Shown here: positions 1-64,000 of the stretch, one piece after another
Numbering within the stretch: position 1 is the first letter of the stretch
Layout of the letters: every line of letters starts with the position of its first letter
From: Candidatus Multivorans sp.
GTDB lineage: Bacteria > Acidobacteriota > Thermoanaerobaculia > Multivoradales > Multivoraceae
Assembly: GCA_965247095.1 (NCBI GenBank)
Contig: OZ251997.1
Location: 3,648,001 to 3,712,000, forward strand
Reading direction: 5' to 3'
Length of the DNA: 64,000 nt
Program-made: the position numbers and the translations under genes
The notes under the pieces: generated by a model
The model's database searches: none
What the model was told of the DNA's origin: nothing
The model's input: the letters and a program-made list of their open reading frames with translations, nothing else

Positions 1-238
1 GCTCGATCCGCTGGTTCCGGACGAGATTCCCGACAACTGCGCCCGGCTCGGCTTCGAGATCCTCCCGCTGGAAAGCGCGGACGCGGCGAGCTACCACGTC
101 CTGCCGCGGGTGGCCAAGCATCGCGACCCGTTCGACCGCATGCTCGTTCACCAGTGCATTCGCGGCAACCTGATTCTGGTCAGCCGGGATGGGCGAATGA
201 GGAGCTATCGATCCCACGGGTTGCGGCAGGTCTGGTAG
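1..238 (+). CDS. PIN-domain (VapC-like) toxin, C-terminal part (5' truncated by window)
   Basis: Frame 2 reads ...LGFEILPLESADAASYHVLPRVAKHRDPFDRMLVHQCIRGNLILVSRD...QVW* (TAG 236-238); HRDPFDRML and LVSRD are typical PIN motifs. Not in the ORF track. Confidence 0.85.
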   Translation, partial: LDPLVPDEIPDNCARLGFEILPLESADAASYHVLPRVAKHRDPFDRMLVHQCIRGNLILVSRDGRMRSYRSHGLRQVW

Positions 239-325
239 GGCGTGTCGCGGGGAGTGGCGCGCGAGGCGTCGACACGGCCAGGTTAGTTGGTCGCAGGGCC
301 GGCCGTGTTTCGCCGGCTCGGCTGG

Positions 326-1999
326 CTACCCCCGCGCCGCGGCCTTCTTCTCCTTCTTGTCCCGCTTCGCCCGCAGCAGCGCCGCCGCCCGGTCCAGGTG
401 GTCGTCGCCCAGGCGGTCGAGGTACTCGTCGTAGCTGCCGACGAAGTCGTTGACGCCTTCGGCCGAGATCTCGATGATCCGGGTGGCGAGTTGGCTCACG
501 AACCAGCGGTCGTGGGAGACGAGGAGCAGGGTGCCCGGGTAGTCCAGGAGCCCGTGGATCAGCGCCTGGATCGCCTCCAGGTCCAGGTGGTTGGTGGGCT
601 CGTCGAGGACCAGGACGTTGGGTTTGAGCACGACGTGGCGGCAGAACAGGAGACGCGCCGCTTCGCCGCCTGAGAGGCTGCCGATCCGCTTCGTCGCTTC
701 GTCCTTGGAGAACAGGACGGCGCCGAGCTGGCCGCGGACGAAACCGATCGGCTCGCCGGGGCAGCAGTCCCAGAGCCAGCTCTGGACTGTCTTCCGCTCG
801 GCGCCCTGGGTGTCGAGCAACTGTTGCCGGTGGTCCTGGGCGAAGTAGCCGGGGTGGGTTTCGTACCCCCAGTCGATCTCGCCGCGGTCGGCAAAGACCT
901 CGCCGATCGCGATCTTGAGCAGGGTCGACTTGCCGATGCCGTTCGGCCCGATCACGGCGATCCGCTCGCCGCGGCCGATCTCAAGCGACACGTCGTCGAG
1001 CACCTCGTTGTCGCCGTAGCTCTTGGAGATGCCTTCGAGGGTCAGCACCCGCTTGCCGGATGGTCGGCGCGACTGGAAGCGGAACAGCGGGTAGCGGCGC
1101 GAAGTCTGGGGTAGCTGCTCGATCGAGATCCGGTTGATCAGTTTCACCCGGCTCTGGGCCTGCCGCGCCTTGCTCGCCTTGTAGCGGAAGCGGTCGACGA
1201 ACTTCTGGTGGTGGTCGATCTCCTGCTGCCGCTGCCCGATCTCGGCCTCTCTGCGCGCCCGTTCCTCGACCTTCTTCTGCTCGAAGTTGGAGTACGAGCC
1301 CGGGTAGGCGGTGAGGGCTTCGTAGTCGATGTCGAGAATCTGGGTGCAGACGTTGTCGAGAAACCGGTGGTCATGGGAGACGACGATGACGACGCCCTTG
1401 AACTCGGACAGGAATTTCTCGAGCCAGCGGATGGAAAGGATGTCCAGGTGGTTCGTCGGCTCGTCGAGCAGCAGCGCGTCGGGGTACGCGGCCAGGGTCT
1501 GCGCCAGCAGCACGCGGAGCTTGAAGCCGCCGGACAGGATCGACAGCGGCTCGCGGTGGACCGCTGTCTCGATCCCCAGCCCCTCCAGGATCTCGGCCGC
1601 CCGGGACTCCAGGGAGTAGCCGTCCCAGCGCATGACGACTTCCTCCAGCGCGGCGTAGCGGTTGCCGTCGAATTCCTCGTCGGCCCGCTCCAGCAGCCGG
1701 TCCTTCTCGACCATCGCCTGCCACAGTTCGGCGTTGCCCATCATCACGACGTCGAGGATCGAATCCTCTTCGTACTCGAAGTGGTCCTGCTTCAGCACTC
1801 CCAGCCGGCAGCGCTTCGGCACGGTAATCGAGCCTTCGCTGGCCGGCTCGTCGCCTGTCAGCATACGCAGGAGCGTCGACTTGCCCGAACCGTTCGAGCC
1901 CACAAGGCCGTAGCGTTGCCCTGAGGTGAAACGCACGCTCGCGGCCGCGAACAGGGTCTGTTCGCCGAAGCTCTTGCCGAGGTTGGAGATCGAGATCAT
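326..1999 (-). CDS. ABC-F family ribosome-associated ATPase (YbiT-like)
   Basis: Two ABC domains (GSNGSGKST, LSGGF, LLLDEPTNHLD; GPNGIGKST, LSGGE, DEPTNHLD), linker KARQAQSR, no TM segments. Confidence 0.93.
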   Translation of the reverse strand: MISISNLGKSFGEQTLFAAASVRFTSGQRYGLVGSNGSGKSTLLRMLTGDEPASEGSITVPKRCRLGVLKQDHFEYEEDSILDVVMMGNAELWQAMVEKDRLLERADEEFDGNRYAALEEVVMRWDGYSLESRAAEILEGLGIETAVHREPLSILSGGFKLRVLLAQTLAAYPDALLLDEPTNHLDILSIRWLEKFLSEFKGVVIVVSHDHRFLDNVCTQILDIDYEALTAYPGSYSNFEQKKVEERARREAEIGQRQQEIDHHQKFVDRFRYKASKARQAQSRVKLINRISIEQLPQTSRRYPLFRFQSRRPSGKRVLTLEGISKSYGDNEVLDDVSLEIGRGERIAVIGPNGIGKSTLLKIAIGEVFADRGEIDWGYETHPGYFAQDHRQQLLDTQGAERKTVQSWLWDCCPGEPIGFVRGQLGAVLFSKDEATKRIGSLSGGEAARLLFCRHVVLKPNVLVLDEPTNHLDLEAIQALIHGLLDYPGTLLLVSHDRWFVSQLATRIIEISAEGVNDFVGSYDEYLDRLGDDHLDRAAALLRAKRDKKEKKAAARG

Positions 2000-2115
2000 C
2001 TGTTCGTCATCTAGTAGTCTGCGCGGCTGGAATGCGGCGCGTGAGGCCGGGGCGCGCGGCGCGGCGCGGAGTCAGGATAACAACGGAATGGGCAGCAGAC
2101 AGATGACGGCGAAGC

Positions 2116-3081
2116 ATGCTGGGTAAGGTCCGCAGGAAGACCCGCGTGGCGGCGCCGGGCGACCGCTTCGAGCTGGCGCTGAGCGTGGTGGGGTGGGCCG
2201 GCGGCGCCTTCCTGGGCGCGGTCCTGGTGTTCGGAGCGGCGGTCAAGGCGCTCGACCCCCAAGGCTTCGTGAGCCAGATAGAGATCGAGGGTCTGGACTT
2301 CCTGCTGCCGGCCGCGGTGGTGACCGTGATCGCGCTGGCGCTCGAGGTCGGGCTCGGCAGCGCCCTCATCCTCGGCCTGCGCCGGATGTGGATTCTCGGC
2401 CCCTCGGCGCTCCTGGTCGCCTTCTTCCTGTTCCTCACCGGACGGACCTACTGCCGGGATCTGCGTGGCATTGCCGTGGAGGACGAGGCCGGCTGCGGCT
2501 GCTTCGGCAACCTGGTGGAGCGGACGCCGGCGGAGGCCTTCTGGCAGGACCTGGCGCTCATGGTCCCGGCGCTGGCGCTGGCGTTTCTTGGCCGGCGCGC
2601 GAGCGACGGCATGCCGTGGATCCGGCTCGCCGTCGTCGGCGCTCTGACCGTGGGCCTGCTGGCGTTCGCCCGCGCGGCGCCCGACCTGCCGCTGGACAAC
2701 CTGGCGACCCGGCTCAAGCCGGACCTTCAGGTCGACGAGATCTGCAGCGGCGACGGGGACAGTCTCCTGTGCCTTTCGACCATCGTGCCCGAGCTGGAAG
2801 AGGGCGAGCACTGGCTGGTCATCGCCGACCTCGACGAGGATCTCGGCAAGGCGGTCGACGGCCTGAACCGGCACGTCTTCGCGGGCAGCGGGATGTGGGT
2901 GCTCAGCTCGGCGACCCCGGACGAGAACCGCACGTTCTTCTGGTCCTATGGCCCTGCCTTCGAGATCCGCGAGGCGCCGCCGACGTTCCTCGCACCGCTG
3001 TACAGGACCCTGCCGCGTTCGTTCCGGGTCAAGGACGGCGTGGTGGTCGAGACGGTGTCGGGGTTGCCGCCGGCGCCGTAG
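2116..3081 (+). CDS. MauE/DoxX-family membrane protein with soluble C-terminal domain
   Basis: Several TM helices and the CGCFG motif typical of MauE-like proteins; start uncertain. Confidence 0.75.
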   Translation: MLGKVRRKTRVAAPGDRFELALSVVGWAGGAFLGAVLVFGAAVKALDPQGFVSQIEIEGLDFLLPAAVVTVIALALEVGLGSALILGLRRMWILGPSALLVAFFLFLTGRTYCRDLRGIAVEDEAGCGCFGNLVERTPAEAFWQDLALMVPALALAFLGRRASDGMPWIRLAVVGALTVGLLAFARAAPDLPLDNLATRLKPDLQVDEICSGDGDSLLCLSTIVPELEEGEHWLVIADLDEDLGKAVDGLNRHVFAGSGMWVLSSATPDENRTFFWSYGPAFEIREAPPTFLAPLYRTLPRSFRVKDGVVVETVSGLPPAP

Positions 3082-3117
3082 TCACGCCGGGCGGGCGCGG
3101 TTCTCGAGATACATGGC

Positions 3118-4359
3118 CTAGTCCGCCAGACGTCGAAAGGCGCCGGTGTAACGCTCGTGCATACGATTCAGGCCGCGCTTGAGCTTCGATATGGGACCGT
3201 TGCTGCGGACCCAGGATGGGTCTGCGAACTCCGCGGCGAGATCGATGCCGCCGTTGCGCCAGGCTGCGTCGGTCGCCTGGAGCTCGCCGGCGGGGGCGAA
3301 GCGCGAGACGCCGGCTTCGTCGAAGGCGCGGCGGACGTCAGGGGGCAGATCGCCGGCGATGGCGAGGCCCTGGATGCGGTCGTTCCAGTCGTCGAGGGGT
3401 GGGAGCGCTGGAACCGAGTGGATGCGGACGGTGCGCAGGCCGGGTGAGGGCCGGAGCCGCGAGTCGTTCTCGACGATCACGGTGCCGGCATCGAGCTCTT
3501 CGCCGAACGACACAAGACCGCGGAGATCGGCCTCCTCGCGGGCCAGCCGGACGCCGGCACGTTCGGCGTCGCTTGCCCGGCCGGGGGGCAGTTCGGTGGT
3601 GAGCTCGGCGAGGGCGTCGGCGAGGGCGTGGGCGAAGGGGTCGGCAGCCGGTTGCTCGACGAGCACGGCCTCGACGGAGAGGCAGCCGCGCTGGTCGAAG
3701 AGCGCGATATCGAGCGCCATGCCGGGTACCGCTTGTTCGAGGTCGGCGTCGGCGCCAACCCAGCCGATGCTGAGCTTCGGTCCGAAGGTCACGAGTCGGC
3801 GTGTGTCGGCAGCCGCGAGAGCAGTCATGGTCGGTTCGCTGCCGTAGGCCACGACGAGGCGGGCGGAGGCGCGAAGGGCATCCTCGATCTCCGCGTCGCC
3901 GCCGGTCCAGGTGGCGGCGGTGTAGGCCTCGCGGAGGACGGGGCGCCGGCGACCCAGGGCGGCGAGGAAAGCCGGCGCGAAGAAGGGTTCGGCCCGCGAT
4001 GATTTGAACAGGACGGGCGCGCGCGCGGCCAGGGCCGGTAGCAGGGACTGGAGGATCAGGCCGGGCGGGTTTGCCGGCAGCACGACGAGGCTGAAGCCGT
4101 CCTCGTCCTGTCGTAAGGAGCGGCGCAGTTCGGCGGCCGCGGGTTCCCCGAGCATTCCGGCGCCGATGCTCTCGAGCCCGCGCTGAAGGCCCTCGGTGGA
4201 GAGGCCGGTCGCGGCCAGCAGGTCGGGATCCAGCGCGCGGCGTTCCGGGCTGCCGGCGTCGAGGAAGGCGGCCAGGGTGTCGTTCCAGGTGGTGAGGATG
4301 TCGTCGTCGGAGATGGCGAGGAGGGCGGGCGCCGCGTCAGTCAGGGTCTGCGTCGTCAC
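3118..4359 (-). CDS. LuxC-like acyl-CoA reductase (ALDH superfamily)
   Basis: VLPANPPG, FKSS, VVAYGS, FGPKLS, catalytic DQRGCLS; GTG start 4359 with GGAGGAG SD, GTGA overlap with upstream stop. Confidence 0.85.
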   Translation of the reverse strand: MTTQTLTDAAPALLAISDDDILTTWNDTLAAFLDAGSPERRALDPDLLAATGLSTEGLQRGLESIGAGMLGEPAAAELRRSLRQDEDGFSLVVLPANPPGLILQSLLPALAARAPVLFKSSRAEPFFAPAFLAALGRRRPVLREAYTAATWTGGDAEIEDALRASARLVVAYGSEPTMTALAAADTRRLVTFGPKLSIGWVGADADLEQAVPGMALDIALFDQRGCLSVEAVLVEQPAADPFAHALADALAELTTELPPGRASDAERAGVRLAREEADLRGLVSFGEELDAGTVIVENDSRLRPSPGLRTVRIHSVPALPPLDDWNDRIQGLAIAGDLPPDVRRAFDEAGVSRFAPAGELQATDAAWRNGGIDLAAEFADPSWVRSNGPISKLKRGLNRMHERYTGAFRRLAD

Positions 4360-5399
4360 GCCGCGCCCAACTCCTCCGCGGTCAGCGAACAGCCGCGCAG
4401 TTCGGCGCCGGTGGCGCGGCCGAGCAGGCGGAAGGCGCCGTCTTCGGCGACGCCGAGGTCCTCGGTCAGCACATGGCAGACGGATCCGAGGTTCGCGAGG
4501 TCGAAGAAGGACAGCAGCCCCGTGCGCCCGTCCTCGACTTCCTCGAGGGTTGTCGGGTCGAGCACGCGAAACGGCATCCACGGGGGAGTACGCAGGTGCT
4601 CGCCGCCGGGGCGGGAGTAGGCCTGGCTAGTCAGCTCCGTCATGCCGTACTCGCGGACGATCGCCTCCCGGCGCAGACCGAGCAGGGCGCGGGCGCGCCG
4701 CCGGACCTCGTCCGGCGTCGTCTCGAGGCGCTGGCCCTTGAAGCCGCCGGTCTCGAACACGCGGCTTCCGGCCGGCAGTCGGATCGCGTGCCCGGTCTCA
4801 CCCTCCAGGTGGTCGAGCAGGAGGACGAGGGCGAGGGCGGTGGCCAGGATCAACACCGGCTCACCCTCGCCGCGGCCCTGGAGCCAGCGTCGCGCCTGCC
4901 CGACGTCGATCCCGCCCGCGGAGACGGCCCAGGCGCTGCCCGGCGCGGCGTGGCGCTCGAACACGTGGTCCGCCATGAAGGAGAGGCTCGAGTCGGGGGC
5001 CGCGGTGCGGTCGGGGATGAGCAAGAGCATCGGCACCCGCTCACTGCCCGCGGGCAGGCAGGCGGCGGCGAAGGAGGCGTCGATCACCTTCCGGTAGAGG
5101 TCGGGGTACGGGTGGTAGTGGACGCTCCGTCGTTCCGCGCCGCGGGTGGTGCCGCTGCTGCGGAAGACCTCCCGGGGCTCGGCGGCGGCGAGGCGTAGCG
5201 ACTTGAAGGCCGAGGTGGGGACCGGCGGCGCCGCGCGCCAGTCGTCGAGCGCGCCGCGGGAGAGGCTGCGGCGCTCGCACAGGCGGCGGTAGGGCTCGAC
5301 CCGCTCGATTCCGAAGCGGGCTGCCGCCGGGGCAAGTTCCTCGAAGCGGCCTTCGCCGCAAGCGATGAAGCGTTCGATCCGTTGAACCAGGCCGGTCAT
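4356..5399 (-). CDS. LuxE-like acyl-protein synthetase / long-chain fatty acid ligase
   Basis: FRSSGTT, ETGGFKG, EYGMTELTSQAY, DLANLGS, TEDLG, LLGRATGAELRGCS; ATG 5399 overlaps the helicase stop (ATGA). The ORF-track start 6617 is over-extended. Confidence 0.88.
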   Translation of the reverse strand: MTGLVQRIERFIACGEGRFEELAPAAARFGIERVEPYRRLCERRSLSRGALDDWRAAPPVPTSAFKSLRLAAAEPREVFRSSGTTRGAERRSVHYHPYPDLYRKVIDASFAAACLPAGSERVPMLLLIPDRTAAPDSSLSFMADHVFERHAAPGSAWAVSAGGIDVGQARRWLQGRGEGEPVLILATALALVLLLDHLEGETGHAIRLPAGSRVFETGGFKGQRLETTPDEVRRRARALLGLRREAIVREYGMTELTSQAYSRPGGEHLRTPPWMPFRVLDPTTLEEVEDGRTGLLSFFDLANLGSVCHVLTEDLGVAEDGAFRLLGRATGAELRGCSLTAEELGAA

Positions 5400-7846
5400 G
5401 ACCCTTCTGCGAAGAAGGCCGCCGCAGTGGTTGCCGGGTGGCCGGCAAGTCCCGCGCTGTCCGAATCGCCAGATTCCGGCCACCACTCGGCCGGCAGGTG
5501 CTTCCGGTAGGGCTGCTGCAGGAAGCGGCGGTCGAGGAGCGCGATCACGCCGCGGTCGTCGGCGGAGCGGATCAGCCGCCCGGCGGCCTGGACCACGCGG
5601 GTCATGCCGGGCACCACGAAGGCGTACTCGAAGCCGCGTTCGAAGCGCTCGTCGTAGTAGGCCTGAAGCAGCTTCTGTTCCATCGTCACGGCGGGCAGGC
5701 AGGGGCCGACGACGGCTACCGCGAGCAGCGCATCGCCCGGGTAGTCGACGCCCTCGGAGAACACGCCGCCCGCCACCGCCAAGAGCAGCGTGTCGCCGGC
5801 AAGGGGACTGGTCAGGGCGTCGAGCACCTCCTGACGCCGCGCCTCGCTGGTCGTCTGCTGCTGGACCAGCACGTTGCGGCCGCAGTCGGGCAGCCGTTCC
5901 TCGACCTCGGCGAGGAAGCGGTAGCTGGGGAAGATGGCCATCGAGTTCCCGGGCACGGAGCGGGCGAACTCGGCCAGCCGTTCGGCGATCGGGCCGTAGT
6001 TGTCCTCGCGGGTGCGGTACGTCGTGGCCACCGAGGTGTCGACGACGATGCGGCGGTTCTCGGCGGGGAAGGCGCTCGGCACATCGAGGGTCGAGGTCCG
6101 CGCCTCGTCGAACCCGAGCAGATCGCGGTAGAACTCGAAGGGCTGGAGGGTCGCCGAGAGGCCGATGCAGGAGCGGCAGCGGTTGATCGTCGCCCCCAGG
6201 AAGGCGCTCGCGTCCTTGCACAGGAGGCTGAAGCTCGGTTCCCCGTCGGTGCGCCGGAAGAGGAAGCTGAAGGACTCGGCGTGCTTGGGCGAGGAGGCGA
6301 GCTGGAGCGTGTTGAGGAACCGGAGCAGCTTGAAGTAGAGATCCACGAAGGCGTCGTTGGCGGCGAATGAGCGGGTGTCGCGGCGGAACTCCAGGTAGTC
6401 CACGAAGCCGCGGTCGAAGGCGGGCCGCAGGCCCCAGAGTTCGTCTTCGGGGGCGGCGCCCTCGGCGACCGCGCTGCGGTCCGGGCGATCGAGCTGCCCG
6501 TCGACGCCGGTCCGAATCAGGTCTTCGAGCGCGGTACAGAGTTCGCGCAGGCGATTGGTGGGCCCGCCCTCGGCGCCGCGGCCCACCCGTCGCAGACTTG
6601 AGGCGGCGTCGCGGCACCCCTTCGCGGTCAGTTCCGGGCTGTAGTAGCCGCGGCCGCGGTCGATGAGGTTGTGAATCTCATCGACGATCAGGACCGTGCC
6701 GGAGAGGTCCGCGTCGCCCTGGAACTCCGTCAGCTTGACGAAGGGGTCGAGGGCGTAGTTGTAGTCGCCGACCACCACCTGGACCTGGCGCCCGAGTTCG
6801 AGGCTGATCTCGAACGGGCAGACACGGGTGCCCTTCGAGGCGGCGTAGATCGCGTCCGGCTCCAGCAGGCTGTGCTCCTGGAGCAGCCTCGGGATGAGCT
6901 GGCTGCTCTGCAGCTTGCTGTAGTAGTCGCGGGCGTACTGGCAGTAGTCCTCGTGGCAGATGATCTCGTCGTTCGCGCACATCCGCGCTTTGGCCCGCAG
7001 GTGCAGGGAGTGGAAGGCGCCCTCCCGGTTGAGCAGGTCGATGACGCGGTTGGCCATCGCCTGTTGGGTGTTCTTGGCGGTGAGGACGAATACCCGCAGG
7101 TCGCGGGCGAGCGCCTCGCGCAGCACCGGGAACAGGACTGCCGCCGTCTTGCCCAGGCCGGTGGGCGCCTGGACCATCAGGTGCTCGCGCTGTTCGATGG
7201 CAAGTCCGGCGCGGTCGACGATCTCCTGCTGGCCCGGTCGCGGCTGATGGAAGGGGAACTCGAGCCGTTCGGCTGCCAACTCGCGTCGCTGGCGCTGCGC
7301 GCGGGCCGCCTGGTAGTCGTGGACGAGGGCGTTGAGCCGCACCCGGATGCCGGTCTCGAGCTCCTCCCAGTCGAGTTCGACCGTAAGCCGTTCGATGTCG
7401 GCGGTGCCGATCTCGATCAGGACCAGCTCGGCGCGCACCGGCAGCGCGGCCGCGCCCGACCGGTGGAGGATCCAGCCGTAGAGCGCCGCCTGCTGCCGGT
7501 AGGTCGCCAGCAGCGCCGGCGAGGGCTCGGTGTTCGGGCGCACGGACTTGATCTCCTCGATCGCAATAGAGCCGTCGGCGTTGCGGTAGAGGCCGTCGGC
7601 GCGGCCGGTCAGGGTCACGCTCCAGCCGCGGTGGTTGAACTCGAGCGACAGCTCGACCTCTCGCCGGTAGCTCGGCTCGCGCGCCATCGCCTGTTCCTGG
7701 TAGCGGCTGTGGATCGCCTGGCCGACCCAGAGCCGCTCGAACCCGCCCCGGTTGGCGAACCCGAGGTTTTTTTTGGAGCGGTGGTCGAGCAGGTCCGCCA
7801 CGGACAGTCGGAGCGTCTTCGCGTCGTCGTCGAAGCGCGGCGGCAT
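5396..7846 (-). CDS. XPD/Rad3/DinG-family Fe-S helicase with N-terminal PD-(D/E)XK nuclease domain
   Basis: N-term GQAIH...GRADG...EEIKS; Walker A QAPTGLGKT; four Cys (MCANDEIICHEDYC...CPFE); DEIHN; LSATL; SEGVD; QAAGRLIR. Start ATG 7846 lies 7 nt below TAGTCT. Confidence 0.9.
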   Translation of the reverse strand: MPPRFDDDAKTLRLSVADLLDHRSKKNLGFANRGGFERLWVGQAIHSRYQEQAMAREPSYRREVELSLEFNHRGWSVTLTGRADGLYRNADGSIAIEEIKSVRPNTEPSPALLATYRQQAALYGWILHRSGAAALPVRAELVLIEIGTADIERLTVELDWEELETGIRVRLNALVHDYQAARAQRQRRELAAERLEFPFHQPRPGQQEIVDRAGLAIEQREHLMVQAPTGLGKTAAVLFPVLREALARDLRVFVLTAKNTQQAMANRVIDLLNREGAFHSLHLRAKARMCANDEIICHEDYCQYARDYYSKLQSSQLIPRLLQEHSLLEPDAIYAASKGTRVCPFEISLELGRQVQVVVGDYNYALDPFVKLTEFQGDADLSGTVLIVDEIHNLIDRGRGYYSPELTAKGCRDAASSLRRVGRGAEGGPTNRLRELCTALEDLIRTGVDGQLDRPDRSAVAEGAAPEDELWGLRPAFDRGFVDYLEFRRDTRSFAANDAFVDLYFKLLRFLNTLQLASSPKHAESFSFLFRRTDGEPSFSLLCKDASAFLGATINRCRSCIGLSATLQPFEFYRDLLGFDEARTSTLDVPSAFPAENRRIVVDTSVATTYRTREDNYGPIAERLAEFARSVPGNSMAIFPSYRFLAEVEERLPDCGRNVLVQQQTTSEARRQEVLDALTSPLAGDTLLLAVAGGVFSEGVDYPGDALLAVAVVGPCLPAVTMEQKLLQAYYDERFERGFEYAFVVPGMTRVVQAAGRLIRSADDRGVIALLDRRFLQQPYRKHLPAEWWPESGDSDSAGLAGHPATTAAAFFAEGS

Positions 7847-7973
7847 GGCGGCGAGACTACCGCCTGGAGGCGCTGTGGAAGGAGGGACGGGGCGCCCGAT
7901 TCCCTGCCGCGACCGGACGTTTCGGCGCTTCACCGGTTGTTATTCAAGTGGCGATGGCATAGCCTCCGTTCTT

Positions 7974-9008
7974 ATGGCGGACAACTTCCCCGGCGGCGAG
8001 AGCCCGCTCGACCTCCAGAACCTGGGGAAGATTCTTCGTGAGCGGCTGGGGGGCCTGAAGATCGTCGCGTTGGTGGTGCTGGTCGGCATTCTGCTGCTGT
8101 CGAGCATCTACACCGTCCAACCGGAAGAGGTGGCCGTCATTCTGCGCCTTGGTCGCTACATCGGCCAGACCGAGTCCGGGCTCCACTTCAAGATTCCGTT
8201 GATCGACGAAAAGACCAAGGTGCCGGTCAAGCGGCAGTTGAAGGAGGAGTTCGGTTTTCGCAGCGAGAGCGTGGGCGTGCGCAGTACCTTCAGCGGCAAC
8301 GCGGACGAGGCGAACATGCTCACCGGCGACCTGAACGCCGCGGTGGTCGAGTGGGTCGTGCAGTACCGGATCGTCGATCCGTACCAGTACCTGTTCCGGG
8401 TGCGGAACATGGACAGCACCTTCCGTGACATGAGCGAAGCCGTGATGCGCAAGGTGGTGGGCGACCGCACCGTGAGCGAGGTCCTGACCGTCGGCCGGGC
8501 CGAGATCGAGGGCACCGTCAAGGTGGAGCTGCAGGAACTCTGCGAGCAGTACGAGACCGGGATTCGGGTCGATCAGGTGGTGCTGCAGAGCAACAACCCG
8601 CCGGAACCCGTCAAGCCGTCGTTCAACGCGGTCAACCAGGCCGAACAGGAACTCGAGCGGCTGATCAACGAAGCCGAGGCCGAGTACAACCGGATCATCC
8701 CGCGCGCCGAGGGTGAGGCGCTGCAGACGATTCAGCAGGCGGAGGGTTACGCGCTCGACCGGGTCAACCGCTCCCAGGGCGACGCCACCCGCTTCAACGC
8801 CCTGTACGGGGAGTACCGTCGGGCGCCGGAAGTGACCCGCACGCGGATGTTCATCGAGACGATGGAGCGTGTGCTGCCGCGGGTGGGCCGGAAGATCGTC
8901 GTCGATGAGGACATCGAGGGCCTGACGCCGATCATGAGCTTCGAGGGAGTCAGCGCGGCCAGGACGCAGCAGGCGGCGGCGCAGCAGGCCGGGGAGGGAT
9001 TGCCGTGA
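7974..9008 (+). CDS. hflK: FtsH modulator HflK
   Basis: SPFH domain, one TM, MLTGDLN, EAEAEYNRIIPRAEGEA, APEVTRTRMFIETME; paired with hflC. Confidence 0.93.
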   Translation: MADNFPGGESPLDLQNLGKILRERLGGLKIVALVVLVGILLLSSIYTVQPEEVAVILRLGRYIGQTESGLHFKIPLIDEKTKVPVKRQLKEEFGFRSESVGVRSTFSGNADEANMLTGDLNAAVVEWVVQYRIVDPYQYLFRVRNMDSTFRDMSEAVMRKVVGDRTVSEVLTVGRAEIEGTVKVELQELCEQYETGIRVDQVVLQSNNPPEPVKPSFNAVNQAEQELERLINEAEAEYNRIIPRAEGEALQTIQQAEGYALDRVNRSQGDATRFNALYGEYRRAPEVTRTRMFIETMERVLPRVGRKIVVDEDIEGLTPIMSFEGVSAARTQQAAAQQAGEGLP

Positions 9009-9934
9009 GGATCGTGGCGATCGTCCTGGCGCTGGTGCTGCTCGTGGTGTTGGGGAACTCCCTGTTCGTGGTCCGTGAGGACCGCCAGGCGATCATCACG
9101 CAGTTCGGCGCGCCGGTCGGCGAGGCGATCGAGACGCCGGGGCTCAAGTTCAAGCTGCCCTACCAGAAGGCGCAGTACTTCGACCGCCGCTTTCTGGAGT
9201 GGCAGGGCGACGCCGACGAGTTACCGACCCGCGACAAGGTGTTCATCTTCGTGGATACCTACGCGAGATGGCGGATCTCGGACCCGCTGCTGTTCTTCCA
9301 GCGCCTGCGCGACGAGCGCGGCGGCCAGTCACGGCTCGACGACATCCTGGACGGTGAGACGCGCAGCGCGATCGCCAACCACGACCTGATCGAAGTGATC
9401 CGGAGTTCCAACCGGGAGGCGGCGGCGGATGAGTCGAGTCAGGACGCTGGCGACGGCCTGGAGGAGATCGTCACCGGCCGCGACAAGATCCGCCTGGACA
9501 TCCTGGCCGCGGCGCGGGAACGCACCGCGGACCTGGGGATAGAGGTTCTCGATGTCCAGTTCCGGCGCATCAACTACGGCAAACAGGTGGAGCCGGATGT
9601 GTTCAACCGGATGATCTCCGAGCGTCAGCGGATCGCCGATCGGTTCCGCTCGCAGGGCCAGGGCGAGGCGTCGCGCATTCGGGGTGAGATGGACCGCGAG
9701 TTGAAGCGGATCCAGTCCGAGGCGTACCGCTCGGCGACCGAGATTCGCGGCCGGGCCGACGCCGAAGCGACGGACATCTACGCCTCGGCCTACAACCAGT
9801 CGGCGCAGTCTCGGAGCTTCTACGAGTTCCTGCGCACGATGGAGGCCTTCGAGCGGACGATCGACGAGGGAACGTGGCTGGTCCTGTCGAGCGATAGTGA
9901 TTACTACAGATTCCTGAAGACCAGCGGCCCTTAG
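9005..9934 (+). CDS. hflC: FtsH modulator HflC
   Basis: SPFH domain, VFNRMISERQRIADRFRSQG, FYEFLRTMEA; GTGA overlap with hflK. Confidence 0.93.
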   Translation: MRIVAIVLALVLLVVLGNSLFVVREDRQAIITQFGAPVGEAIETPGLKFKLPYQKAQYFDRRFLEWQGDADELPTRDKVFIFVDTYARWRISDPLLFFQRLRDERGGQSRLDDILDGETRSAIANHDLIEVIRSSNREAAADESSQDAGDGLEEIVTGRDKIRLDILAAARERTADLGIEVLDVQFRRINYGKQVEPDVFNRMISERQRIADRFRSQGQGEASRIRGEMDRELKRIQSEAYRSATEIRGRADAEATDIYASAYNQSAQSRSFYEFLRTMEAFERTIDEGTWLVLSSDSDYYRFLKTSGP

Positions 9935-9953
9935 CTCACTCGGCCGTCACTAG

Positions 9954-11153
9954 ATGACCGGTCTGATCGGACTCGTGGTCATCCCGGGCATTGCCTGGGC
10001 GCTGTCCACCGACCGATGGCGGGTCCGGTGGCGCACGGTCCTGATGGGCACGGCGATTCAGTTCGTCTTCGCGGTGCTGATTCTGAAGACGCCCTGGGGT
10101 CGGGCGTTCTTCCGCGGCGCAAACGACGTCGCGACCGAGTTCCTCGGCTACGCGGACTTCGGTTCGCTGTTCGTCTTCGGAGAGACCTTCGAGGAGCACC
10201 TGTTCGCGTTCAAGGTGCTGCCGACGATCATCTTCTTCTCGGCCGTCGTCGCGGTGCTGTACCACCTGGGCGTTATTCAACGGGTGGTCAAGGTCTTCGC
10301 CGTCGTGATGACGAAGCTGATGGGCACCTCAGGCCCCGAATCGCTGTCCGCTTCGGCGAACATCTTCGTCGGCCAGACCGAAGCGCCGCTCATCATCCGC
10401 TCGTACATCCAGAAGATGACTCGCTCCGAGCTGATGGCGGTGATGACGGCCGGCTTCGCCACCGTCGCCGGCGGCGTGCTTGCGGCATACGTCGGCCTGG
10501 GCATCCCGGCAGGGCACCTGATCGCGGCCAGTGTGATGTCGGCGCCGGCCGCCCTGGTCATGGCCAAGTTGATGATCCCGGAAACCGAGACCGAGCGGGT
10601 CGCGGCCGACTCCGATTTCGAGGTCAAGACGCCGTGGGTCAACATGATCGACGCGGCCGCGCAGGGCGCCGGCGACGGCCTGAAGCTGGCGCTCAACGTC
10701 GGCGCCATGCTGCTCGCCTTCGTTGCCATTGTGGCGATGCTCAACGGTTTCCTGGGCCCGGTCGGAGGCTGGATCGGAATCCCCGGACTGAACCTGGAGA
10801 TGATCCTCGGCTTTCTGTTCCGGCCCCTGGCCTGGGTGATGGGCGTACCCTGGTCCGAGGCGGATGCGGTGGGAACCTTGCTCGGACTGAAGACCGCGGT
10901 CAACGAGTTCGTCGCCTATTCGCGGTTCCAGGACATCTCCGCCGAGACCCAGTTGTCGGAGCGTTCCCAGGTGATTGCGACCTACGCGCTGTGCGGCTTC
11001 GCCAACTTCTCGTCGATCGCGATCCAGATCGGCGGCATCGGCGGCATCGCCCCGGAACGCAAGAGCGAACTGGCGAGCCTGGGCCTGCGGGCGATGATCG
11101 CCGGCACCCTGGCGTGCCTGCAGACGGCGACGATCGCCGGCCTGCTGATCTGA
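9954..11153 (+). CDS. Concentrative nucleoside transporter (CNT/NupC family)
   Basis: [54 protein letters not shown]. Confidence 0.93.
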
Positions 11154-11172
11154 GTCGGTCGGCATGACCGAC
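11154..11172. terminator. Hairpin directly after the nupC-like stop
   Basis: GTCGGTC-ggcat-GACCGAC perfect 7-bp stem; no clear U tract. Confidence 0.35.
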
Positions 11173-11242
11173 ACACCCGCTTGCGCCGAGGGTCGCAGGA
11201 GAGGGTAGAACACAGACTGCCCAATAGGATAGCGCCCGCTCC

Positions 11243-13465
11243 ATGCACGACGCGATGCCCAAGGAGAGGCTCTCTCCAGAGGAACCGATCGACAGCTTGG
11301 GCGGCTGGATCCCGATAGCGCACGTGTTCGGTCTTTGGGCCTTTGCCGTAGCGCAGCCCGTCCTCGACCTGATCGGAAGAGAACCGGGCTTCCTGGTGGC
11401 CCATCGCCTGACCGGGGTTCCGCTTGCCGCTCTGGCACTTGGCCTCGCCATCGGACCCCCGGCTCTCCTGGCGGCGCCACTTGCCTTCCCCGCCGTGCAT
11501 CGGAGCCGCGTAGGGCGTTTATGGACGGACGGTATTCGGGCGCTGCTGGCGGGGGCGTTCCTGCTCCAACTGTTCCATCGGCTGCCAGGCGCACTGGCAC
11601 TGGCGCTGGCAGCCGCCGGAGGCGCCAGTGCGGTGTTCTGCCTGCGCCGCTACCGCGCGTTCTCGGGCCTTGTCAGCGTGACTGCTGCCGCAGCGGTCAT
11701 TGCGCCGCTTGTCTTTCTGTTCCGGCCGAGCGTTCGCGATCTGCTCCTGACAGGACCGGCTATCGAACCCAGCGCCCAAGCCGCCGGGGCGCCCGCAATC
11801 GGGTCGGACACCCCGATCGTCTTCGTGGTCTTTGACGAGCTGCCGACGAGTTCGATTCAAAAGCCGGACGGCTTGATCGATGATCGTCGCTATCCCTCCT
11901 TCGCCGCCCTGGCGGCAAGCGCCGACTGGTACCCGCGAGCGCTTACCACGGCGACCCAGACGGAGAGGGCGATACCCACACTGCTGACCGGCAACTTGCC
12001 TCGGCCGGATGCGAACGCGCACTACCGCGACTACCCGGCGAACCTCTTCTCATGGCTGGGCCAGGGCGGTTACAGGATTGTCGCGTACGAAGCGTTCGGC
12101 CTCCTCTGTCCACCGGCCGTCTGCACCGAACCGCCGCTAGCCGGCCCCTGGGAACGTCTTGTCGCCGTGGCCGACGACCTCGGCGTCGTCTACGGCCACC
12201 TGTTGCTGCCACCGACGATCCGGACCGGTCTGCCCGAAGTGGACCAAACCTGGACCGGATTTCGTGACCGGGGCCGATCGGGAGAAAGAGCCGAAGACAC
12301 GGGCGGCCGCGGGCTCCACCAGGATGTCCCGCGCGTCGTCGATAGCTTTCTCTCTCGCATGGAACGCGACCGGAGCCGCACGCCGGCGCTGTACTACCTG
12401 CACTTGAACCTTCCCCATGTTCCGTGGAGGTACCTTCCTTCCGGCCGGGAGTACGTTCCGATCGGCGCGCCGGTCATTCCCCCGGGCCTCGACGATCCCC
12501 AGGTGCTCGAGGACGAGTGGCTCTACGTCCAGGGTCTCCAGCGGTTTCTCCTCCAGGTGGGCTACACCGATCGCGTGTTGGGCCGGATCGTCGACCGCCT
12601 TCGACGCGTCGGCCTCTACGATCGCGCCCTGATCGTCGTCACGGCGGATCATGGCTTTCGTGCCGGAGCGCTGCGCCGGGCAGTCACTGAAGCGAACTTC
12701 GAGGAACTCATGGAGGTGCCGCTGTTCGTCAAGCGTCCCGGGCAGCAGGAGGGAAGAGTCGTCAAGCACGTTGTGCAGACCATCGACATCGTTCCCACGA
12801 TCGGCGCGACACTTGCTGCCGAGCCGCCGTGGGAAGTCGACGGCACTCTCCTCAGCGACACGTCGGCACGGGAGCTCACCGTGTGCTGCTATGCGCCGCC
12901 CACGCCGCCGACGCTGAGCTTTCGGACGGATCCTGTTCGGCGTCAGAGCACACTTGATCGGCTCCACCGGTTGTTCGGCACCGAGGCCGGGTCGCCGCCG
13001 CTCGTTGCCGGGGACCCGTTCGATGGTGTCTTCGCAGCCGGGCCGAGGCCGGATCTCCTGGGCCGCCCGGCCGCCGACTTCATCCGCGAGCTTCCTGACG
13101 GCGAGAGTTCCCAGGTTGTTCGCGCCATCCTCACCTCGCGACACGCCTACGAGGACGTGAGACCCCAGAGCGGCTTCGTGCCGAGCCTGATCGGCGGTCG
13201 GATCGATCCCGGTATCGTCGACGGAACGAAGCTGGCGGTCGCCGTGGACGGCATCGTGCGGGCTACGACCGAGACCTTTACTCACCGCAGGGCCAGCCGG
13301 TTCTCAGCGCTGGTCCACGAGCGGTGGCTGCCGGCCGGCAGTCATCGAGTCGCGATCTACGCTATCGAGGACGGTGCGGGCCAACCCCAAGGTGCTGGTC
13401 AGACCGCGCTGCGACCGCTGCCAGCCGCCGAGTCTAAGTCGCGCCCGCGGCCGAGGGCACGATGA
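11243..13465 (+). CDS. Membrane-anchored alkaline-phosphatase-superfamily (sulfatase-like) hydrolase/transferase
   Basis: About five N-terminal TM helices, then VVFDELP, TATQTERAIPTLLTG, HLNLPHVPW, VTADHG, VPLFVK, TIDIVPTI. Confidence 0.8.
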   Translation: MHDAMPKERLSPEEPIDSLGGWIPIAHVFGLWAFAVAQPVLDLIGREPGFLVAHRLTGVPLAALALGLAIGPPALLAAPLAFPAVHRSRVGRLWTDGIRALLAGAFLLQLFHRLPGALALALAAAGGASAVFCLRRYRAFSGLVSVTAAAAVIAPLVFLFRPSVRDLLLTGPAIEPSAQAAGAPAIGSDTPIVFVVFDELPTSSIQKPDGLIDDRRYPSFAALAASADWYPRALTTATQTERAIPTLLTGNLPRPDANAHYRDYPANLFSWLGQGGYRIVAYEAFGLLCPPAVCTEPPLAGPWERLVAVADDLGVVYGHLLLPPTIRTGLPEVDQTWTGFRDRGRSGERAEDTGGRGLHQDVPRVVDSFLSRMERDRSRTPALYYLHLNLPHVPWRYLPSGREYVPIGAPVIPPGLDDPQVLEDEWLYVQGLQRFLLQVGYTDRVLGRIVDRLRRVGLYDRALIVVTADHGFRAGALRRAVTEANFEELMEVPLFVKRPGQQEGRVVKHVVQTIDIVPTIGATLAAEPPWEVDGTLLSDTSARELTVCCYAPPTPPTLSFRTDPVRRQSTLDRLHRLFGTEAGSPPLVAGDPFDGVFAAGPRPDLLGRPAADFIRELPDGESSQVVRAILTSRHAYEDVRPQSGFVPSLIGGRIDPGIVDGTKLAVAVDGIVRATTETFTHRRASRFSALVHERWLPAGSHRVAIYAIEDGAGQPQGAGQTALRPLPAAESKSRPRPRAR

Positions 13466-14270
13466 TCAGCAGTTGAATCGCGTCGAAGACCGCGTGCGCC
13501 GCGATGGCCGGCCAGATGTTCCCGCGCCAGCGCACGAGCAGGCTGAAGGCGACGGATAGCAGGCCGACCCCCAGCAGCAGGAAGGGCTGTTCGTAGTTCA
13601 GGTGCGCGAGCACGAAGAGGACGTTCGACACGCCGAAGCCGACCCGGGGCATCAGGAAGCCGCGGAAGAAGATCTCCTCGACGACGCCGGCGGAGAGGCT
13701 CACCATGACCCGCAGCAGGATCGGCAGGCTTCCCATCCAGAGCACCATCTTCGGCGCCTCGCTGGGCAGGTTCTCGAAGCCCCCGACGAAGCCGACGGCC
13801 AGTGCCGTAAACAGCACCACGGCCAGCACGCTCGCCCACAGAACGACGCCCGCCCCGATGCCGAGTCCGACCTCGGCCGGCATGCTCTGCCCGGGTCTGA
13901 GGCGCAGTCCGAGCTGGCCTCGGATCACCGTGCCGGCATCGTGCCCGCAACGCCAGTATCCGAGCATCAACCAAACCGCCAGCGTTGCGACCAGGATCGC
14001 GTGCATCTGGAACAGGTTCAGCGGCGACAGGTTCTCGAAGTCGATCTCGTTGACACGCGACGGCAGGCCGATCTGGCCGGCGGTCGCGAACACGCCCACC
14101 CAGAGCACCAGGCCCAGCAGCACCATCGCGGCGACGCGGCGGCGAATGCCGCCGGGCGCGGCGGCCGCGAAACGGGGCGGCAGCAGTCCCCGCGCCAAAG
14201 TCGAGCGGTCGATCCACCAGGCGCAGGCAGCGCCGGCAAGAAGCGGCAGGAAGAATCGAATGAGGGTCAT
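13434..14270 (-). CDS. CPBP (CAAX/Abi) intramembrane glutamic protease
   Basis: EEIFFRG, FVLAH, AHAVFD motifs within TM helices. Confidence 0.9.
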   Translation of the reverse strand: MTLIRFFLPLLAGAACAWWIDRSTLARGLLPPRFAAAAPGGIRRRVAAMVLLGLVLWVGVFATAGQIGLPSRVNEIDFENLSPLNLFQMHAILVATLAVWLMLGYWRCGHDAGTVIRGQLGLRLRPGQSMPAEVGLGIGAGVVLWASVLAVVLFTALAVGFVGGFENLPSEAPKMVLWMGSLPILLRVMVSLSAGVVEEIFFRGFLMPRVGFGVSNVLFVLAHLNYEQPFLLLGVGLLSVAFSLLVRWRGNIWPAIAAHAVFDAIQLLIIVPSAAGAT

Positions 14271-14372
14271 GGGAGACTTGGGGGTGGGCGGTCGGTCCGT
14301 CGATGGGCGATGCTACCCAGTGTTTCGGACTGCTAGGGTTCGGCGCTGCCGCAGACCATTCAGGAGGGTGCC

Positions 14373-15617
14373 TTGGAGCGATTTCCCGGCGTTGATTTCA
14401 TGAAGTTCGACTCGCTGCTTAGCGGCGAGGAGCGCTTGATCAGAGACACCGTTCGTCAGTTCGTCGACGAGCGCGTGAAGCCCATTATCGAGCAGTGCCA
14501 TCGCGATGCCCGCGCGCCGATGGAGCTCGCGCCCGAGATCGGCGATCTGAACCTGTTCGGGGCGAACTTCACGGAGTATGGACTCCCCGGCCTGGGCGAT
14601 GTCGCGTACGGGCTCGTGATGCAGGAATTGGAGCGCGGCGACTCCGGCATCCGCAGCATGGTCTCGGTGCAGAGTTCCCTGGTCATGTACCCGATCCTCA
14701 CCTTCGGCTCGAAGGAACAGAAGGACCGCTTCATCCCGGGGCTCGCGAGCGGGCGGATGATCGGCTGCTTCGGCCTCACGGAGCCGGACTTCGGCTCGAA
14801 TCCGTCGGCGATGCGCACGCGCGCGCGCCGCGATGGGGGCTGCTGGGTGCTGAACGGCGCCAAGCAGTGGATCACGAACGGCAGCGTCGCCGATGTCGCC
14901 GTCGTGTGGGCGCGCACGGACGAGGGGATCAGGGGCTTTCTGGTCGAGAAGGGCGCCGAGGGCTTCGTGAGCGCCGAGCAGCACGGCAAGTTCTCCCTGC
15001 GGGCCTCGGTGACCGGCGAACTCTCGTTCCAGAACTGCCGGATTCCGGCCGAGAACATCCTGGCCGGCACCCGCGGCGTCGGCAGCGCGCTCCAGACCCT
15101 GAACCAGGCCCGCTACGGCATCTGCTGGGGCGGGCTAGGCTCGGCAATGGAGTGCTACCACACGGCGCTCGAGTACGCCCGCCAGCGGGTGCAGTTCGCC
15201 GGCCAGCCGATCGCTTCTCACCAACTGGTCCAGGAAAAGCTGGCGTGGATGATCACCGAGATCACGAAGGGCCAGTTCCTCGCCTACCAGTTGGCGGGGC
15301 TGAAGACGGCCGGGACGATGGCGCCGCAGCACGTCTCGATGTGCAAGCGGAACAACGTCTGGGTGGCGCGCGAATGCGCCAAGCTGGCGCGCGAGATCCT
15401 GGGCGCCAACGGCATCTCCGACGAGTATCCTGTGATCCGCCACATGCTGAACATCGAGTCGGTCTACACCTATGAAGGGACTCACGACATCCATGGCCTG
15501 GTGATCGGCGCCGCGGTGACCGGTATCCCCTCCTTCAACCCGCCGATGACCCGCACGCAGGCGCGGGAGGCCGCCGCGCGCCCCGAGCAGGTCGCGGTGG
15601 CGTCGGGGGGGAACTGA
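14373..15617 (+). CDS. Acyl-CoA dehydrogenase, glutaryl-CoA dehydrogenase-like
   Basis: [50 protein letters not shown]; TTG start after AGGAGG. Confidence 0.88.
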
Positions 15618-16591
15618 TGGCCGGCGGCCTGCGCGAGCACGACTTCGTCGCCGTCACCGAGGCGGCCGCGGTTGCCGCGGCGCAGACCATGGGCTACGGC
15701 GACCGTCGCCACTCGGACCACGTTTCGGTGGAGGCGATGCGCGAGGCGCTGGCGACCATGGCGATCGACGGCCGGGTCGTGATCGGCGAGGGGGAGCGGG
15801 ACAAGGCGCCGATGCTCTACGTCGGGGAGCGGGTCGGCCGCGGCGCTCCCGGCGACTTGCCGGTGGACTTTGCCGTCGATCCGTTGGAGGGAACGAACCT
15901 CTGCGCCACCGGCGCCGCGGAAGCGATGGCGGTGCTCGCGGTATCGGAGCGCGGCGGCCTTCTCCATGCGCCGGACATCTACATGGACAAGATCGTGGTC
16001 GGCCCGACCGCCCGCGGCAGAGTCGACCTGGATGCGCCGGTGGAGGACAACCTGAACGCCATCGCCGGCGCCTTCAACTGCGCGGTCAGCGCCTTGACGA
16101 TCGTGGTGCTCGACCGGGACCGCCACCGCGGTCTGATCGAGGACATCCGCGGCGCCGGCGCCCGGATCAAGCTGATCGGCGACGGCGACCTTTCGACGGC
16201 GATCGCCGCGGCCGTGCGCGGCACCGGTGTCCACGCGGTGATCGGCACCGGCGGCGCGCCGGAAGGGGTGATCACGGCGGCGGCGATGCGCTGCCTGGGC
16301 GGCGAGATCCAGGGCCGGCTGTCCGCCCTCTCCGAGGAGCAGGAGCGCCGGCTCGAGGAGGTCGGGATCGAGGACCGGGACAGGCTCTACACCACCGACG
16401 AGCTGGCGCCCGGCGAGGACATCGTGTTCTGCTGCACCGGCGTCACGGGCGGAGACCTGCTCCGCGGCGTCCGGTTCGAGGGCGACGGGTACCGCACGTC
16501 GACGCTGGTCATGTCGCTTGCCGACGGCGTGATCCGGTTCGTCGAGACGATTCACCGCGGCGACGATGGCGGCCCCGTGGTGTTCTACTGA
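15617..16591 (+). CDS. glpX: Class II fructose-1,6-bisphosphatase
   Basis: [40 protein letters not shown]; TGATG overlap with upstream gene. Confidence 0.95.
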
Positions 16592-16639
16592 GGGGCGACC
16601 GGTGCGCGAGGGCACGAGACAGAGGGCGGAGGCGCCGGC

Positions 16640-17128
16640 GTGATCAAGCCGGACCACTGGATTCGCGCCTGGGGCGAGGGCGGCGGGGTGACGCCGTTCG
16701 AGCCTGCGCAGGTGAACGCGGCGAGTTACGACGTCCGGGTGGGCGATCACTGGATCTGTCCGACCCGCGACCCGGAGGAGTTCCGGGGAGACAAGGTGAA
16801 GCTGTTTCCGAACGAGGTCCTGCTCGCCACGACTCTCGAGTTCGTGCGCATCCCGCGGTCGGTGGCCTGCGACCTGAAGCTCAAGTCGACCCTGGGCCGG
16901 CTGTGGATCAACCACTCCCTGGCCGGCTGGTGCGACCCTGGCTTCGAAGGCAACATCACGCTCGAGTTGCAGAACCTGGGACCGGTGCCGTTCGTGCTCG
17001 ATGCCGGCCGCCGGATCGCCCAGTTGATCTTCATTGCGATGGAGTCGGAACCGCAGACCGCCTACGGCGAACCGGGCGCGGGGAGCAAGTACCAGCATCA
17101 GCGCGGCGCGACGCGAGCGCGGAGCTGA
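16640..17128 (+). CDS. dcd: dCTP deaminase
   Basis: NAASYDVR, KSTLGR, DPGFEGNITLEL, IAQLIF, KYQHQRG. Confidence 0.9.
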   Translation: MIKPDHWIRAWGEGGGVTPFEPAQVNAASYDVRVGDHWICPTRDPEEFRGDKVKLFPNEVLLATTLEFVRIPRSVACDLKLKSTLGRLWINHSLAGWCDPGFEGNITLELQNLGPVPFVLDAGRRIAQLIFIAMESEPQTAYGEPGAGSKYQHQRGATRARS

Positions 17129-17143
17129 ACGGGACCGGCGATC

Positions 17144-17611
17144 GTGTCCGCACCTGTTCGGCAGACCATCCGGCTCAGGATAGGCAGCCGGTACGAGAAC
17201 ATCGAACTGGTGCAGGCGGTTCTGGACGAAGCGCTTAAGCCGCTAAAGGTGGACGAGGAAAGCAGCTACTGGCTGGACATCGCGCTGCGGGAAGCTCTGA
17301 CCAACGCGATCAAGCACGGCAACGCGCTGGACCCCGAGAAGAAAGTCGAGGTCGCGCTGAAGGTGGGCGCGGACGAGATCGAGATCACGGTGGAGGATGA
17401 GGGCAGCGGATTCGACCCGGCCGCGGTGGAGGATCCACTGGCGCCGGACAACCTGCTGAAGACCGAAGGCCGGGGAATCTTCTATATGAGGAAGTTCATG
17501 GATAAGATCGAGTACGACTTCGGCGCCGGGGGCGGCACCAAGGTTCGGCTTCACAAGAAGTTCGGCGATTCGTGCGTCGGCGCCGAAGGAGACCAGGGAG
17601 GAGCGGAATGA
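17144..17611 (+). CDS. Anti-sigma factor Ser kinase (RsbW/SpoIIAB-like)
   Basis: EALTNAIKHGN, DEGSGFD, EGRGIFYMRKFMD (HATPase_c). Confidence 0.92.
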   Translation: MSAPVRQTIRLRIGSRYENIELVQAVLDEALKPLKVDEESSYWLDIALREALTNAIKHGNALDPEKKVEVALKVGADEIEITVEDEGSGFDPAAVEDPLAPDNLLKTEGRGIFYMRKFMDKIEYDFGAGGGTKVRLHKKFGDSCVGAEGDQGGAE

Positions 17612-17946
17612 AGATTGACAAGCGCCAACGGGATGGAGCGACGATTCTCGATCTCCAGGGCAAGATCACCATAGGCGAGGGAGACGTTGCTCTGAGGGAG
17701 GCCGTTCACGAAGCGATCGGCGCGGGTGCTGTGAACATTCTGCTCAATATGGGCCGGGTGCGAATGATCGACTCTTCCGGCGTCGGCGAGTTGATTGCCG
17801 CCTACACCACGGTGACCAACCGCGGCGGCAGGCTGGGTCTGTTCTCTCTGCCGAGGCGGGTGCTCGGCGTGCTGCAGATCACCCAGTTGGTCACGGTGCT
17901 CGACATCATGAAGGACGAGGCCGAGGCGGTCGCGTCGCTCTCCTGA
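17608..17946 (+). CDS. STAS anti-anti-sigma factor (RsbV/SpoIIAA-like)
   Basis: IDSSGVGEL phospho-Ser motif; ATGA overlap with rsbW-like gene; GGAGGAG SD. Confidence 0.92.
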   Translation: MKIDKRQRDGATILDLQGKITIGEGDVALREAVHEAIGAGAVNILLNMGRVRMIDSSGVGELIAAYTTVTNRGGRLGLFSLPRRVLGVLQITQLVTVLDIMKDEAEAVASLS

Positions 17947-17953
17947 CGGACGG

Positions 17954-19183
17954 GTGATCGCACTCAGGCAGGGACGCGGGCAGGAGCGTCCGCCGGTGGA
18001 CCGCCGGGCGGGGACATCCGACGGCAACCTGCGCGGCAGGCTGCTCTTCGTCGGCGTCTCGCTGCTCCTCGTCCTGGGCCTTGCCAGCGGCGCGTGGCTG
18101 GGCGCCAGCGACGACGAGCCGGGCACCGACTCAATCTACAAGTACATCACGCTGTGGGAGGAAGTCCTGCGGCTGATCCGTGGCTCGTACGTCGAGGAGG
18201 TCGACGGTCGCGGCCTGATGGCGGGCGCGCTGGACGGGGTGACCGACGCCCTGGATCCGTTCTCGGTCTATGTGCCGGCGAGCGAGGTGGAGTCCTACCG
18301 GGCCGCGCGGGAGATCGGGCGCCGTCACAGCGGTCTCCTGGTGCTGAAGGAGCGTGGGACGGCCTACGTCGCCGCGGTGGACCGCGGCAGTCCAGCGGAC
18401 CTGGAAGGGTTCGAACTGGGCGACATTGTCGCCGGCATCAATGGCCGTTCGTCTCGTGAGATGCCGCTGTGGGAGCTGCGCCGGCAACTCGCGGCTTCCG
18501 TCGGTTCCGAGTTGCGGCTCGAACTGGTGCGGCGCGGCGAGAGCATCGATACGAGCCTCGTCCTTGCGGAGTACGACCTTCTACCGCCGGAATTCGAGGA
18601 GGTTCGCGGCGTCGGCGTGCTGACGATCCCGAGCTTCGGCGCCGACACGGCAGCCCAGGTCGATGCCGCGCTGGCGGGGTACGAGGGCGCCTCGCTGCTG
18701 ATCGATCTGCGCGGCGTTGCCGGAGGGTCGGTGGCGGACGCGTACGCGGTTGCAGGCCGGTTCGCGCAGGGCGACCTGGGCGGCCTGCTGGACCGCGAGG
18801 ACCGCGAGCTCCGCAGCTTCGACGGCGACGGCGGCTTGTTCGCGGGCGACGTTGCGGTGCTGGTCGACCGGAGTTCGCAGGGCGCCTCCGAAGTCCTGAC
18901 CGCCGTGTTGCAAAAGGCTGTCGACGCCGAGCTGTACGGTGAACCGACCTTCGGTTACGCGGGAGAGGTGGAGCAGATCGAGCTGCCGAACGACGGCGGC
19001 GTGCTGGAGTTGACCTCGGCCTTCTACACCGATCCGGACGGTGAGCGGCTCAACCGCAGGATCCGCATGGAGCAGGACCACCGTCTCGGCGCCCTCTTCT
19101 TCGTGGAGCCGGAAGACGGATCGGATCCCGTGCTCGAGGGCGCGATCGATCGGATTCTCGATCCCGAGGATCCGAAGGCGTAG
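17954..19183 (+). CDS. S41 (C-terminal processing protease) homolog with PDZ domain, probably catalytically inactive
   Basis: N-term TM, YVEEVD...ALDPFSVY, PDZ (GSPADLEGFELGD), IDLRGVAGG, DRSSQGASEV, GEPTFGYA. Confidence 0.8.
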   Translation: MIALRQGRGQERPPVDRRAGTSDGNLRGRLLFVGVSLLLVLGLASGAWLGASDDEPGTDSIYKYITLWEEVLRLIRGSYVEEVDGRGLMAGALDGVTDALDPFSVYVPASEVESYRAAREIGRRHSGLLVLKERGTAYVAAVDRGSPADLEGFELGDIVAGINGRSSREMPLWELRRQLAASVGSELRLELVRRGESIDTSLVLAEYDLLPPEFEEVRGVGVLTIPSFGADTAAQVDAALAGYEGASLLIDLRGVAGGSVADAYAVAGRFAQGDLGGLLDREDRELRSFDGDGGLFAGDVAVLVDRSSQGASEVLTAVLQKAVDAELYGEPTFGYAGEVEQIELPNDGGVLELTSAFYTDPDGERLNRRIRMEQDHRLGALFFVEPEDGSDPVLEGAIDRILDPEDPKA

Positions 19184-19198
19184 CAACCAAACGCTGCC

Positions 19199-20029
19199 CT
19201 ACTCGTCCCGCTTGGCGCGTTCCCAGAGCAGCTCCATGCGCTGCCGGCGAGCGTTGTGGTTTTCGCCGTCCGCTCCCGCTTCGAGTTCCGCTTCCACGAC
19301 GGCGAAGCGGCGGCGGAACTTCCGGTTGGCGGCCGCCAGGGCGCGCTCCGGGTCCACCTTGAGGTGGCGGGCGAGGTTGGCGACCGCGAAGAGTACGTCG
19401 CCCAGCTCTTCCTCGACCCTTGTGGTCGCTTGCGGCCCGTCCGCCGGCGCGTCCTTCGCCGTCTCCCGGTCGAGTTCCTCAAGCTCCTCGGACACCTTGG
19501 CGCGCACGGCCGCGGGAGCGTCCCAGTCGAAGCCGATGCCGGCCGCCTTCTGCCCGAGCCGGTAGGCGCCGACCAGAGCCGGCAGCGAGGACGGTACGCC
19601 GTCCAGCGCGGAACGTCCGGTATCGCGGCGCTTGCGTTGCTCCCACAGCGCCGCGACCTCGGCCGCGGACTCGGCCCGGCCCCGAGCCTCCTCGTTGCCG
19701 AAGACGTGCGGGTGACGGGCAACCATCTTCTCGATCACCGTTTGGATGGCGTCGCCGACGGGAACGTCCGACAACTCGGCGCTGGCGAGCCGGGCGACGT
19801 AGACCGCCTCGAACAGCAGGTCGCCCAGCTCTTCGTTGATCGCCGCGGTGTCGCGCTCGTCGATCGCGGCGGCCAGTTCGTGCGCCTCCTCGATCAGGTA
19901 GGCGCGCAGGTCGGAGAGGGATAGCTCCCGGTCCCAGGGGCAGTCGATGCGAAGCCGGTCGATCAGCGCCGCGATCGGGGCCAGCGAGGAGGGGTCCGCG
20001 GCTCGGTCTGCTCTGTTACGATCGTTCAT
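19199..20029 (-). CDS. mazG: Nucleoside triphosphate pyrophosphohydrolase MazG
   Basis: CPWDRE, EEAHE, EELGDLL, RHPHVFG, GFDW, second EELGDVLF, KFRRRF. Confidence 0.93.
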   Translation of the reverse strand: MNDRNRADRAADPSSLAPIAALIDRLRIDCPWDRELSLSDLRAYLIEEAHELAAAIDERDTAAINEELGDLLFEAVYVARLASAELSDVPVGDAIQTVIEKMVARHPHVFGNEEARGRAESAAEVAALWEQRKRRDTGRSALDGVPSSLPALVGAYRLGQKAAGIGFDWDAPAAVRAKVSEELEELDRETAKDAPADGPQATTRVEEELGDVLFAVANLARHLKVDPERALAAANRKFRRRFAVVEAELEAGADGENHNARRQRMELLWERAKRDE

Positions 20030-20051
20030 TCTTTCGGCGGGGAGGTCGGAT

Positions 20052-20495
20052 GTGAAGGTCACCGACAAAAGGATGTTCACGGACGACGGCGAACTGCGCG
20101 AAGAGTACCGGTTTCTCGAGCAGCAGAAGGCGACCGCAGAGCCCGCGGCGACCGCGCCGGGGCCGCGTGTCGCCGGGCCGTCGCCGGGCCGGAGCGCGGC
20201 CCCCGATCCCTTGGTCGACGGATACGAAGCGTCGCCGGCCGCCGCCGGGCGCCCGGCGCCCGGCTTCATGGACCTGGTCGCGATGCTCGCCGAGCCGATT
20301 GCCTTCCTGCTGGGCGACGCGCAGCTTCCGGATGGCCAGAGCGCGCAGGATCTTCCCCGGGCGCGTCTGCATATCGACCTGCTGGCGGTGCTGCAGGAGA
20401 AGACCCGAGGGAACGTCAGCGCGGAGGAGAGCGGGATGGTGGAGAACCTCCTCGCTCAGCTCCGCATGCGCTACGTCGAGAAGAGCCGGAACTGA
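20052..20495 (+). CDS. DUF1844-domain protein
   Basis: N-term KVTDKRMF; C-term ARLHIDLLAVLQEKTRGN...LAQLRMRYV; GTG start after GGAGG. Confidence 0.8.
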   Translation: MKVTDKRMFTDDGELREEYRFLEQQKATAEPAATAPGPRVAGPSPGRSAAPDPLVDGYEASPAAAGRPAPGFMDLVAMLAEPIAFLLGDAQLPDGQSAQDLPRARLHIDLLAVLQEKTRGNVSAEESGMVENLLAQLRMRYVEKSRN

Positions 20496-20562
20496 CGACG
20501 TAGACGGAGGTCCCTCGCGCCCACCGGGCTCAGGGGGGTGGCTGGGCAGGTAGTTGCCTGGA

Positions 20563-20583
20563 CATGAGTGTTCGACTATCAGA
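20563..20583. promoter_or_regulatory. HAIR-like HspR operator upstream of dnaK
   Basis: CATGAGT-N7-TATCAGA versus HAIR consensus CTTGAGT-N7-ACTCAAG, 17 nt upstream of the -35; hspR follows dnaK. Confidence 0.5.
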
Positions 20584-20600
20584 TCAGGGCCGCTCGGGAC

Positions 20601-20629
20601 TTGACATTGGAACGCTTAGGTCCTAGGGT
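20601..20629 (+). promoter_or_regulatory. sigma70-type promoter of dnaK
   Basis: TTGACA (20601-20606)-17 nt-TAGGGT (20624-20629). Confidence 0.75.
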
Positions 20630-20748
20630 CTTCATCGTGCCGCAGCCGTAGCTGGACTGGAGAACGCCTGAATTCGGCGCCGCGGCGACCAAGAAAAGAA
20701 ACATGGCCCCGTTCGCGCCGTTGGCGCGGACGATCAGGAGACGAGAAC

Positions 20749-22680
20749 TTGAGCAAGATCATAGGAATCGACTTGGGGACGACGAACAGCGTCGTCGCCG
20801 TAATGGAGGGTTCGGACCCGAAGGTGGTTCCGAACTCGGAGGGAAGCCGGACGACACCGTCGATCGTCGCGTTCACGGACAAGGGTGAGCGCCTGGTCGG
20901 TCAGGTTGCCAAGCGGCAGGCTGTGACCAATCCGCAGAACACGATCTTCTCGATCAAGCGCTTCATGGGACGGCGTCTGGGCGAGGTCTCGCAAGAGCAG
21001 AAGATGGTTCCCTACTCGGTCGCGAGTTCGGGCGACGACGTCCAGATCGAGGCCGTGGGCAAGAGCTACACCCCGCCGCAGATCTCGGCCATGGTGCTGC
21101 AGAAGCTGAAGCAGGCGGCGGAGGATTACCTGGGCGGTCCGGTCGACCGGGCGGTGATCACCGTTCCGGCCTACTTCAACGACGCCCAGCGTCAGGCGAC
21201 GCGCGACGCCGGTCAGATCGCCGGTCTCACGGTGGAGCGGCTGGTCAACGAGCCCACCGCGGCGGCGCTCGCCTACGGCCTGGACAAGGAGGGGGACCGC
21301 ACGATCGCCGTGTACGACTTCGGCGGCGGCACCTTCGATATCTCTATCCTCGAAGTGGGTGAGGGGGTCGTCGAGGTGAAGTCGACGAACGGCGACACCC
21401 ACCTGGGTGGCGACAACATGGATCAGCGGATCATCGACTGGCTGCTGGCGGAGTTCAAGAAAGACCAGGGCATCGACCTGGGTCAGGACCCGATGGCCCT
21501 GCAGCGCCTCAAGGAAGCCGGCGAAAAGGCGAAGATCGAGCTTTCCGGCGTGCAGGAGACCGAGATCAACCTGCCCTTTGTCACTGCCGACGCCTCGGGT
21601 CCCAAGCACCTGAACTTCAAACTGTCACGGAGCAAGCTGGAGCAGCTCACGGAGGACTTGGTCCGGAGTACGCTCGAGCCCTGCCGGCAGGCGCTCAAGG
21701 ATGCCGGTCTCTCCACCAGCGACATCGAGGAAGTCGTCCTGGTCGGCGGCCAGACCCGGATGCCCGCGGTGCAGAGCGCGGTCAAGGAGTTCTTCGGCCG
21801 CGAGCCGCACCGCGGCGTGAATCCGGACGAGGTCGTGGCGATCGGCGCCGCGGTTCAGGGCGGCGTGCTGGCGGGGGACGTCACGGATGTCCTGCTGCTG
21901 GATGTCACGCCGCTTTCGCTCGGCATCGAGACGCTGGGCGGCGTCTTCACCAAACTGATCGACCGCAACACGACCATTCCCACGCGCAAGAGCGAAACCT
22001 TCTCGACCGCCGGCGACAACCAGACCTCGGTGGAGGTCCACGTGCTGCAGGGCGAGCGCGAAATGGCGGGTCACAACCGGACGCTCGGGCGCTTCCACCT
22101 GGTGGGCATCCCGCCGGCGCCCCGGGGCTTGCCGCAGATCGAGGTCACCTTCGACATCGACGCGAACGGCATCGTCAACGTCTCGGCCAAGGACAAGGGC
22201 ACGAGAAAGGAGCAGAAGATCACGATCAGCGGCTCCGGCGGCATCGACAAGGACGAGATCGAGCGCATGGTCGAGGATGCCCAGGCGAACAGCGACGAGG
22301 ACAAGAAGCGCCGGGAGGTCGTCGACGCCCGGAACCAGCTCGACTCCCTGGTCTATGGCACCGAGAAGAACCTCGCCGAGCACAAGGACAAGCTGTCCGA
22401 GAGCGATGTCGGCGAGATCGAGTCGGCAATCGAGGAAGCGAAGAAGAGCATGGAGGCGGAGGACGCGGCAGCGATGGCGAGCGCTTCGGCCAGTCTGACC
22501 CAGGCCTCGCACAAGCTGGCCCAGGTCATTTACGAGCAAACGAGCGCCCAGGCGCCGCCGGAGGGGGCGCCTGGCGCCGGCGCCGGCCCGGAAGGCCAGG
22601 CTTCTGGGGACGATGAGGACGTGATCGACGCCGACTTCGTCGACGTGGACGACTCCTCCGGGGACGAGAAGGCAAACTAG
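20749..22680 (+). CDS. dnaK: Chaperone DnaK (Hsp70)
   Basis: [44 protein letters not shown]; TTG start after AGGAG. Confidence 0.98.
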
Positions 22681-22687
22681 CACCGCC

Positions 22688-23119
22688 ATGGTTCAGTCCC
22701 GTTCGTCACGGCAGCACCGCCCCCCGTCCCGCCGCCGGCGGGTGGGGGGCGGTCGCTACGTGATGATCAGCAAGGTGGCGGAGCGCTACGACATTCATCC
22801 GCAGACCCTTCGCCTCTACGAGCGAGAGGGACTGCTCGAGCCGCAACGAAGCGACGGCAACACGCGGCTCTACGACGAGGACGCCCTTCGCCGGCTGGAG
22901 TCGATCCTGACCCTGACGCGCGACATGGGCGTCAACCTCGCGGGCGTCGAGGTCATTCTGACCCTCCAGGAGCGGTTGGCGCGACTGCAGGCGGAGCGGG
23001 ATCGCCTGCTTGAGATCGTGGAACGGGACGTGTCGGACCGGCGCCGCGGAGTACGGCGGCGGCACGCACTGGTCTGGGTGCGAAGCGGCGCCCTGGTCAA
23101 GGTCGAGGACGAGGATTGA
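22688..23119 (+). CDS. hspR: MerR-family heat-shock repressor HspR
   Basis: MISKVAERYDIHPQTLRLYEREGL...GNTRLY...GVNLAGV; directly after dnaK; true start may be 22760. Confidence 0.88.
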   Translation: MVQSRSSRQHRPPSRRRRVGGGRYVMISKVAERYDIHPQTLRLYEREGLLEPQRSDGNTRLYDEDALRRLESILTLTRDMGVNLAGVEVILTLQERLARLQAERDRLLEIVERDVSDRRRGVRRRHALVWVRSGALVKVEDED

Positions 23120-23865
23120 GCGAAGCCGGTTGCGAGTTCTGCCAGGGGCGTGGCTGGATCGTCGACGTGGTGACAAACCGCGCGCGACGTTGCAGTTGCT
23201 ACCAGGCGCGGGTTCGGCGCCGCCGGCTCGACGACCTTGGGATTCCGCCGAAGTACCAGGGCTGCCGGCTCAGCAACTTCCGCCTCGCCGGCGACGCGAA
23301 CGACCAACTACGGGCGGCGCGCCGCAGTTGCGAGCTGTACATCGAGGACTTTCTCGAACTCGACGGCTCCCTGCGCGAGACGGGCCTGGTGTTCGTGGGC
23401 CCGAGCGGGCGGGGCAAGACGCACCTCGCGGTGGCGGTACTGGTCGAACTCGCGGAGCAGTATGGTGTCCGGGGCCGTTTCGTCGACTTCACGAGCCTGG
23501 TCGCGGACATTCAGGCCACGTTCCAGCAAGGCGCCGATCTGAGCCAGGCCGATCTGCTGCGACCGCTGCAGGAGGCGGATGTCGTGGTGGTCGACGAGCT
23601 CGGCGCGAGGCGGCCGACGCCCTTCGTGTCGGACACTCTCTACCTGCTGATCAACAGCCGTTACATGGCCAGGCGGCCGACCCTGTTCACCAGCAACTAC
23701 TACCTGACGTCCGAGGGCGACGGCGAGGACATTCCCGCCGACCAGACGCTCGCCGGCCGCGTTCCGGCCAGCCTGGTCAGCCGTCTCCACCAGATGGCGA
23801 AGCCGATCCCCATCGACGCCGTCGGCGACTACCGGCACGAACTCCAGGCCCACCAGCACCGGTAG
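23116..23865 (+). CDS. DnaC/IstB-like AAA+ ATPase (putative helicase loader) with N-terminal Zn-binding motif
   Basis: CEFC...CSC, GIPPKY, GPSGRGKTHLA, VVDELG, INSRY, SRLHQM; TTGA overlap with hspR; no IstA transposase nearby. Confidence 0.85.
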   Translation: MSEAGCEFCQGRGWIVDVVTNRARRCSCYQARVRRRRLDDLGIPPKYQGCRLSNFRLAGDANDQLRAARRSCELYIEDFLELDGSLRETGLVFVGPSGRGKTHLAVAVLVELAEQYGVRGRFVDFTSLVADIQATFQQGADLSQADLLRPLQEADVVVVDELGARRPTPFVSDTLYLLINSRYMARRPTLFTSNYYLTSEGDGEDIPADQTLAGRVPASLVSRLHQMAKPIPIDAVGDYRHELQAHQHR

Positions 23866-23910
23866 GGTACTGGGTGCGCCGGCGTACCCGATTTGTCGCC
23901 CGACCTGGGC

Positions 23911-23959
23911 GTCGTTTCGCGTATTTCCAATAACGTATGGAAGTACGCGATGAAACGAC
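23911..23959 (+). promoter_or_regulatory. Long inverted repeat covering the SD and ATG of the spoIID-like gene
   Basis: GTCGTTT-CGCGTATTTCCA-ataacgta-TGGAAGTACGCG-ATG-AAACGAC; 12-bp inner stem with one G-U plus 7-bp outer stem. Confidence 0.6.
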
Positions 23960-25812
23960 CGACCCGAGAAGAGGTGACGCCGTGGGCTGCCGGCTTCGGT
24001 GCGGCCGCGCTGGCCTGCCTGCTTGTTGTCGCGGCGCGTTCGGCGCCGGCCCCCAACCCGAGTCCGGCTCCCGGGCCGATCGTGCTGCCGGCGGAGATCC
24101 GGGTAGGGCTCGCTACGGACCTGGACCGCCTCGAAGCTCGTTGCTGCGAAACACGCTCCTGGTTGGTGGCCGAGGACGGCGAACGGTATGAGGTCGATGG
24201 GAGCTTCATCGTACGGCCGGCGCCGGGGAAGGCGAGTCCCGGCGTTCATCGGCTCCAGGTAGCGGCTCTGCGGGATCGTTGGCAGGCAGGGGAGCTTGCC
24301 ACCCGACTCGCGGCGTTGCTCGACCAGGACGCGGACTCGGTCCTCGACGCCGCCACCGGGCTGTACCGGGTTCGGGTCGGGCGCTACGCGGGCCGGGAGC
24401 AGGCGGAGGAAGCTCGCGGCCGACTCCGGGTCGAGGGGTTCGACGACAGTTGGATCGCGATTGAGGGCGCGGTGCTGGAGGATTCCGCCTTCGAAGTCGA
24501 GGGAATCGGCGTCGTCGAGGGCATCGGTTGGATTGCGGGCAGGCGGCTCCGGCTCGAGTCGGCCGGGGGCGTCGTCCGCATTCTCGGCCGCCGCTACCGG
24601 GGTGCTCTCGAACTGTTCGTGAACGATCGCGCCGGCTTGAACGTCGTGAACGCCGCTTCGCTCGAGGACTACGTGCGCGGCGTGGTGCCGGTCGAGTTGG
24701 GCCCGGACCTGTACCCGGAGCTCGAAGCGACCAAGGCGCAGGCAGTCGCCGCGCGCACCTACGCGGTGCGGCATCGCGGCGAGTTCGACGGCGAGGGCTA
24801 CGACATCTGCGCAACGCCCCTGTGCCAGGTCTATGGCGGACTGGAGGCGGAACATCCGCGCTCGGACGCGGCGGTGGCGGCAACGCGGGGAGAGGTCCTG
24901 GTCCGGTCCGGCGAGCCGCTCATGGCCCTCTTCACGGCGAGTTGCGGCGGCAGCACGGAACTTGTGGGCAACGTCTTCCCGCGTTTGGCTGGAAACGGTC
25001 CCGCCGGCGTCGCGTGCGTCGAGGGCGGAGTCATGCCGCTGGTCGGGAAAGCCGGAGCAACGCCGGAGCAGCACCTGCTGAAGGCGCTTGGCCGGGGCGG
25101 AGTGCGGGAGCGTCGGCGGAGCGAGCGCCTGAATCGGGCCCGGTCCAGGGGCGCGCTCAAGGTCGTGGCCGGGAATCTGGGGCGGATCGACGGTCGCTGG
25201 CTGCAACTGCGCAGGGATGGCGTGCGGCGATTGGTGCCCCTGGCGCCCGAGGCCGACCTGTTGACCACCGAGGTGTCGCCCGGCGCAACGCCTGTGGACC
25301 TCGGCGCCCCGGTCGGGGCGCTCGCCATGGCGCCCGGGGATCGGGTTCGGGCCTACGTCGTCGGCGGCCGTGCAGCCCTCGTGGTCCACGAGACGCCCGC
25401 AGTGGGAGGCCAACCCGTTGCGGTGCCCTGGTCGGTGTGGAGGTCCCACGGCTCGCTGCGGGAGGCGGTCGAGAAGCGTTTTCCCGGCCTGGGGTTGGTT
25501 TCGCTGAGCGTGCTCGAGCGGGGCGTTTCGGGCCGGATAGTAAGGCTCGACCTGATCGGCGAACGGCGCTCGGTCGAGGTTCGGGGTCTAGCCATCCGCT
25601 GGCTCCTCGAGGTACCGGAGAACCTGGTCCGGATGGCCGCTGAGACTGGCGCCGGCGAGGTCGAGGGTTGGCGATTCGAGGGCGCGGGACGTGGACACGG
25701 CGTCGGCATGTGCCAGATCGGCGCCTACCTCATGGCGCAGCGCGGGCTGAGCTACCGCGAGATTCTCTGGCACTACTACGGAGCGGTCGACATCGGACAC
25801 TCTGGATCGTGA
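23950..25812 (+). CDS. SpoIID/LytB-domain peptidoglycan lytic transglycosylase with SPOR domain
   Basis: Signal/TM segment, SPOR (YRVRVGRYAGREQAE), YRG, LEDYVRGVVPVE, KAQAVAARTYA, CQVYGG, GHGVGMCQIGA, ILWHYY. Confidence 0.9.
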   Translation: MKRPTREEVTPWAAGFGAAALACLLVVAARSAPAPNPSPAPGPIVLPAEIRVGLATDLDRLEARCCETRSWLVAEDGERYEVDGSFIVRPAPGKASPGVHRLQVAALRDRWQAGELATRLAALLDQDADSVLDAATGLYRVRVGRYAGREQAEEARGRLRVEGFDDSWIAIEGAVLEDSAFEVEGIGVVEGIGWIAGRRLRLESAGGVVRILGRRYRGALELFVNDRAGLNVVNAASLEDYVRGVVPVELGPDLYPELEATKAQAVAARTYAVRHRGEFDGEGYDICATPLCQVYGGLEAEHPRSDAAVAATRGEVLVRSGEPLMALFTASCGGSTELVGNVFPRLAGNGPAGVACVEGGVMPLVGKAGATPEQHLLKALGRGGVRERRRSERLNRARSRGALKVVAGNLGRIDGRWLQLRRDGVRRLVPLAPEADLLTTEVSPGATPVDLGAPVGALAMAPGDRVRAYVVGGRAALVVHETPAVGGQPVAVPWSVWRSHGSLREAVEKRFPGLGLVSLSVLERGVSGRIVRLDLIGERRSVEVRGLAIRWLLEVPENLVRMAAETGAGEVEGWRFEGAGRGHGVGMCQIGAYLMAQRGLSYREILWHYYGAVDIGHSGS

Positions 25813-26867
25813 CCGGGATCGTGACCGCGGACGGCGAGCGAGAGGCCTGGCTGGATGGACCGCAGCCCTGGCGTCAGACCCGGCGTCTCGGGCGGGCACT
25901 GACCGCGATCGAGAGCGGGGCCGAGGCCGCTTGGGCAAGGGCGGCGTTCCGGCGTGCAGGCCGCGCCATGACCATCGGTTTGACGGGCCCGCCCGGAGTC
26001 GGCAAGAGCACGCTGACGGCCGCCCTGGCCCGGGAGCTCCGGAATCGAGGCGAACCGGTGGCGGTGCTGGCGTTCGATCCCACCAGCCCGCTGACCGGCG
26101 GCGCGGTGCTCGGCGACCGGGTTCGCATGTCCGACCTGGAGACGGATCCGGGCGTGTTCATCCGATCGATGGCCTCGCGCGGCGCTTCGGGCGGTCTGGC
26201 GCGGGCCGCCGCCGCCGCCGTCGACCTGCTCGACGCGGTGGGCTTCCCGTGGATTCTCGTAGAGACGGTGGGCGCGGGGCAGGCCCAGACGGAGATCCGC
26301 CGCAACTCCGACCTGGTGGTGCTCGTTACAGCACCCGGTCTGGGCGATGGCGTCCAAGCGATCAAGAGCGGCACGATGGAGATCGCGGATGTGCTCGTCG
26401 TCAACAAGAGCGACCTTCCGGGCGCCGGCCCCGCGCGGCGCGCGATCGAGGACGCCGTCGAGCCGGATCGCGGCGCCGGGCGCGAGCGGCCGCCGGTGAT
26501 TTCGACGGTCGCGCGAGCAGGTGAAGGGGCGGTGGAACTGCTTGATGTGGTCTCCGGGTGCTTCGATGGGCTGAAGGCCGGCGGTGAGATCGCTGCTCGG
26601 CGGTCGGCCCGTTTCCGCCGTCGTGTGCTCGACCTGTACCGGTACTCCGTGCTGCGGTTCGCCATGGACGCGGTCGAAGCCGGCAGCTTTGCCGCGGCAG
26701 CGGGGGATCCGGACCGGCCGGCTGCTCTGGACGGGGCGCCGGAATCGCAGCAGAATCGGGCGCCCGCAGATGCCGGACCGCGTAGTGTGGATCCGTACGA
26801 CCTTGCGGACAGGCTGGTCGCCGAGTTCGTCGGCGGACTCCGGCGAGACGGAGGACAACCTTCATGA
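25809..26867 (+). CDS. meaB: Methylmalonyl-CoA mutase-associated GTPase MeaB
   Basis: GLTGPPGVGKST, DPTSPLTGGAVLGDRVRM, FIRSMASRG, ETVGAGQ, VNKSD; GTGA overlap. Confidence 0.92.
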   Translation: MTGIVTADGEREAWLDGPQPWRQTRRLGRALTAIESGAEAAWARAAFRRAGRAMTIGLTGPPGVGKSTLTAALARELRNRGEPVAVLAFDPTSPLTGGAVLGDRVRMSDLETDPGVFIRSMASRGASGGLARAAAAAVDLLDAVGFPWILVETVGAGQAQTEIRRNSDLVVLVTAPGLGDGVQAIKSGTMEIADVLVVNKSDLPGAGPARRAIEDAVEPDRGAGRERPPVISTVARAGEGAVELLDVVSGCFDGLKAGGEIAARRSARFRRRVLDLYRYSVLRFAMDAVEAGSFAAAAGDPDRPAALDGAPESQQNRAPADAGPRSVDPYDLADRLVAEFVGGLRRDGGQPS

Positions 26868-27274
26868 TCACCGCTCTGGACCACATCGCGATCGCCGTAC
26901 GGTCGATTGAAGAGGCGAGGACGTTCTACGAGAACCTGGGCCTGTCGGTCGCCGGAATCGAAGAGGTCGAGCACGAGGGCGTGCGGGTCGCGATGATTCC
27001 CTGCGGCGGCAGCCGGATCGAACTCCTGGAGCCGCTGTCGAGCGACTCGCCGGTCGCGCGGTTCCTGGAGCGCCGGGGTCCGGGCATTCACCACCTCTGC
27101 CTCAAGAGTGACGACATCGACGCGGACGACGGACGCCTGCGCGGAAACGGTGTGGAGCTCCTGCGCGAGCGGCCCGGGCCGGGCGCCGAGGGCGCAACCG
27201 TCCAGTTCGTTCATCCGAAGAGCGCGGGCGGCGTGCTGGTCGAGCTCTCGGAGCCGGCGGGGTCGCGGCCGTGA
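26864..27274 (+). CDS. mce: Methylmalonyl-CoA epimerase (VOC fold)
   Basis: [35 protein letters not shown]. Confidence 0.92.
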
Positions 27275-27341
27275 GTTGGTCGCTTCCTTGCTCGATATGG
27301 GCCGCCGGCGTCGGCTGGTCGCGCGCTGCTGGGCCGGCGTC

Positions 27342-28442
27342 GTGAGCGGCCGCCTCATTCTCGAGGACGGCGCCGTCTTCCACGGGGAGGCCTTGGTCGA
27401 GGGCAGTCGCTTCGCGGAGATCGTTTTCAACACCTCGATGACGGGCTACCAGGAGATCCTGACCGACCCCTCGTACCGCGGGCAGATCGTGATCATGACC
27501 CAGCCCCACATCGGCAACTACGGCGCCTACGACGGCGCTGCGGAGTCGCACCGGGTCTGGGTGGAGGGTTTCGTCGCCCGCGAGTTCACCAGCCGCCGCT
27601 CCGGTCTGGGGGACACGGACCTGGGCGCCTATCTGCAGGCGAACGGCGTTCCGACTCTGGCGGGCATCGACACTCGGGCCGCCGTGCGCCGGCTCCGCGA
27701 TTTCGGCGCCATGCGCGGCATGATCACGAGCTGCGAACGTCCCGATGCGGAGCTGATCGAGGAGGTGCGGCAGCAGCCGACGATGGAGGGACGGGCTCTC
27801 GTCGATGAAGTCACCTGCGAGGCTCCGTACGAGATGGAGGCGGAAGGCGAGGAGAAGTACCGGCTCGCGGTCTACGACTTCGGGGTCAAGCAGAACATTC
27901 TGCGCTCCCTGGTCCGGCACGGCGCTCGGGTCACGGTGCTGCCGGCACGCACGCCGGCCAGCGAGTGTCTGGCCATGGGCGTCGACGGCGTGGTGCTGTC
28001 GAACGGCCCGGGCGATCCGGCGCCGCTGCGCGAGATCGTCCGCGAGGTGCGCGAACTGGTCGAGGCCAGGGCGCCGGTGTTCGGCATCTGCCTGGGGCAC
28101 CAACTGCTCGGTCTGGCCCTGGGCGGCAAGACCTTCAAGCTGAAGTTCGGCCACCACGGCGGCAACCAGCCGGTGCGGGACGAGGAGACCGGCCAGATCT
28201 CGATCACGAGCCAGAACCACGGCTTCGCGCTGAGCGCGGACAGCCTTCCCGACGACTGCAGGGTGGCGGCGGTCAATCTGAACGACGGCACGGTCGAGGC
28301 GTTCAAGGCGATCGGGAGACCGATCTTCTCGGTCCAGTACCACCCGGAGGCGGCGCCGGGACCGCACGATGCGGCGCGGCTGTTCGGGGAGTTCCTGGAG
28401 GTCTGTGACCGAGAGGCTGCGCCGCAGAACGAAACGAAGTGA
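27342..28442 (+). CDS. carA: Carbamoyl-phosphate synthase small subunit
   Basis: [46 protein letters not shown]; alternative start ATG 27297. Confidence 0.95.
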
Positions 28443-29659
28443 GTCGGGGTGCGAGCGGTGTGGTCTGGTGGATCGCGGCGCGGTATCTGCTCGGCGCGCG
28501 GAGCCGGCTGCTGAGCGGTACGGCGCGCTCAGCTCTCGGGTCGACCGCCCTGGGCGTGGCCGCCATGGTCATCTCCATGGCGCTGATGAGCGGCTACAGC
28601 GACAGCGTCCAGAGCCGGCTGCTCGAAGCGGGCCCGCTGATCGTCTCACCACGCGGTGAAGCCGAACTGGACCTGGGCGCCGCGGACCGGACCGCCGAGC
28701 GTCTGCGGGCCCTGCCGGGCGCCGGAACGGTCGCCGTGACGGTGGCCGGCCAGGGTTTGCTCGCGAGCAGCGGCAATCCGGCGGGCGTCGATGTCTGGAC
28801 GCGCGGTGTCGTACCCGGCGCTTCGTCGTTCGGCGCCAGTGAGGGCCAACTCGCCCGGGGAGATGGGGAGATCGAGGCGATCGTCGTGGGCGGTGAGCTT
28901 CAGCGCACCCTTGGCGTGTCGGGAGGGGACCTGGTGCGCCTGACGGCGATCGTGGCCTCGGGTTCTTCCCTACCCCGATTCGCCTACCGCACGCTCCGGA
29001 TCGCCGGCGCCTTCGAGACGGGCTTTTCCGAGTACGACCGCAGCTATGCCGTCGTCCACCGGGACACGGCGGTCGCTGTTGGGGGAGGCCAGGTGGTCCT
29101 CGAAGTGACGACGGCGCCCGGCGCCCCGGTGTCCGACGTGCAGGAGAAGATTGAGGAACTCCTGGGCGCCGATGCGCTGGTGACCGACTGGCGTCTCAGC
29201 AACCGCGGGATCTTCGCCGCCTTCCGGCTTCAGAAGTGGGGCCTGTTCCTGATTCTGGGCCTGATCGTGCTCGTGTCGACGTTCAACATCGCGTCCGCGC
29301 TGGTGGTCCTGGTCCGGGAGCGGGGGAGGGACACCGCGGTGCTCGCCGCGCTGGGTCTCGGCCCCCGGCGCGTGCAACGCGTGTTTCTGCTCGGCGGGAT
29401 GAGCCTGGGGGTGGTGGGGACGGCCCTCGGCCTCGGCCTCGGCGCTCTGGTCAGCGTGATCGTCACCCGCTACGAACTCGTGCGGTTCGATCCGGGCGTG
29501 GCGGAGATCTACTTCATCAGCAGCGTTCCGTTCGACGTGCGGGCCCTGGATCTGCTGGCGGTGGCCGGCTTCAGCCTGCTGGTGACGGGGCTCGCCTGCT
29601 GGTGGCCGGCGAGACTGGGGGCGGCGGTCGAGCCGGCACGAGCTTTGCGCTGGGAGTAG
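28439..29659 (+). CDS. LolC/LolE-type (MacB/FtsX) ABC transporter permease
   Basis: IAARYL N-term, TM1, periplasmic domain, FNIASAL, three C-terminal TMs, PARALRWE. Confidence 0.88.
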
Positions 29660-29677
29660 CTGTAGCCGACCTGAATT

Positions 29678-29893
29678 GGGAGGAGGGGTTGCTTGGAAGC
29701 AACCCCTCCCTGGTGTGAATCGCGCGCCGGTGGGTTGAACTCGCCGGCACGGAGGTTTGAAGTTTGAGGCAGGCCCGGAGGATGTCCGGAGGGTGGGCTG
29801 CAGTTCCTCTGGCCGCGGACGCGGTCCAGTCGCAACCCGGTAGGTGACGACACAGGAGTCGGGGCTTGAAGCCGGCGACTCGGTGCCGCCTCT
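29678..29893. ncRNA. Candidate structured non-coding RNA (unknown family)
   Basis: Consecutive hairpins at 29682-29709, 29726-29748, 29775-29789, 29810-29828, 29829-29851, 29856-29881, plus a long-range stem 29766-29772/29886-29892; minus-strand TATAGT at 29905-29900. Confidence 0.5.
29682..29709. terminator. Perfect 12-bp hairpin, possible bidirectional terminator
   Basis: GGAGGGGTTGCT-tgga-AGCAACCCCTCC, 22 nt after the lolC/E stop. Confidence 0.6.
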
Positions 29894-30002
29894 ATGAGAA
29901 CTATACGGTAACGGAGGCCAAAGCGTTTACCCTGCCGGTGACATTTCTGCAGATTCCTCTCCGCCGGAGGAAGGCCGGCTTGCATGTACACTCCGCGCGC
30001 TC

Positions 30003-33224
<3,222 letters not shown>

Positions 33225-33235
33225 GCGCCCCGGGC

Positions 33236-33507
33236 TCAGTCGCCGCGACGAATGCGCTCGATTTTCGACTCCAGCCGTTCCGAGAGACGTCGCTTCTCGG
33301 CGCGGTAGTTCTCTTCTTCCAGGAACCGCTTGGCCGGATCGGGGGACAGGTTCTTGCGGTGGAGGATCTCGAGTTCGGCATGCTTCGCCTGGTGGCGACT
33401 CCGTTCGTCTTCGATGCGCCGGCGCTGGTTCTCGTCCAGGGCGTCCTGCCGGGGCGCGGCGATGCCCTTGCTCTCCAGCTTCTCGAGCGCCCTCTCGTAG
33501 GCCGACT

Positions 33508-33511
<4 letters not shown>
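33236..33511 (-). CDS. Small charged helical hypothetical protein (KSAYE..LEKL N-terminus), 91 aa
   Basis: GTG 33511 overlaps the mutase stop (GTGA); [16 protein letters not shown]...KIERIRRGD; coding-like codon use. Confidence 0.75.
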
Positions 33512-35073
<1,562 letters not shown>

Positions 35074-35170
35074 GAAGATGAGCTTATCGCTGCCTCGAAT
35101 CCGCAGGGTCTTGGCGGGCCTCTCCGCAGCTTCTTCCCTGCTTATCGATGAAGCTGCATAGACGGATGGA

Positions 35171-35218
35171 GCGCCATATCTTGTACGTTCACCCCTTGAC
35201 AGCCACCACATGTTCGAC
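35171..35218. promoter_or_regulatory. Tandem NrdR boxes overlapping the nrdJ promoter
   Basis: GCGCCATATCTTGTAC (35171) and CCACCACATGTTCGAC (35203), 32 nt apart, versus consensus acaCwAtATaTwGtgt; TTGACA at 35196-35201 between them; nrdR is in this window. Confidence 0.65.
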
Positions 35219-35366
35219 TAGGAGAGCGAATAGACTGAGCTTCTGACTTCACTGGAAGTTCACACGTCCCAAGCATGGCACTACGCTCACGAGCAGCGCG
35301 GAACAGCCCGCGCACCAGTCCGACTGCGTGACGCCGGAGCTTGAGAACACCGAAGGGAGAGGACCT

Positions 35367-38234
<2,868 letters not shown>

Positions 38235-38293
38235 GGCTCGCGAGCGGTCGGTTCCAGCACCGGTGACCCTGCCAAGGCTGGTAGGCTGCCCGG

Positions 38294-38827
38294 GTGACAA
38301 GAGGTCTTGCAATTGGGCTGCTGGTGGCCTTGGGCGTTGTGGCGGCAGCGTTCATCGTCTTCGTCGGGCTCAACGTGCCGACGGCGCCGGATGTCTCAGA
38401 ACTCGATCCGATCCTCACGAGCTTCCAGCTCGACACCCTGGACGGATCGAGCCTGGGCCCGCCGGACTTGCGCGGAGACGTCGTGGTGGTCGACTTCTGG
38501 GCGACCTGGTGCAAGCCGTGCGACGCCCAGGCGAGGATCCTGGAGGGGCTGCACGCGGAGTACGCCGACCAGGGGGTGACGTTCCTGGCCCTCAACACGG
38601 GCGAGGATCTGGAGACAGTCCAGAAGCACGTCGACGAGAAGCCGTTCGGTTACCCGGTGCTGCTCGACCCCGAGAGCGAGGTGATGCGCACCGCGGAGCT
38701 TTCCGGTCTGCCCACGCTCCTGGTGCTCAACCCGCTCGGTGAGGTGTCCTACATCGCCATCGGTGTGACCGGGGTGAGCGTGGTGCGGGGCGCGATCGAG
38801 GAAGCGCGGGCGGCCTCCTCGGGTTGA
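38294..38827 (+). CDS. TlpA/ResA-family thiol:disulfide oxidoreductase
   Basis: N-term TM, VDFWATWCKPC, GLPT. Confidence 0.9.
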   Translation: MTRGLAIGLLVALGVVAAAFIVFVGLNVPTAPDVSELDPILTSFQLDTLDGSSLGPPDLRGDVVVVDFWATWCKPCDAQARILEGLHAEYADQGVTFLALNTGEDLETVQKHVDEKPFGYPVLLDPESEVMRTAELSGLPTLLVLNPLGEVSYIAIGVTGVSVVRGAIEEARAASSG

Positions 38828-38885
38828 GGCCGGAGGCTCGGCAGCCCGGTTGTCGCGTCCTGGCAGCAGGAGATCCACCCGCGCC

Positions 38886-39122
38886 ATGATCAACGTCCGC
38901 AACCTCTCGATCAAGTGCGGCCACTGCGACACCTACCAGACCCTGTGCGCATACCGCCGCCGGGACGACTGCAACGTGTACGTCTACGAGTGCGAGAACG
39001 ACGTGTGCGACCCGGAGTTGAGCCGCACACTGGTCGAGGTGCCGAGCGAACTGGACGAGTTCGCGAACCGGGATCCGACCTGGGCGCACGGACGGCGCCA
39101 TAGCGGCGGCCAGGACGAATAG
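38886..39122 (+). CDS. Small Cys-rich putative metal-binding protein (78 aa)
   Basis: MINVRNLSIKCGHC...YECENDVC...; strong GC3 codon pattern; AGGAG upstream. Confidence 0.75.
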   Translation: MINVRNLSIKCGHCDTYQTLCAYRRRDDCNVYVYECENDVCDPELSRTLVEVPSELDEFANRDPTWAHGRRHSGGQDE

Positions 39123-39131
39123 GTCGAGTCC

Positions 39132-40409
39132 CTGAAACCGCGGAAACAGCCTCTCTCGGCCGAACGGCTGGAAACCCTCGCTGTACTGGCGGGAATCAGC
39201 CGCCTCGAGCTGACCATCGAGAAGGTCGTGCTGGGCGGTGACGGTCTGGCGCGCTGGCGCGATCTGCCGATCTTCGTGCCGCGGGCGGCGCCGGGCGACG
39301 TGGTCCTTGCCCGGATCACCGAACGCCGGCCGAGCTACGCCCGCGCCGAGATCGAACGGGTGATCTCAGCCGGCCCCCTGCGACGGGAAGCTCCCTGTCC
39401 CTTCTACGCCCGCTGCGGCGGCTGCCAACTTCAGCACATCGAGGACGATGAGCAGCTCGGCCTCAAGGTCGCCGCGGCGACGGAGACGCTGCGCCGGCTG
39501 GGCGGAATCGATCCGGCTCAGCTTGCGAGTTGCCGCGTCGAAGAACCGGTCGCGGACCGGCAGTGGGGCTATCGCCTGCGGGCCCAGGTCCACGTCGAAC
39601 AGAACGCGGATGGGTCGGTCGGCGTCGGTTTCCGCCGTCGCCGCAGCCATGACCTGGTCCAGGTCGACCGCTGCCCGGTGCTGGCGCCGGCGCTCGAAGC
39701 GCGGTTGGCCGATCTGCCGCGGTTGCTGGACGACGCGGCGCAAGCAGGGGACCCACCGGGCCGCCTCAGCCTGGCCACGGACGGTCTCGACGAGGACAGC
39801 CCGGTGGTTGCGGCGCCCCCCTTGGGCGGGCTGCCGGGCGGCGAACTTGTGACCGAAGTGCTGGGACATCGCCTGACCTACGACGCGCGCTGCTTCTTCC
39901 AGGCCCACGGGGGATTGCTGGAGGCTCTGGCGCGATCGGCGGTGGGCGCCTTCGAGGGCGAGACGGCGGTCGACCTGTACGCGGGGGTCGGCTTCTTCAC
40001 GGTCGGTCTCGCCGACCGCTACGGGTCGGTGACGGCGGTCGAAGGTGAATCGGTCGCCGCCCGCTACGCGAGAAACAACCTGCGTCTGAACGGCCTGCGC
40101 CACTGCCGGGTCGAGCGGGCCGCGGTGGAGAGCTGGGTCGACGGCAAGGCAGGCGGTGAGGGCCTCCAGCCCGGACTTGACCGGGTGCTGGTCGACCCGC
40201 CCCGCGTCGGTTTGTCGTGGAACGTCTGCCGGGCCCTGCTGCGGGCCGCGCCGGCCCGGTTGACCTACGTGTCCTGCGATGCGGCGACGCTGGCGCGGGA
40301 CCTCGGGGAGTTGACCCGGGACTTCGACCTGGAGTCGATCACTTTCTTCGACATCTTCCCGCAGACCGCGCACCTGGAGGCGGTGGTCCAGTTGCGGCGC
40401 CGCGGCTGA
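39132..40409 (+). CDS. RlmD/TrmA-type uracil-C5 RNA methyltransferase (TRAM + Fe-S)
   Basis: TRAM start LELTIEKVVLGGDG, CPFYARCGGCQLQH, FFQAH, DLYAGVG, DPPRVG, YVSCD, FPQTAHLE; start uncertain (CTG 39132 proposed). Confidence 0.88.
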   Translation: MKPRKQPLSAERLETLAVLAGISRLELTIEKVVLGGDGLARWRDLPIFVPRAAPGDVVLARITERRPSYARAEIERVISAGPLRREAPCPFYARCGGCQLQHIEDDEQLGLKVAAATETLRRLGGIDPAQLASCRVEEPVADRQWGYRLRAQVHVEQNADGSVGVGFRRRRSHDLVQVDRCPVLAPALEARLADLPRLLDDAAQAGDPPGRLSLATDGLDEDSPVVAAPPLGGLPGGELVTEVLGHRLTYDARCFFQAHGGLLEALARSAVGAFEGETAVDLYAGVGFFTVGLADRYGSVTAVEGESVAARYARNNLRLNGLRHCRVERAAVESWVDGKAGGEGLQPGLDRVLVDPPRVGLSWNVCRALLRAAPARLTYVSCDAATLARDLGELTRDFDLESITFFDIFPQTAHLEAVVQLRRRG

Positions 40410-40503
40410 CGCCGCTGCTGCGGCTGCTCGGTACCACCCCTCCGGACCCCGCCGCGGACTGGACGTTGCCTACTCCGTCACCCACGGTTGCGTTGTCGGG
40501 CGG

Positions 40504-40992
40504 CTACAGGTTGCGCCGGTAGCTTACGCCCTGGCCCCGGGTCTCGGTCACCGTGACCTCCACGACCTCTACCCGGTCTCGAAGGTGCGCCCACCGGTCC
40601 CGGAGGCGCAGCCAGAGCAGCCGCGCCAGCGCCTCGATCGTCACGTTCGCAACCGGCAGCAGGACGACCTCGGACGACGGGAACTCGTAGCGCCGCGAGC
40701 CGAACACCGCCGTCACCGTCTCGCCGTGCTGAGCGAGTTCAATGTGAGGACAGTCCGCGGGCAACAGGACCTTCTCGTCAAGGGCGGCGCACTGGGCGCG
40801 GATGTCCCGCTTCGCCGTGGCGAGGGGAACCAGGAAGTCCAGGTCGTCGAGCACGGATCCACTCAACTCCACGGTGACCCGGTAGTTGTGACCGTGGAGC
40901 GGCTCCGCTTCACCGTCGCCGAAGATGGTGAAGTGGGCCGCGGAGAACTTGAAGTCCTCCTTGCCGAGGAGTAGCGAGAACATGCCGGGCAC
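40504..40992 (-). CDS. 6-pyruvoyl-tetrahydropterin synthase family, PTPS-III type (ExxHGH)
   Basis: FSAAHF, AEPLHGHNY, TIEALA, VTET; no Cys in the catalytic motif. Confidence 0.85.
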   Translation of the reverse strand: MPGMFSLLLGKEDFKFSAAHFTIFGDGEAEPLHGHNYRVTVELSGSVLDDLDFLVPLATAKRDIRAQCAALDEKVLLPADCPHIELAQHGETVTAVFGSRRYEFPSSEVVLLPVANVTIEALARLLWLRLRDRWAHLRDRVEVVEVTVTETRGQGVSYRRNL

Positions 40993-41069
40993 GGGCCGAT
41001 CGTAACGTCCGGCTCGGGTCCGCGACCCTGCCGGCCGGAACCGGTCGCTTGGCGGCCGCTCGTCCGGCG

Positions 41070-41669
41070 CTAGCGCCAGGGACGGGGCGGCTCCCTGATC
41101 CTGCGGATCATCCGTCGACGGCGATTGGCCGGGTCGCTCGGGTCGTTGGAGAACAGCCGCATCACATCACCGTCGCGTGCGAAGCGGTACCGGCGCGCCG
41201 GCTTCTTGCCGTTCAGTCCCTTGGCTGCGCTCTTAGGGTACGTCCAGAGTTCGATGTCCGGGTCATCGATGTCGCGGTGCTCCTCCCACGCCGTCTTCTC
41301 CGGGTCGCCGAACAGGACATAGACCATGCCGCGATCCGTTCGCCGGCCGAGTAGGCCCGATTCCGAGTACCGCTTGTCGGCCTCGGCAGCCCGCAGCTCG
41401 AACTGCCGCTTGAGCGCGCCGGCTCTTCGGCGCCAGAACTGCTCGACGAAGGCTTCCGCCGCCTCGTCCGACTCGATCAGAAGGAAGAGGGTCCGCTCTT
41501 CCTCGTCGGCGAGCTGACCGACTGGTCCCACCATCCAGCGCGTATAGCCGGGCCCCAGGAAGGGGTTGATCAGGTCGTCCGGATGAAGCCGCTCGAGACT
41601 GTCGGCAGCCGTCGCCGCCGAGGCCGCGCCCAGAACCAGAGCCAGGGCCAGGGCCGCCGGGCGCCGCAC
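41070..41669 (-). CDS. Secreted GWxTD-domain protein
   Basis: Signal peptide (PAALALALVLGAASAATA), FVEQFWRRR, ADKRY, GRRTDRGMVYVLFGDP, ELWTY; GTG 41669 lies 2 nt after the folE stop. Confidence 0.8.
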   Translation of the reverse strand: MRRPAALALALVLGAASAATAADSLERLHPDDLINPFLGPGYTRWMVGPVGQLADEEERTLFLLIESDEAAEAFVEQFWRRRAGALKRQFELRAAEADKRYSESGLLGRRTDRGMVYVLFGDPEKTAWEEHRDIDDPDIELWTYPKSAAKGLNGKKPARRYRFARDGDVMRLFSNDPSDPANRRRRMIRRIREPPRPWR

Positions 41670-41671
41670 CG

Positions 41672-42310
41672 TCAACGGCCCTTCAAGAGATCCAGGAACT
41701 CCTCCCGGATCGGCCGTTCGTGGAAGATGCCCCGGAGCGCGGACGTGACCGTCATGGCGCCGGACTTCTCGACGCCGCGCATCTCGACACAGAGGTGACG
41801 GGCCTCGATCACGACCATCACGCCGGGCGGCCGGAGTTCCTCTTCGAGGAAGCTGACCACCTGCTCGGTGAGCCGCTCCTGGAGCTGCGGCCGCTTGGCG
41901 TAAAACTCGAGAATGCGTGCGAACTTGGACAGCCCCAGGATCTTGTCGCCGGGCACGTAGGCGATGTGCGCGTGGCCGTAGAAGGGCACCAGGTGATGCG
42001 CACACATGGAGTAGAAGGGGATGTCCTTCTCCATGACCATGGCGCGGTAGTTCTCGTCGTTCGGGAAGGTCGTGACACGCGGTTGCGACCCCTGGTCGAG
42101 ACCGCGGAACATCTCCAGGTACATTCTGGCCACCCGCTCGTGGGTGGTGCGCAGATTCGGGTCGTCCAGATCGAGGCCGAGTTCGACGAGCATGTCCCGA
42201 ACACGCTCCGCGAGACGCTCCACCCGCTCAGCGTCCGGGATCGCCGCCGCAAGCTCCTGCTGCCTCCGCTCGCGTGCCGCAGTCGTTCCCACAGGCTCCA
42301 GAACACGCAT
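41672..42310 (-). CDS. folE: GTP cyclohydrolase I
   Basis: RVARMY, FYSMCAHHLVPFYG, GLSKFAR, QLQERLT, ARHLCVEMRG. Confidence 0.95.
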   Translation of the reverse strand: MRVLEPVGTTAARERRQQELAAAIPDAERVERLAERVRDMLVELGLDLDDPNLRTTHERVARMYLEMFRGLDQGSQPRVTTFPNDENYRAMVMEKDIPFYSMCAHHLVPFYGHAHIAYVPGDKILGLSKFARILEFYAKRPQLQERLTEQVVSFLEEELRPPGVMVVIEARHLCVEMRGVEKSGAMTVTSALRGIFHERPIREEFLDLLKGR

Positions 42311-42361
42311 CGGCGCATGCTACCGTAGGCCGCCCCAGACAACTACGGAGCTGAGCTTCAA

Positions 42362-42589
42362 ATGAGCCGAGTCACGATCGAATACTGCGTGATGTGAAAC
42401 TACCGCCCCCGAGCCGCCGGTCTGGCGACTCAGTTGAAGGAGCGGTTCGACATCGATTCAGAGCTCGTGGACGGCAGTGGCGGTGTGTTCGAGGTCGCCC
42501 TCGACGGCCGGCCCGTGTTCTCGAAGAAGCAACTCGGCCGCTTCCCCGACAACGGCGAGGTCGAGGCCGCGGTCGTGGATCTGCTGTAG
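42362..42589 (+). CDS. SelW/Rdx-family selenoprotein (CxxU), 75 aa
   Basis: MSRVTIEYCVM-TGA(42395-42397)-NYRPRAAGLATQLKERF...GSGGVFEVALDGRPVFSKKQLGRFPDNGEV...*; Rdx motifs on both sides of the in-frame TGA. Confidence 0.92.
42411..42431 (+). promoter_or_regulatory. Bacterial SECIS-like stem-loop
   Basis: GAG-C-CGCC-GGUCU-GGCG-A-CUC starting 14 nt after the UGA; GGUCU loop resembles the E. coli fdhF SECIS apical loop. Confidence 0.7.
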
Positions 42590-42683
42590 AGCCGCCAACG
42601 GCTCTCTTCGTGTCCGTTCTGCGGTGCAGCCGACGCCGAGCGCCAGTCCGAAGACCGGCCGCCGGCCCGCCGGATCCAGGCCG

Positions 42684-42959
42684 CTAGCCCGATTCGCCGA
42701 TTGCGTCGAAGTCGAGCCGCCCGGCGGGGTCGGCATCGGCGGGGAAGAGGAAGTCCTTCATGTGGCGGGAGAGAGTCGCCTGGGCTTCCGGTTCCATGAA
42801 GTTCAGGCGCAGTTCGTTGATCACCTTGATCTCCATCGCCGTCCATTCGTGCCAGCAGCCGGCGCAGACGCGGGCGGCAATCTCCTCGCCGAGGGAACCG
42901 GGAAGCGGCGGATCGCCCAGCGCTTCCCGTTCCTGGTCGCAGCGGGCGCAGACGATCAT
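42684..42959 (-). CDS. yggX: Fe(II)-trafficking / oxidative damage protection protein (YggX family)
   Basis: PPLPGSLGEEI, CWHEW, VINELRLN, LSRHMKDFLF. Confidence 0.85.
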   Translation of the reverse strand: MIVCARCDQEREALGDPPLPGSLGEEIAARVCAGCWHEWTAMEIKVINELRLNFMEPEAQATLSRHMKDFLFPADADPAGRLDFDAIGESG

Positions 42960-44116
42960 CGGTCCTCCTCCGACGCGCCCGACCCGGAGTCCTGGGCCAC
43001 GTCCTGTGCTTCCTTGTAGCGCTTCTTGATCCCCGCCTTCTGGCGGTTGCGGACCAACCAGCGCAGGAACTTCGATTCGTTGATGCCGACCACGAGATCG
43101 TCGAGCGCCTCGTAGATCGCAGGATCGTTGATCAGCTTGGCCGCGGTGCCGTCGCCTTCGGAGACCTGCTCCAGCGTGGAGTTTAGGCGCTCTAGCAGTT
43201 GCTCCACCTCGGTTGTCAGCGATTCACCCAGTTCTTCGTCGTTCAGCAGCCGGGGCAGCAGCCCGTCGGCGCCCCGCAGGTCCGCGGCGATGGCGCGCAG
43301 ATCGGCGGCGGCGACCTCCGTGTCGGCCATGGTCGATTCGAAGCGGGTCTTCAGTTCGGCGTCGTGGAGCAGTGCCGGCGCCAGACCGTCGCCTTCCCGC
43401 AGCAGGGTCAGGGTCTCGTCGATGCTGTCCAGGGACGAAGCGAGCTGGTCGCCCATGTCCTCGTCCGTCAAGAGGCGGCCGAGCACTCCCTCGCCGGCCT
43501 CGACCTGGTTGGTCAGGCGCTCGATCGATTCCAGGGTCCGGATCACCGTGTCGGTGATCCGCTTGTCCTCGCGTTCGGCGACCAGCTCGCCGAGCAGCCC
43601 TTCGCCCCGCTCCATGCGGGTCAGGATGGTCGACAGAGACTGCGCGGTCGAGACCACGTAGTCGACCACGTCGGCGCCACTGGCAATCAGATCGTCGACA
43701 TCGGTGGGCAGGGCGGCAGGGATCTCTTCGCCTGGGTTGAGGAGCAACGCGCCAGGGGAGCCCGAGGTGATCTCGACGTACTTGTCGCCGAGCAGTCCCA
43801 GAGTCTTGATCCGGGCCAGGGAGTCGCGGCGCAGTCGACTCGCGTACCGGCGTTCGATGCTGATCCGCACTTCCAGCAGTTCGCTTTCCGGCCGCTCGCT
43901 CAGCAGGATGCGGTCCACCTTCCCGACGGTGACGCCGTTCAACTGGACCGGGTTGTCCTCCGCCAGGCCCGCCGCGTTGGGGAACATGATGCGGTAGGTG
44001 TTGCTGGCCCGGAACAGGAAGCTCTGATCGCCGATGGCGAGGATGAAGCCGGCCAGGACGATGAGCGCGCCCAGCACGGTCAGCCCCACCTTGGCTGTGT
44101 TCGAGTCACGCTGCAT
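42956..44116 (-). CDS. mlaD: MlaD/Mce substrate-binding protein with long helical C-terminus
   Basis: N-term TM, AAGL...VQLNGVTVGKV, TLGLLGDKYVEITSG, repeated GEGLLGxL helices. Confidence 0.88.
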   Translation of the reverse strand: MQRDSNTAKVGLTVLGALIVLAGFILAIGDQSFLFRASNTYRIMFPNAAGLAEDNPVQLNGVTVGKVDRILLSERPESELLEVRISIERRYASRLRRDSLARIKTLGLLGDKYVEITSGSPGALLLNPGEEIPAALPTDVDDLIASGADVVDYVVSTAQSLSTILTRMERGEGLLGELVAEREDKRITDTVIRTLESIERLTNQVEAGEGVLGRLLTDEDMGDQLASSLDSIDETLTLLREGDGLAPALLHDAELKTRFESTMADTEVAAADLRAIAADLRGADGLLPRLLNDEELGESLTTEVEQLLERLNSTLEQVSEGDGTAAKLINDPAIYEALDDLVVGINESKFLRWLVRNRQKAGIKKRYKEAQDVAQDSGSGASEEDR

Positions 44117-44906
44117 CGATGTCCTCCTGTGCTGACGGTTGTCGACCTTCCAGGAACGCCCTGAGCGCCGAATCCGTGCTTCGTTCGGCCTGCTCCCAGG
44201 TGCCGATGAAGCGGAACCGGCCTCCGTCCAGGAGAGCTACCCGGTCGCCCACGAAGCGAGCCAGCCGCAGGTCGTGGGTGACGACGACGGAAGTCGTGCC
44301 GAACTCTCCCTGGGTGCTTCGAATCAGACTGCAAATCGTCGCCGAGGTGACGGGATCGAGGCCCGCCGTCGGCTCGTCGAAGAGGACGACCTCGGGTTTC
44401 AGGACCAGGGAGCGAGCGAGCGCGACCCGCTTCTTCATGCCGCCGGATAGTGCTGCCGGCATGCGGTCTTCGATCCCGGACAGGCCCACCCACGCCAGGG
44501 CGCCGGCCACGCGCTCGCGGATCTCCTCCTCGCTCAACCGGTTGTGCTCGCGGAGAGGGAAGGCGACGTTCTCGAGCACGTCGATCGAGTCGAAGAGGGC
44601 CGCCGACTGGAACAGCATCGCGATGCGCCGCCGCAGCGGGTACAACTGGCGTTCGGTCAACTGGACGAGATCCGTTCCCTCGAACAGAACCGCGCCGGCC
44701 TCGGCGTCGTCGAGTCCGTTGAGCTGCCGCAGGGTGAGGCTCTTTCCGGACCCGGAACGGCCGAGAACGACCAGACACTCGCCGCGCATGACGTCGAAAC
44801 TCAGGTTGTCGAGGACGGCGCGGTCTCCGAATCGACGGCAGAGCCCACGGACGACATAGAGCGGTTCGTCGCGGCCGGTTTGCGCCGCCGGGTCAGGTAA
44901 GGACAT
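44106..44906 (-). CDS. mlaF: MlaF/Mkl ABC ATPase
   Basis: GRSGSGKS, FQSAALFDS, LSGGMKKRVALAR, DEPTAGLDP. Confidence 0.9.
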   Translation of the reverse strand: MSLPDPAAQTGRDEPLYVVRGLCRRFGDRAVLDNLSFDVMRGECLVVLGRSGSGKSLTLRQLNGLDDAEAGAVLFEGTDLVQLTERQLYPLRRRIAMLFQSAALFDSIDVLENVAFPLREHNRLSEEEIRERVAGALAWVGLSGIEDRMPAALSGGMKKRVALARSLVLKPEVVLFDEPTAGLDPVTSATICSLIRSTQGEFGTTSVVVTHDLRLARFVGDRVALLDGGRFRFIGTWEQAERSTDSALRAFLEGRQPSAQEDIDAA

Positions 44907-45675
44907 GAAACAGCTTGGTCAGAAAAAAATCAGATACCAGGACCATGATCGATGCCCAGACGACGGTCCTGGTGGTGGCGCGCCCCACGCCCTCGGCGCC
45001 GCCGGTTGCGTTCAGGCCGTTGTAGCAGCCGATGACAGCGATGAAACAGGCGAAAAACACCGACTTGCCCAGACCGTTCAGTACATCGCCCAGGGTCAGG
45101 GCCTGGAGGACGTCGTTGGTGTAGAGGCCGTAGGACAGGTTCAACTGGTTCGTGGCGATGAACAGGCCGCCGAGGATGCCCAGGAAGTCGCCCAGGATGG
45201 TGAGCACGGGCAGCATGATCAGGCTGGCGGCGAGCTTCGGCACCACCAGTTTTTTGACCGGATCGGCTGCCATGGAGCGCATCGCGTCGACCTGCTCGGT
45301 GACCTTCATCGTGCCCAGCTCCGCGGTCATGCCGGAACCGATCCGACCGCCGACGATGAGCGCGACGAGTACCGGTCCGAGTTCCCGGGTGAGCGACTTG
45401 GAGACCACGCTTCCGATGTAGTACTTGACCCCCAGCTCCGGCAGGCTGTACGCGGTCTGCAGGGCCAGTACCATGCCGGTGAAGAGGGTGGTGACCGCGG
45501 CCACCCCGAGCGAACTGACGCCTAGATGTTCCATCTGATGAAGCCATGACCGGAACTCGTAGGGTGGCCTGACCAAGGCCGTCAGACCTCTACCGGCCAG
45601 CAGCGACACCGCGCCGACATGGCGCAGCGGGGCCGCAAAATCGAACAGAATCTTGGGTGCAACCTGTTGCATCAA
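44893..45675 (-). CDS. mlaE: MlaE ABC permease
   Basis: RELGPVL, GRIGSGMTAELGTMKVTEQVDA, GAEGVGRATT. Confidence 0.92.
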   Translation of the reverse strand: MMQQVAPKILFDFAAPLRHVGAVSLLAGRGLTALVRPPYEFRSWLHQMEHLGVSSLGVAAVTTLFTGMVLALQTAYSLPELGVKYYIGSVVSKSLTRELGPVLVALIVGGRIGSGMTAELGTMKVTEQVDAMRSMAADPVKKLVVPKLAASLIMLPVLTILGDFLGILGGLFIATNQLNLSYGLYTNDVLQALTLGDVLNGLGKSVFFACFIAVIGCYNGLNATGGAEGVGRATTRTVVWASIMVLVSDFFLTKLFHVLT

Positions 45676-45761
45676 CCTACGGGGCAGCTTTCTTCGCGCT
45701 TGTCGTGCTCGCGGCGCGTGCTTGGTGTTAGCTTCCCCTCCTGACAGCGCTGAGCAGAACT

Positions 45762-46634
45762 TTGTCGAACCGGAATCCTACTGCCGCAGGCTCGGAACAT
45801 GGCCCGAGCTCGTACTTGGGCGAGGCATCGCGCTTGGTGGAAGGGAAGGCCCCTGGGCCGTCGTCGTCGCAGCCGCCGGTGTGGGCGGTGGCTGTGGCAA
45901 CCGTCACCGGCAACCTGTACCTGGTCTTCGGCAGCGCCGTCATGGGGGCTGCGGTGGCCATCGCCTCCTGGCTGCCAGGCCGTGACTGGGCCGGATTGAT
46001 GGCGCGGCTCTGGGCTCGGGGCCTCCTGGTGGCCGGCGGCGTCCGTCTGCGCCTCAACTACGCGGGCGGCGACCACGCGGCCTGGCGCGCGGCAACCGAC
46101 GGCCGTCCGCTGGTGTACATGGCAAACCACAGGAGCCTGTACGACGTTGCGGCCCTGCTCGCGATTCTGGACTCGCCGGTGCGCTTCCTGACCAAGCGCA
46201 GCCTGTTCCGGGTGCCGGGTTTCGGCTGGGGTCTCAGGGCGGCGGGATTCGTCCAGGTCGATCGCGTCGACCGGAGCCGCGCCGGCGAAACGTTCGCCGC
46301 GGCCTCGAAGTTGCTGGCCGCGGGAGTTTCCGTGGCCGTGTTCCCTGAAGAAACCCGTAGTTCCGGTCCCCGGATGAGGCCGTTTAAGCGCGGCGGGTTC
46401 CTGCTGGCTCTCAAGGGGCGTGCCCCGGTCGCTCCGATCGGTATCCGGGGCGCCGGGCGCATCCGGCGCAAGGGAGCGCTGGTCGTGCGGCCGGCCACCG
46501 TCGATGTGTCCTTCGGCGAGGTGCTCGACCCGGCGAGCGTGGGAGTACGGGGGCGGAGGACGTTCATGCTCGATGTCGAGCGGCGCGTTGGCCGGTTGGC
46601 GGGTCTTGAAACAGCGGGAGAAGGTGATGGCTGA
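45762..46634 (+). CDS. 1-acyl-sn-glycerol-3-phosphate acyltransferase (PlsC family)
   Basis: NHRSLYD (HX4D), FPEETRS, FKRGGF; start uncertain, probably further downstream. Confidence 0.88.
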   Translation: MSNRNPTAAGSEHGPSSYLGEASRLVEGKAPGPSSSQPPVWAVAVATVTGNLYLVFGSAVMGAAVAIASWLPGRDWAGLMARLWARGLLVAGGVRLRLNYAGGDHAAWRAATDGRPLVYMANHRSLYDVAALLAILDSPVRFLTKRSLFRVPGFGWGLRAAGFVQVDRVDRSRAGETFAAASKLLAAGVSVAVFPEETRSSGPRMRPFKRGGFLLALKGRAPVAPIGIRGAGRIRRKGALVVRPATVDVSFGEVLDPASVGVRGRRTFMLDVERRVGRLAGLETAGEGDG

Positions 46635-47700
46635 AGCGATCGAGAACAGGGTCCGCGAGTGCCTCCGGACGATCACCTTCCCGGGCATGAAGCGCGACAT
46701 CGTCTCATTCGGTTTCGTGCAACGGGTCGGTGTGAGCGGTGGCGACGTGGTGGTCGATCTGCGTGTGCCGACCCGCGACGCCGGCGCCGCCAGGGAAATC
46801 CGGCGCCGCATCGTCGATGCCGTGGGCTCGCTCGACGGCGTATCGAACGTGCAGGTTTCGCTGGAGGTGGCGACAGCTCCCGCTCCGGCGACGGCGCGCG
46901 ACCCGTCCCTCCTGCCGGGAGTCTCCCATGTCGTGGCGGTGGCGAGCGGGAAGGGCGGTGTCGGCAAGTCGACCGTGGCGACGAACCTGAGCGTGGCGAT
47001 GGCGGCCGCCGGGCTGCGGGTCGGGTTGCTCGACGCGGACATCTACGGCCCCTCGATCCCGCTGATGTTTGGCATCAATCGCCGGCCCGAGATCGTGGAC
47101 GGCAAGATCCAGCCCTTCGAGCGCTACGGCGTGCGCATCATGTCGCTCGGCTTCCTCCTCGATCCGGATACGCCGGTGATCTGGCGGGGACCGATGGTGA
47201 TGAAGGCGCTCGGCCAACTGCTGGGCGACGTGGACTGGGGCGAACTCGACTACCTGCTGCTCGACCTGCCTCCCGGCACCGGGGATGCGGCGCTCACCCT
47301 CTCGCAGAAGTTGCCCCTGTCCGGCGCCCTGATCGTCTCGACACCCCAGGACGTGGCCCTGATCGACGCGCGCAAGGGGCTTGCCATGTTCCGCAAGGTC
47401 GAGGTTCCGGTGCTGGGCATGGTCGAGAACATGTCCACCTTCGTCTGCCCCCACTGCGGCGAGACGACGGACATCTTCAAGCGGGGAGGCGTTACGCGCA
47501 CCGCGGAGCTGCTCGACTGCGAAGTCCTGGGGACGATTCCGCTGGACGGCGCGCTGGTGCGGGGCAGCGACGCCGGTGTGCCGATCGTCGTCTCGGCGCC
47601 CGACGGGGCGCAGGCCGGCATCTTCCAGGACATCGCCGGGGCGGTTAAGCGCCGGCTGATGGAACTGGCCTCCTCTCGACCGACGTTGACGATCGTCTAG
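46627..47700 (+). CDS. mrp: Mrp/NBP35 (ApbC) Fe-S carrier ATPase with N-terminal DUF59
   Basis: SGKGGVGKST, DADIYGPS, WRGPM, DLPPGTGD, ENMS..CPHC. Confidence 0.93.
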   Translation: MAEAIENRVRECLRTITFPGMKRDIVSFGFVQRVGVSGGDVVVDLRVPTRDAGAAREIRRRIVDAVGSLDGVSNVQVSLEVATAPAPATARDPSLLPGVSHVVAVASGKGGVGKSTVATNLSVAMAAAGLRVGLLDADIYGPSIPLMFGINRRPEIVDGKIQPFERYGVRIMSLGFLLDPDTPVIWRGPMVMKALGQLLGDVDWGELDYLLLDLPPGTGDAALTLSQKLPLSGALIVSTPQDVALIDARKGLAMFRKVEVPVLGMVENMSTFVCPHCGETTDIFKRGGVTRTAELLDCEVLGTIPLDGALVRGSDAGVPIVVSAPDGAQAGIFQDIAGAVKRRLMELASSRPTLTIV

Positions 47701-47710
47701 AGGTGATCGA

Positions 47711-48388
47711 ATGTCTGTCGTTGTGGTCGCGGATGCTCACCTGGGCGGCCCCGGGGGGAGCGGCGAGGAGCTGGCTGATCAGCTCCGGGCGCTCGAGCCC
47801 GCGCACTGTGCGCGGGTGTTGTTTCTCGGCGACCTGTTCCATCTCTGGATCGGTTCGCGTCGGTTCGAGACCCCGGAGGTGAGGCTGCTTGCGCCCGTGA
47901 TCCGGGATCTGAGGCGGCGCGGAATCCGGGTTTCCTACGTGGAGGGGAACCGGGACTTCTTCCTCGCCGGCGGCGGGTACGACGATCTCTTCGACGACTA
48001 CGGCCTCGAAGCCCGCTTCGAGGCGGGCGGAGCGAGATACCTCGCCGTTCACGGCGACGGGTTGAATCGGCGCGACTGGCGCTACCGCTGCTGGCGCAGG
48101 CTGTCGAAGAACCCGGTCAGCCGGTGGTTGGCTTTCCGACTGCCGTCCGGGCTCAGCCGCCGGCTCGTGACTTCGACAGAGCGGGGACTTTCGGGAACCA
48201 ACCTGGAGCACAAGAAACGGATCCCGGAGGGAGTCATCCGGCGCTACGCCGCCCGCCGTCTCGCTGAGGGCCACGACGTGCTCCTGCTCGGGCACTTCCA
48301 CGCCGCGCGGAGGTGGCTTCTCGCCGACGGCGAGGTGCGGATCGCAAATGCCTGGTTCGACGACAGGGAGTTGCTGTGGCTGGGTTGA
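47711..48388 (+). CDS. lpxH: UDP-2,3-diacylglucosamine hydrolase-like metallophosphoesterase
   Basis: DAHL, GDLF, GNRD, HGD, GHFH. Confidence 0.8.
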   Translation: MSVVVVADAHLGGPGGSGEELADQLRALEPAHCARVLFLGDLFHLWIGSRRFETPEVRLLAPVIRDLRRRGIRVSYVEGNRDFFLAGGGYDDLFDDYGLEARFEAGGARYLAVHGDGLNRRDWRYRCWRRLSKNPVSRWLAFRLPSGLSRRLVTSTERGLSGTNLEHKKRIPEGVIRRYAARRLAEGHDVLLLGHFHAARRWLLADGEVRIANAWFDDRELLWLG

Positions 48389-49701
48389 GTGAGTCCCTGG
48401 CGGACCCCTATCCGGTTCGGCGCGCCGACCGTGTGGGGGGAGTCGTCGAGCCTCCGGGTTCGAAGAGCATTTCGCATCGGGCACTGAACCTGGCGTTGAT
48501 CGGGCAGCGGCCCGCGACGATCGAGAACCTGCTCGAAGCCGAGGACATCGCCGCCTTCTCGGGCGCCCTCGAGCGCATGGGCTGGCGGCTCAGGCGCGTC
48601 TCGGGCACCGAAGTGCGGGTGGAACCGCCGCCAGGCGGCCCACCCGATTCGCCAGTGCGGCTGGACTGCAAGAGAGCGGGTACGCTGCTGCGGTTCCTCG
48701 TCGCGAGCTGCGCGGTGACGCCGGGCGAGTGGATTCTCGACGGGTCGCCGCGGCTGCGTGAACGACCGGTCGGACCGCTGCTCGCCGCTCTTCGCCAACT
48801 CGGCGCGAGCATCGACGAACTCGGCCGGCCCGGCTGCGCGCCGATCAGGATCCATGGCGGCACTCTGGCCGGCGGGCGGGTCGAGATCGATGCTGGGGAG
48901 TCGAGTCAGTACGTGTCCGCGCTGCTCATGGCGGGACTGCGGGCGGAGAGGCCAATCCAACTTCTGGCGCCGTTTCTCGTCTCTAGTCCATATGTGGACA
49001 CAACTCTTCAAGTCATGGCTGATTTCGGTTCTTTCGTAGGGTCCGGCGGCGCCGGCGGGGCGTGCGAATTCCGGATTGAACCTCACCGGCCGGAGGCGTC
49101 GGGCGGCCGCTACCGCGTCGCCGGCGACGACTCCGCGGCTGCCTACCCCGCGGCAGCGGCGGCGCTGTGCGGCGGCCGGGTGCGGCTGCGTGGTCTGGCG
49201 CCGACATCGACCCAGGGCGACCGCGCGTTCCTGGGGCTCCTCGAGCAGATGGGAGCGGTGGTGCGGGTGGCGCGAGGGGAGGTCGAGATCGAGGGCAACG
49301 GCGTCCTGACCGCACTCGACTGCGACCTCTCCGAGATGCCCGACCAGGTACCCACGCTTGCCGCGGTGGCCGCCTTTGCCGACGGCGTGACAGCCATTCG
49401 CAATGTGGCCCACCTGCGGATCAAGGAGAGCGACCGCCTGGCGGCGATCGGAACCGAGTTGCGGCGGGCGGGCGGCTCGGTCGAGGAGCTGCCGGACGGT
49501 CTGCGCATCGAGGGGAATCCCGGTCTGACCGCGGCGCCGGGTTCGCCGCGCGTCTCGATCGATACCTATGACGACCACCGCATCGCGATGAGCATGGCGC
49601 TGGTGGGTCTTCGGCGGGGAGGGCTGTCGATTCGCCGCCCGGCGGTGGTTGCCAAGTCCTACCCCGGCTTCTGGGGCGACCTTGAGGGGATTGCACGATG
49701 A
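48376..49701 (+). CDS. aroA: EPSP synthase
   Basis: PGSKSISHR, RERP, SSQYVSALL, KESDRL, DDHRIAMS, KSYPGF; start GTG 48376 or TTG 48385. Confidence 0.95.
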   Translation: MAGLSESLADPYPVRRADRVGGVVEPPGSKSISHRALNLALIGQRPATIENLLEAEDIAAFSGALERMGWRLRRVSGTEVRVEPPPGGPPDSPVRLDCKRAGTLLRFLVASCAVTPGEWILDGSPRLRERPVGPLLAALRQLGASIDELGRPGCAPIRIHGGTLAGGRVEIDAGESSQYVSALLMAGLRAERPIQLLAPFLVSSPYVDTTLQVMADFGSFVGSGGAGGACEFRIEPHRPEASGGRYRVAGDDSAAAYPAAAAALCGGRVRLRGLAPTSTQGDRAFLGLLEQMGAVVRVARGEVEIEGNGVLTALDCDLSEMPDQVPTLAAVAAFADGVTAIRNVAHLRIKESDRLAAIGTELRRAGGSVEELPDGLRIEGNPGLTAAPGSPRVSIDTYDDHRIAMSMALVGLRRGGLSIRRPAVVAKSYPGFWGDLEGIAR

Positions 49702-52700
49702 CTACGGTGCTGCGTATCCGTCACCAGGCGCTGGAGGCCGTTCCCGAAGATGCCGGTGCCGCGGGTCTTCCCGAGAGCAGCCTGAACGATCGGCAACGGG
49801 CCGGTGTGCTGCTTCAGGGCGCCGCGTTGCTGGCCCATCTGCGAACCGCCGGCTGGCGGTTGCAGTCGTGGACAGGACTTGTCGTCGATTCGCTGGGCGT
49901 GCTCCGGATCGAGCCGGGCATGGTGACGGTGGGGCGAGACGGACGGTCCCCCCAAGCCGTATTGAGACGGTTTGCCTCGTTGTTGTTCGGGGGTGAGGAG
50001 ATGGTCGGCCGGAGCGCCGTACGGGCGGCGCTTCGCCCTGTGGTCGCGAGTTGGAGCGACCTCCTTCTGCCCTTCCCGGCGGACCGACTGATCGCGGACA
50101 TTCTGGATCACGCCCCCTTTTTGTGGGGAGGCGAGTACCGGGCCGCGAGGGTGTCTCTGTTTGCCGTGCACGAACGCGAAGAAGGCGAAGAGGTGGTGGT
50201 CGTTGGTCATTCCCGGTGGCGGCGCTCGCTGCTGCGGGCCGCCGGCACCGATCCGGAGCGCCTCTCGACCACGACGGAGCGCATCTCGACCATTCTCGGC
50301 AGCGACGAGGCTCTGGAGCACTGGCTTGGCGACAACGCTTCGGGTGGGCCGATCGACTGGATTGCCCGGGGAGATTGGCGACGTGCGGTGGACGAGTCCC
50401 TGCGAGAGCCGCCCACCGATCCGGGGGAGCGGAGCGCGGTGGCGCGGGCACTCCTCGCCAGTGGCCGGTTCGAGGCCGCCCTGGCGCTGATCGCGCCTTC
50501 CCGCCGAACCGAAGACATCCTGATCCGGCTCGAGGGTCTGGTGAGGATGGGCCGGATGGCGGCTGCGCGCCGCACTCTCACCGTGCTCGAGAAGCGCCGT
50601 CTCGGCGGTGCGGCGAAGCTCGCAGCGTGCGAGGAAGCGATCAGGATCCATGGGGCTGCGGGCCACTCGGCGAGGCTCAGAACCTGGGCGGAGCGGGCCC
50701 TCGAGGCCGCGGTCGGTCCGCTTGCCGGTCGGGGGCGTGCTCTCGCCTTCCTGGCGATGCGCGAGGTCGGCGCGACCGGCGAAACGGCTTCTCCGCTCGA
50801 CCCGGAGAAAGAACCCGAAGACTGGATGTCGTGCCTGGCCCGAGCCCGTCTCGCGGTGGACCGCGGCCTCTTCACAGAGGCCGATCAGGCCTTGGCGATG
50901 GCGCTGAGGCAGTTCCGGAGACACCTGCCGATCTACGACCGCGCCAGCCTCTGGAACGAGTTGGCGACGCTTCGACTCTCAGTGGACGACTGCACTGGCG
51001 CCGAGCGGGCGGCACGCGTCTCCGTCCGGCTCTTCCGGTGTTGCGATGGACCCGCTGGAAGGACTGGGGCGCATGGCAATCTCGCGGGGGCTCGGATTCG
51101 TACCGGCCGCCTGACCGGCATCCGCAAGACGATCGACAACCTGCGCTGCGAGAGCCTGATGGCCGGGAGCGTCGCCGGGATCGTGGAAGCGCGGCAACTC
51201 GAAGCGCGTCTGGACCTGGCGCAGGGTCGTTGGAGCTCGGCCCTGGAATCCTGCAGGTCAGCCCTGGACGAGTTGCGGAAACGGCAGTTGGGAGGGGGCC
51301 GGCTGCGGGCCCTTCGCCTGCTGGCGGCCCGCGCCCTGGTTCACCTCGGTCGCCGCGAGGAGGCGAGAGAGGAGCTCTTGGCAGTGCTCCCGCTGACGGC
51401 CGCAGACCGCCTGGGCGGCGCACGGGCTGGAAGCGACGTTCTGCCCGCTGTCTTTCTTCTTGCCGGGCTTGGGGAGGAGGCGCGCGTCGTTGGGGCGGGC
51501 GCCGCCTGTGCCGGGCTGTGGGAGGCGGTCAGCGAGAACCGGGCCCCGAGCAGCGCGGATTGGCGGCGGCTCGAAGAGCAGGGGGCCTACCGCTCGGCAC
51601 TGACGATCCACGATCTGGTCTGTCTTGGGGTCGAGGAAGTGCCGTCCAGGTTGCTCGAATCGGCAGTGGGAACCCTGTCCGAAGTAGGCGCCGAGGCGCT
51701 CGCGCAGCGCGTGGACGCCGCCCGGCTGGGCCCTTGGAGAGCTCTTCGCGCCTTCCTGGACGGGGAAGAGTTCGACTCGGTCACGTTTCATTCGTTGCTG
51801 TCGTCCGCCGGTCATCCCGAGGCACGCATCATGGTCCACGAGTCTCTCGACGTGGGAGGGCAGGACGAACCCAAGGAAGTCCTGTTGGAGGGACCCGGCG
51901 GCTCTGAGCAGTTCTCGGTCCGCGTGCCCGCTGGCAGCCTGGTACTCAGTGCGGACCGTATCGAGGAGCCGGCAAGGGCCCTGTTGACCGTGATCGCGGG
52001 TCGAGCGTCTGCGGCATTCGGTCGTCGCCGCTACGATCTGGAGTTGGCCGAGGCGAGAAAGTCGACCTTGGCCGGCATGGTGGGTCGGAGCAAGGCGCTG
52101 GTGGCGGCCCAGAAGCGCGTCGAGAAACTGGCATCGCACGATCTGCCGGTGTTGATTCTGGGTGAGTCGGGTACGGGCAAGGAACTGCTGGCGCGGCAGC
52201 TTCACGATTCGAGCGCACGCGCGTCGGGGCCCTGGCTGGCGGTGAACTGCGCTGCTCTTCCTGAGGGGCTCCTCGTGTCCGATCTGTTCGGTCATAGTCA
52301 AGGTTCGTTCACCGGCGCCGACCGCGACCGGATAGGCCTGTTCGAGAGCGGTGATGGCGGTACGGTCTTTCTCGATGAGATTGCGGAACTGCCGTTGGTG
52401 GCCCAGGGAATGCTCCTGCGCATCCTGCAGGAAGGCGAGATGCGCCGGGTCGGTGAGAGCCGTTCGCGTCATCTGGACTTTCGTCTCGTTTCGGCAACCC
52501 ATCGCGATCTTTCGGCCATGGTCGAGGCCGGCCGGTTTAGAGAGGATCTCTATTACCGGCTTCGGGTGGCGAATGTCGAAGCGCCGGCACTCCGGGATCG
52601 CGATGACGACGTGATGTTGCTGGCGCACCACTTTCTCGGAATGTTCTCGGGTGACCGGGAAAGTCTGCGATTCAGCGGGCACGCCCGCAGAAGGATTCTG

Positions 52701-52994
52701 GAGTATCCGTGGCCCGGGAATATCAGAGAGCTTAGGAACGTGATCGAGAGCGCGGCGGCGCTCACGGAAAGCCCGGAGATTACGGTTGAGATGCTGGGAC
52801 TTCCGAATGAGCCGCGTCGTCCATCCCAGGCGGGGGTGGCCAGCTATCACCGGAAGCTCGAACAGTACCGGCGCGGTTTGATCCGCAAGGCGCTTGCGGA
52901 GGCCGGTGGGAATCAGGCGCGTGCAGCGCGCGCTCTCGGTCTGAGTCGACAGGCATTGTCCTACCTGGTGAGAAAACTGAACTACGCTCCCTGA
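49698..52994 (+). CDS. Large sigma54-dependent enhancer-binding protein (TPR-like N-terminal region, AAA+, Fis HTH)
   Basis: GESGTGKEL, VNCAAL, GSFTGA, FLDEI, FREDLYYRL, WPGNIREL, GNQARAARALG; ~780-aa helical N-terminus; ATGA overlap with aroA. Confidence 0.9.
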   Translation: MTTVLRIRHQALEAVPEDAGAAGLPESSLNDRQRAGVLLQGAALLAHLRTAGWRLQSWTGLVVDSLGVLRIEPGMVTVGRDGRSPQAVLRRFASLLFGGEEMVGRSAVRAALRPVVASWSDLLLPFPADRLIADILDHAPFLWGGEYRAARVSLFAVHEREEGEEVVVVGHSRWRRSLLRAAGTDPERLSTTTERISTILGSDEALEHWLGDNASGGPIDWIARGDWRRAVDESLREPPTDPGERSAVARALLASGRFEAALALIAPSRRTEDILIRLEGLVRMGRMAAARRTLTVLEKRRLGGAAKLAACEEAIRIHGAAGHSARLRTWAERALEAAVGPLAGRGRALAFLAMREVGATGETASPLDPEKEPEDWMSCLARARLAVDRGLFTEADQALAMALRQFRRHLPIYDRASLWNELATLRLSVDDCTGAERAARVSVRLFRCCDGPAGRTGAHGNLAGARIRTGRLTGIRKTIDNLRCESLMAGSVAGIVEARQLEARLDLAQGRWSSALESCRSALDELRKRQLGGGRLRALRLLAARALVHLGRREEAREELLAVLPLTAADRLGGARAGSDVLPAVFLLAGLGEEARVVGAGAACAGLWEAVSENRAPSSADWRRLEEQGAYRSALTIHDLVCLGVEEVPSRLLESAVGTLSEVGAEALAQRVDAARLGPWRALRAFLDGEEFDSVTFHSLLSSAGHPEARIMVHESLDVGGQDEPKEVLLEGPGGSEQFSVRVPAGSLVLSADRIEEPARALLTVIAGRASAAFGRRRYDLELAEARKSTLAGMVGRSKALVAAQKRVEKLASHDLPVLILGESGTGKELLARQLHDSSARASGPWLAVNCAALPEGLLVSDLFGHSQGSFTGADRDRIGLFESGDGGTVFLDEIAELPLVAQGMLLRILQEGEMRRVGESRSRHLDFRLVSATHRDLSAMVEAGRFREDLYYRLRVANVEAPALRDRDDDVMLLAHHFLGMFSGDRESLRFSGHARRRILEYPWPGNIRELRNVIESAAALTESPEITVEMLGLPNEPRRPSQAGVASYHRKLEQYRRGLIRKALAEAGGNQARAARALGLSRQALSYLVRKLNYAP

Positions 52995-53086
52995 TCTGAC
53001 CCTGTTTGCCTAGCTCGGTTCCCACGCCGATGCCTCTGCCTGCTCCCTTGGCGAGCTAGTCCGGACAGGGAATTGTGTATGCGACT

Positions 53087-53115
53087 CTGGGCCTTGCCGT
53101 GCTTTCTGCTATGGT
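53087..53115 (+). promoter_or_regulatory. Candidate promoter(s) of the triple-HTH gene
   Basis: Extended -10 TGcTATGGT at 53107-53115; also a weaker sigma54-like TGG-N10-GC (CTGGGCCTTGCCGTGCT, 53087-53103). Confidence 0.45.
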
Positions 53116-53191
53116 CCCGACAGAGTTCTCCCGCCGTTCCCATAGAGGGGATAGGGGACACCGAACAAGGCTAACGAAGGGGAGTACCGCG

Positions 53192-54127
53192 GTGAGTGCA
53201 GCTGCTGCTGGAAGAAAGAACCTGTTGACATTGGGTGAGATCGCTCGCCGCACGAGAATCTCGATGGCCACGGCGCAGCGCTACAAGAAGCTGTACCCGG
53301 ATCGCATCCCGTCGGAGGGGGAGGGACGCAAGCAGCGGTACCCGGCCGTCGCCGTCAAGGTCTTCAACGCGTTGAAGAAGGAACGGGTCTCAAAGCGCCG
53401 GGGCGGCGGTCGCAAGCGGAGTCCCAAGAAGCCGGCGAAGGCTGCTGCTACCGGCGCGGCGCTTCTGACTCTTTCGAGTATCGGCGAGCAGACGGGCATC
53501 TCCTATCCGACCTTGCAGCGTTACGTAAAGCTGTTCGGCGATCGGATTCCACATGAGGGCGCCGGTCGCAAGCGTCGCTACCATCCGGACTCGGTCGCCG
53601 TCTTCCGGCAGCTTCGCGCGGAGAGCAAGCCGGGGCGGAAACCCAAGGCAGAGGCCGCCGCCAAGGCGGCCAAGGCCCCGGCAAGAAAGAAGCGGAAGGC
53701 GCGCGCCAAGGCCGCTCCTCGGAGTGCTCCTGGTCCGAAGCTGCTGACGTTGACCGCGATCGGCCAGCAGACGGGGATCTCCAGCCCGACCCTGCAGCGC
53801 TATGTGAAGTTGCACGGTGACCGGATTCCACACGAGGGCCAAGGCCGGAAGCGGCGGTACCACCCGGAAGCGGTGGCGGTCTTCCGTGAGATCCGGTCCA
53901 AGAGCAAACGGGGCCGGAAACCGAAGGCCAAGGTCGAGGTTGCTGCGCCCCAGAAGGCCGCTGTTCCGGCAAGGAAGCGGAAGGTGCGGGCCGCCAAGGT
54001 TCGACGGAAGGCCGCTCCCGTCGCGGCTCAGGGTGGCGTTGAGGCTCGTTTGGCTGCGCTTGAGGCCCAGGTGAGTCAGGTGCTGAAGAAGCTGGAGCAA
54101 CCGATCACGATCACGCTCAAGCGTTAA
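53192..54127 (+). CDS. Basic DNA-binding protein: three tandem MerR/Xis-like HTH domains, K/A-rich linkers, C-terminal coiled coil
   Basis: Repeat LLTLxxIxxxTxISxxTxQRYxKLxxDRIPxEGxGRKxRY at 53222, 53462 and 53741; GTG start after AAGGGGAG. Confidence 0.85.
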   Translation: MSAAAAGRKNLLTLGEIARRTRISMATAQRYKKLYPDRIPSEGEGRKQRYPAVAVKVFNALKKERVSKRRGGGRKRSPKKPAKAAATGAALLTLSSIGEQTGISYPTLQRYVKLFGDRIPHEGAGRKRRYHPDSVAVFRQLRAESKPGRKPKAEAAAKAAKAPARKKRKARAKAAPRSAPGPKLLTLTAIGQQTGISSPTLQRYVKLHGDRIPHEGQGRKRRYHPEAVAVFREIRSKSKRGRKPKAKVEVAAPQKAAVPARKRKVRAAKVRRKAAPVAAQGGVEARLAALEAQVSQVLKKLEQPITITLKR

Positions 54128-54193
54128 GCCATGAAGCGCCCGCACCGGGCTCAAGTGGCGCCATGTGATCTCTAGTCGGCGCCCGTGCCGACC

Positions 54194-55183
54194 TCAGGCC
54201 AGATGATCCCAGCCCTCCGCGGATAGGGGTTCGAGGATTCCGTCGCTTCGCAACAGGCTCATGCCTGGTTGGCTGGTGACGCGGCCGATTCGTCGGCATC
54301 CGGGATGGTTGAAGTGCGCCTTGGGTGGCAGCGTGAACAGGAGTACGTAGTCCTCGCCGCCGCCCAGGATCAGGTGGAGTGGATCGAGACCCAGGTAGCC
54401 GGCCAGACGGCGGGCGTCCGGGCGGAGGGCGATCGCCTCCTCGTGGAGTACGCAGCCGGCGCCGCTGGCGCGGCAGAGGCGCCCGGCGTCGACCGCCAGA
54501 CCGTCTGAGATGTCGATAGCCGCTCCCGGTGGGCGTCGCTTCCCGAGGATCAGTCCGAGTTCGAGCTGCGGTCGAGGTTCGAGGTGCCGGCGCACGACCC
54601 GGCTCGCGGCGCGTGCCAGGTCAGGTGGCAGTTCGTCGGGCAGCCTCGGTTTGCGCCCGACGATCCGGGCGCCCGACCGGACCAGATCAAGTCCCAGCGC
54701 GGACTCGCCGACCGCACCGCCGAGCCAGAGGTCGTCGCCCTGACGGGCGGCGCTGCGAGCCAGCGGAATGCTGCCTGCCGGTACTTCCCCGATCACGGTC
54801 AGGCCGGCGTCGAGGTGGCCTGGCGTCGAACAGCGGGCGGTATCGCCGCCGATCAGCTCGATTCCGTAGCGCCGGCTGCGATGAACCAGAGCGGCCAGGA
54901 AGCGTCGCGCGGTCTTCTCGTCGTCGACGCCGAGTGCCAAGAGGGCCCAGCGCGGTTCGGCGCCCGTGGCGGCGAGGTCGGAGAGGCTGACCGCAAGCAG
55001 CCGCCGCGCGGCGGCCGCCGGATCGAGATCGATTGGAATGTGGACGTTCGCACGCTGGGTATCGACGCTGAATGCGAGCTGCCGGCCGCCGAACTCGAGC
55101 AGGGCCGCGTCGTCGCCGATCCGATCTCCCGAGCCCGCGAGGTTCGCGAGCCAGGCGGTCAGCCGGTCTTCGCCGCCGGCCAT
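54194..55183 (-). CDS. thiL: Thiamine-monophosphate kinase
   Basis: IGDDAA, SLSDLAATGAEP, IGGDT, IDISDGL, GGEDYVLLFT, GWDH. Confidence 0.93.
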   Translation of the reverse strand: MAGGEDRLTAWLANLAGSGDRIGDDAALLEFGGRQLAFSVDTQRANVHIPIDLDPAAAARRLLAVSLSDLAATGAEPRWALLALGVDDEKTARRFLAALVHRSRRYGIELIGGDTARCSTPGHLDAGLTVIGEVPAGSIPLARSAARQGDDLWLGGAVGESALGLDLVRSGARIVGRKPRLPDELPPDLARAASRVVRRHLEPRPQLELGLILGKRRPPGAAIDISDGLAVDAGRLCRASGAGCVLHEEAIALRPDARRLAGYLGLDPLHLILGGGEDYVLLFTLPPKAHFNHPGCRRIGRVTSQPGMSLLRSDGILEPLSAEGWDHLA

Positions 55184-57555
55184 GACTGCGAACGCTCCGA
55201 GTCGAGCAGCGCGGCCTCGAGAACCTGATCGAAGTGGTCGACGAAGACCAGTTCGAGGCCGCGGGTCACCGCCGCCGGGATCTCCGATAAGTCTCGCCGG
55301 TTCCTTTCGGGCAGGATCACCTTGCCAATCCCCGCTCCGCGCGCGGCCAGCAGCTTCTCCTTCAGTCCGCCAACCGGAAGGACCTCGCCTCTCAGCGTGA
55401 TCTCACCCGTCATCGCGATCGTGTGGTCGATGGGTCGGCCGCTCTGGACGGAGACGATTGCGGCGGCAATCGTGATACCCGCCGATGGACCGTCCTTCGG
55501 AACCGATCCCGCGGGGACGTGAATGTGCAGATCGTGGCGACGCAAGAAATCGGGACCCGAGCCGGTTGGACCCTCGGGACTCGCGACCCGGGCGCAGCTC
55601 AGTGCGGCTTGCGCCGACTCCCTCATCACTTCGCCCAGTTGACCGGTGAGGACCAGCTTGCCCTTGCCCCGGGAGGCCGCTACTTCGATCAGCAGGAGAT
55701 CGCCCCCGGCCGCGGTCCAGGCGAGCCCGGTCGCGACACCGATCCGGTCGCGGTCGAGCAGTTCCTCGCTGAAGTGCCGCGGCTGACCCAGCAGACCCGT
55801 CAACCGGGCCGGGATTACCCGCAACTTGCGGTCGTCTCCGCGCGCAACGCGTACAGCGGCCTTGCGGCACAGGGTTGCGAGCTCCCGCTCGAGATTGCGC
55901 ACGCCCGCTTCCTTCGTGTACCCGCGGATCAGACTGCGCAATGCGGCGGAGCTGATTTTGAGAACTCCTTCCGGCAGACCATTCTCCTCGGTCGCTTTCG
56001 GAATCAGGTGGCGGCGTGCGATCAGGACCTTTTCGTCCTCCGTGTACCCGGAGAGACGAAGCACTTCGAGTCGATCGAGGAACGCCGGCTGAATGGGTTC
56101 GAGCAGGTTCCCGGTGGCGATGAAGAGCACTCGCGACAGGTCGTACTCGACACCCAGATAGTGGTCCCTGAACGTGGAGTTCTGTTCCGGATCGAGCACT
56201 TCGAGCAAGGCTGCCGCGGGGTCGCCGCGGTAGTCGGCGCCAAGCTTGTCGATCTCATCCAGCATGAAGACCGGGTTGCTGGTTCCGGCCTGGTTCAGTC
56301 CCTGAATGATGCGCCCCGGCAGAGAACCGACGTAGGTCCGCCGGTGGCCCCGGATCTCTCCCTCGTCGCGGACGCCGCCCAGGGAGATGCGCACGAACTT
56401 GCGGTCTATCGCGCGCGCGATGGAACGACCGAGCGATGTCTTTCCGACGCCTGGAGGGCCGACCAGGCAGAGGATCGGCCCCTTGGCGTCAGGTTTGAGG
56501 CGCCTCACGGCCAGGTACTCGAGTATCCGCTCCTTGATCCGGTCGAGATTGTAGTGGTCCTCGTCGAGCACGGCGCGGGCGCGGTCGAGGTCGATCCGGT
56601 CCTCGCTCACGGTCGACCACGGCAGTCCGGTCAACCAGTCCAGATGGCCCCGGATGGTCGCGTTCTCGGCGCTGTCGGGAGAACTCCGCTCCAGCCTTCG
56701 GACCTGGCGCTCGACCTCGGTGGCCGCCTCCTCGGTCAAACCGCGCTCCTCGACGGCGCGAAGGTAGCGGTCGATGTCACCGTGAAGGTCGTCGCCCTCT
56801 CCGAGTTCGTCCAGGATGGCTCGCAGTTGCTGGCGCAGGAAGTATTCGCGCTGGCTCCGGTCCATCTCGCTCTTGGCCTGCGCCGAGATGCGCTGCTGCA
56901 TACTGAGCAGTTCGATCTCGCGCGTCAACAGGTCCCCGACCCGTCGCAGGCGCTGGACGGGTTGGATCGTCGCCAGCACGGTCTGGGCCTCCTCCGGCTT
57001 GAGGCCCAAGTTGCTCGCGGCGAGATCGGCCAGCCGACCGGGGTGATCCAGATTGGCCGCGATCACCATGACCTCGGAAGAGACGTCCTTACCCAGGTTG
57101 ACCGCGGTCTCCAGACCCTCCTTGACGCTGCGGACCAGAGCTTCCGCCTCGAGCTGGTTCCGATCTTCCGGGTCTTCGTCTACTTCGACCACACGGGCGC
57201 GAAGAAAGGGCTCGGTCTGGCTCAGGTGCCGCAGCCGCGCCCGCGCCAGTCCCTGAATCAGGATCCGGACCCGACCGTCCGGCAACTTCAGCATGCGCAT
57301 GATCAACGCGGCGGTTCCGATCTCGTGGAGATCGTCCTGTCCGGGCTCTTCGATCGAACTGTCGCGTTGGGGCGCCAGCAGGATGATGCGGTCGTTGCTC
57401 AGCGCGTCCTCGACCGCGAGCATGCTGGCGTCGCGGCTGATCGAAAGCGGCAGGATGATGTAGGGGAAGATGACCGAGTCCTTGAGCGGCAGGACCGGCA
57501 ACACGTCGGGCAGCGAAATGACGTCCGACTGCTCGCTATTCAGGGTCTCCGCCAT
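55159..57555 (-). CDS. lon: ATP-dependent Lon protease
   Basis: N-domain LPVLPL, GPPGVGKTS, GHRRTYVG, DEIDK, PKDGPSAG, GGLKEK. Confidence 0.97.
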   Translation of the reverse strand: MAETLNSEQSDVISLPDVLPVLPLKDSVIFPYIILPLSISRDASMLAVEDALSNDRIILLAPQRDSSIEEPGQDDLHEIGTAALIMRMLKLPDGRVRILIQGLARARLRHLSQTEPFLRARVVEVDEDPEDRNQLEAEALVRSVKEGLETAVNLGKDVSSEVMVIAANLDHPGRLADLAASNLGLKPEEAQTVLATIQPVQRLRRVGDLLTREIELLSMQQRISAQAKSEMDRSQREYFLRQQLRAILDELGEGDDLHGDIDRYLRAVEERGLTEEAATEVERQVRRLERSSPDSAENATIRGHLDWLTGLPWSTVSEDRIDLDRARAVLDEDHYNLDRIKERILEYLAVRRLKPDAKGPILCLVGPPGVGKTSLGRSIARAIDRKFVRISLGGVRDEGEIRGHRRTYVGSLPGRIIQGLNQAGTSNPVFMLDEIDKLGADYRGDPAAALLEVLDPEQNSTFRDHYLGVEYDLSRVLFIATGNLLEPIQPAFLDRLEVLRLSGYTEDEKVLIARRHLIPKATEENGLPEGVLKISSAALRSLIRGYTKEAGVRNLERELATLCRKAAVRVARGDDRKLRVIPARLTGLLGQPRHFSEELLDRDRIGVATGLAWTAAGGDLLLIEVAASRGKGKLVLTGQLGEVMRESAQAALSCARVASPEGPTGSGPDFLRRHDLHIHVPAGSVPKDGPSAGITIAAAIVSVQSGRPIDHTIAMTGEITLRGEVLPVGGLKEKLLAARGAGIGKVILPERNRRDLSEIPAAVTRGLELVFVDHFDQVLEAALLDSERSQSWPAAKTG

Positions 57556-57625
57556 GGGGCCACGCTAGCAGTCCGCGCCGCAAACGGCACGGCAACAACT
57601 GGGTGCGTCAGCCTTCTGGCCAGCT

Positions 57626-57671
57626 GCCGCCGAAGGCGGCTAAGGATAGGCGCCGGCCAACGGCCGGCGCC
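57626..57671. terminator. Two GC-rich hairpins between nrdR and lon
   Basis: GCCGCC-gaa-GGCGGC and GGCGCCGGCC-aac-GGCCGGCGCC. Confidence 0.4.
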
Positions 57672-57709
57672 GCTTGAGGGGAAAGTGCCTCGGCGCGGTC
57701 CGCGGAGGG

Positions 57710-58174
57710 TCAGTCCTTGCGGGAAGCCTCGAGAAGCGAGCGGAGTTCGGCCATGAATGCGTCCACGTCCTCGAACTGCCGGTAGACGGAGGCGAAGCGG
57801 ACGTAGGCCACCTGGTCGAGAGTCTTCAGGCGGTCGATCACGAAGTTGCCCAGCTCCGTGGTCGCGATCTCACGGTCCTCCTTGCGGTGGAGCAGGGCTT
57901 CGGCCTGGTCCACGATCTCCTCGAGTGCGGGCAGAGCTACCGGCCGTTTCTCGCAAGCCTTGAGCAGTCCGTCCAAGAGCTTCCGCCGGTCGAACTCCTG
58001 CCGCTGCCCGTCCGACTTGACGACCCGGTAGGCGATGTTCTCGATCTGCTCGTAGGACGTGAACCTGCGGTTGCAGTCCAGGCACTCACGGCGACGCCTG
58101 ACCGTCTCGCCGCCGCGGACGTCTCGCGAATCGACCACGCGATCATGGTTGGCGGCGCAAAAAGGACATTTCAT
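57710..58174 (-). CDS. nrdR: Transcriptional repressor NrdR
   Basis: MKCPFC...VVDSR...RRRRECLDC..RFTSYE, ATP cone, VAYVRFASVY. Confidence 0.96.
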   Translation of the reverse strand: MKCPFCAANHDRVVDSRDVRGGETVRRRRECLDCNRRFTSYEQIENIAYRVVKSDGQRQEFDRRKLLDGLLKACEKRPVALPALEEIVDQAEALLHRKEDREIATTELGNFVIDRLKTLDQVAYVRFASVYRQFEDVDAFMAELRSLLEASRKD

Positions 58175-58315
58175 GGCCGGGTGCCAGCCTCTGAACGCTA
58201 CCACTCGGCGCCGAGGCGGGCGGCGCGGCGGCGGGCTGCGGCAGGCTGCGGCAGCCATGAACACTCCTTCGATCCTGGTCCGCCGGGCGCCGCGCCGATG
58301 TAACATGCGACTCCT

Positions 58316-59356
58316 ATGAGCCGTGCCTTTGACCAGCTCAGTGAGCGCGACCGGGAGATTCTGCGCGAGGTGATCGCGACCTACCTGTCCTCCGGCGAGC
58401 CGGTGTCTTCGCGGCGGGTCGCGAAGGACCGGCAGATTCAGCTTTCCGCGGCCACGATCCGCAACGTGATGGCCGATCTGGAGGACATGGGTTATCTGCG
58501 CCAGCCGCACGTTTCGGCGGGGCGGCTGCCGACCGAAGCCGGTTTCCACCTCTTCATCGATGACCTGATGCCGGCGAAGAAGGTGAGCGACGGAGATCGC
58601 CGGTTGATCGACGGTCGGCTGCAGACCGCGGGTGGCACCGGACAGGAGCTGACGGAAGAGACCTCCAAGCTGCTGTCCGAACTCTCCCACCACGTCGGTG
58701 TCGTCCTCACTCCCGCTCTCGGCTCCGCGGTGATGCGGGCGATCGAGTTCGTGCCGCTCAGTGGGCGCAAGGTGCTCTGCGTGGTCGTCGCGGAGAACGG
58801 GTTCGTAGAGAACAAGCTGGTGGTCACGGACGAGCTGATCCCGCGCGAAGACCTGGTGCGCATTTCGAACTACCTGACCGAGAACTACGCCGGGCGCTCC
58901 CTGTGCGAGATCCGCGAGGAGCTGCTCCGCATGATGAGCGACGAGCGGGCGCGCCTCGACGAGCTGCTGCATCGCGCGATCGAACTGGCCAGGGACGGCA
59001 TGAACATGGGCCACGCGCCCTCGCTCGTTGCCTCTGGAACGCACAGCCTGTTCGAGGCCTCGCCGAGCATGTCCCGGATCGAGGGCATGTTCCAGATGTT
59101 CGCGGAGCGCGCCCGTCTGGCAGGTCTGCTGAACCGCTGTCTCGACGCCGATGGCGTGCGCGTGGTGCTGGGTCAGGATTCGCGGCTGACGGAGGAACTC
59201 GGTTTCGGCCTCGTCGTGCGCAGCTACCGGGTCGGGAACGGGGTGAGCGGATCGGTCGCCGTGGTCGGGCCGGCGCGCATGGAGTACCCGCGCATGGTGC
59301 CCTTGGTGAACTACCTGGGCGAGCGTCTGTCCGAGGTCCTGGCCGGCGGTGTCTAG
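58316..59356 (+). CDS. hrcA: Heat-inducible transcription repressor HrcA
   Basis: GEPVSSR, SAATIRNVMADLE..GYL.QPHVSAGRLPT, VGPARMEY. Confidence 0.95.
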   Translation: MSRAFDQLSERDREILREVIATYLSSGEPVSSRRVAKDRQIQLSAATIRNVMADLEDMGYLRQPHVSAGRLPTEAGFHLFIDDLMPAKKVSDGDRRLIDGRLQTAGGTGQELTEETSKLLSELSHHVGVVLTPALGSAVMRAIEFVPLSGRKVLCVVVAENGFVENKLVVTDELIPREDLVRISNYLTENYAGRSLCEIREELLRMMSDERARLDELLHRAIELARDGMNMGHAPSLVASGTHSLFEASPSMSRIEGMFQMFAERARLAGLLNRCLDADGVRVVLGQDSRLTEELGFGLVVRSYRVGNGVSGSVAVVGPARMEYPRMVPLVNYLGERLSEVLAGGV

Positions 59357-59377
59357 CAGCTAACCGGAGCGTGAGGC

Positions 59378-60043
59378 ATGACAGTTGAGCCGAAGGAAGG
59401 ACCTGAGAGTCAGGTTCCTGGACAGGAAAGCCGCGACGCGGAAGCCGGTGCGTCCGCCGTCGACGAGGTGCTCGAGGCGGCCGCGGACGAGGGGGCCGCT
59501 CCGCCCAGGGTCGAGGAGCAACTCCAAGAAGAGCTGTCGGCGACTCGGGATCGGCTGCTGCGGGCTCTCGCCGATCTCGACAACCAGCGCAAGCGGATGG
59601 GCCGCGAGCGCCAGCAGTTGCGTACGAGCTACGTCTCGGCCCCGCTGCGCGAGTTCCTGGGCGTCGTCGACAATCTGGATCGGGCCCTCGAGTCCGAAGC
59701 CTCGGCAAACGACTTCCGTGTCGGCGTGGAGATGATCCGGCGTCAGATGACGGATCTCCTGCGCCGGTTCGACGTCGAACCGGTGGAGAGCATGAACGCG
59801 GTGTTCGACCCGAATGTTCACGAGGCGGTTGCCCGGGAGGAGAGTGCCGCGGTCGATCAGCCCACCGTCGTGCAGGAACTGCAGAAGGGCTACACGATGC
59901 GGTCGACGCTGCTGCGCGCGGCGATGGTCCGGGTCGCCATGCCGGCAACAGGGCCGGCGCCGGAAGCCGCCCCTCGCGAAGGCGCCGAGGCTGCGGACGG
60001 CGCCGGGAGCGAATCGGACGCCACTGCCTGTGGCGGCGCCTAG
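59378..60043 (+). CDS. grpE: Nucleotide exchange factor GrpE
   Basis: LRALADLDNQRKR, VVDNLDRAL, FDPNVHEAV, QKGY..LLRAAMV. Confidence 0.95.
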   Translation: MTVEPKEGPESQVPGQESRDAEAGASAVDEVLEAAADEGAAPPRVEEQLQEELSATRDRLLRALADLDNQRKRMGRERQQLRTSYVSAPLREFLGVVDNLDRALESEASANDFRVGVEMIRRQMTDLLRRFDVEPVESMNAVFDPNVHEAVAREESAAVDQPTVVQELQKGYTMRSTLLRAAMVRVAMPATGPAPEAAPREGAEAADGAGSESDATACGGA

Positions 60044-60049
60044 TTCGTC

Positions 60050-61255
60050 ATGCCGCGGGATTACTACGAGCTCCTTGGCCTCGAGCGCTCAGCCACTCTG
60101 CAGCAGATCAAGTCGTCCTATCGCAAGCTGGCGGTGCGGCACCACCCGGACCGGAATCCCGACGACAGCGCGGCGGAGGAGAAGTTCAAGGAGGCTGCCG
60201 AGGCGTATGCCGTGCTCTCCGATCCCGAGAAGCGTCGCCGCTACGACCGCTTTGGTCACCAGGCGTCGCCGTCGGGCGGCGGCTTCGACCCGACGATCTT
60301 CGCCGACTTCTCGGACATCCTCGGCGACGTCTTTGGCATTGGCGACATGTTCGGAAGCCGGGCCGGCGGCAGGCGCCGGCGAGCCGGGGCGGACCTCCGC
60401 TATGACCTTCGGCTCTCCTTCGAGGAGGCGGCCTTCGGGGCCGAGCCGAAACTTCGCATTCCGCGACTGGAGCACTGCGACACCTGTGGCGGCAACGGCG
60501 CGGCGCCCGGGTCCGGGCCGACCTCCTGCCGCGTCTGCGGCGGCCGCGGCCAGGTCCAGTACAGCCAGGGCTTCTTCTCGGTGGCCCGCACCTGCCCCGA
60601 CTGCAGGGGCGCGGGGCGCGTGATCCGGGATCCCTGCACAGACTGCAGGGGTCGAGGGTTGACCGAGCGCCAGCGGTCGATCCAGGTCCGCGTTCCGGCC
60701 GGCGTCGATAGCGGTTCCCGCCTCCGCCTTCCGGGCGAGGGGGAGCACGGCCGGCAGAGCGGCCCACCGGGAGACCTCTACGTCGTGATCGAGGTCGAAC
60801 CGCACGAGCAGTTCGTGCGCCGGGGCGCCGACGTGTTGAGTGCCGTCACGGTCGGCTACCCGCAGGCGGTGCTCGGCTGCACGATGGAGGTCGAGACGCT
60901 CCACGGTACGTCCAGCCTGCGGGTGCCGCCTGCCACCGCGCATGGCTCAACCTTCGTGCTGCGATCCCAGGGCATCCCGCGTATCGATGGCCGCGGCCGG
61001 GGCAATCACATCGTCGAAGTGCGGCTCGGAGTACCCGCGCCGAAGGATCTCTCGGAGCGGGAACTCGAACACGTGCGCGCGCTTGCCGAGTTGAACGAGG
61101 ACAGTAGCGGCACGGCGGGCGGCACGGTGGGCGCCACGAGCCAGGAGACGCGGAGCGTGTTCGACCGGGTCATGGCCTTCTTCTTGGGATCCGGCCAAAA
61201 GACCGGGCCGGCGGCGGGCGACGGCAACAGGGCCGAGCGGAGTTCCGAGGCCTGA
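60050..61255 (+). CDS. dnaJ: Chaperone DnaJ
   Basis: J domain with HPD, G/F region, four CxxCxGxG repeats. Confidence 0.96.
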   Translation: MPRDYYELLGLERSATLQQIKSSYRKLAVRHHPDRNPDDSAAEEKFKEAAEAYAVLSDPEKRRRYDRFGHQASPSGGGFDPTIFADFSDILGDVFGIGDMFGSRAGGRRRRAGADLRYDLRLSFEEAAFGAEPKLRIPRLEHCDTCGGNGAAPGSGPTSCRVCGGRGQVQYSQGFFSVARTCPDCRGAGRVIRDPCTDCRGRGLTERQRSIQVRVPAGVDSGSRLRLPGEGEHGRQSGPPGDLYVVIEVEPHEQFVRRGADVLSAVTVGYPQAVLGCTMEVETLHGTSSLRVPPATAHGSTFVLRSQGIPRIDGRGRGNHIVEVRLGVPAPKDLSERELEHVRALAELNEDSSGTAGGTVGATSQETRSVFDRVMAFFLGSGQKTGPAAGDGNRAERSSEA

Positions 61256-61268
61256 GCCGAGGCAACCC

Positions 61269-61949
61269 GTGATCCACCTGCTGGTCGGCGGCGACGAACT
61301 CGACCGCGACACGGTCGAGGTCGAGGGCGCCGACTACCGGCACCTGTTCCGGGCCCGTCGCCTCAAGGTGGGCGACAGGGTGCGTCTCGTCGACGGCCGG
61401 GGCGGCGCCCGTTGGTCAATCGTCGGCGGCGTCACGGCAGAGCGGGCCCGGCTGGACATCGAAGGGCCGGCGCCGACATACGAGCCGGCCCGCCGCCTGA
61501 CGCTGTTCGTGTCGGTGGTGCGTCCGGAGCGGGCGGTCTGGCTGGTGGAGAAGGCGACCGAACTCGGAGTGAGGGAACTGCAGTGGTTCGTCTCGGAGCG
61601 CACCAGCCGTTCCTTCCCGGAAACCGCGGTGGTTCGACAGGGGCGGGTCGCGAAGTCCGCGCTCGAACAGTGCGGCGGCGCCTGGCTGCCCAGGATCGGC
61701 GCGCCGGTCGCCCTGGAGGACGCCGGGACCTTTGCCGGAACGGCGGTGCTGCATCCGGGCGCCGGGACACGCCTGGCAGCGGTCGGCAGCGCCCGAACCC
61801 TGGTGGTGGGCCCCGAAGGCGGCTTCAGCGAAGGGGAGATCGAGTCGTTGGTCGGCCGGGGGGCCACTCTCGCCGACCTCGGCCCGCGCGTCCTGCGCAC
61901 GGAGACGGCGGCGGTCGCCGCGCTCGCAGTGGCCCTGTCTGCGTCGTGA
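61269..61949 (+). CDS. rsmE: 16S rRNA m3U1498 methyltransferase
   Basis: EKATELGV, ALEQCG, VGPEGGFS, LGPRVLRTETA. Confidence 0.93.
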   Translation: MIHLLVGGDELDRDTVEVEGADYRHLFRARRLKVGDRVRLVDGRGGARWSIVGGVTAERARLDIEGPAPTYEPARRLTLFVSVVRPERAVWLVEKATELGVRELQWFVSERTSRSFPETAVVRQGRVAKSALEQCGGAWLPRIGAPVALEDAGTFAGTAVLHPGAGTRLAAVGSARTLVVGPEGGFSEGEIESLVGRGATLADLGPRVLRTETAAVAALAVALSAS

Positions 61950-61981
61950 CGGCGCTATCCTCCGAACGCCGGAGGACGCAG

Positions 61982-62491
61982 GTGCAAGAGTCGAAGTCGA
62001 AACGAGAGCGGAGCCCCAAGTCGGCCTACGACCGGGGGCTGGACCTGCTCGCGCGGCGCATGCACTTCGCGGCGGAGTTGCGGATGAAGCTCGCCCGCCG
62101 CGGCTACCCGGATGCGGAAGTCGACGGCGCGATCGAGCGCCTGACCGTGGGCGGCTTCCTGAACGAGCAGGAGGCCGCGAACATGCTCGTGCGCTCGCTC
62201 AAGCGCCGCGGCTACGGCCGGCGGCGGCTCGAACTCGACCTGCGGCGGCGCGGGGCCGACGAGACGGCCGCGGGCGCCGCGCTCGAGTGCGTAGGCGACG
62301 AGGACGAACTGGAGCGGGCGGGGTCGGTGGCCGCGCGCTGGCGCTCGACTCACCCCGCGCGTGACGCCGCGGCTCTGGCCCGGCACCTGGAGCGCCGTGG
62401 CTTCGCTGCCCGTACTATTGGCGCCGTTCTGTTCGAGCTTCCCGAAGAGGAAGCCGGAATGGAGGAGATACGGGGTCACAGCTCATGTTGA
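61982..62491 (+). CDS. recX: Regulatory protein RecX
   Basis: LLARRMH..ELRMKL..RG, GFLNE, GYGRRRL, LERRGF; GTG after GGAGG. Confidence 0.85.
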   Translation: MQESKSKRERSPKSAYDRGLDLLARRMHFAAELRMKLARRGYPDAEVDGAIERLTVGGFLNEQEAANMLVRSLKRRGYGRRRLELDLRRRGADETAAGAALECVGDEDELERAGSVAARWRSTHPARDAAALARHLERRGFAARTIGAVLFELPEEEAGMEEIRGHSSC

Positions 62492-64000
62492 GTCGGGATA
62501 TCAGGCGGAGTTTCATCGACTTCTACGCCGGCCGCGGGCACGCGGAGGTGGCGAGTTCGCCGCTGGTGCCGCGAAACGATCCGACCCTGCTGTTCGTCAA
62601 CGCCGGCATGGTCCAGTTCAAGAACTACTTCCTCGGACTGGAGCAGCCGGACTCGCCGCGCGCGGTGACCTCCCAGAAGTGCCTGCGGGTGTCCGGCAAG
62701 CACAACGACCTGGAGAACGTCGGACCCAGTCCCCGGCACCACACGTTTTTCGAGATGCTGGGGAACTTCTCCTTCGGCGACTACTTCAAGGCCGAGGCGA
62801 TCGAGTCCGCCTGGGAACTGGTCACCGGGGTCTGGGGGTTGCCGCCGGAGAATCTCTTCGCCACCGTGTTCCGGGAGGACGACGAGGCGGCGGACCTCTG
62901 GGTCCGGCTGTCGGGATTGCCGCCGGAGCGGGTCCTGCGCTGCGGCGAGAAGGACAACTTCTGGGCCATGGGCGACACCGGGCCCTGCGGTCCGTGCAGC
63001 GAGATCTTCGTCGACACCGCGCCGGAGCTGCCCGAGGTCGGCTGGGAGGAAGGGAACGACTCGGGCCGCTATCTCGAGATCTGGAACCTGGTCTTCATGC
63101 AGTTCGAGCGCCACGAGGACGGCCGGCGCGCGGCCCTGCCGAACCCGTCGATCGACACCGGCGCGGGCCTGGAGCGGGTGGCGGCGGTGCTCCAGGGCGT
63201 CGGGTCCAACTACGACACGGACCTGTTCGGACCGATTCTGCGCGCGGTCGCGGCAGGGGCCGGCCGTGAGTACGGCCGCGACCCGGACGCCGACGTCTCG
63301 CTGCGGGTGATCGCCGATCATCTGCGGGCGGTCGGTTTCCTGCTCGCCGACGGCGTCCTGCCGAGCAACGAGGGCCGCGGCTATGTGCTGCGCCGGATCC
63401 TGCGCCGGGCCTCGCGCCACGGCATGAAGCTGGGCTTCGAGGAGCCGTTCATGGCCCCCCTGCTGCCGTCGCTCGAGGAGGCGTTCGCGGGCCACTACCC
63501 GGAACTGGAGGCTGCGCGCGAACCGTCGTCGGCGACGGTGACCGCCGAGGAGACCCGGTTCCTTCAGACCGTGGCGGTGGGGGCCGGCAAGGTCCTGGAG
63601 GCGATCGAGGAGGCACGCGCCCGGGGCGGTTCGGTGCTCGACGGGGAGGCGACGTTCCGCCTCTACGACACCTTCGGCCTGCCGATCGAGACGGTGCGGG
63701 AGATCGCCGAGGAGGAGCAGTTCGGGATCGACGAGGCGGGGTTCGAGGCGGCGCTGGAGGAGCAGCGGGAGCGGTCGCGGGCGGTACATCACGGCGCGGC
63801 CCGGATCTCGGCAACGTTCAGTATCTCGGCTCGTGGCGAGGTAGTCCGAGGCACCAAGTTCGTGGGCTACACGGAGTTCCAAGCGGAGGCGCGAACCCTC
63901 GACCTCCAGACGGCCGAAGGCGAATCGGTCCAGCAGTTGACCGGTGCCGGCCTCGCCGTGTTCGACCGCACCCCTTTCTACGCCGAGGCCGGAGGACAGG
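62485..64000 (+). CDS. alaS: Alanine--tRNA ligase (3' truncated by window)
   Basis: MLSRDIRRSFIDFY...DPTLLFVNAGMVQFK, RHHTFFEMLGNFSFGDYFK, GPCGPCSEI, IDTGAGLER, ADHLR, LYDTFG, TPFYAEAGGQ. Absent from the ORF track because it has no stop in the window. Confidence 0.97.
   Translation, partial: MLSRDIRRSFIDFYAGRGHAEVASSPLVPRNDPTLLFVNAGMVQFKNYFLGLEQPDSPRAVTSQKCLRVSGKHNDLENVGPSPRHHTFFEMLGNFSFGDYFKAEAIESAWELVTGVWGLPPENLFATVFREDDEAADLWVRLSGLPPERVLRCGEKDNFWAMGDTGPCGPCSEIFVDTAPELPEVGWEEGNDSGRYLEIWNLVFMQFERHEDGRRAALPNPSIDTGAGLERVAAVLQGVGSNYDTDLFGPILRAVAAGAGREYGRDPDADVSLRVIADHLRAVGFLLADGVLPSNEGRGYVLRRILRRASRHGMKLGFEEPFMAPLLPSLEEAFAGHYPELEAAREPSSATVTAEETRFLQTVAVGAGKVLEAIEEARARGGSVLDGEATFRLYDTFGLPIETVREIAEEEQFGIDEAGFEAALEEQRERSRAVHHGAARISATFSISARGEVVRGTKFVGYTEFQAEARTLDLQTAEGESVQQLTGAGLAVFDRTPFYAEAGGQ

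Follow-up and report, generated by a model that had tools for sequence, protein, structure and literature searches.

RacA, a chromosome-anchoring protein of Bacillus subtilis, is built from a winged HTH (wHTH) domain, a disordered linker and a coiled coil, and is described as coating and compacting DNA (PMC4914108). The wHTH units of BldC from Streptomyces multimerise head-to-tail on direct repeats and distort the DNA (PMC5859096), and excisionases of the lambda Xis/RdfS type oligomerise along DNA (PMC11963761). In CarD of Myxococcus, HMGA-like and H1-like basic domains are reported to be interchangeable, the H1-like K/A/P-rich tails replacing AT-hooks, which are described in the same source as rare in bacteria (PMC8156234). 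In H-NS/Lsr2, according to PMC4466236, the Q/R-G-R motif sits in a folded loop, with low-AT genomes using the 'RGR' variant.

The protein described here is encoded in a stretch of 64,000 nucleotides from Candidatus Multivorans sp. (contig OZ251997.1, positions 3,648,001 to 3,712,000), which we refer to as the window. It has the layout of RacA, i.e. MerR-type wHTH, disordered linker and C-terminal coiled coil without an effector domain. The resemblance is one of layout only: RacA has one wHTH as compared to three here and no basic GRKPK/AT-hook linkers, DivIVA is bound by its long coiled coil, and sequence relatedness is negligible (NF009647/NF009648; 22.6 vs 165 and 17.5 vs 170 bits). Effector-less MerR-like wHTHs are also common to BldC and the window protein, but BldC is a single domain of 68 residues, monomeric off DNA, whereas here three wHTHs are joined by basic linkers of 24–44 residues and supplemented with a C-terminal helix. 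Classical MerR regulators differ in that their DNA-binding domain runs straight into a long dimerisation helix and an effector domain is found at the C-terminus; in the AF2 model of the window protein a disordered linker of 44 residues lies between repeat 3 and the only long helix.

Disordered basic segments, here putatively DNA-binding, are shared with CarD and with eukaryotic HMGA and histone H1, the RGRP core being found in two-repeat relatives, and the swap between AT-hooks and H1 tails in CarD parallels a change from RGRP to K/A/P-rich GRKPK within the present family. However, the structured part of CarD is an RNA-polymerase-binding domain and not a wHTH, and the window protein contains GRKP instead of the RGRP of CarD and HMGA. 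Hook 3 (KRGRKPK) contains an RGR, and this in a genome of 67.7% G+C in which no H-NS or Lsr2 homologue was found; the fold, however, is unrelated to that of H-NS/Lsr2, the domain order is reversed and the RGR lies in a disordered linker. Xis/RdfS-type excisionases belong to the same wHTH class (HTH_17), but are single-domain proteins encoded by mobile elements beside integrases, whereas the chromosomal context is conserved here. The likeness to chlamydial Hc2 is compositional only (K/A/P-rich); AlgP and HupB provide further examples of K/A-rich histone-like tails in bacteria.

We infer, with a probability of about one half, that the gene product is a multivalent DNA-architectural protein, whose task is probably to shape or bridge DNA. 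The family to which it belongs is unnamed and lineage-restricted, and known so far mainly from Acidobacteriota. The features of the locus are given in Table 1.

Table 1. Positions of the triple-HTH gene, its parts and its surroundings in the window.
Feature	Position	Strand	Basis
sigma-54-dependent activator, 1098 aa (TPR region, AAA+ domain, Fis-type HTH)	49698..52994	+	Pfam
extended −10-like element TGCTATGGT within conserved block CTTCTGCTATnGTC	53107..53115	+	alignment of 18 upstream regions
predicted small stem-loop TTCCC...GGGGA, then a second AGGGGA	53129..53158	+	5' UTR, ViennaRNA
Shine-Dalgarno GGGAG, 7 nt before GTG	53180..53184	+	direct read; GGAG-type block conserved upstream
CDS of the triple-HTH protein	53192..54127	+	GTG start, TAA stop, 311 aa
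repeat 1, MerR-type winged HTH (aa 11-66)	53222..53389	+	AF2 pLDDT, VIA match to RacA
linker 1 (aa 67-90), degenerate hook RRGGGRKRSPKK	53390..53461	+	basic, disordered
repeat 2, MerR-type winged HTH (aa 91-145)	53462..53626	+	Pfam, repeat alignment, AF2
hook 2 KPGRKPK (aa 146-152)	53627..53647	+	conservation, 38 sequences
linker 2 remainder (aa 153-183)	53648..53740	+	K/A/P-rich, disordered (AF2, charge)
repeat 3, MerR-type winged HTH (aa 184-238)	53741..53905	+	best Pfam stretch 186-241; most VIA rows span 181-243
hook 3 KRGRKPK (aa 239-245), RGR core inside	53906..53926	+	conservation, 38 sequences
linker 3 remainder (aa 246-282)	53927..54037	+	basic, disordered; residues 246-279 pLDDT < 50
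amphipathic helix (aa 283-302, about three heptads) and conserved tail QPITITLKR	54038..54124	+	AF2, conservation
thiL-like gene, convergent downstream	54194..55183	−	AIRS domain in orthologues
lon, beyond the thiL-like gene	55159-57555	−	context

Fold of the repeats

The open reading frame is stop-free throughout its 311 codons. Its GTG start and frame are backed by 987 homologues, and also by the conserved N-terminus MSAAAAGRK, the conserved start region GTGAGTGCA and the Shine-Dalgarno sequence. The gene is single-copy and chromosomal. As stated in a preliminary description of this DNA, the product is strongly basic (pI 11.71, net charge +61, 80 K+R vs 19 D+E) and contains three repeats, starting at DNA positions 53222, 53462 and 53741 (residues 11, 91 and 184). 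Pfam and NCBIfam returned overlapping HTH-class models and sub-threshold chance matches only, and hence there is no effector-binding domain, again in agreement with that description. A sequence search of the PDB with the whole protein gave no match.

Repeats 2 and 3 are 79% identical and repeats 1 and 2 49% (63 ungapped residues), as compared to a maximum of 21% in 10,000 shuffles of repeat 1. MerR_1 (PF13411; 43.7 bits, cut-off 21.6) and HTH_17 (PF12728; 43.6 bits, cut-off 27) each match in two to three stretches, and all three repeats are modelled by AF2 with a pLDDT of about 85–94, each as an HTH with a beta-hairpin wing and a third helix. Structural comparison was based on single-domain local Foldseek matches and on VIA; with the whole model Foldseek returned no match at E ≤ 0.001 because the model resembles three beads on a string. 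The nearest folds are RacA, CbpM, NmlR, TnrA, BldC and Xis. The top VIA rows are CbpM (3ucs; Z 8.0), DNA-bound RacA (5i44; Z 7.5) and DNA-bound NmlR (5d90; Z 7.4), with repeat 1 superimposed on RacA chain 5i44_K over 59 residues (model residues 10–70) at an rmsd of 2.2 Å. Many MerR DNA-binding domains align over 55–63 residues (Z 6–8, rmsd ~2–3 Å), and domains of this class form the majority of the 50 VIA matches listed. The single-domain Foldseek matches include RacA (TMt 0.71), Pukovnik Xis (TMt 0.66) and BldC (6amk_B; TMt 0.64, 29% identity over 51 columns). A PDB search with a repeat profile gave marginal matches (best E 0.39), RacA being the only one to cover the full domain (E 0.64). Pfam scores above cut-off, the AF2 model and the structural matches thus identify each repeat as a winged HTH of the MerR/Xis class, as had been supposed.

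The top VIA match also bears on an alternative in which something other than DNA is the main target: a protein, bound by the MerR-fold modules in the manner of CbpM/DafA, or RNA or ribosomes, bound by the basic chain. CbpM was matched as a complex with the CbpA J-domain, and the Hsp70-Hsp40-DafA complex is among the VIA matches listed (Z 5.7). Very basic disordered proteins often bind RNA, which we also counted in its favour. We nevertheless hold this alternative to be very unlikely: DNA-bound MerR domains make up most of the other VIA matches listed, the HTH and the wing motif G-x-G-R-K-x-R-Y are conserved, and the AT-hooks of relatives point to DNA. That the MerR fold can serve protein binding, as in CbpM with the CbpA J-domain, is in itself an observation against an architectural reading.

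The preliminary description had proposed that covalent triplication pre-assembles a head-to-tail array. The AF2 model speaks against this, as it shows no fixed inter-domain packing (pTM 0.27); together with the low pLDDT of the linkers (< 50) this indicates that the domains are tethered and do not form a rigid head-to-tail array. As modelled, the three wHTH modules are tethered domains rather than parts of a pre-assembled one.

Basic linkers, hooks and C-terminal helix

The motifs noted previously are present, namely GGGRKRSPKK (residues 71–80), KPGRKPK (146–152) and KRGRKPK (239–245), and the K/A/P-rich basic linkers are disordered in the AF2 model (pLDDT < 50; residues 74–88 in linker 1). 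Linker 1 carries 9 K+R and no D+E in 24 residues, and the three linkers together 40 K+R vs 2 D+E. In repeats 2 and 3 helix 3 is followed immediately by the hook. Among 38 sequences, P147, G148, R149, K150, P151 and K152 of hook 2 are invariant or at least 90% conserved and R240, G241, R242, K243, P244 and K245 of hook 3 at least 90% conserved; the linker parts outside the hooks are variable.

The description of these motifs as AT-hook-like is strengthened by the relatives. Using our own regular expressions, the canonical RGRP was found after repeat 1 in 61 of 105 two-repeat relatives and a GRKP-like hook after repeat 2 in 78 of them, and one relative (P0141) contains several RGRP or GRP hooks within one linker. 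The window protein provides the disordered basic setting expected of AT-hooks but not the canonical RGRP core, its motifs reading KPGRKPK, KRGRKPK and GGGRKR. With respect to the Q/R-G-R tripeptide, hook 3 has RGR and hook 2 PGR, both in disordered linkers. No Pfam AT_hook, linker-histone or HC2 match was returned for the window protein. The AT_hook model was silent even for relatives with a plain RGRP, probably because so short a model is filtered out, and its silence is hence uninformative. The linker of relative P0130 gave a sub-threshold match to HC2 (26.3 bits, cut-off 40).

The terminal VEARLAALEAQVSQVLKKLEQ is present as described, and the C-terminal part forms a conserved heptad helix, which spans residues 284–302 in the AF2 model. 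Its six a/d positions (V283, L287, L290, V294, V297 and L301) are invariant or at least 90% conserved (38 sequences). With this helix the layout is that of RacA (PMC4914108), and the protein could be a RacA-like adaptor for chromosome anchoring or segregation, the wHTHs holding DNA and the coiled coil binding a polar or membrane partner instead of itself. RacA is among the best structural matches, is the marginal PDB match mentioned above (E 0.64) and is weakly matched by NCBIfam (8.6e-05). We consider such an adaptor unlikely, since the NCBIfam RacA model scores 22.6 bits against its cut-off of 165, the C-terminal helix comprises just about three heptads, no partner is known and there are no segregation genes nearby.

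Upstream region, neighbourhood and family

The block CTTCTGCTATnGTC is the best-conserved non-coding stretch among 18 aligned upstream regions. Read by eye, the TGCTATGGT block within it is a putative extended −10 promoter of the gene itself. The pattern TGCTATnnT occurs in 37 copies in the genome and many of these resemble −10 elements, judging by their flanks; a strict two-hexamer sigma-70 scan returned no promoter because a −35 match is lacking. Of 17 upstream regions folded with ViennaRNA, most have a comparable hairpin at the position corresponding to that of the one predicted in the 5' UTR here, the stem sequences differing. Rfam gave a chance-level match only over 52900-54300 (Xoo5, 20.1 bits vs 50).

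RNA-library contigs from two studies contain the whole gene (X17, X18 and X20) or most of it (X19). The four RNA runs are assembled contigs, chosen with a 4-kb stretch around the gene; they show presence only and their depth cannot rank genes. A higher summed word depth over 52942-54543, with thin or missing cover of the neighbours, was therefore left unused, the runs having been chosen with this very locus. The contig starts (53070, 53089 and 53167) disagree, and we therefore claim no transcription start. The codon adaptation index was rejected as a proxy for abundance. At 0.584 the gene ranks at the 28th percentile among 3,117 genes from a crude ORF-based call (reference, 21 ribosomal/EF genes), a value that is uninformative rather than negative because ribosomal and genomic codon usage are almost alike and the percentiles of the HU/IHF genes scatter (77th, 48th and 33rd).

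Mapping of the gene neighbourhood, as suggested in the preliminary description, revealed a conserved housekeeping setting, thiL and lon being neighbours in 37 of 40 related loci; two of the remaining three end at a contig edge. The annotated adjacent genes are the sigma-54 activator, thiL, lon and an nrdR-like gene. This setting bears on the possibility of an excisionase or recombination directionality factor belonging to a mobile element, to which HTH_17 as the excisionase/AlpA family model, database names reading AlpA or excisionase in some cases and the structural likeness to Pukovnik Xis might point. No integrase is found among the annotated adjacent genes, no match was obtained in 50,697 phage and 72,556 plasmid records, and TIGR01764, at 17.3 bits, stays below its cut-off of 28.8. 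We regard the mobile-element reading as effectively refuted by the chromosomal context and the absent phage and plasmid matches.

The main rival to the architectural reading is a site-specific regulator. The tethered wHTHs might read three direct-repeat half-sites at a few promoters in the manner of BldC, itself an effector-less MerR-like wHTH protein acting via direct repeats (PMC5859096), and such a regulator may partner the upstream sigma-54 enhancer-binding protein, e.g. as the DNA-bending helper which such activators often need. In favour of this, the recognition helices ISYPTLQRYVKL and ISGPTLQRYLKL are almost invariant across the family (38 sequences). Furthermore, in 36 of 40 related loci the sigma-54 activator gene has the same orientation and ends 100–270 nt upstream, three genomes from two further families of the order (L058–L060) also have it close by, and RNA contig X17 (52473-54302) spans both genes, although one contig does not prove a single transcript. 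On the other hand, the synteny within one order may be mere inheritance, the gene carries a conserved putative promoter block of its own, and beyond the −10 block the upstream alignment contains no recognisable direct-repeat operator for autoregulation. It would also be unusual for a site-specific factor to be so extremely charged and to carry hooks and H1-like linkers. We see in a BldC-type regulator a serious possibility, though not the probable one. The near-invariance of the recognition helices is equally compatible with a defined target sequence and with an architectural function.

Members of the family were found in 24 of 401 Acidobacteriota genomes and have one to five repeats. No paper was found that describes the architecture and database names read 'hypothetical', 'MerR' or 'AlpA' only, so that the earlier view of it as an undescribed family stands; a cluster look-up of ten diverse relatives gave neither names nor taxa. 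The three-repeat form derives from a duplication of repeat 2 together with its GRKPK hook (repeats compared with a quick tree). At the DNA level repeats 2 and 3 are 74% identical overall and 52% at third codon positions, which makes the duplication an old one. The host genome keeps three HU/IHF genes. This, together with the occurrence in 24 of 401 genomes, points to an accessory factor and not to a basic chromatin protein.

Putative role and meaning

If the protein is indeed DNA-architectural, its disordered basic linkers with the GRKPK/RGRKPK hooks would contribute non-specific contacts to phosphates and to the minor groove, much as HMGA and histone H1 do. The C-terminal heptad helix would join two or more chains, and the resulting particle, carrying at least six HTH modules, could coat, bend or bridge DNA. 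Within one order of Thermoanaerobaculia the protein may thus function as a nucleoid-associated protein, or a global regulator, specific to that lineage. DNA binding and its mode, oligomerisation, abundance and a genome-wide role are all to be understood as inferred, and a role in organising the nucleoid as putative. The repeat number of one to five is as expected for a binder relying on valency. With 34 kDa the protein exceeds the classical nucleoid proteins in size, which we counted against the architectural reading.

A more far-reaching version is speculative and, in our view, rather doubtful. Tandem MerR-type wHTHs, HMGA/H1-like hooks and a coiled-coil oligomerisation helix might together define an unrecognised class of bacterial chromatin protein, serving as DNA-bridging nucleoid organiser or xenogeneic silencer in high-G+C Thermoanaerobaculia that lack H-NS/Lsr2. 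Valency would then be adjusted through the number of repeats (1–5), and by replacing RGRP with the K/A/P-rich GRKPK a single family would repeat the equivalence of HMGA and H1 known from CarD.

Knowledge of bacterial chromatin proteins comes from only a few phyla and does not extend to Acidobacteriota of this class. Effector-less MerR-like wHTHs such as BldC, RacA and Xis multimerise along DNA; the present family makes the multimer covalent, varies its valency from one to five and adds eukaryote-like hooks. Should the protein turn out to bridge DNA or to silence AT-rich DNA, it would represent a new architectural solution beside H-NS, Lsr2, MvaT and Rok. Although the hosts are uncultured, the protein is small enough for direct biochemistry, and the family would offer a natural experiment in which to see how the balance between compaction of DNA and specificity depends on valency and on disordered basic linkers.

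Reading frame, modules and predicted fold

The triple-HTH protein (P0001) is encoded by 311 codons starting with GTG. On sequence evidence we take this frame and its start to be real, because the protein has 987 homologues at E ≤ 0.001 (8,000 candidates scored), its N-terminus MSAAAAGRK is kept across 38 aligned sequences, GTGAGTGCA is conserved at the start of the gene, and a Shine-Dalgarno sequence (GGGAG) lies 7 nt before the GTG. Many orthologue entries (P0003, P0005–P0009 and others; 279–289 aa, 92% coverage) apparently begin at the internal Met25 (53264), which would truncate the first helix of R1. Given that the GTG and the N-terminus are conserved, these are suggested to be start-codon miscalls.

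Of the three MerR-type HTH repeats (R1–R3), R2 shares 79% identity with R3 and 49% with R1 (63 residues, ungapped alignment); the top identity among 10,000 shuffles of R1 was 21%. The repeat starts in the preliminary description agree exactly with the translated ORF, and all the motifs it quoted, hooks (short basic motifs directly after repeats) included, were found in the translation. The protein is strongly basic (pI 11.71, net charge +61), its three linkers together holding 40 K+R against 2 D+E.

Coordinates of features at the triple-HTH locus (positions in the window; residues of the triple-HTH protein)
Feature	Position	Strand	Residues	Remark
Sigma-54 activator, 1098 aa	49698-52994	+		TPR region, AAA+ domain, Fis-type HTH (Pfam)
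RNA contig X17	52473-54302			
RNA contig X19	53070-53907			
RNA contig X18	53089-54455			
Conserved block CTTCTGCTATnGTC	53103-53116			contains TGCTATGGT
RNA contig X20	53167-54343			
Triple-HTH ORF	53192-54127	+		
R1 start	53222	+	11	
GGGRKRSPKK			71-80	motif
R2 start	53462	+	91	
KPGRKPK			146-152	hook
R3 start	53741	+	184	
KRGRKPK			239-245	hook
VEARLAALEAQVSQVLKKLEQ			C-terminal end	terminal motif
thiL	54194-55183	-		listed ORF
lon	55159-57555	-		listed ORF

The repeats score 43.7 bits against Pfam MerR_1 (cut-off 21.6) and 43.6 bits against HTH_17 (cut-off 27). Besides overlapping HTH-class models and sub-threshold chance matches, the Pfam scan returned no extra domain, and the NCBIfam matches (RacA, CarH, Xis, HspR) all lay far below threshold. 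An AF2 model built with a 38-sequence alignment contains three domains (pLDDT about 85–94) and a further helix at residues 284–302; in each predicted domain two helices are accompanied by a short beta-hairpin wing and a third, longer helix. pLDDT falls below 50 at residues 74–88, 152–180 and 246–279, and pTM is 0.27. The protein is thus predicted to be beads on a string, without fixed domain-domain packing.

Foldseek found nothing at E ≤ 0.001 for the whole model. Local single-domain matches were RacA (5i44; TMt 0.71, rmsd 2.0 Å), Pukovnik Xis (TMt 0.66) and BldC (6amk; TMt 0.64, 29% identity), and also CarH and GlnR. VIA-align gave Z ≥ 5 in 101 of 998 chains, with CbpM (3ucs; Z 8.0), RacA (5i44; Z 7.5), NmlR (5d90; Z 7.4), CvkR and TnrA as the best rows; the best 50 of the 101 are mostly MerR-class DNA-binding domains, over 55–63 residues at about 2–3 Å. 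A VIA Z below 8 on its own might mean merely a common arrangement; combined with the Pfam scores, the Z values make the predicted MerR-type wHTH assignment firm. In the C-terminal helix the hydrophobic residues V283, L287, L290, V294, V297 and L301 follow a 3-4-3-4 spacing; conservation is at least 90%, up to invariance, at each of them and likewise at P304 and in the C-terminal tail. The MerR/Xis-like fold, the terminal helix and the missing effector-binding domain of the preliminary description were thereby all upheld. Its interpretation is supported in part, the nucleoid-organising role, the pre-assembled array and dimerisation being putative.

Repeat number, hooks and distribution of the family

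Of 1.84 billion representative proteins, 601 matched a three-repeat profile at E ≤ 0.001, of which 204 also reached E ≤ 1e-10; each has one to five matched stretches. By hmmsearch over 265 proteins, a sample biased toward close relatives, one repeat was counted in 63, two in 117, three in 80, four in 3 and five in 1. Valency within the family is therefore variable. The two-repeat relatives (about 220 aa) end in the same C-terminal helix and tail, and in many of them repeat 1 is followed by the canonical AT-hook core KRRGRPRK. Our own regular expressions place RGRP or GRP after repeat 1 in 61/105 two-repeat proteins and a GRKP-like hook after repeat 2 in 78/105; three-repeat proteins have the latter after repeat 2 (41/46) and repeat 3 (45/46), and none after repeat 1 in 44/46. 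The hooks noticed earlier in the single protein thus recur in relatives, many of which have canonical RGRP after repeat 1. Three MerR-type wHTH modules, disordered basic linkers opening with a conserved hook, and a conserved heptad helix are established for the triple-HTH protein.

When 95 repeat segments were placed in a quick tree (65 columns, many unresolved forks), the second and third repeats from three-repeat proteins nested in the repeat-2-type clade (support 86), which indicates that the third module is a duplicate of repeat 2 plus its hook. Repeat 1 of these proteins forms a separate clade (support 97) beside two-repeat repeat-1 sequences, a relation the tree leaves unresolved. DNA identity of R2 and R3 is 74% overall, 52% at third and 92% at second codon positions, and this marks the duplication as old.

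Matches at E ≤ 1e-8 occur in 24/401 Acidobacteriota genomes. All 8 other genomes of the genus match with a three-repeat protein, four stretches being matched in one of them, and 5/8 genomes from other families of the order match (four two-repeat proteins and one fragment); the remaining listed genomes of the class in this set gave no match. Single-repeat matches appear in 9/15 genomes of one distant family and 1/1 of another. Named records are MAGs of Candidatus Multivorans, Multivoraceae, Thermoanaerobaculia and 'Holophagales'; ESM Atlas clusters are named 'hypothetical protein', their commonest phylum being Acidobacteriota.

Several variants were observed. Single-repeat relatives of a distant acidobacterial family (345–474 aa), some with a long acidic region ahead of the HTH, have another conserved neighbourhood (L062:4477-9674, L063:6733-11658), in which the gene for an 838-aa AAA_27/AAA_23 ATPase is followed by a small ORF, the HTH gene and the gene for an ECF-type sigma factor. 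P0231 joins one HTH and an RGRP hook to a TIR_2 domain (98.6 bits), and in P0155 two repeats precede an OpcA-like region; both may be fusions or gene-call read-throughs. The three-repeat orthologues P0068, P0072, P0081 and P0082 (337–392 aa) have long inserts, acidic or of a repeated 'VEARLAE...' type, between last hook and C-terminal helix, which would extend the putative coiled coil or, as in CarD, supply an acidic spacer. P0122 (853 aa, 12.2-Mb NCBI contig), a large and otherwise unrelated protein, has at its C-terminus four nearly identical, back-to-back repeats of this HTH type lacking basic linkers.

Genomic context and upstream region

The gene is chromosomal and vertically inherited, a single copy in a 4.62-Mb one-contig genome of 67.7% G+C, and matched none of 50,697 phage and 72,556 plasmid records. 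The sigma-54 activator gene ends 197 nt 5' of it on the same strand. The orthologous end lies 100–270 nt upstream in 36/40 related loci, and in L058–L060 (three genomes, two other families) one to three genes intervene. Across the order this enhancer-binding protein is kept very large (1029–1164 aa, long N-terminal region plus TPR). Downstream, thiL and lon are convergent with the triple-HTH gene in 37/40 loci, two of the other three ending at a contig edge. On the minus strand the two listed ORFs share 25 nt (55159-55183), suggesting either that they are translationally coupled or that the true start of thiL gives a shorter ORF.

An 18-locus upstream alignment contains one strongly conserved block, CTTCTGCTATnGTC, read as an extended -10 promoter; TGCTATnnT has 37 genome copies, many -10-like as judged from their flanks by eye. 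Within the predicted 5' UTR (about 70 nt), positions 53129-53184 include a small predicted hairpin (TTCCC...GGGGA) as well as three AGGGGA copies (53146, 53153, 53178), the last being the Shine-Dalgarno sequence. Since a comparable hairpin is predicted in most relatives despite differing stem letters, translational control by pairing that competes for the Shine-Dalgarno is conceivable. Two studies supplied the four RNA libraries behind the assembled contigs X17–X20, which cover all (X17, X18, X20) or most (X19) of the gene. The contigs are 94–98% alike to the window and therefore stem from related strains; they record presence in RNA libraries only, not expression level, and DNA carry-over is possible. 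The host genome has three HU/IHF-family genes, and no homologue of H-NS or Lsr2 was found in it.

Relation to known proteins and proposed role

RacA is closest in layout, BldC or Xis in module type, and the linkers resemble those of HMGA, H1 or CarD. Membership was rejected in each case tried: RacA (22.6 bits, cut-off 165), BldC (not single-domain), canonical AT-hook proteins (no RGRP core of its own), excisionases (no mobile-element context) and classical MerR (no effector domain). In the available portion of the BldC paper only small single-domain BldC-like proteins are treated (PMC5859096). Our literature search found no description of this triple-HTH/hook architecture, and homologues are named only hypothetical, MerR, AlpA or excisionase, in agreement with the preliminary description, which did not recognise the architecture as that of a known family. 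On these comparisons the architecture is new, though its parts are known, and the family is unnamed and lineage-restricted.

The best explanation, to which we give about an even chance, is a multivalent DNA-architectural protein that bridges or coats DNA. Hooks and K/A/P-rich linkers would contribute minor-groove and phosphate contacts, and the C-terminal helix would pair chains into a particle with at least six wHTH modules, able to bridge or coat DNA. Work on CarD, as summarised in PMC8156234, shows that basic domains of the HMGA and H1 types can replace each other in function; the change from RGRP to K/A/P-rich GRKPK within the family mirrors this. The main rival is a site-specific, BldC-like regulator that reads direct repeats and is possibly coupled to the sigma-54 activator. 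It is favoured by recognition helices that hardly vary and by the conserved pairing with the activator gene; against it speak the hooks, the extreme charge and the fact that no operator is visible upstream. We consider it possible, though clearly less probable. RacA-like anchoring, for all the similar layout, is improbable, a non-DNA role slightly more so, and an excisionase hardly credible. On the boldest reading, it might represent a so far undescribed class of chromatin protein that bridges DNA, or of xenogeneic silencer, in high-G+C Thermoanaerobaculia, a proposal that we advance only tentatively and rate as rather doubtful.
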